Shown piece by piece: positions 1 through 32,000 of a stretch of DNA of 32,000 nt; the stretch's first letter is position 1; each line of letters starts with the position of its first letter. The position numbers and the translations under genes were made by a program. A model generated the notes under the pieces. That model saw only the letters and a program-made list of their open reading frames with translations. It had not been told where the DNA came from and searched no databases. The stretch spans positions 150,001 through 182,000 of the forward strand of contig JBHLRO010000001.1 of assembly GCA_048882505.1 (NCBI GenBank). Reading direction: 5' to 3'. This stretch comes from Candidatus Thorarchaeota archaeon. Its GTDB lineage: Archaea; Asgardarchaeota; Heimdallarchaeia; Hodarchaeales; Hodarchaeaceae.

Positions 1-767
1 CAAAAATTCTTCCAAAATTTAAATTCCAACGGGGCAAAAGATAGAAATTGGTTATCCTCTGTTCGAAATATTCTATAATATGGTTGGAAGCCGGACAAAA
101 AGTGGTCCTCTCTTTCAGGTTCTCCAAGACCAACGAGGTAGGTTGCAGCAACAATCGATAACCACGAAATCAAATGGTCAGTCATCGAAACGTGGATATA
201 TTGAGATTCATCCTTTCGTTGATAAAGTGCGGCCAAAATAGAAATCACTGCTGGTAAAGCGCCTCCACCTATGTCACCTATTTGTACACCTGGAGGTATT
301 GGTCGTTCACGAGGACCTGTGATATGAAGGACTCCACTCATTGCTAGATAGTTAAGGTCATGGCCAGCCCTTGTGTCATTTGGGCCATACCCAGTTAAGG
401 AGCAGTAGATGATCTTTGGCTGGATTTGTCGTATGGAATTATAACCAATCTGTAATCGGTCTGCCGTCCCAGGCCGAAATCCTTCGATAACAACGTCTGC
501 AGTCGTGGCTAACCTATAAAAGATTTCTCGTCCTTTCTTGCTTTTTAAATCCAGAGATATCGATCTTTTATTACGGTTTAATAACGAAAAAACCATGGAT
601 TCGCTTTCTATGAAAGGGGGGTAGTGTCGTGTTTGGTCACCATTCAAATTTTCAACTTTAATTACTTCTGCTCCCATATCACCTAGGATTTGGGTTGCAA
701 AAGGCCCTGGAAGGTTGCTTGTTAAATCCAAAACTCTTATTCCTTTCAAAGCGTTTCTTAAGGGCAT
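1..767 (-). CDS. CaiB/BaiF family III CoA-transferase (3' end runs off the left edge)
   Basis: Not in the ORF track; translated by hand: MPLRNALKGIRVLDLTSNLPGPFATQILGDMGAEVIKVE...LNRNKKSISLDLK...ADVVIEGFRPG...IIYCSLTGYG...AGHDLNYLAMSG, which are typical family III motifs. In-frame ATGs also lie at 815 and 920; 767 fits the usual family N-terminus. Confidence 0.92.
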   Translation of the reverse strand, partial: MPLRNALKGIRVLDLTSNLPGPFATQILGDMGAEVIKVENLNGDQTRHYPPFIESESMVFSLLNRNKRSISLDLKSKKGREIFYRLATTADVVIEGFRPGTADRLQIGYNSIRQIQPKIIYCSLTGYGPNDTRAGHDLNYLAMSGVLHITGPRERPIPPGVQIGDIGGGALPAVISILAALYQRKDESQYIHVSMTDHLISWLSIVAATYLVGLGEPEREDHFLSGFQPYYRIFRTEDNQFLSFAPLEFKFWKNF

Positions 768-1185
768 AAATCTTCGAAATATCCACAATTTCTTTCCTAA
801 ATAAAGTCGATCCATGGGAAATGACGGTTTTTCCTTAGACTCAGAATATCGGAACTCACTATTTTTTTTGCCATCGCTCCTCTTCCTCCCCTTTCTTATT
901 TTAGGATGCAAACAGACCATTTTCGGATCATGAGTGACTCTTCCAACCAATATGGATTGACTTTCTCTTAAAGTAACGTAGATAGATGGTGATGTGCTTA
1001 AAAGAACGAACTTGTCAGGGCAAAATGGAGTTGAAATTAAGGATGGATCGTATTCCTACTAATTAATTTTGAGATTAGGGACTATATTACTCGTATGGGG
1101 CAGTTAAAATCATCTTATATGAATTCCATCCAGAAGAACATTAAACCAGCCTTTTCTCCGGCTACAAAGGAGGAGATTACGCTTT

Positions 1186-2691
1186 ATGTCCACTGAAGAA
1201 TCAGGTTCATACGCTGATAATGCAGACGAAATCGAAACGTTCAACGTTGATAAAGAAAAGGACTTTTCTAATTGGTTTACCAAGATTGTTCACCAAGCTG
1301 AGCTCGCTGATATGCGATATAATGTAAAGGGATTTATAGTTTATCGCCCATGGTCAACAATTGCCATGAAACTCATGTTCGATATTTATGAGGGGGAACT
1401 AGATAAATTTGGTCATGCCCCTGTAATTTTTCCTTCAGTTATTCCGGAAAGCAATTTTCAAGTTGAAGCTGAGCACGTCGAAGGTTTTGCCCCTGAAGTG
1501 TTTTGGATATCCTCTGCAGGAAGTAGTGGGAAGCTTGAAGAACGTCTGGCTTTAAGGCCAACTTCCGAGACAGCTATGTATCCACTTTATTCGTTGTGGA
1601 TTAGAAGCTGGCGAGATCTTCCCCTAAAACTGTATCAGAGTGGAAAAGTTTGGCGATATGAAGGTAAATCAACCCGACCATTTTTGCGAGGTCGAGAGTT
1701 CATTTGGATCGAGAGTCACGACGTTTTTGCAACATTGGAGGAAGCGAAAGCACAGACCAGGGAGGATATGCAAATTTCGCGAAACTGCTTGACGGAGCAA
1801 TTTGGGATCCCGTTCATTGGATTCCAACGTCCTGAGTGGGATAAATTCGCAGGGGCCGTCCATACATATGCCGCTGACACTCTTATGCCAGATGGTCGTT
1901 TTCTCCAACTTCCTTCAACTCACCTCTTGGGAGATAAATTTGCCCAAGCGTTCGGTATCAATTTTACTGATGCAGCTGGAGAATCTCATATTGCGTTTCA
2001 AACATGCTATGGCCCGGCAATATCTCGTATATTTGGCGCAATGATTGCGGTTCATGGTGATAATGCAGGTTTAATTTTTCCCTTTAAGGTGGCGCCGCTT
2101 CAAATTATCATTGTTCCTATCCTAGCTAAAGGTAAAACTAAGATGGTCGAAGAGTATTGTGACTCCTTAAAAACGGAATTACGGGATTCTGGCTTTCGTG
2201 TCGATGTCGATCACTCCACTCGTCGCCCAGGCGATAAGTACTATTATTGGGAAATGAAAGGAGTTCCAGTCCGCTGCGAAATAGGTCCCACAGAAGTTGA
2301 AGAATCTCGAATCACTCTCTTCAGACGTGATACTCGAGAAAAGCAGATAGTTGACCGACGGAATCTTAGTAAAACTATTTCTAGCCTTGGTCAAGCCATC
2401 ACGGATGAATTGAAACAGCGAGCTATTGTGAATTTTGAGAAGCGTTTAGCTCGTGCGGATACGATTGAAGAGTTAATTCACCACTTAAATCGTCAACGTA
2501 TGATCAAGATACCCTTTTGTTCTATTGATTTGGATGGCCAAACCTGTGCAGAACGAATTAAGGATGAAATGGCTGGTGCTGAAGTACGGGGGATCGATGT
2601 TCATGAAACTGAAGAACCAACCGCAGAACAAACCTGTTTTATGTGTGGTAAGCCTGCTAAATGCTTCGTGTATGTAGGTAAGCAATATTAG
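1186..2691 (+). CDS. proS: Prolyl-tRNA synthetase, archaeal/eukaryotic type
   Basis: LALRPTSETAMY, motif 2 (WRYEGKSTRPFLRGREFIW), anticodon-binding domain (GVPVRCEIGP) and the C-terminal Zn domain (CFMCGKPAKCFVYVGKQY) typical of archaeal/eukaryotic ProRS. GGAGG lies upstream. Confidence 0.97.
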   Translation: MSTEESGSYADNADEIETFNVDKEKDFSNWFTKIVHQAELADMRYNVKGFIVYRPWSTIAMKLMFDIYEGELDKFGHAPVIFPSVIPESNFQVEAEHVEGFAPEVFWISSAGSSGKLEERLALRPTSETAMYPLYSLWIRSWRDLPLKLYQSGKVWRYEGKSTRPFLRGREFIWIESHDVFATLEEAKAQTREDMQISRNCLTEQFGIPFIGFQRPEWDKFAGAVHTYAADTLMPDGRFLQLPSTHLLGDKFAQAFGINFTDAAGESHIAFQTCYGPAISRIFGAMIAVHGDNAGLIFPFKVAPLQIIIVPILAKGKTKMVEEYCDSLKTELRDSGFRVDVDHSTRRPGDKYYYWEMKGVPVRCEIGPTEVEESRITLFRRDTREKQIVDRRNLSKTISSLGQAITDELKQRAIVNFEKRLARADTIEELIHHLNRQRMIKIPFCSIDLDGQTCAERIKDEMAGAEVRGIDVHETEEPTAEQTCFMCGKPAKCFVYVGKQY

Positions 2692-2739
2692 TGAGGTTAC
2701 ATGTTTTAGCGTTCGTTAACACAAATTGTGTGTGATAAA

Positions 2740-3273
2740 ATGGGATTAGAAAAGAAAATTAGACGGCTTGGCGAAATATACGCTCGCGCGTTTTCGATAA
2801 GTTTGGATGAAGTTGCTCTCCCTTCGGGCCGTGTAACGGAACGAATACGCGTAAATCATCCCGATGCTTCCGCACTGGTTCCTATCCTTGATGATGGGCG
2901 GGTTTTACTAGTTAAACAATATCGATACTCTATTCATGAGGAAACTTTAGAAATTCCTGCAGGAAAAATAGATCCAGGGGAAGATCCAGAAGCCTGTGTC
3001 CGTCGTGAATTCGAAGAAGAAACGGGATATAAAGTGAATAATGTTGAATTCCTCTTGAAATTTGCACCAGCCATTGGCTACTCATCAGAAATTTTATACC
3101 TTTACAAAGGAACAGGGATCCAGAAGATCGAAGCATCGCCTCATTCAGATGAAATATCCAGTGTCCTTGCTTTGTCATTAGATCAGATTCGAAACAAAAT
3201 ATATAATCAAGAGATCAAAGATGGAAAAACTTTAGTCGGTCTCTATTCTTTGTTTTCTGAGGCTTTACTTTAA
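2740..3273 (+). CDS. NUDIX hydrolase, ADP-ribose pyrophosphatase-like
   Basis: Nudix box GKIDPGEDPEACVRREFEEETGY; LVKQYRY and EIPAG; C-terminal IKDGKT. ATG 2740 is preferred over the ORF-track start at 2728. Confidence 0.9.
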   Translation: MGLEKKIRRLGEIYARAFSISLDEVALPSGRVTERIRVNHPDASALVPILDDGRVLLVKQYRYSIHEETLEIPAGKIDPGEDPEACVRREFEEETGYKVNNVEFLLKFAPAIGYSSEILYLYKGTGIQKIEASPHSDEISSVLALSLDQIRNKIYNQEIKDGKTLVGLYSLFSEALL

Positions 3274-3332
3274 AAATGGGCAGATTGGAGCAAAGCTCCG
3301 GCAAAAAATCATTCTAGTTTTTATCTGATTGA

Positions 3333-4076
3333 TCATATCGGTACCAATCGCCCGTCACACATTGGGCAAACCACTCTACCGACCTTGGCTGATTCTGCGA
3401 AAGCCTCAACGCATACATATCGCCCACAGTTATCGCATTGCATTCGTGGCGTTCCAGCTATATGTTTCACTCCGCACAATTGGCAGTAAAAGGGAGGGGC
3501 CCCGCTTGTAATAGTAGAAGCAGAGGCTGTTTGAGGAATTTCTGAAACATTCTGCGTCTTTCCGCCTTTTTGTGGGGCCACAAACTCTGTAAATCTCCCC
3601 GTTCGCGATTCTTCAACATAATGCTTCAGGTATTTGTTGGGTTTTTGCATTTCGGAAAAATAAAATATCCAGAGAATACCAATTGTAAGAAAAGTTCCGA
3701 TGAGGACAAATACGTACCCTAAAACCGGGATAGCGAGGATCCACATTAAGAAATTCTTTAAGGAATTTTTAGAGTATAATTTCTGCTGATATACGGGATC
3801 TTCCGTTATAATTTCAAAGAACACTCTCTGAAAAGGATAATTTCCCTCGAAGTTGGAGTGGCTTTTCCAGATCTTGATAAATTCTTCCTCCACCCTTCTT
3901 GAAGTCCATAACCACCAGATGGCTAACGCCCAAATCCAGAGATACCCAATGATGATTATTCCGCTAATCAGGATGTACCTCTCTATTCTTTTCGCTTTTT
4001 CGATTTTCATGTGTGCTAGAGCTATTTCGTAACCATAACCCTGCCCCATTTTATCATATTGGTAAATGCCGCCCAT
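3333..4076 (-). CDS. Membrane protein with a C-terminal Cys-rich RING-like zinc-binding domain
   Basis: Two long hydrophobic segments, a low-complexity linker, then C-x2-C-x12-C-x2-C-x4-C-x2-A-x11-C-x2-C ending CPMCDGRL. Confidence 0.75.
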   Translation of the reverse strand: MGGIYQYDKMGQGYGYEIALAHMKIEKAKRIERYILISGIIIIGYLWIWALAIWWLWTSRRVEEEFIKIWKSHSNFEGNYPFQRVFFEIITEDPVYQQKLYSKNSLKNFLMWILAIPVLGYVFVLIGTFLTIGILWIFYFSEMQKPNKYLKHYVEESRTGRFTEFVAPQKGGKTQNVSEIPQTASASTITSGAPPFYCQLCGVKHIAGTPRMQCDNCGRYVCVEAFAESAKVGRVVCPMCDGRLVPI

Positions 4077-4167
4077 ATTGCTTGATATCTCCTTAGGTTT
4101 ACCATTCCTTTCTAGACAGCGATATCTCTCGGGATTTTTTTAAGGGTGTTGGGAGTTAATTTGCTTT

Positions 4168-4671
4168 ATGCCTTTTACTCCTTTTCATTTTGGAATCGCC
4201 TTGCTTTTTTTTGTCGTTTTGCCCTTTCTTGATCCTACGAGTCTGTTCATAGCTTCAATTGCCCCTGACGTTGAGGGCATGGTTGCACTCTTTATCCTCC
4301 CTTCTGCTGGGCTGCCTCTGCATGGGCCGCTCCATTCATTTGTAGGCGCAATTGTTCTTGGAATTATGGTTGGAGGAGGATCATACTTGCTGTGGAGACT
4401 CCTTGAACTGCCCGCTATCTTCAAAGATCATTCTTTCCGTCGATTAACTTTAGCAAAATCAATCATAAGTGGTCTATTGGGAAGTATTAGTCATGTCATT
4501 CTTGATGCCCCACTCTACAGCGAAATGACACCATTTCTCCCAGTTTCAGGAAATCCAATCGTAAATGTTGTACCTGCTTACTTTCCCTACCTTATTTGTG
4601 TCCTGAGTTTCATAGGCGCATTACTAGTCATTCTAATTCGGTTCCGCTCTCAAAATCAATCCTTCACCTAA
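4168..4671 (+). CDS. DUF4184/YdjM-like membrane-bound putative metal-dependent hydrolase
   Basis: MPFTPFH N-terminus; PDVE, HGPLHS and SHVILD motifs within hydrophobic helices. Confidence 0.75.
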   Translation: MPFTPFHFGIALLFFVVLPFLDPTSLFIASIAPDVEGMVALFILPSAGLPLHGPLHSFVGAIVLGIMVGGGSYLLWRLLELPAIFKDHSFRRLTLAKSIISGLLGSISHVILDAPLYSEMTPFLPVSGNPIVNVVPAYFPYLICVLSFIGALLVILIRFRSQNQSFT

Positions 4672-4789
4672 CCACACCTTGCGTTAGGTCTATCATTCCA
4701 TCATTGAAGAAGTTCATCATAATTCCTAATATTGCCATAATCAAAAAAGTGATGGACAATTAGAGGTAGAAAAAGCTCTTGGTGTCATT

Positions 4790-6610
4790 ATGGATTTATT
4801 CGATCGAATCAAACTCATCCTTGAAACCCAACCCTATATTCCCACTGATATAAGTCAGAAAAACAACCTCGCTGTGGGAAACTTCCTTACTCCTAGCAAT
4901 GCCTCCATTCTTCACCTGACCAGTTTGGAGAAGGATCCTAACGCTCATAAACCCATTTTACCTGAAAATGCATTTACAATCGACGCCAAATTTTCCCCTG
5001 ATGGCTCCTGGGTTGCAATCCCAATCGATTATACCGGAAAGGAATTAAGTTCGCTTTACCGAGTTGCTACCTCTTTTTCTGAAGAACTACCGCCGCTCGA
5101 TAAAATCAGCAAAAGCGAGGGCCGTCATGGCTTTGTCGACTGGAACCGAGAGGGAGGTAAGCTAACTTGGTGCATTTCTCAAGAAACAGGAAATAAGGTG
5201 ATAGTTCTATCCAATGAACCCGACTCACAGGAAAAAATTGTTTGGGAAGGAAAAGAAATTCCCTGGATAGGTCAATGGAAGCCCTCTAGATATATAAAGT
5301 TCACAGCGGTTTTGTCGGCAGAAAATAAGTTTCAAGAGTTCGTTATTGATCCTGACTCGGGAATTTTATTGCATAAGGTTCCAATAGCGAATTCTTACAC
5401 CTTCAATGGTTCCTGGCACCCTCAGGATCCCATATTTCCGTTTTTATCGGAAGAAGACACCAAATTAAAATTGTTTAACGCGGATTCTGGAGAGATAACC
5501 TCGTTACCTACTCCAGAAGGCGAAATCGAGACGGTTCGTTGGAGTTTGAATGGAGAAACTCTATACTTCGGAGTAACTAAAGACGGACGGGATCAAATCT
5601 ACTCTTTACACATCCCATCACAAGAACTGAAGGCGCTTACGCTACCCAAAGGATTAAATAAGCTATATGAGGTTCAGCTTTTTGAAAATAAGGAATCTAT
5701 CTTCTTTATCCATTCAGATGCAACAACCCGAATGAATCTGTGGAAATTTGATTTAGAATCGCATGAAGTTACTCAATTAACTAAGAAGCGCTCTCCGAAA
5801 GTTGGAACAGAGGATTTTCCTTTAGTGGAATCCATTAGTGAACATTGGGAATCTGCCGATGGTATGAGAATCCATGGCTTTGTCTTGGTTCCATCTAACC
5901 CCCCTCCACCCGAGGGGTACCCAGCAATCGTATATGTCCATGGTGGCCCCATGGGACAATCCGAAGATACATTCATTGGAACCTTCCAAATCTTAACCCA
6001 GGAGGGATTTGTAGTATTCCTTCCTAATTTTCGAGGCTCTACGGGTTATGGGGAAACATTTCAAATGGCCAATTATCGAGAGATCGGTAAGGCTGATTTA
6101 TTAGATATAACTACTGGAGTTAATCACATCGTTAAGAAACACGGAGTTGATCCAAACAAGGTAATTATATACGGAGGATCTTATGGGGGCTATATGACTC
6201 TTCGTGCCCTCACTAAACCTGACATCTTTAAATTTGCTGGGGGATGGGCGGAAGCTGCCATTTCTGACTGGGAATATATGTATGATTACGCTCCAGATGA
6301 AGTGTTTCGCCAGTTTGTGGTTCTTCTCTTCGGTCCCATGGAAAATGATGAAAGTCGTCCCTTCCTGAAAGAATCTTCACCTGTTCAAGATTGGGAAAAC
6401 GTCCAAGTTCCGCTCGGCATTGTTCAATTTGCCAATGACACACGAACCCCCCTGAAACCCGTCTGGGATTTTGCTCAAAAGCTCATTGAGCGTGGTGATG
6501 ATGTAGAATTCCATGTTCGTCCTATGATGGGGCATGCCAATATTCCCAAAGGATATCTTGTTCGCTCGATCGCTCGATCCATCCAATTCTGCAAGAGGGT
6601 CGTTGAATGA
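4790..6610 (+). CDS. S9 family serine peptidase (acylaminoacyl/prolyl oligopeptidase-like)
   Basis: N-terminal propeller-like repeats (FSPDG, WHPQD, WSLNG), VHGGP, PNFRGSTGYG, nucleophile GGSYGG, Asp in NDTRT and His in MGH. Confidence 0.92.
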   Translation: MDLFDRIKLILETQPYIPTDISQKNNLAVGNFLTPSNASILHLTSLEKDPNAHKPILPENAFTIDAKFSPDGSWVAIPIDYTGKELSSLYRVATSFSEELPPLDKISKSEGRHGFVDWNREGGKLTWCISQETGNKVIVLSNEPDSQEKIVWEGKEIPWIGQWKPSRYIKFTAVLSAENKFQEFVIDPDSGILLHKVPIANSYTFNGSWHPQDPIFPFLSEEDTKLKLFNADSGEITSLPTPEGEIETVRWSLNGETLYFGVTKDGRDQIYSLHIPSQELKALTLPKGLNKLYEVQLFENKESIFFIHSDATTRMNLWKFDLESHEVTQLTKKRSPKVGTEDFPLVESISEHWESADGMRIHGFVLVPSNPPPPEGYPAIVYVHGGPMGQSEDTFIGTFQILTQEGFVVFLPNFRGSTGYGETFQMANYREIGKADLLDITTGVNHIVKKHGVDPNKVIIYGGSYGGYMTLRALTKPDIFKFAGGWAEAAISDWEYMYDYAPDEVFRQFVVLLFGPMENDESRPFLKESSPVQDWENVQVPLGIVQFANDTRTPLKPVWDFAQKLIERGDDVEFHVRPMMGHANIPKGYLVRSIARSIQFCKRVVE

Positions 6611-6752
6611 CTTTCCAAATACCATGTTTTCCTCCTTTTTCCGAAGATCAGTTCAAGGATCGTTTAAAGCGTTAACTCGCAGCGTCAATGTTCTTGTTAA
6701 GAATGAAACTTGCAGGTGTCCCTGTTGATCTATATATAGAAGGGACCGTGTG

Positions 6753-8057
6753 CTAACCGCTTCGTCGAAATCGAAGAAGCTTCTTGAAAGATATATCTAG
6801 AATTCCCTCGCTTTCTATCATTTTCCCTGTAAACCAAACGGTTATCGCTATCCAGACAGCTTGAATGGCCAAGATGATCCAAGCCCATATCTCCAGTACT
6901 CCTCCCCTAAGAATCGTATGGATGGTATAGAAGTATCCTAGGACAGGAATGGTTCCGATCGCCATCTGAATGAAATCCGGAAGATCATTCAGAGGCAAAA
7001 ATCCAAGGAACATAATCGCAAAAAACGGAATTAAGAAAATCATCGACATTACCATGTTGGCTTCTCGCTCGTCTTTTGCCATTAAACTAAGTAATACAGC
7101 ACCGGTAATAAATAGAACAGAAACTAATATAACGCCCATCAGTATATAGAATAGAAATAACCAGACTGTAAGGTCTATTGACGCGATTAGATTCTCTATA
7201 ATCAGAGGTAGTTCTCTTTTTATGGATTCGGGCATGATTTGATAAATACCGATGGCAATAAGCAGGAATGACAATACGAATAAGAGGGTATTAAACAAAA
7301 CAAGGATAACACCGTAAAAGATCTTTCCTGTTATTATCGTTTTGCGTCTAACCGGTTGAAGGATCAAGCTTTCTAGTGTCTTCTGTTCCCGTTCCATTGT
7401 TACCGATATCAAGACCAGACCTAAAGGCGGAAACACGAATAAGAACATTGCATACAAGGGGATGAGCGTCAATATGGACGCGATTTGTACCTGTGGTCCC
7501 TCCGCTTCGAAAGCTTCTTCTGGAAGGATGAAAAACCTGTTTAGATTTAAGGGGCTTCCGTATTCTAATTGCAGCAATTCTTGATTTAAAGAAGTGGCGA
7601 CATTAATTATCCTAGAAACAGCAATTTCGGTGCTAGGGTTGGAATTATCATAGTATAGAAAACATTGAGCAGGAAGGTCTTTACTAATAAGTTCGCTGAG
7701 ATTGGAGGGAATGCATAATAAAACGGAGAAATTTTTGGTTGTTAATAGATCGTCAAAGTCCGTTACACTTTTGTTAACAAATTTCAAGTTCTGATTTGAA
7801 TCATTTTCCTTCAAAAGACTGTAAAAATGATCTCCCCATCTTGTTTCGTTATATCCAGGATCAGCTTGTATTATAATTACTTCTACAAACGCATCAGGTT
7901 CCTCAAGGGGCGGAGCTTGCGACAAACCGAGAAAAAAGAAGATTCCAAAAATGAGCAGAAAAACCAAAGGTGTGGCGAAGAGGAGGAATATCCGCCGCGG
8001 TGACTTAAATAGAAGTTTGATTTCCTTCTTGGTAATAATCAGAGCAGGGCTTGTCAT
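6753..8057 (-). CDS. ABC-2 type exporter permease (NatB-like)
   Basis: KEIKLLF N-terminus, one TM, a large extracellular loop, EREQKTLESLILQPV, then about 5 more TMs. ATG 8057 follows GGAGGA and the ATPase stop and is preferred over 8090. Confidence 0.88.
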   Translation of the reverse strand: MTSPALIITKKEIKLLFKSPRRIFLLFATPLVFLLIFGIFFFLGLSQAPPLEEPDAFVEVIIIQADPGYNETRWGDHFYSLLKENDSNQNLKFVNKSVTDFDDLLTTKNFSVLLCIPSNLSELISKDLPAQCFLYYDNSNPSTEIAVSRIINVATSLNQELLQLEYGSPLNLNRFFILPEEAFEAEGPQVQIASILTLIPLYAMFLFVFPPLGLVLISVTMEREQKTLESLILQPVRRKTIITGKIFYGVILVLFNTLLFVLSFLLIAIGIYQIMPESIKRELPLIIENLIASIDLTVWLFLFYILMGVILVSVLFITGAVLLSLMAKDEREANMVMSMIFLIPFFAIMFLGFLPLNDLPDFIQMAIGTIPVLGYFYTIHTILRGGVLEIWAWIILAIQAVWIAITVWFTGKMIESEGILDISFKKLLRFRRSG

Positions 8058-8058
8058 C

Positions 8059-8832
8059 TCAGTCCTCCTCCTGGTCCCCTGTCCAACCAATCAGATTCAC
8101 CACCGCATCTTCCAAATCCTCTCTCTCTTCTGCATATTTTCTAATGATTTTCACGGGCGATTCTTCTGCAATCAAGCGTCCCTTGTGAAGAATTCCCACA
8201 CGATTACATAATCGTTCCGCACTGATCATATCATGAGTAGAGAGTAGCACAGTTATTTTCTCTTTTTTGGAAAGGTTTCTGATCAATTCTCGGATTCGTC
8301 GTGATACCAAAACATCGATGCCAGCAGTGGGTTCATCCAAAAAAAGGATTTTAGGATTTCCTAAGATGGCCCGAGCTATCATCAATCTTCTTTTCATCCC
8401 ACTTGAATAAGTTTCAGCTCTGTCCTTTTTCCGATCTGCTAATCCAATCAAGGTCAATGATTCATCGATTTGGTCTTCCAGTTCACTCTCATCTAGTCCC
8501 CTAAGTTGGCCTACAAAGCGAAGGTTTTCAATGGCATTAAATTCCTCATACACACCTGCATCTTGCGGCAGACATCCGACTAGCTTCCTAACTTGATTGG
8601 ATTCAGTTATAACATCCTTTCCAAGTATTTTTCCAATTCCAGAGGTCGCCTTGATCATTGTCGTGAGTATTCGTACGGTTGTCGTCTTTCCCGCACCATT
8701 TTCTCCTAATAGACCGTAAATCTCCCCTGGTAGGATTCTTAAGTTCAAGGCCTTAAGCGCCAGTACTTGGTTTTTCCTCCCCTCATTATATATCTTGGTT
8801 AAATCCTCAGTAAATATTGCATGTGGCTCCAT
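8059..8832 (-). CDS. ABC transporter ATP-binding subunit
   Basis: Walker A GENGAGKT, signature YSSGM, Walker B LFLDE and H-loop STH. Its stop lies 1 nt before the permease ATG. Confidence 0.95.
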   Translation of the reverse strand: MEPHAIFTEDLTKIYNEGRKNQVLALKALNLRILPGEIYGLLGENGAGKTTTVRILTTMIKATSGIGKILGKDVITESNQVRKLVGCLPQDAGVYEEFNAIENLRFVGQLRGLDESELEDQIDESLTLIGLADRKKDRAETYSSGMKRRLMIARAILGNPKILFLDEPTAGIDVLVSRRIRELIRNLSKKEKITVLLSTHDMISAERLCNRVGILHKGRLIAEESPVKIIRKYAEEREDLEDAVVNLIGWTGDQEED

Positions 8833-8983
8833 AAAATCGGGAACTTATGGATTTCCAATGTTTTTTAGTATGCCCATAGCGAACCTATATTCGAATTTGA
8901 ATGCTGGCCTCATACCGAGAATGGGCAGCAGAAAGTTAGACATTTTAAAAGGTCACTTTTTTCCCTCTCAGAATTGATGGAGC

Positions 8984-10906
8984 ATGGTTTCTGATTCTTC
9001 GCCTTCTGATGCAGGTACACAGGGTTGTGAAACGGAGAACTCAAAAAAGAAAGAGGTTTTCCTAGTTATCAATCCTGTTGCGGCCGGAGGAAGGGTTGAA
9101 ACGATTTGGAAGGATGAACTTAAGCCATTAATGGACAGGGCCGATCTGGATTATGCTTTCGAGTTTACAGAATCTCCGCTACAGGCCATTGATATTGCAA
9201 GAACCCGGGTCAATGAGGGATATCGGGTCGTTTGCTCTGTCGGAGGGGATGGAACAGCCAATGAGGTGATCAACGGCATTTTACAGGCTGAGCGGCCAGG
9301 GATTTTTGCAGCCTTGCCTGTCGGGACTGGAGACGATGTGCCAATAACGTTTGGTATACCAGAAGAGGATTTAGAAGCTGCTGTAGAGTGTCTAGTAAAT
9401 GGTCAGGACAAGACATTTGATTTGGGCTACTGTGAAAACGCAGATCGGTACTTCGCCGGCGTAGCTTCAATGGGATTCGATGCAGAAGTTGCGGACAGAA
9501 CAAATAGGGGATCAAAAAGGTTCGGCACGAGAAGTTATCAGATCGCTCTTGGTTTGACTCTGGCAAAGTTTAGACCTTATAACTTAGCTATTCAGATAGA
9601 TGGAGAACATATGATCGAGGGTGGACGGATGTTGCTGGCTATCGGTAATGGAAAGCGGTATGGAGGTGGAATGCATATTTGTCCTGACGCAGATGTCACC
9701 GATGGCAGATTCGCGCTGACCACGGTAAAAAAAATTAGTCGAATTACCCTTCTAAGGTTCTTTTCCTTGGTTTATGATGGGACTCACCTCAGTCATAAGA
9801 GTGTTGATACGTTCGAGGGGAAATCTATACATGTAGATTCTTCTAATAAGAAATGTCTTTACCAGGTTGATGGAGAGACATTGGGTTATCTGCCCGAAAC
9901 CTTTATCACAAAACCTAATCATATTACTGTAAGAGTACCTAGCCCATGGGTATCATATGCGGAAATATGGGAGGAAAAATTAAAGAAAAAGCAGGGTTAC
10001 GGAGAGCCTTATACTGGTTATCAACTCCAGCTTGCCAAACTTGCGTTTTTTAACCCTAGTTCAAATTACAAGAGAGGGCTGGAATGGAGTCAGAACGATG
10101 AATATAAAGTCGGAAAGGAACTAGTAGAAGATGAAATAGAAAGCGACGATGACAAGACCTATCTCTATGTGAAAGAAAAACCCTTTTCGAAGAGACTTCC
10201 CTTCTTTCTGTTACGGACTTTTTTCCAAACGTTCGGTTTGTCAATTGCCTTTACGGCCCCAATTACTTTTCCGTGGTTCTTTGATATTGTTTTTCCAGAC
10301 CTTTTATCGCTAATTCCACCAGAATTTACTGCCTTTATTAATAATTTAATCAGAACAATCCAATCTCTTTTTATTCCGATTTTTGACACTTTGTCATGGT
10401 TAGAACCGTTGATCAGGTTTTTCATGGATCTTGGTGCAATCCTAAACCCATTTCTCGTTTTTTCTTTATTGATGATTTTCTTCAACTGGATTGGGAGCCT
10501 GCCTGATGAGGAATATCAGGATCCATTTACTTCCACGAACGGAACTCCGACCTCAACTGGATATTTTTTGGAATCTATTCAGCGAAAGTTCAGTTTCGAT
10601 TTTTCGTCTGCAATATTCGTACTACTAATTGTTTCTTCGTTTGTTTCTTTTTTCCTAGTAATTCGGCGGGCCCGAGGTATTTTATATGAAGTTATGACCA
10701 CTAAGGAAGAAATCAAATACATGGAAAAGGTTAGAAAGGTTTTCCTCTATTATTGCAAAGATGGCAATTACAACGACATTAAATATACGAAGGACAGGCT
10801 CACTGAGTCCAGAAGAACATACGCGTTTGCTAACTTGGTGAAATATGGGCCTTTGGTATCGATGATTATTCCAGCCCTACTTGCAATATTCTATATTTTA
10901 CTTTAA
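8984..10906 (+). CDS. YegS/DAGK-family lipid kinase with a ~310-aa C-terminal membrane domain
   Basis: INPVAAGG, GGDGTANEVING, GTGDD, GFDA, GNGKRYGGG and QVDGE, followed by several hydrophobic segments. Confidence 0.88.
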   Translation: MVSDSSPSDAGTQGCETENSKKKEVFLVINPVAAGGRVETIWKDELKPLMDRADLDYAFEFTESPLQAIDIARTRVNEGYRVVCSVGGDGTANEVINGILQAERPGIFAALPVGTGDDVPITFGIPEEDLEAAVECLVNGQDKTFDLGYCENADRYFAGVASMGFDAEVADRTNRGSKRFGTRSYQIALGLTLAKFRPYNLAIQIDGEHMIEGGRMLLAIGNGKRYGGGMHICPDADVTDGRFALTTVKKISRITLLRFFSLVYDGTHLSHKSVDTFEGKSIHVDSSNKKCLYQVDGETLGYLPETFITKPNHITVRVPSPWVSYAEIWEEKLKKKQGYGEPYTGYQLQLAKLAFFNPSSNYKRGLEWSQNDEYKVGKELVEDEIESDDDKTYLYVKEKPFSKRLPFFLLRTFFQTFGLSIAFTAPITFPWFFDIVFPDLLSLIPPEFTAFINNLIRTIQSLFIPIFDTLSWLEPLIRFFMDLGAILNPFLVFSLLMIFFNWIGSLPDEEYQDPFTSTNGTPTSTGYFLESIQRKFSFDFSSAIFVLLIVSSFVSFFLVIRRARGILYEVMTTKEEIKYMEKVRKVFLYYCKDGNYNDIKYTKDRLTESRRTYAFANLVKYGPLVSMIIPALLAIFYILL

Positions 10907-11041
10907 TAAACGACTCCTTAATGGTTTTCATTACCTAATTTGATCAGCATTAGCCAAAAACACCGAAATGACTGATGTGGAAAACTAGATAAAGGCTGAA
11001 AATTTAAACATTGAATTGAAAATAATTCTAGGGTAAAAAAA

Positions 11042-12043
11042 ATGGAAAATAGGGACAAAATGAAAGCGATCATCTGTACCAAATACGGCCCGCCTGAGGT
11101 CCTTGAAATTCACGAGGTATCCAGGCCCGTTCCCAGAGATAATGAGGTCCTCATCAAAATTCATGCAACAACCGTTCATAGGGGCGATGTCAGAATGAGA
11201 GGATTCGACGTGCCCGTAATGATGTGGATCCCTGCCCGATTGATTTTGGGAATTAGAAAACCTAAGAGAGTGGTATTAGGAATGGAACTCTCTGGGGAGA
11301 TAGAGGCCGTGGGTACAAATGTTACACGATTTAAGAAAGGGGATCAGGTTTTTGCATCCACTGATTGGAAGTACTCATCCTATGCGGAGTACGTATGCAT
11401 GCCCGAGGACGGATTGGTGGTTTCCAAACCATCCAATATGACCTTCGAGGAAGCTGCTGTTATTCCTTCTGGTGGGATCACTACGCTAGGCATCATTAAA
11501 ATGGCAAATATTCAAAGTGGACAGAAAATACTGATCTATGGGGCTTCAGGTAGCGTTGGAACATTTGCTGTACAGATTGCGAATTCATTGGGAGCAGAAG
11601 TGACTGGAGTATGTAGTACTTCGAACTTAGAATTTGTTACATCATTGGGGGCGGATAAGGTGATTGATTATAAAACCACAGATTTTGCAGAATTGGGTGA
11701 AACCTATGATATTATTTTTGACGCCGTAGACCTATATAAAGGAGACTATAAGAAAGCTCTAAAAGAAACAGGGATCTATCTAAACGTTGATAAAGCTTCT
11801 GACAAAATAAAAGGCAGAGATAAGGTTATTCTGCTCAAAGAGCTTAAAAACCTCATAGAAGCGGGAAAGCTTAAAGCTGTCATCGATAGACATTACCCCA
11901 TGGATCAGATCGTCGAAGCTCATCGATATGTTGAAACTGGCAGAAAGAAGGGAAATGTCGTGGTTACGATTGGAAATAACAAAAAAAACCTAGGAAAAGG
12001 TCATGCTTCGAGATACGCTCTTGTGCCGATTAAGATGTTCTAG
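11042..12043 (+). CDS. Zn-independent medium-chain NAD(P)-dependent oxidoreductase (quinone reductase/alcohol dehydrogenase-like)
   Basis: [34 protein letters not shown] nucleotide-binding motif and KKGNVVV; no catalytic Zn ligands. Confidence 0.92.
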
Positions 12044-12571
12044 AGTTTTTGTCAATAAGACATTTTTATCATCTTTGATATAATCCATTCTTCATGCATT
12101 AGATAATGGATAAAACCCGATAGTTCTGGATTAGAACCATATCTGCCTCAAGGTTTCGTTAAGCCGAATCCTATTCCGCAAAAGTAAAGAGCTCCACCCG
12201 TGTCCCAATTTCAGTAGGAGTTGTGGAGTTTACCTTTGAGGGGCGGCGTAGATTGCTTTCCGCATTTTGGGAATCTCCGGTTTTAAAAGCAGTATCGGTT
12301 CCATTCATTGGAACTGATTTCTCGAATGTCTCTTTCATGGCGTCATCAGAGGGTCTAAATCGGTGTCTGAAAGATATACACCTAACCTAGGAAAAAAACT
12401 GAGGAGTTGATTAACAGGAAATTGGCAGAACAGAATCTTTTATAAAAACACATCTTAAATTTCAATTAGTTTAGTGTTCTACTTGATTACTCAATGTTTC
12501 AGGTATACACACCTCTATTACATGAAACGCTTGATAATCGCAACTGAAGGCAGCCGTACTTCTATTAGAGA

Positions 12572-14110
12572 ATGCTATTCAAGAAAAATAACGAGGCAAT
12601 TAGATTGAGTGAAAAACGAATTGACATTTTAAAGCAAATTGCGACAGGAGAATTATCTCCTGAAAAAGGGGAGAAAATACTTAGGGAAATAGACAAAGAA
12701 GAGTCAAAAAAACTTTTCTATAGTGATACAAGCCTGTATGTTCCCGGAATAATTCCTTCTCGTGAGTTAGACAGGATTATTGCACGAATCCTCCCAAATG
12801 TTTCCTCTGGGTTTTTAGAGGAGTTACAAACGTTTAATGGCTCTGTTTCATACAAGGAGCTCAAGAGGCTGGCCTTAAAGTACGCTAGCCCAGAGTATTT
12901 GGATTCTTTATCAGAACTTGGCTATGAAAAGCTTTCAGATGATCATTTGGCCAAATTTCTTATTCATGGAGTCGAAGCTGAATACATTCAGAGCTTAAAA
13001 GATATCCAGTATGAGGATTTGCCGCCTGAACATCTAATAAAGATGAAAATTCATGATGTAGTTGTTAACTTCATCCTTGAACTACGGGAACTCGGTTATT
13101 CAAATTTAGCCCCGAACCAATTGATCAAGTTGCGAATACATGGAGTAACTCCCAGTTTTATTCAAAGATTAGCTCAAAAAGGGAATAGCTATGAGAACTT
13201 AGAAGTCGGTCAATTGGTTAAACTACGGATTCACGATGTTACTCCAGAATTTATCGACCAACTGCAAGAACAGGGGTACGAAAACTTATCAATTAATCAG
13301 TTGGTAAAACTGCAGATTCACAATGTGTCGATTAGTTTAATCGAGCGATTTCAAGCCTTAAAACTGGATCTGTCTATTAATCAACTAGTTAACTTTGTCA
13401 TACAGAACATAACTCCAGAATTCGTGGAAGGATTGATTGATCGAAATATCACTGACCTTACTCCCAATCAGATCCAACAATTTGGAATTCATAATGTCAC
13501 CCTGGACTTTATCGATAAGATGAGAGGCAATTTCCCTGGTATTTCCCCAGGACAATTGGTAAAACTCCGTATTCATGATATCGATTCGGGATACATCACA
13601 GGCCTAAAATCTCTCGGGTATAATGATATCTCGGCAAATAAAGTTATAAAGTGTCGAATTCATGGAGTTACTTCAGAATTTATATCTAGTTTACAAGATC
13701 TCGGGTATGACGTTCCAATTAACCGCATCATAAATCTAGCCATCCATAATGTGAGTATCGATTATATAACTAGCTTTAGGGACATTGGTTATGATTCATT
13801 ATCGTTAGAGGAAATTCAGGACGCGAAAATTCATGGAGTGACCCCTGATTTTGTTACTAGACTGAATGAAATGAATTATTTGGAAATCGAGTTTTCTAAA
13901 GTTAAAGAGATGAAAATTCATGGGGTTGATATTGAAACTATACGACAGCTTCATGAAATGGGTTTTTCAGACGTTTCCATTGATTATCTCATAAAACTGG
14001 CCATACATGATGTCACTCCTACTTACATTCAACGACTAAGAGACAAAGGCCTTCAAGACCTCGACCTAGACCAAATAATAAAAATAAAAATCCACGGAAT
14101 AATTGATTGA
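12572..14110 (+). CDS. SHOCT-like N-terminal domain plus ~15 tandem 28-31-aa 'IH(G/D/N)V' helical repeats; function unknown
   Basis: EKRIDILKQIATGELSPEKGEKIL resembles the SHOCT-like/DUF2089 C-terminal motif; the repeats are directly visible. An alternative TTG start at 12605 has GAGG upstream. Confidence 0.85.
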   Translation: MLFKKNNEAIRLSEKRIDILKQIATGELSPEKGEKILREIDKEESKKLFYSDTSLYVPGIIPSRELDRIIARILPNVSSGFLEELQTFNGSVSYKELKRLALKYASPEYLDSLSELGYEKLSDDHLAKFLIHGVEAEYIQSLKDIQYEDLPPEHLIKMKIHDVVVNFILELRELGYSNLAPNQLIKLRIHGVTPSFIQRLAQKGNSYENLEVGQLVKLRIHDVTPEFIDQLQEQGYENLSINQLVKLQIHNVSISLIERFQALKLDLSINQLVNFVIQNITPEFVEGLIDRNITDLTPNQIQQFGIHNVTLDFIDKMRGNFPGISPGQLVKLRIHDIDSGYITGLKSLGYNDISANKVIKCRIHGVTSEFISSLQDLGYDVPINRIINLAIHNVSIDYITSFRDIGYDSLSLEEIQDAKIHGVTPDFVTRLNEMNYLEIEFSKVKEMKIHGVDIETIRQLHEMGFSDVSIDYLIKLAIHDVTPTYIQRLRDKGLQDLDLDQIIKIKIHGIID

Positions 14111-14241
14111 TCACTTGAATATGGAATCTTCTTATTAAGGAGTGCCAATGAAGTCCTCATAAGAGGAAATGCAATCATAAGAGTAATTTAGAAGGCCCTT
14201 TCCTCTACCACGAATCATTTTCAACATATCGAGGTATCTCT

Positions 14242-14874
14242 ATGAGTTTTGATCCCCGCAGATTCTTTTCTATTCGTACCCTTGGCCTGGCAGGGGTATT
14301 AGCCCCAATCATTGGTTATAGCGGAATTCTTCTCTCCATTCTCCTAAATCTAGACTGGTTTAGCCTGACAGATAACGCCTTGAGTGATCTTGGCCATTAC
14401 GGGAATCTGGGTCTCAGAGCGTTTATTTATAACAGTGGGTTATTCATTAGCGGACTATTAGTGCTCATTTTTTGTTTAGCGATATTCTACCAAGAAAAGG
14501 AAGCTTTTACAGATGATGCCTTAGGAAAAACATTATTTTCCGTTGGTGTGGTTGCCTTTTCTATTGCTGGTCTGGCCTTGGTAAGTATAAGCATTTTTTC
14601 CGAGGATTTTGGCCCTATCCATCAGTTCGTCTCCGAAGTGTTTTTCGTATCCATCCCATTTGCTATGTGGTTTTTTGGAGGTGCATTTTATCGTAGGGCA
14701 GAATTGAATACCATGGGATTATTCGCACTTCTTGTGGGTACTATTGCAGGTTTAACGTGGATTTCCTACTTTGTTCTCCCAGTATTCTCTGGGGTGGCTA
14801 TCCCTGAGGCCCTCTCGTCAATTGCTGTGAGTCTCTGGATTGTCTTCCGTGGAATTCAGTATTATCAGTCTTGA
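14242..14874 (+). CDS. DUF998-family membrane protein
   Basis: DNALSDLG motif, about 5-6 TM helices, IHQFVS and PEAL motifs; GAGG upstream. Confidence 0.8.
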   Translation: MSFDPRRFFSIRTLGLAGVLAPIIGYSGILLSILLNLDWFSLTDNALSDLGHYGNLGLRAFIYNSGLFISGLLVLIFCLAIFYQEKEAFTDDALGKTLFSVGVVAFSIAGLALVSISIFSEDFGPIHQFVSEVFFVSIPFAMWFFGGAFYRRAELNTMGLFALLVGTIAGLTWISYFVLPVFSGVAIPEALSSIAVSLWIVFRGIQYYQS

Positions 14875-15233
14875 TTATCGGGAAGGTTTTTCTTAAACAG
14901 CAATCATTTCAGCTAGAAGTTGGCGGGTCCTATGGTGTCCAGTGAAAACGCCTCTCGCGGCATTCTTTTTGTAGAAATGTCTCTATCCAACTAGCTATGG
15001 GAGAAGCTTGGTAAGAAAATGTCTGATTAACCTTTAAATATAGTTTCCGGTTATCTTTAAATCTTCATACTGGTTTCTAGATCTAAGTTAGAATCATATT
15101 ATAGGAAACGATTTTTGACACTAGCATTTATTTCATAAAAGACTTAATGTCTGCGAAACGTATCAGAAAGCATTTGATAGAACTGATTGGATTTCTAACT
15201 GAGCTTATTCGCTCAAGTGAGGCAACTAGTCAG

Positions 15234-15518
15234 ATGCTTTTCATTGTACAACACACACATTCTGAATCCAACTGCCCAGCTCGAGATCCTGAACAAGGGA
15301 ATATGTTACTCCAACATATAAATCAAAATGCCGCCCATTTCGGTGTCACCATCAATGCGGAGGGTGTGGCGAACGGAAAACACCAATTCCACCTTATAGT
15401 GGAGTCAGACTCACAAGAGAACGTAGAACGGTTTATGACACCGTTCAAACAAGCTGGTCAAGTTGAAATTCTTCCTGCTTCCCCCTGTGAGGTCGTAGTG
15501 GATCGAGGCGCCTGCTGA
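15234..15518 (+). CDS. Small His/Cys-motif protein (HxH-x4-CP), probably a ferredoxin-like alpha/beta fold
   Basis: MLFIVQHTHSESNCP...HQFHLIVES...PCEVVVDRGAC. ATG 15234 follows GTGAGG and is preferred over the ORF-track start at 15147. Confidence 0.75.
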   Translation: MLFIVQHTHSESNCPARDPEQGNMLLQHINQNAAHFGVTINAEGVANGKHQFHLIVESDSQENVERFMTPFKQAGQVEILPASPCEVVVDRGAC

Positions 15519-15560
15519 ATTCCACCACCTCTCATTTTCTTTTTTTTTTATCAATTCTGA
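15511..15560 (+). repeat. Direct repeat copy 1 (gene end plus T-tract)
   Basis: cctgctgaattccaccacctctcattttc-T10-atcaattctga; near-identical to 16252-16299. Confidence 0.9.
15535..15549 (+). terminator. Archaeal oligo(T) terminator of the 15234-15518 gene
   Basis: TTTTC followed by T10, starting 17 nt after the stop codon. Confidence 0.65.
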
Positions 15561-15654
15561 TGAATTAGAACTCTAATCTGCAAACTATAAGTCTGAATAC
15601 GCATCCTGACAATTAGATCCCGTAGATTCATATTGGCTTGCTCAAAAATCAATA

Positions 15655-16050
15655 TTATGTCTTAGAAATGGTTTTAACAGCCCACCCATTGTCATCAGCC
15701 AGCCTTCTGATAGTATTTGCGATAGTCCTCTCGTTAGATCCTTGAGCTCCCCAATCAAAGCGACATAAACCATGTGCCCCTCCTGTTGCCATGATAGTGC
15801 ATTTGGCCTCTGAGTCGTTGATGAATTCTAATATAACGGTAGATGTCAAGTCTGAGTCGACTCGAAAGGCATAGCTCTCTCCTATCAATATATAGACCTC
15901 TCCATCCGTTGTATAGTATTTTCGGTTGAATCTCAATCCGATTTGAGTCTTTATTGCGTCTATCATGACCTCCTTTATATTGTCTCCCAAAACATCAAGT
16001 TCGATCACGTAAATTCCTCCTTTATGGGAAGATGTCTGTGATTCGTCCAT
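15655..16050 (-). CDS. DUF6054-like small protein
   Basis: GESYAFRVDSDLTSTVILE...IMATGGAHGLCRFDWGAQ resembles, from memory, the DUF6054 pattern (E.Y..R......T.......GSGG..G...F.WGAE). Confidence 0.6.
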   Translation of the reverse strand: MDESQTSSHKGGIYVIELDVLGDNIKEVMIDAIKTQIGLRFNRKYYTTDGEVYILIGESYAFRVDSDLTSTVILEFINDSEAKCTIMATGGAHGLCRFDWGAQGSNERTIANTIRRLADDNGWAVKTISKT

Positions 16051-16251
16051 TCATTTATTTAAGATTTTGGATGGAAGAATAACCGATCGGACATTCTCCA
16101 GTATTGAACTCTGGATAAATGGTTATATTGTTAGATAAATTATTTTGTTATTCGATCCCGATTCTTATGAAGTGAAAGAGTTCTAGCTTTTTCTCTACTT
16201 TGAATTCCTTATGAAGATCACTTGCGTTAACTGCTAATTATAGAAAATGCC

Positions 16252-16299
16252 CCTGCTTAGTTCCACCACCTCTCTTTTTCTTTTTTTTATCAATTCTGA
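16252..16299 (+). repeat. Direct repeat copy 2
   Basis: cctgcttagttccaccacctctctttttc-T8-atcaattctga. Confidence 0.9.
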
Positions 16300-16499
16300 A
16301 TTTAATGAATCAAATTTGCGTATGATCTCGGCCCACCTTTCTGTTCCTCAGTCATCAGGTATGTTCGCTCCACATTTCCTATTTAAAGGCTTATCCCACC
16401 CCATCCCAAGTAAAATTCCCATGTTCTGGAATTGAGAGATGGCGTCTCCTCTTTTTTTGAGAATAACCGTTCTTCCCAACTTTCCAGTTGCCCCAGCCC

Positions 16500-19442
16500 T
16501 TACTTTCTTCTCGCTCTGCGAAGGAAGAAGGTTTCCCAACTTAAACCAGTGAGAATGATCACTAAACTGGAGAAGAAACTTAAATTAGGAATTGGCGGTG
16601 TGGTGGAAGTAGTCGGGGTGATAACTGTCACAACCACTGTATCCTTGACACTAAAACCAGCTAGGTCGTAGACCTCACAGACATACGTGTAAGTCCCGCT
16701 GGCTAGCCCGTCGATGATTTTAACAATACTGCTCCCATCCCAGATGCCATTTTCAACAACTTTTCCGTTTCTTGTAACACTATAATTCTTCGGATTGTTT
16801 TCCTTCGGACTCCAGGTGATCCTGTGACCAGTGGTTCCCTCCTCATATGTTACGTCCGCTGGATTATTGATGGTAGGAGCGGTCGTATCGATAGTTAAAC
16901 TCTGATACATCGAAAAAAGGCCCTCCTTATCATTAGCATCGTTCGCCGCTACACGCCAGTACCAAACGCCATCAGCTAAGATATCACTAGGGGTGTAAGT
17001 AGTAGACGATTGTTTTATAGAAATGAAGTCAAGTGAATCAAAAGTAATTGTAGTGTCCAGTTGAAATGTATAGTTCGATGCCCCCGAAACAGTACTCCAT
17101 GTAAAGGTAGGAGTAGCCTCAATAGTAAGAATTCCATCACTTGGTGCAGTTAACATTGGTACATATTGGTAAGAGTAATCGATCGTCAGACTAAATAATC
17201 GAGGAGTTGCGAGAGTGGAAGTATTTAGTTCTACTTTCCACGTCAATTGAGTGCCAGCACTGGTGAAAAGATGGGTCATATCAGGAGTAATCAGTTCCCA
17301 ATTTGCTCCACCATTGGTGGAAAGGTAATAGGTGATATAGGTGTTGGGAGGAATGGTTGCAGTAGCAGTGACAGTCGCATTACTTAAAAGAGACCCAGGG
17401 GGGTTGGTAAACACAATGCTCGATTGAGCAAGACCATAAGATTGAAATTGTCTTCGTAGATGCCAGCTTTTCTCGATCACCTGTAATCCACTAGAACCAT
17501 CAGCTACATAGGCGTAATCCCCAGACACCGCCACACCGTAAGCCGTGCCAGAAGTATTGTAGGAACCTGCAAAAGTCGGGCTGGTGGGATGAGTGATATT
17601 AATCACCTCTAATCCGCTATTGTAACCCGCTACATACGCAAAATCACCTATTGCTATTAAATTCCAAGCCCAATCTGGAGTATTGTAGGATCCAGCTAAC
17701 ATCGGGATTGTGGGATCAGTGATATCAATAACCTGTAACCCGCCGAATTGCTCCACGATATACGCATAATCACCCACTACCGCCACCCCCCAAGCCTCAT
17801 CAGGGGCACTGTACTTACCAGCTAACGTCGGGATGCTGGGATCAGTGATATTGATCACCTGTAGCCCGCCAGTGAGATCCGCTACATAGGCATAATCACC
17901 AGCTACCACCACATCACGAGCAAAATCAAGGGTACTATAATTACCAGCAAACGATGGGGTGGTGGGATCACTGATATTAATCACCTGCAACCCACCAATA
18001 CGATCAGCCACATACGCATAATTACCGACCACCTCCACACTATAAGCATAATCAGGGGTACTGAAATTGCCAGCAAAAGTCGGGGTGGTGGGATCACTGA
18101 TATCGATCACCTGTAACCCACTGTCCCAAGCCGCCACATAGGCATAATCACCAGCTACAACCACATCGGAAGCATAACCAGGAGCATCATAGGAACCAGC
18201 CAGAGTCGGGTTAATCGGATCAGTGACGTTTATGACCTGTAAACCCCTATGGTTATCGGCCACATAGGCGTAATCGCCTGAAACCACGACGCCAAATGCG
18301 GTACCAGGGGTATCATAGGCACCAACTAAGGAAGGAGGTACGGGGTCACTTATTTTAATTACCTGCAATCCACTAGTATATCCCGCAACATAGGCATAAC
18401 CACCCACTATTGCAACGCCTTGAGCTGAATCAGGAGTAATGTAGGAACCTGCAAAAGTCGGAGTAGCGGGATTAGTGATGTTAATTACCTGTAACCCATT
18501 AGAAGAACTAGCAACATACGCGTAATTGCCATCGACAACAACACGTTTGGTACCCACAGGTGTATTGTATACTCCAGCTAAATTCGGATTAGAAGGGTCG
18601 CTAATATCAATCACCTGTATATGAACGCTAGAGGAACCAACAATATAGGCATAATTGCCCGCCACTTCAACTGCGACCGCCCAATCAGTATTGTAGGTTC
18701 CTACCAAAGTCGGAGTAGAAGGGTCGCTGATGTCAATCACCTGTAACCCGCTAGAACCATCCGCTATATAGGCGAAATCGCCCGCAACAACAACACCCCA
18801 TGCCTGACCAGGGGTATTGTAAGCACCTGCAAAAGTCGGTGTGTTAGGATCAGTGATATTGATCACCTGTAACCCACTAGTATATCCAGCGATATAGGCG
18901 TAATCGCCAACAACCACCACTTCGTAGGCATTACTAGGGGTAGTGTAGGTACCAGCCAATGTAGGGGCAGATGGATCACTGATATCTATTACCTGTAAAC
19001 CGTTACCACTATCCGCAATATAGGCGTTATCTCCTGTCACCACTACATCGTTGGCATTACCAGGGGTATTATAGTCTCCAGCCAAAATCGGGTTAGTCGG
19101 ATCAGTGATGTTTATCACCTGTAATCCACTGTCCCAATCAGCTACGTACGCGTAATCACCTTCCACAACCACATCTTGGGCATAACCCGGGGTGTTGTAG
19201 GAACCAGTTAAAGTAAATTCTTTACGTTTTAAACTCAGATTACCAAAACCCCACCCCTCTACCGTTGTTTTGCCAGCATGCATGAAAGTAGTTGTGTCAA
19301 AAGTCTCCGTGAACGAGCTAGAAATTGCTTGAACTGGAAGGACGACTGGTTGTTGCGCCACCCAGACAACAAAAAGAAAAATAAAAACCAGGATTTTTTT
19401 GTGAGATCCTTTTTTTACTCTCAACCTCTTAACATTCCTCAT
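16500..19442 (-). CDS. Cell-surface glycoprotein: signal peptide, 14 LVIVD repeats, beta-sandwich/FN3/Ig-like domains, Thr-rich linker and C-terminal membrane anchor
   Basis: Basic-hydrophobic N-terminus; 14 x 42-aa repeats (...GDYAYVAD..SGLQVI.I.DP..P); DTTAPTINNPAD...ITW...GLASGTYTY Ig-like domain; TM segment ending RRARRK. Confidence 0.93.
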   Translation of the reverse strand: MRNVKRLRVKKGSHKKILVFIFLFVVWVAQQPVVLPVQAISSSFTETFDTTTFMHAGKTTVEGWGFGNLSLKRKEFTLTGSYNTPGYAQDVVVEGDYAYVADWDSGLQVINITDPTNPILAGDYNTPGNANDVVVTGDNAYIADSGNGLQVIDISDPSAPTLAGTYTTPSNAYEVVVVGDYAYIAGYTSGLQVINITDPNTPTFAGAYNTPGQAWGVVVAGDFAYIADGSSGLQVIDISDPSTPTLVGTYNTDWAVAVEVAGNYAYIVGSSSVHIQVIDISDPSNPNLAGVYNTPVGTKRVVVDGNYAYVASSSNGLQVINITNPATPTFAGSYITPDSAQGVAIVGGYAYVAGYTSGLQVIKISDPVPPSLVGAYDTPGTAFGVVVSGDYAYVADNHRGLQVINVTDPINPTLAGSYDAPGYASDVVVAGDYAYVAAWDSGLQVIDISDPTTPTFAGNFSTPDYAYSVEVVGNYAYVADRIGGLQVINISDPTTPSFAGNYSTLDFARDVVVAGDYAYVADLTGGLQVINITDPSIPTLAGKYSAPDEAWGVAVVGDYAYIVEQFGGLQVIDITDPTIPMLAGSYNTPDWAWNLIAIGDFAYVAGYNSGLEVINITHPTSPTFAGSYNTSGTAYGVAVSGDYAYVADGSSGLQVIEKSWHLRRQFQSYGLAQSSIVFTNPPGSLLSNATVTATATIPPNTYITYYLSTNGGANWELITPDMTHLFTSAGTQLTWKVELNTSTLATPRLFSLTIDYSYQYVPMLTAPSDGILTIEATPTFTWSTVSGASNYTFQLDTTITFDSLDFISIKQSSTTYTPSDILADGVWYWRVAANDANDKEGLFSMYQSLTIDTTAPTINNPADVTYEEGTTGHRITWSPKENNPKNYSVTRNGKVVENGIWDGSSIVKIIDGLASGTYTYVCEVYDLAGFSVKDTVVVTVITPTTSTTPPIPNLSFFSSLVIILTGLSWETFFLRRARRK
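17470..19217 (-). repeat. Intragenic tandem repeat, 14 units with a 126-nt period (LVIVD blades)
   Basis: Recurrent atcacctgtaa and acataggcgtaatc DNA motifs at ~126-nt spacing; 14 protein repeats counted. Confidence 0.93.
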
Positions 19443-19548
19443 CCATACCTCTTAAATTCAAAGAATCTGGACAAAAATCCAGCTTTGGTCTATAATGTGA
19501 GCCAACGACGAAAGAAATGTGGTTCATTTCGTACCGAATTAGTAATCT

Positions 19549-19731
19549 TCATACACAACCAGATTTTAAAAATGTTGGTCTCAAGTATGTCTCTCCCGTA
19601 TTCCAGGCCAAAATGGGATCGGGGGAGGCCTGTGAGTACTCCCACATCCATTGCTGAAATTCGTCGGCTGTCGGCCACCACTCATCGAATTTTTGCTTTA
19701 ATTCGTCCCAGTTTTTCTTATCATTGCTCAT
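19549..19731 (-). CDS. Putative 60-aa Trp-rich small protein
   Basis: MSNDKKNWDELKQKFDEWWPTADEFQQWMWEYSQ... has protein-like helical periodicity, sits in otherwise empty space and is co-directional with the LVIVD gene. No family recognised. Confidence 0.45.
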   Translation of the reverse strand: MSNDKKNWDELKQKFDEWWPTADEFQQWMWEYSQASPDPILAWNTGETYLRPTFLKSGCV

Positions 19732-19919
19732 CCTAAATCCCTAACCGACTCTACTGATTGAACTCTGGAAATTATCTTCTTTACATATTGTTCTCCAATT
19801 TCCCTTATTTTAAATGCATCGAGAAAACAAAGACTTAAATAACGAATTAGAAGTTTAGCAGATCATTCTCACGTATATAATTCTGCTTTATTTACTCCCC
19901 GCTTTTTATTTTTGCTTTT

Positions 19920-20140
19920 CTACTTTTCTGAGACGGCAAAACGTCTAATCCAGTCAGGAGGGGGGAGGGAGGGTGTCGGAGTCGCAAAGAATACCGCGAA
20001 CGGTAATTCTATGCTTGAGAGAAGACCAAGAAAAGAACTCCGACACCACGCATATGACTTCGTCAGAGAAAATAAAGGTTTCGTTATCTAAACGGAAGAT
20101 GAGAGAAACATGGTGGAGGAGGAAAGCATCTCATTTTTTG
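19920..20140. other. Structured intergenic element (nested stems); candidate ncRNA
   Basis: Perfect 11-bp inverted repeat (19972-19982 / 20037-20047) encloses a long hairpin at 19984-20014; further stems at 19931-19946 and 20094-20139. Confidence 0.45.
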
Positions 20141-20173
20141 AAGAGTGATTAAATATAATGAATGTTTATTGTA

Positions 20174-20785
20174 TTAAAACAGTTCGGCAAGCTGTTTCCG
20201 AATTACAGAGGGTTTGGATTTCCGCCTGAGATTTTCCCGTTTCACCGCAAAATCCATTATATTTTCCCCGAGAAGTGAATAGGCGTCATGAACCTTAGCC
20301 CCTGTTTTTGCGGATGTTTCGACGTAATGGCAAGCGAATCCCATAGAAGAAGTTAGATTGGAGAGTTTCTTACTGATCAGCCTGCCTTGTTCGGAGGTTA
20401 TGGGATCATCACATGACTGACGTAAATCTATCTTATTTGCCACTACAACAACAGGCACCTTCCCTCTGCCATTATTCGCCCAAAGCTCTTTAATCCATTT
20501 TACGCAGTTGTAATATGATTCGGGTCTAGAGACATCATATACCAACAAGGCACCCATGGCTCCCTTGTAATAGACGTCTCTTACGCCGTCAAATCGTTCT
20601 TGGCCCGCTAAATCCCATATCTGATATCTTATTGGATTACCATGGATAACCTCATCTTTCATGGAAAAATCTGCGCCGATCGTCATTACGTATTGAGTTT
20701 CAAAACCATGGCCAAGGTATCGCTCACGAATTGCGGTCTTACCCACACCACCATCGCCGATTAATACAATTTTAAAAACGATCAT
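20174..20785 (-). CDS. Rab-like small GTPase (Ras superfamily)
   Basis: G1 GDGGVGKT, G2 T in MTIGADF, G3 WDLAGQE, G4 NKID, G5 ETSAK; RabF-like YQIW, YYKGA and LVYDVS. No C-terminal Cys. Confidence 0.95.
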   Translation of the reverse strand: MIVFKIVLIGDGGVGKTAIRERYLGHGFETQYVMTIGADFSMKDEVIHGNPIRYQIWDLAGQERFDGVRDVYYKGAMGALLVYDVSRPESYYNCVKWIKELWANNGRGKVPVVVVANKIDLRQSCDDPITSEQGRLISKKLSNLTSSMGFACHYVETSAKTGAKVHDAYSLLGENIMDFAVKRENLRRKSKPSVIRKQLAELF

Positions 20786-21432
20786 GCCTGGTTGCTCTGG
20801 ATTTTTTTCCTAGTGGTTTTCACGACTCACAGAAGGGATCGATTAATAATAACATTTTCTGAATAATCTATTCGGATGATTGAGTACCCCCCCAAGAGGG
20901 GCATCATTGTCCAGGAGATTCATATCCTGCTCACGAAGGTCAATGCTTGAGATAAGAGCTGTGATATAAATTCTTCTTTTCGGTTTTGAACGAATTTAAT
21001 CTAGTGTTCTCCTGTGAATATGCGTTTAGTTTCCCATGATTTAAACTTCCGGAGCTCTAAAAGGATCACTAGATATCAAAGACACACAACTTCTATTAAC
21101 GGGTGACATTTCTCTTGGGAGTATTGGGCCCACAATATTCTGATCGCCCAGTGAGGCCAATTGAAAACAAAATTGCGATCTAGAAACGGAAAATCAGTCT
21201 AATATGGTTGTCATCTCAGCCTCATAAGGCTGGGTACTTGAGTCATCCCTGGATACCTTCTGCCAGGGATTAAGATCATTTTTCTCGGTGGTTTTGATGC
21301 ATAATCCGTTCTGCGGTAGAAAAAGTTAAAAACTGAAGAAATAATGACCTATATAATTCGAGGATGGATCGTATTTCTAAAACCTCTGGAAAGAAGGTTT
21401 ATGAGTGAACGAGGATATAAGAAGGTGAGGAT

Positions 21433-21711
21433 ATGGACTTAAAATACTTGGCTTCCCGTTTTTTATCGGATTATGAGAATCCCTATATCTGGGCATTAAG
21501 ACTAGCTTTATTTGTGACTTTGGTACCCTTTGCAGGGTTACTAATTCTAGGAGGCTTTTTTTTTGTAATTTTTGGGGCTAGTGCTTCTGCTCTGGCGACC
21601 TTTCTGGTTTGGTTTTTATTTATGTTTTCGGTGTGGTACGGGCTTATTGACATACAAACGCATCGACCAGGAGGTGGCGAACCTTCAAAGATCAGAGATT
21701 CCGATACCTAG
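21433..21711 (+). CDS. Small 2-TM membrane protein of unknown function
   Basis: 92 aa with two hydrophobic stretches; a strong AAGGTGAGG RBS directly upstream and a TATATAAT box at 21350-21357. Confidence 0.75.
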   Translation: MDLKYLASRFLSDYENPYIWALRLALFVTLVPFAGLLILGGFFFVIFGASASALATFLVWFLFMFSVWYGLIDIQTHRPGGGEPSKIRDSDT

Positions 21712-22176
21712 ATAACATTTATCAAGCCAATCCGTGAATAAACGCTGATTGCACATGAGAAAATCAAAAGCCAGAGCTACCTGTTTGTAGTCTCTCCCTC
21801 GTTTTTCATTTTACTGCTGATCATCGAAGTTAGATACGCAAAGTACTCCCCAAAAAAGTAATTTCACCACGTGTTGATTCATTGTGTCGATCTTTTTTCA
21901 TATTCTTGCTAAAAGATTATGATTCTACGATGATTGAGGGCCTCGGTAAGATCCTTATCTTCAGCGCTTGATTTACTGAAATGAAATTTTGTCACGTGAG
22001 ATGGTTTTTCTCGATAAGCATATGCGCACAGCATTTTCTTTCTTGAGATCCTCGCCTGTCTACCCTCATCTACTAGTGCCAAGTAGATCAGATATTTATG
22101 CTAAGGTTTCCATTTTCTCGCTATCAGCCGTTAAACTAAATTAAATTGAACTTATTCCGTTGGAGAGTAATTAGAT

Positions 22177-22752
22177 TTGAATATTGCTTATCAAGAGGTT
22201 AATAAGTCTAATCCCCGAAAAACCACGGTTAAAGGGAACCTATTGAGTCCGTTACCGATCGTATTGGTAGGAGCAAATGTTAAAAAACGTCCTAACTATC
22301 TTGTAATAGGGTACATGTCACCTTTTGACTTTGGCAGATACATTTTCTTCAGTATTTACAAAAAACGCTTTACTAGAATTGGAATTCATGAAAACCGAAC
22401 CTTCAGTGTGAACATCCCTTCAGAGGATCTCCTAAGAAAGACAAATCTTTGTGGAAGTAAATCTGGTCGGAATTACGATAAGAGTACTATCTTTGAGAGT
22501 TTTTATGGAGACTTACAAACAGCTCCCATGATTCGGGAATGTCCCATAAACATGGAATGCGAAGTAACCGAAATTCTTGACTATCCTGAAAACGATGGAA
22601 TTATAGGTCGTGTAGTGAAATCATATGCCGATCCCCAGATATTGACTGAAGGGAAAATCGATATGAGGAAAGTTCACCCAATTCTGTGGGCCATTGGTGG
22701 GGATTTCAACTACTATCGACTTGGAGACAGATTGACCGTGAATAACCCTTAA
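22177..22752 (+). CDS. Flavin reductase-like FMN-binding protein (flavoredoxin family)
   Basis: PLPIVLVGA, ENRTFSVNIPS, CGSKSGRNYDK, APMIRECPINMEC. TTG start. Confidence 0.9.
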   Translation: MNIAYQEVNKSNPRKTTVKGNLLSPLPIVLVGANVKKRPNYLVIGYMSPFDFGRYIFFSIYKKRFTRIGIHENRTFSVNIPSEDLLRKTNLCGSKSGRNYDKSTIFESFYGDLQTAPMIRECPINMECEVTEILDYPENDGIIGRVVKSYADPQILTEGKIDMRKVHPILWAIGGDFNYYRLGDRLTVNNP

Positions 22753-22978
22753 CCAGTTGTCAAACTAATGTTCGAAATTGATAAAATTGAAGAATCGAAG
22801 TTCTTCAACCTCAGGGTTATGGAACTTGACATAAGGCTTCTATTTCGATTTTTCCCGATCATGAACAATTCTGAATGCCTCTGGTAGGTAATGGCCATAG
22901 AAATCCCCTCAATCGATTCAGCTTTGTTCAAGGGAAGAAATCTCTCCCTCATTTTGGATCATTGAGCTGTTTTTATCC

Positions 22979-23917
22979 TTAAAAGATCAATGAAGGTTTA
23001 AAGTTCATAGCAGCTTCTCGTATGGCAAATATATCCTCTTGTTGCAGGTCAAATCCCGCTGCTTCCGCATTAGAAGCGGCTTGATCTTGACTCTTCGCTC
23101 CAGGTATAACAACTACAGATTCATTATCGATCAAATATCGGAGCGCGATTTGTGACATTGTCACATCGTATTTTTTGGCTAATTCTCTAAGAACAGACAG
23201 AAGGTCTGTCCCTCGTTCTAAATTTCTTTGCCTGAAAACTCGATTCATCCTTCGAGAACCTTTGGGCCTATTATCGGCTGAATATTTGCCTGATAAAAAA
23301 CCTTGAGCAAGTGGACTATACGCCATGGTCATAATTTGATTTTCGTTGGCATAAGGCAGAAAGCTGTTCTCTGCGCCGTGCTTTACAATACTATAGTTTA
23401 CCTGGTTAACCTGAATCCTGTAATTCTTCATCCGCTTTTGAAAATGATCAAATCTGTTTTTGGAAAAATTAGAGACTCCAATATGCCGAATAAGGCCTTC
23501 ATCTACCATTTCTTCCATGTATTGGAGAACACGGCCAATCGAAATAAGTGGATTTGGAAAATGAATTAGATAAATGTCGACATACGAAGTTTGAAGCCTA
23601 TCCAGGCTTTTTAACAACGCCTTTTTCACCGAAGATGGTCGAAGGCGAAACGGCATGAATTTGGTTGTAATCCGCAGGTTTTCACGATCATACCCTTTGA
23701 TAGCTTCTCCAATGAGTTTTTCAGACTTTCCGCGAGCGTAGATCTCAGCAGTATCAATTAAATTTACTCCACTTTCAATACCCTTCTTAATAATCTTGGA
23801 AATATCCTCCCTGTCGAATTCTTTGCCAAACCCCCATCTCTGAGATCCGAACTGCATGGTTCCCAAACCGATCTGAGAAACTTGGACCTTGGAGGTTCCA
23901 ATCTTCGTATATTTCAT
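22979..23917 (-). CDS. Aldo/keto reductase
   Basis: IGLGTMQFG, IDTAEIY, ITTKF, LIHFP, IGVSNF, QVNYS, AYSPLAQG and VIPGAKS. ATG 23917 (MKYTK) is preferred over 23926. Confidence 0.95.
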   Translation of the reverse strand: MKYTKIGTSKVQVSQIGLGTMQFGSQRWGFGKEFDREDISKIIKKGIESGVNLIDTAEIYARGKSEKLIGEAIKGYDRENLRITTKFMPFRLRPSSVKKALLKSLDRLQTSYVDIYLIHFPNPLISIGRVLQYMEEMVDEGLIRHIGVSNFSKNRFDHFQKRMKNYRIQVNQVNYSIVKHGAENSFLPYANENQIMTMAYSPLAQGFLSGKYSADNRPKGSRRMNRVFRQRNLERGTDLLSVLRELAKKYDVTMSQIALRYLIDNESVVVIPGAKSQDQAASNAEAAGFDLQQEDIFAIREAAMNFKPSLIF

Positions 23918-24368
23918 GGAGATCATCTCGAATTTTTAATATCGGCTGAACAGCAGATGTTATGATTGTTTCATAAGTGAGCTCCTTTTAGAATCGAAGT
24001 GAAAATCAGTTGTGAACGTATCTAGTTGAATAATTTTTCGGATGCAGAGTAATTCACTATTCAAGATGAGAAGATTTAGCCAAGCATCATTAGTGTTTTT
24101 CCTTGTAGATAAGATTTAATACCAGATTCTAGTTGAAAAAGGGCAGTGCAGGGTACTATAAAATCAATTAAGAATGTAATGAAGTGACCTTAGATTCGTT
24201 ATAGGCATATGGGGGATCCTGCTTTACGTAAAACTCAGGTATAAAAAACGTACGAATTTCATGGGTTGTATCTTGAGAGTAACAACCTATGATAGTTCGA
24301 AAAAGCAAGAGGAGGAATAAGTGGGCCTTCTTGGGGAAAGAGAATGGGATTTCCGTCGAAACCTAATT

Positions 24369-24407
24369 TGTTGATGAATTGTTGATACGCATTAACTGTT
24401 GAAGAAT
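24369..24407 (+). repeat. TGTTGA-motif cluster A (3 copies)
   Basis: tgttgatgaat at 24369, tgttgatacgc at 24380 and tgttgaagaat at 24397. Confidence 0.8.
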
Positions 24408-24540
24408 AACGATTGGCTCTCATTTTTGATAATCAAACGGGTAATCAATTTATTAAAACCTTATTTTTCTCAAAAAAACACATTTTAACGATCTTTCTCT
24501 AGATTTATGTCATTTTTATGGTTTTTAAAAAATGGCAATC

Positions 24541-24548
24541 TTTATAAG
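24541..24548 (+). promoter_or_regulatory. TATA box for the 24613 gene
   Basis: TTTATAAG about 70 nt upstream of the ATG, with an A-rich tract upstream; AGGTGA RBS at 24601-24606. Confidence 0.55.
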
Positions 24549-24559
24549 GTGGAATTAAT

Positions 24560-24603
24560 TGTTGATGAGGTGTTGATGAAATGTTGATGAATTGTTGAGA
24601 AGG
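24560..24603 (+). repeat. TGTTGA-motif cluster B: four tandem 11-bp units
   Basis: tgttgatgagg, tgttgatgaaa, tgttgatgaat, tgttgagaagg at 24560, 24571, 24582 and 24593. Confidence 0.92.
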
Positions 24604-24612
24604 TGAAAAATC

Positions 24613-25260
24613 ATGCAAAAAAAGTTTAAATTTATAATTGGAGTATCACTATTCTGCTTATTATTTTCATCCGTACGTATGAGCGTATTTCTAAATTCCT
24701 CCATCCTTGGCAACAATTTACGTCTAACCACATCGTCAGAGAAAGTTCACTCCATGAAAGTTGTGTTTGCCGTTGCTTCGGAACAAGAAGAATTTTCTTA
24801 TGATGACCAAGAAGAGACACTAATCAGAACGTATACCCGTGTGGAATATAATCTTAGTTTCGAGATTTTCACTGATAATTCGTCTCGTACCACATTAAAT
24901 TCCCTAAACGATTCATGGGTCCTAGAACTTGAGAATCTTGAAATCTTACAGTCCGAAAATGCAATTTCGTTTGTTACATATGAAAAGAGTGAACTGACTG
25001 ATGTAACGACAGCTAAGGGGATCGAAATATGCTTTTCACCGGAAGAAAACATGACTCACATTTATCAATTCGGTGGAGTGTTTAACGAAACTAGTTATTC
25101 TGTGTTCAATTCGCTAGGAGTCTTTTACCAACACGATATGGATACCGCGTTATGGTATCTGTCACTTAACTTTGTCGTTATGGATTTCACAAGGGATGTC
25201 TCCTTGATCGAGGCTTTTTCCAATCATTCACTGCTTGATCCATACATTACTAGGTTTTAA
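24613..25260 (+). CDS. Secreted or membrane-tethered glycoprotein of unknown function
   Basis: Signal-like N-terminus (MQKKFKFIIGVSLFCLLFSS), 7 N-x-S/T sequons and an AGGTGA RBS. Confidence 0.8.
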   Translation: MQKKFKFIIGVSLFCLLFSSVRMSVFLNSSILGNNLRLTTSSEKVHSMKVVFAVASEQEEFSYDDQEETLIRTYTRVEYNLSFEIFTDNSSRTTLNSLNDSWVLELENLEILQSENAISFVTYEKSELTDVTTAKGIEICFSPEENMTHIYQFGGVFNETSYSVFNSLGVFYQHDMDTALWYLSLNFVVMDFTRDVSLIEAFSNHSLLDPYITRF

Positions 25261-25731
25261 GAGAACTAAAAACTCTTTCCTTTCTTTTTATTTAATATTA
25301 ATGTCTGCCTTTTTGGTTAAGACAAACTCTAAACACATTGCGGAATTATAATCAAGTACAATTCTGAAGATCATTGCTCTATCATCAAAGACAGCGATTG
25401 TCCTACCTACATTTGGTGTCTCTCTGCTACCATTCATTTCCCTTCCTTATGGTCTAAAATGCTTTCTAGATCGAAGTTAAAATGGGGCGTGAACAGCTCT
25501 GGAAAAATTAATTTGGGAATAGGGTGTAATTCCAGATTCTAGAAAAGATGGTTCATGAATCCATGATTATTTTTTTTTTAAGGTAGATAAAATTAAAAAC
25601 CAGGTTTTGATTGAAAAAGCGGCATCCAGGGTTTTCGGATTGGAAAATCTTTGAATTATGCCCTGTATTCGGCTAGATTGAGAAGGAAAAACATATCAGA
25701 TTTTGATCCATTTGTTTGGGCATGAATAGAC

Positions 25732-26874
25732 TTGACTAATTCGATTAAAGAGGTAGATATTTTCGTCGTTGGATGTGGTCCTGGTGGAGCGGGTGCAGCA
25801 AGAACTGCAGCGGAAAATGGCTATTCCACACTAGTGGTAGAGAAGAAAGACTTGAGTAACGGTGGTAGATACAAGGCCTGCGGTGGTGCACTGGCTTGGG
25901 ATACAGTGGACGGGACTCATCTCCCTGAAGATCGAATAGACCGTGTTATCGAAGGCTTGGAACTCCATCACGTCGATGGGGAGCAATACACAAAAAAGGG
26001 GAAGGGAGCGGTTGTTTGGAGAAGCACTTTCGATCTATACTTAATGGAATTAGCTCGGGATGCGGGAGCAGAGGTTAAGGATAGAGAGCCTCTTGTCCAA
26101 ATAAAGAGAATAGAACCCTTTTCAAGGGACAATGGGGAGATTAAATATGAGCTTCACACCAAGAATAACACTTATCGTGCGAAATACGTTATTTCAGCAG
26201 ATGGAATGCCCTCTCGAACTCTCCGTCTTTTAAACTGGCCCGATTTTGCCAAGGATGACGTAATCCTAAGCATCACAAACGAGATGAGAACTTCCAAGGC
26301 TGCGATTAATGAAACGCTCGGTACGGACAAAATCCATCTCTTCTTCGGCATCAAGGGTCTGATTCCTGTTGGTTACGCATGGTTATTCCCGAAAGCAGAA
26401 CACATAACTACAGGTTGGGGAAACTTAAGAAATTTGATAAAGAATTCACGTACTGAATACCAGAAGTTTCTAGATCTTCCGATGGTTAAGCGAGCGCTCA
26501 ATGGGGCCGTCTCAGATATATATATGGCCCATCTCATACCTGTTGGGCTTAGATCACAGCTCTATCAGAATCAAGTTTTTGCGGTCGGAGATGCTGGTGG
26601 TATAGTCGATCCGATAAGCGGTAAAGGTATTCCTTATGCCATGAAATCGGGAGAGCTTGCAATAAAATCTATAATAGAATGTGAAGCGGACGGAGATTTA
26701 TCAGAGATGGGAGCCGTATATGTAGAACAGCTAGAGAGGAAGTTTCTCAAAAGTTTAAGGGCCAAACGAGCGGCACGTGATAGAATATTCCAAAATGATG
26801 ATACTTTAAAACGGTTTTTGGATTTATGGGAGAAGCATTCGAGTTCTGAACTTATAGATCGCGGACTAATCTGA
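25732..26874 (+). CDS. Geranylgeranyl reductase-family FAD-dependent oxidoreductase
   Basis: VVGCGPGG, KACGG, ISADG, GYAWLFPK and VGDAGGIVDPISGKGI. TTG start. Confidence 0.92.
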   Translation: MTNSIKEVDIFVVGCGPGGAGAARTAAENGYSTLVVEKKDLSNGGRYKACGGALAWDTVDGTHLPEDRIDRVIEGLELHHVDGEQYTKKGKGAVVWRSTFDLYLMELARDAGAEVKDREPLVQIKRIEPFSRDNGEIKYELHTKNNTYRAKYVISADGMPSRTLRLLNWPDFAKDDVILSITNEMRTSKAAINETLGTDKIHLFFGIKGLIPVGYAWLFPKAEHITTGWGNLRNLIKNSRTEYQKFLDLPMVKRALNGAVSDIYMAHLIPVGLRSQLYQNQVFAVGDAGGIVDPISGKGIPYAMKSGELAIKSIIECEADGDLSEMGAVYVEQLERKFLKSLRAKRAARDRIFQNDDTLKRFLDLWEKHSSSELIDRGLI

Positions 26875-26995
26875 TTTAGATGTACTGATGTCTCTCTCAG
26901 TCTTTTGGCCTTAAAACGAAGGATTAGAAGAACTTCATCTTGATAAGTTAAATGGACAGAAAACATTTTTCTCCAATTCTATTTGGCAAAAGAGT

Positions 26996-28315
26996 GTGGC
27001 GTTGCTAAATTATTCCCGATTAAGGACGTCAGAATATGCTGGAATAGCGTCAGTCCAGTTTCTTCTTTTTTTCAGACGTTTAATTATTTATACGTTCCTA
27101 GCGATTTATTTAAGAGTAATTATTGGACTTTCAACAACTGAAACCTCACTGTTAACGACCATCGGGATGATTGTAAGTTCAATCGCTCAACCCCTTCTCT
27201 GGGGAAGATTATTAGATCGTTGGAAAATATCGGGGTCTACATTTGTGGTAATCGGTGAGATTATTGCCGGTGTTGGCCATATTTTCATGTTTTTATGGCA
27301 CAAAGCAACTTTAGAGACTGGAAATATCAGGTTGGCTGGATTTGTAATCATCATTAGCTTGGGTTTAATCGAATTACCCTGGTCCATGTCAAATGTTGGG
27401 TGGAGCACGTTAATCTCAGAAAAAACGGAGGAAGAAGAAAGGACGAAACTAATGGGGCAGTTGTCTGTTGTGGGAGGAATAGGGGGTATAATCGGGGCAT
27501 ATCTAGGCGGTCAGCTATATCTTGGGGGTTTAGGCTTCTCATCGGGAGTTTTGTTCTATGTGGCCGCCATCATCATGTTCGGATCTGGAATTATCGTATT
27601 TTTTTCTGTTAAGAGAGAGCAATCTTTGAAACGTCATAAAGATTACTTCTCCATTATGACTCCGTCAATTACGTCTTTAAGCGAACTACCCCCTAATATT
27701 ATAAAGCCCTTTGTCATATTACTAGGATCCTTAGCCTTTTTCTTTTTTGGTCTTAATTCAGTGGTATTTACTGCAATTTTTTATATAGTAGATCCGAATG
27801 CTTTTAACGCGAGCGACCAGCAGGTTGCTCTTTATCGCAACGTTTGGTCCCTTTTTCAAATCATTGGTGGAATTTCCCTTGGAATTATAAGCTATCGCAT
27901 AAAGGATACGAAAATCCTTCTTTTTGGCACCGTGATCGGGTGCCTTGCCCTGTTCTGGCTCCCACTTGCGCCAAGCCTTAATATGGCGCTGATCACACCT
28001 GGGTTGTACGGGCTCTCGTTTGTGCTAGGTAGAAGTGCTTCCTATTCTGTGGCTGCAAAGATAATCCCTCCAGGTTTTCGAGGCCGCTTATTTGGGTATT
28101 ATAATTCAGTCTTCTTTTTGAGCTGGGGACTTGGGGGTACTCTCCTTGGCGGGCCCGTCGCAGATTATTTCATTTCAATAGGCTATTCGGCCGCGGAGGC
28201 ATACCGAGCTAGTTTTTTTGCGGCAGGTGGATTGGTGATTCTAGGCTTAATAACGCTATTATATGCGATCAAGTTGATAGGTACCCTAGAGCCAGCAACA
28301 AAACAACACAGCTAA
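26996..28315 (+). CDS. MFS transporter
   Basis: About 12 TMs, WGRLLDRW motif A variant, and RTKLMG and RGRLFG loops. GTG start. Confidence 0.9.
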   Translation: MALLNYSRLRTSEYAGIASVQFLLFFRRLIIYTFLAIYLRVIIGLSTTETSLLTTIGMIVSSIAQPLLWGRLLDRWKISGSTFVVIGEIIAGVGHIFMFLWHKATLETGNIRLAGFVIIISLGLIELPWSMSNVGWSTLISEKTEEEERTKLMGQLSVVGGIGGIIGAYLGGQLYLGGLGFSSGVLFYVAAIIMFGSGIIVFFSVKREQSLKRHKDYFSIMTPSITSLSELPPNIIKPFVILLGSLAFFFFGLNSVVFTAIFYIVDPNAFNASDQQVALYRNVWSLFQIIGGISLGIISYRIKDTKILLFGTVIGCLALFWLPLAPSLNMALITPGLYGLSFVLGRSASYSVAAKIIPPGFRGRLFGYYNSVFFLSWGLGGTLLGGPVADYFISIGYSAAEAYRASFFAAGGLVILGLITLLYAIKLIGTLEPATKQHS

Positions 28316-29949
28316 GATATGGAAACCAGGGGACCAAAAAATTCCTCCGCATCATTAACAGCTTCATTAAATACTCCAATATTTCCATTCCAATCAGCGA
28401 GAACCTTTTGAAATCTTGATTCAAATCTAAGAAGGAAACGTTTCAGTACTTTTTGGAGTTCCCTATCGTTCTTATTAGAGAATACTGCCCCAGAAAGACC
28501 TCCTGATGTATCGGATAAAATAAAGTGAGTTCCGTGCCGAACCAAGTTTAAACTAGCGTTTTTTTCCCCTGTTGCTTCAAGCATAAAACTCCCTACTGCA
28601 GAAAGAGCTCCTGAAATAAGGGGCAAATCAACCTTCAAGCTTTCTCCCTTTCCAAAATTGTAAGAGAAAATAGGCAGCCCAGCATCATTAATCACCAATA
28701 AGAGAAAGAAATCCAGGGGTGGAGAGGAATCAGCTGTCCAATAGAGTGGAAAACTCGCTAAGACCGCCAAGGCAATAAGTATGAATACATTGAAGGCTAA
28801 TTTATCAGCAATGTCCGTGAAAGGATTGAACAATCCCAATATAAGGCCCATAACGACTCCCAGAGAGATAGAGAGGAATCCAAGGGAGTAATATCGACTT
28901 AATGAGTCTCTCGATGCGAGATCGGCCCAGACGGAGGCATCAAGGGAAGGATGGACAAATGCAAATGCTATTCCAATGATGAGTGCAGCAAACAGGAAAG
29001 ATAAGGGATTTTCAGGGAGTAGGCCCACGATAATTGCAGCAAAAACGATTAAATAAGTTGCAAGAACTATTGCAGATTTACGCCCGAATTTATCTACAAA
29101 TAAACCTGCTGGAAGGATCAACAAGCCTGCTCCGAAGATGACTCCTGCCCAAAAGGCTTTATAAGCCCCTAGATCAATTCCAAAGAAAGCAGTCACATTA
29201 TAATAGGTTCCAGCTTCCGCCAAAGAACCAATCATGAGACCTATCATCAAATATACCAAGGTATGAGTCCAGAAATATACGTTAACCGAAGTCCTTTTTA
29301 TTATTTGCCAGTTAGTCGTAGGCCACGGGTCGTTAGCCCAAAATGACCAAACACGTGTGCAATAAAAGAAAATGCCAGTCAAAACTAAGCCAGTTAGTGA
29401 ATAAAGAGTAAAACCTATGAGGTAGTCACTACCGATGATGCCTATTCCGAGAATAACGAAGAGACTAAAAACCTCGAAAATAAAGATCGCGACGCCATAA
29501 TTTATTCCCCTTTTTTTCCAATTGATATTTAAACCTCCAAAGAGAGTATGGCTAGCAATAACCAGGATCCCCATCAAAAATCCAAGGCTCATTGCGCTAA
29601 TGATAATAAGCAATCCATTTTTAACTAATAGAGAGACAACATAGACAGCGAGAAGGATCGAACTTCCGCCAAGACCGAGCAAGACGGTTTTTCCGATGTA
29701 CTGGGGGTATTTATCTAGGAACACCCCCGTTATAACCAAGGCACCGGGAACTGGCCATGCGATAATGATTAACATTAATAGAACATCGACACCAGGAAGT
29801 AGGGATGAGGTATTCAAATAATCGACAAAATCATAGATATACACAAGAACCAAAGAGGCAATAAATAACCAGGAAAAACTTAAGGGCAGTAGTAGAGCTG
29901 CATAAAACGAGAATGGTTTGGACAGTTTGAAGAAGGTCAAATAAAACAT
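28312..29949 (-). CDS. MFS-fold transporter fused to a C-terminal longin domain
   Basis: About 12 TMs with motif A (GLFVDKFGRK; N-half GVFLDKYP), followed by a ~135-aa soluble domain with longin topology. ATG 29949 is preferred; the ORF extends upstream to 30141. Confidence 0.85.
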   Translation of the reverse strand: MFYLTFFKLSKPFSFYAALLLPLSFSWLFIASLVLVYIYDFVDYLNTSSLLPGVDVLLMLIIIAWPVPGALVITGVFLDKYPQYIGKTVLLGLGGSSILLAVYVVSLLVKNGLLIIISAMSLGFLMGILVIASHTLFGGLNINWKKRGINYGVAIFIFEVFSLFVILGIGIIGSDYLIGFTLYSLTGLVLTGIFFYCTRVWSFWANDPWPTTNWQIIKRTSVNVYFWTHTLVYLMIGLMIGSLAEAGTYYNVTAFFGIDLGAYKAFWAGVIFGAGLLILPAGLFVDKFGRKSAIVLATYLIVFAAIIVGLLPENPLSFLFAALIIGIAFAFVHPSLDASVWADLASRDSLSRYYSLGFLSISLGVVMGLILGLFNPFTDIADKLAFNVFILIALAVLASFPLYWTADSSPPLDFFLLLVINDAGLPIFSYNFGKGESLKVDLPLISGALSAVGSFMLEATGEKNASLNLVRHGTHFILSDTSGGLSGAVFSNKNDRELQKVLKRFLLRFESRFQKVLADWNGNIGVFNEAVNDAEEFFGPLVSIS

Positions 29950-30181
29950 CTGTTGTTCTAGGATTGGGATTTGAAAGGAGTAGTTATTTTTATAATCTTC
30001 TATGAAGAAAAGATGGGAGATCAGAAAGATGCTTAGTAGATTCAAAGGACTCAAAATGTGCTGCAGCGATCCCTTATTTGGTACATTAACGTGTGATTTT
30101 AATGGTTGATAGACCTTTTTTTGGACATGATAAGTCAGCATTAATACAAAAGTATGGTAAAAGTCTGTATGTTGTGATTAA

Positions 30182-31402
30182 ATGATTGAAGATTTAGATT
30201 CCGAATTAGAAAAAGTAGATAGTGAGGCTATTATCATCATAGGAGATAGTACTTCTGGAAATCCCTCTCTTGGGTACGTTTGTGGCGTAACAGTTCCTCG
30301 CGGTGGAGTTTATATCAAGAAAATTGGTGAAGAACCTGTTCTTGTTGTTGGCGATTTGGATACGGCTAATGCTCAGCGTGGATTAGTCAGGAAGGTCTAT
30401 CCCACATCCAAATACAACCTCTCAAAACTTGCTCAAGAAAACGGGCTCAAAGAGGCATATATTATTATCTATGATCAAATCCTTGGAGAACTCGGCGGGG
30501 CCAAAGGCCTTGTACTTGCTGGGAAGATTGAAGCCGGCCAAGCAATTGATATTTCAAGAAGAATGGAAAAAAGGGGGTATAAGATCAGAGCTGAGCCTGA
30601 TTTGGTAGATAATGTTCGAAGAACAAAGAGTTCTAGAGAACTTGATATCATTCGTGAAGTTGCACGTAGGACTGAAGATGTTGTACGGACTACTCTTTCA
30701 ATGCTCAGGGAATGTTCAATAAAAGGTGACACACTTCAAAATCCCTTTGAATCAGGCAAAGATTTAACAGTTGGGAAAGTTAAGCAGTTTATCAACCTCA
30801 GATTAGCAGAAAAAAATCTTATCGCCGTTTTTGATACAATATTCGCTCCTGGACCAGATGGTGCCGATCCGCACAATCATGGAACTTCAGAACGAAAGTT
30901 GACCACAGGAACACCTATCGTGTTTGATATTTTTCCCAGAGATGTCGAATCGGGATATTGTTTTGATACCACACGAACTTTTACCATAGGAAAGGCCTCC
31001 ATGGAGGTAAAAAAAATGTATGAGGATGTTTTGGAAGCTCAAAAAGCAGCCCTAGAACAGATCATGGCTAACGCCAACGGAAAGAAGATTTCAACGTCTG
31101 TTTGCAATATTCTTACAAAGCGTGGTCACAAAACTCCGTTGTATTATATGGAAAATCCTGGAATGCCTATGGAAGAAGGATTCATTCATGGTTTGGGCCA
31201 CGGGGTAGGTTTAACCATTGGTGAGCCCCCATATCTCTCACTTCTCAGAGAAGAAGAGGTTTTAAAGGTCGGAGATGTGGTTACAGTCGAACCTGGAGTC
31301 TATTATCCCAATAAATGGGGAATTAGAATTGAGGACACTGTTGCTGTGCAGAACAAAGGCCTTTGGAATTTTTCAACCTTGGAAAAGAATCTTGAACTAT
31401 AA
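30182..31402 (+). CDS. M24 family Xaa-Pro peptidase (prolidase-like)
   Basis: PHNH, VFDIF, DTTRTF, HGLGHGVG, TVEPGVY and GIRIED metal-ligand motifs. Confidence 0.94.
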   Translation: MIEDLDSELEKVDSEAIIIIGDSTSGNPSLGYVCGVTVPRGGVYIKKIGEEPVLVVGDLDTANAQRGLVRKVYPTSKYNLSKLAQENGLKEAYIIIYDQILGELGGAKGLVLAGKIEAGQAIDISRRMEKRGYKIRAEPDLVDNVRRTKSSRELDIIREVARRTEDVVRTTLSMLRECSIKGDTLQNPFESGKDLTVGKVKQFINLRLAEKNLIAVFDTIFAPGPDGADPHNHGTSERKLTTGTPIVFDIFPRDVESGYCFDTTRTFTIGKASMEVKKMYEDVLEAQKAALEQIMANANGKKISTSVCNILTKRGHKTPLYYMENPGMPMEEGFIHGLGHGVGLTIGEPPYLSLLREEEVLKVGDVVTVEPGVYYPNKWGIRIEDTVAVQNKGLWNFSTLEKNLEL

Positions 31403-31493
31403 AATCTTGTCTTCCATTTCTGATTCTAAAATCAACGAAAGATACATCTATATACACAGAGAAGTGTGATTCCTTTCATGAAGGGGATTGTGA

Positions 31494-32000
31494 TTGCGAC
31501 GTAGTTTAGATCAGAAGGCCATTCAGTTTTCAAGAATATTACCCCAAGAAGTCCATCAGCTTTTAAATATCCTAAAATCCCATAATAAGGAATCCTTGGT
31601 AATCGGAGGGGCCGTCAGGGACTTTTTCTTTGGGGTTCCTATTGGGGATTTTGATTTAGCAACATCAGCGGTTCCAAGCCAGTTGATTCAGTGGTTTCAG
31701 GATTCAAATGTCAAAACTAAATCAATTGGCGGTGAATTTGGAACAGTCCTTGCCATCATAGGAAAAAAGGCTTTTGATGTGAGTACCTTTAGGCGTGAGC
31801 ATTTTCCCGCCCCTGGAAAACCCCCAATAGTTACATTCGTGAAATCATTGGCCGATGATTTAGCCAGAAGGGATTTTACTATTAATGCACTAGTCTATGA
31901 TGATGCAGATAAAAAGATTTTCGATCCCTATGATGGTCTTCGTGACATCCGAGAGCGCGTGATTCACATTATAGGAGATCCTTTTATTCGTTTTCTTGAA
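31494..32000 (+). CDS. Class II tRNA nucleotidyltransferase (CCA/poly(A) polymerase head domain), partial; runs off the right edge
   Basis: Not in the ORF track; translated by hand from TTG 31494 (AGGGG upstream): ...LVIGGAVRDFFFG...DFDLATS...GGEFGTV...STFRRE...DDLARRDFTINAL...DPYDGLRDI...IGDPFIRFLE. Confidence 0.93.
   Translation, partial: MRRSLDQKAIQFSRILPQEVHQLLNILKSHNKESLVIGGAVRDFFFGVPIGDFDLATSAVPSQLIQWFQDSNVKTKSIGGEFGTVLAIIGKKAFDVSTFRREHFPAPGKPPIVTFVKSLADDLARRDFTINALVYDDADKKIFDPYDGLRDIRERVIHIIGDPFIRFLE

Follow-up and report, generated by a model that had tools for sequence, protein, structure and literature searches.

A second, divergent class II tRNA nucleotidyltransferase without the motif E arginine in Hodarchaeales-type Asgard archaea

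Every tRNA requires a CCA end, and the split of the enzymes that supply it into class I and class II has long been treated as a domain marker. The Hodarchaeales are the archaea often placed nearest to eukaryotes, and the locus described here shows a genome of this group with two class II genes. It raises the question of why the family retains two copies, one of which is canonical and fused to a kinase-like extension, while the other has a rebuilt loop and no arginine in motif E. The window analysed is a stretch of 32,000 nucleotides (G000:C1:150001-182000, G000 being the own genome and C1 the own contig), and it ends within the second of these genes. In the list of open reading frames, 31494..32000 on the forward strand holds the first 169 codons of a class II (PolyA_pol head) tRNA nucleotidyltransferase of 385 aa; the frame starts with TTG at 31494 and stays open to the window end. 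The full gene, whose recovery had been proposed in the preliminary description, ends at C1:182651, 651 bases beyond the window. We call its product the short copy, although at 385 aa it is a complete enzyme of normal size and is short only relative to its kinase-fused paralogue. It scores 106-109 bits on PF01743 against a cut-off of 23. The coordinates of all features are collected in Table 1.

Table 1. Positions of the features discussed. Positions are those of the window unless a contig is named; residue numbers refer to the short copy.
Feature	Position	Strand	Basis and conservation
980-aa protein with 14 LVIVD repeats, a beta-propeller and a Big_13 domain; probably a surface protein	16500-19442	-	
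Ras-family small GTPase, an Asgard-type eukaryotic signature gene	20174-20785	-	Pfam Ras, 147.8 bits
Short copy, 5' part, 169 codons	31494..32000	+	Pfam PF01743, E 2.8e-31 on the window part alone; AF2 model, full head-neck-body-tail fold
Motif A, GGAVRD (residues 38-43; 31605-31622), and catalytic DxD, D52, F53, D54 (DFD, 31647-31655)	31605..31655	+	Translation; 17-orthologue alignment; G38, G39, R42, D52, D54 invariant
Beta-turn region TVLAIIGKK	31746..31772	+	17-orthologue alignment; L86, I88, K91 invariant in the short clade
B/A motif R100-x-E102; E102 is the third catalytic carboxylate	31791..31799	+	R100, E102 invariant
Flexible-loop position HFPAPGKPPI	31800..31829	+	Alignment; 1-2 aa shorter, DGR(R/H) consensus gone
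Motif B, RRDFTINA	31866..31889	+	R125, R126, D127, F128, N131 invariant
Motif C, D144...G148..D151...IG161	31923..31976	+	D144, G148, D151, I160, G161 invariant
Motif D start, E169 of EDGLR	31998..32000	+	Translation; codon GAA, last of the window
Short copy, whole gene, 385 aa	G000:C1:181494-182651	+	
PA0069/Rv2578c-type radical SAM protein, 438 aa	G000:C1:182717-184030 (717-2030 bases past the window end; L009:717-2030)	+	
Long paralogue, 658 aa	G000:C8:106647-108623 (L008:2648-4624)		

The draft genome comprises 83 contigs and 4.32 Mb, with 94.55% completeness and an estimated contamination of 3.7%, and the nearest relatives of the short copy outside the Asgard archaea are bacterial. Both observations would fit bacterial contamination or a chimeric assembly join. 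Against this, the gene lies deep within a 515-kb contig with an even GC content of about 0.40, and the same window carries the Ras-family GTPase, a prolyl-tRNA synthetase (ProRS) with a ProRS-C_1 C-terminal domain, and other ordinary genes. We take this C-terminal domain to be a mark of the archaeal/eukaryotic-type enzyme. A partial SSU rRNA on contig C16 of the same genome scores 1091 bits on the archaeal model. The nearest protein relatives come from MAGs labelled Heimdallarchaeota, Hodarchaeota or Hodarchaeales (86% identity, then 47-37%), and the same GTDB family has orthologues of the short copy in 17 other species genomes, among them single-contig assemblies with both paralogues. On two such assemblies (G009 and G011) no archaeal SSU rRNA was found, probably as the rRNA was unassembled or masked; the evidence for an archaeal identity is thus the C16 rRNA of the own genome together with gene content. 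Among bacteria, the best matches reach only 29-37% identity and are scattered over many phyla. A scan of genome contigs gave no specific bacterial donor, the best candidates in this range of identity being Saccharibacteria, Myxococcota, Spirochaetota, Bacillota and Gemmatimonadota. With this archaeal context, the family-wide orthologues and the low and scattered bacterial identity, contamination is scarcely credible, and neither a bacterial or chimeric contig nor a recent isolated transfer from a particular bacterium, both of which the preliminary description had allowed for, is supported. Its reading of a class II enzyme in an archaeal context stands.

The preliminary description had also suggested looking for a class I enzyme and for a partner CC-adding enzyme. 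No class I enzyme was found in the own genome with PF09249 or TIGR03671, both of which detect all four archaeal control genomes, or by tblastn with the class I proteins of the related genomes G001, G020 and G022. The short copy itself matches neither the tRNA_NucTransf2 domain (PF09249) nor TIGR03671. The genome has two PF01743 genes, the short copy on C1 and a gene of 658 aa on C8, called the long paralogue here. Of the 39 predicted tRNA genes, none has a CCA after it, and at least 27 do not encode one. Given these tRNAs and the lack of a class I enzyme, CCA addition must come from the class II enzymes. In the same tRNA predictions, ARAGORN called genes with very long 'introns' (0.7-1.8 kb) at C5:57676, C11:1510, C15:46744 and C16:65877, along with many genes with short introns; such calls could be artefacts or true interrupted genes.

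The long paralogue has a canonical loop (Y.DGRRP) and a canonical motif E (ERxxxE), followed by a C-terminal extension of about 250 aa that is P-loop/kinase-like, and a length of about 650-700 aa is conserved across 17 genomes of the family. A partner class II gene therefore exists, a point that the preliminary description had proposed to check, but with its full loop it is not a loop-deleted CC-adder. Since this partner retains both the loop and ER, the pair does not show the classical division of labour between a loop-deleted CC enzyme and an A enzyme. On NF009814, the equivalog for CCA enzymes with a cut-off of 290 bits, the long paralogue reaches 245.9 bits and the short copy 165.1, both below the threshold.

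The preliminary description had cautioned that archaeal class II genes might already be known, and a bioRxiv preprint of 2026 by Cassidy, Doktor, Betat, Morl and Prohaska (10.64898/2026.05.29.728689) reports exactly such genes, in several archaeal groups. Its Hodarchaeales ("Heim02") have class 2 enzymes only, with an "A and B paralog" in some genomes, and one Hodarchaeum class 2 enzyme adds CCA in vitro, its A/B type being unstated. The replacement of class I by class II in the Hodarchaeales is thus already known. In that work the Hodarchaeales enzymes group with later-diverging bacteria, and a separate clade holds Heimdallarchaeaceae, Bacteroidota-like bacteria and early eukaryotes. Duplication versus two transfers is left open for the A/B paralogs, and their function, motifs, architecture and kinase fusion are not covered in its text. 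The earlier suggestion of a link to the origin of eukaryotic CCA enzymes finds no support here: the preprint puts the Hodarchaeales enzymes away from the eukaryote-related clade, and the sequence score of our short copy is 128.6 bits with the Bacillus CCA enzyme versus 84 bits with human TRNT1.

The short copy has the features of the class II superfamily, namely GGxVRD...DxD with a third carboxylate, RRD, and EDxxR. The GGAVRD, DFD and RRDFTINA motifs named in the preliminary description are all present (Table 1), and EDxxR begins with the last codon of the window, as it had said; D170, R173, a degenerate motif E, and the body and tail follow beyond the window end. We aligned 17 short-copy orthologues (alignment A1). 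Besides the invariant positions in Table 1, E169, D170, G171, R173, R176, R179 and F180 of motif D are invariant, as are E214, K217 and a C-terminal WxRxTGxNxSE motif. Residue T129 of motif B varies (T/R/G/S/K). The roles of the B/A motif and of the third carboxylate have been described (PMC7014341, PMC3925840).

Two other regions of the short copy are altered. For comparison we used 95 enzymes, made up of 17 long paralogues, 12 and 8 enzymes from two other families of the class (f6 and f4, respectively) and 58 bacterial enzymes. Motif E reads [E/D]R-x3-E in all 95, whereas none of the 17 short copies has an Arg or Glu at the ER positions (T209 and V210 in the own protein); the later residues of the motif, E214 and K217, are retained. 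The loops of the comparison set are of the Y.DGR(R/H)P, TDGRHA or, in f4, SRxP types, and a loop Arg is found in every one. In the short clade, DGR(R/H) is absent from 17 of 17. The loop there is 1-2 residues shorter and has a pattern of its own, with an aromatic residue at 104, G108 and P111; the own loop is HFPAPGKPP, and the loop of the clade has no conserved basic residue left. The loop is not deleted, as the spacing from TFR to RRD is 30 residues in the short copy versus 31 in the long paralogue. In the beta-turn (AIxGK), every one of the 17 short copies carries Lys91, and the long paralogues lack a conserved basic residue at this place. Additional lysines in the beta-turn of nematode enzymes help to position the primer (PMC7730189).

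We compared these sequences with the signatures published for the known types (PMC2910056 and preprint 10.64898/2026.05.29.728689). None of the 17 short copies matches ERxxxExxxhh (CCA and CC enzymes), sRxxxExxxhh (A-adding enzymes and poly(A) polymerase, PAP) or the PAP signatures. The short copy thus fits none of the CCA, CC, A and PAP sequence types, and its missing motif E Arg is without counterpart in the four described types. The absence of the PAP signature had been remarked on from the window and extends to the whole short clade. The loop had been likened to that of A-adding enzymes, a reading to which the published A-adding signature sRxxxExxxhh, absent here, lends no support.

An AlphaFold (AF2) model built on the alignment of the 17 orthologues has a pLDDT of 91.6 and a pTM of 0.89, and its head-neck-body-tail fold is complete. 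Foldseek with this model matched 1miv at E 2.5e-17 and all class II structures. Comparison by VIA aligned about 310-365 residues (model residues 2-385) with each of the solved class II enzymes, at Z scores of 23-30: E. coli PAP (3aql) 29.9, Bst CCA (1miv) 29.7, human TRNT1 (4x4w) 27.9, Aquifex CC-adding (3wfs) 27.3 and Aquifex A-adding (4wby) 25.5. Structure by either method does not separate the CCA, CC, A and PAP types. The NCBIfam equivalogs for CCA, PcnB and A-adding enzymes did not provide an identity either, with the scores of both paralogues far below the cut-offs; for the short copy these are 124.7 bits against 305.65 for TIGR01942 (pcnB), 86 against 702 for NF008634, and 50 against 1440 for NF041569 (A-adding).

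The family set comprised the 22 genomes of the window's GTDB family, the own genome included. In 17 of these, PF01743 finds exactly two genes, with products of 652-701 aa and 373-414 aa. Genome G006 (89% complete) has the short copy only, G010 has a fragment, G001 has no class II gene but a true class I enzyme (361 bits), and neither class was found in G003 and G019. Loci L038 and L039 cover the relatives G001, G003, G019 and G020; the last of these carries both class II genes and a 341-aa class I-like frame (74.5 bits). Elsewhere in the class, a single class II gene is seen in f4 (open frames of 434-534 aa) and f6 (mostly 440-580 aa, several frames being cut by contig ends). One f6 genome, G068, has two class II matches, and four further families of the class have no class II genes. 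A search of 1.84 billion representatives gave no more than about 8 clusters of short-type proteins (365-392 aa), and no fused form of these; the higher-scoring long proteins are tandem canonical domains. Protein P0248, from a Logan contig of 19 kb, is a distant relative of the short clade with 365 aa and no ER. It reads KGFDI at the site of the first catalytic Asp, which may make it an inactive offshoot.

With full support, the 17 short proteins group in a clade of their own. Its stem branch is long, 1.59 by FastTree and 1.86 with a mixture model, compared to 0.83 and 0.67 for the long clade. Short and long proteins of the same genome are 28-36% identical. The same genomes are grouped in the subclades of the short and the long trees, and over 120 species pairs the pairwise identities of the two copies are correlated (r = 0.87). 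The short copy is somewhat more diverged (46.5% vs 53.5% identity). Values of dN/dS between close species are 0.13-0.23 for the short and 0.19-0.23 for the long copy. The short copy is co-inherited vertically with the long copy and is under purifying selection. The most economical reading is that a single origin preceded the radiation of the family, and that the short copy went through a burst of change before coming under stable selection. Attempts to place the short clade on the tree did not give a firm position. FastTree puts it beside a Gemmatimonadota-like bacterial group with weak support (88), and in the mixture-model tree it lies in a polytomy. The tree joining the short and long clades is only 1.17 log-likelihood units worse and is not rejected by the AU test (p = 0.48). 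With the polytomy and this p value, neither a duplication nor a second transfer can be claimed, and the origin may have been a second transfer in place of a duplication.

The gene directly downstream of the short copy, on the same strand, encodes a radical SAM protein of the PA0069/Rv2578c type. It is also found 3' of the short paralogue, on the same strand and often overlapping, in 9 of 16 other species. This gene was found beside none of the other class II loci (0 of 117, comprising 80 bacterial loci and 37 of the long, f6 and f4 types). Pfam gave no match to the C-terminal domain of the radical SAM protein. A literature search returned nothing on the function of PA0069/Rv2578c-type proteins. 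It is conceivable, though unlikely, that the short copy is neofunctionalised, with a specificity or substrate outside CCA, CC, A and PAP, and that it acts with the radical SAM protein in the repair or marking of 3' ends; such a pathway, on tRNA or RNA 3' ends, would be peculiar to the archaea closest to eukaryotes.

What the altered loop and motif E mean for activity can be judged from enzymes described before. According to the literature, the flexible loop is required only for the addition of A76, and it is deleted in bacterial CC-adders. Eukaryotic CC-adders keep the loop and have lost its conserved positions, and they add CC only (PMC7014341); replacing D103, G104 or R105 of the human enzyme by Ala likewise leaves CC addition only (PMC2910056). 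Loops fall into families with differing conserved positions (PMC7014341, PMC2910056). As these families differ and the short clade has a conserved loop of its own, loss of DGR is no proof that A addition is lost. A stabilising effect on the helix-turn of motif D, and perhaps a contact with the primer, has been ascribed to motif E, and the role of its Arg is only loosely defined in the literature consulted.

We propose that the short and long class II enzymes together stand in for the archaeal class I enzyme in Hodarchaeales-type Asgard archaea. In the short copy, D52, D54 and E102 are the two-metal catalytic carboxylates, RRD is the ribose-binding motif, and E169-D170-x-x-R173 is the protein template by which enzymes of the family select CTP and ATP. 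The short copy would add C and/or A to tRNA-type 3' ends in a template-independent manner. It could have arisen by duplication in the family ancestor; a burst of change would then have cost it the motif E ER, invariant elsewhere, along with the DGR(R/H) consensus of the loop, before constraint set in. The most likely reading, at about even odds, is that the short copy is an active, non-redundant tRNA 3'-end nucleotidyltransferase, and we likewise give about even odds to a restricted or specialised activity at the tRNA 3' end. Within such a restricted activity, a CC type with weak or no A76 addition, by analogy with the eukaryotic CC-adders, is a tentative suggestion, and an A-only enzyme, a repair-type enzyme or a specialist for certain substrates is rather unlikely.

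It is also possible, if somewhat doubtful, that the short copy is a second bona fide CCA-adder, possibly the housekeeping one, in which motif E and the loop have only drifted. The catalytic, ribose-binding and templating residues and the B/A motif are intact, the body and tail are complete, and the loop is nearly full length with clade-specific conserved positions. Loop families vary widely among true CCA enzymes, and the Hodarchaeum enzyme that adds CCA in vitro could be of either paralogue type. Drift, however, does not sit well with the loss of ER in every short copy when [E/D]R is kept in the whole comparison set, long paralogue included, or with a long stem branch that is followed by constraint, and the retention of both copies through the whole family radiation argues against redundancy. 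A PAP-like enzyme, or one that tails other non-tRNA RNA, would parallel the origin of bacterial PAP from CCA enzymes. PAP and A-adders also lost the E of ER, PAP tolerates loss of the loop, and E. coli PAP gives the top VIA Z score, tied with Bst CCA; the pcnB model also registers, at a score that is far under its cut-off. We nevertheless consider this improbable, as the PAP signature and the R of sR are missing in all 17 orthologues, and the compact, conserved body and tail carry the WxRxTGxNxSE motif and end without a long basic C-terminal extension. The degenerate motif E, the variable Thr of motif B and the Gly that replaces the first catalytic Asp in P0248 might hint at a catalytically silent, tRNA-binding paralogue that serves as a regulator or chaperone. 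This is very unlikely, since invariant D52, D54, E102, RRD, D170 and R173 in 17 species and the low dN/dS would be unexpected if catalysis had been lost.

If the short copy does have a partial or new activity, it would give the archaea their first example of class II CCA synthesis that is divided or diversified, and would be a natural test of the purpose of motif E and the loop. If the short copy is an ordinary CCA enzyme, the ER motif would be shown to be dispensable.

The best matches to the short copy in sequence and structure are the CCA enzymes of Bacillus stearothermophilus (1MIV) and Planococcus (6IBP), which share its size of about 400 aa, motifs A-D and the four-domain fold. They have the loop Y.D.RRP and the ER of motif E, and the short copy has neither. 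The CC-adders of Salpingoeca rosetta and Schizosaccharomyces pombe are similar to it in that the loop length is kept and the conserved positions are lost, and in being paralogues alongside another class II enzyme (PMC7014341). However, CC-adders keep ERxxxE (PMC2910056), unlike the short copy, and the partner in S. rosetta and S. pombe is an A-adder, whereas the partner of the short copy looks like a full CCA enzyme. Bacterial A-adding enzymes and PAP I have also lost the E of motif E, derive from a CCA-type ancestor (PMC2910056) and match the short copy equally well over the whole fold. Yet they keep the R (sRxxxExxxhh), and PAP has GRRF, none of which is present in the short copy; A-adding enzymes pair with a loop-deleted CC enzyme, and the partner of the short copy has a full loop.

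The long paralogue belongs to the same class and the same genomes, and differs from the short copy in its canonical loop, ER, kinase-like tail and shorter stem branch, and in not adjoining the radical SAM gene. The A/B paralogs of the preprint agree with our pair in their lineage, in the presence of class II only, in the two copies in some genomes and in the affinity to later-diverging bacteria. The short copy is almost certainly one of these two paralogs, to which the present analysis adds the loss of motif E and of the loop consensus, the co-inheritance, the selection, the stem length and the radical SAM neighbour.
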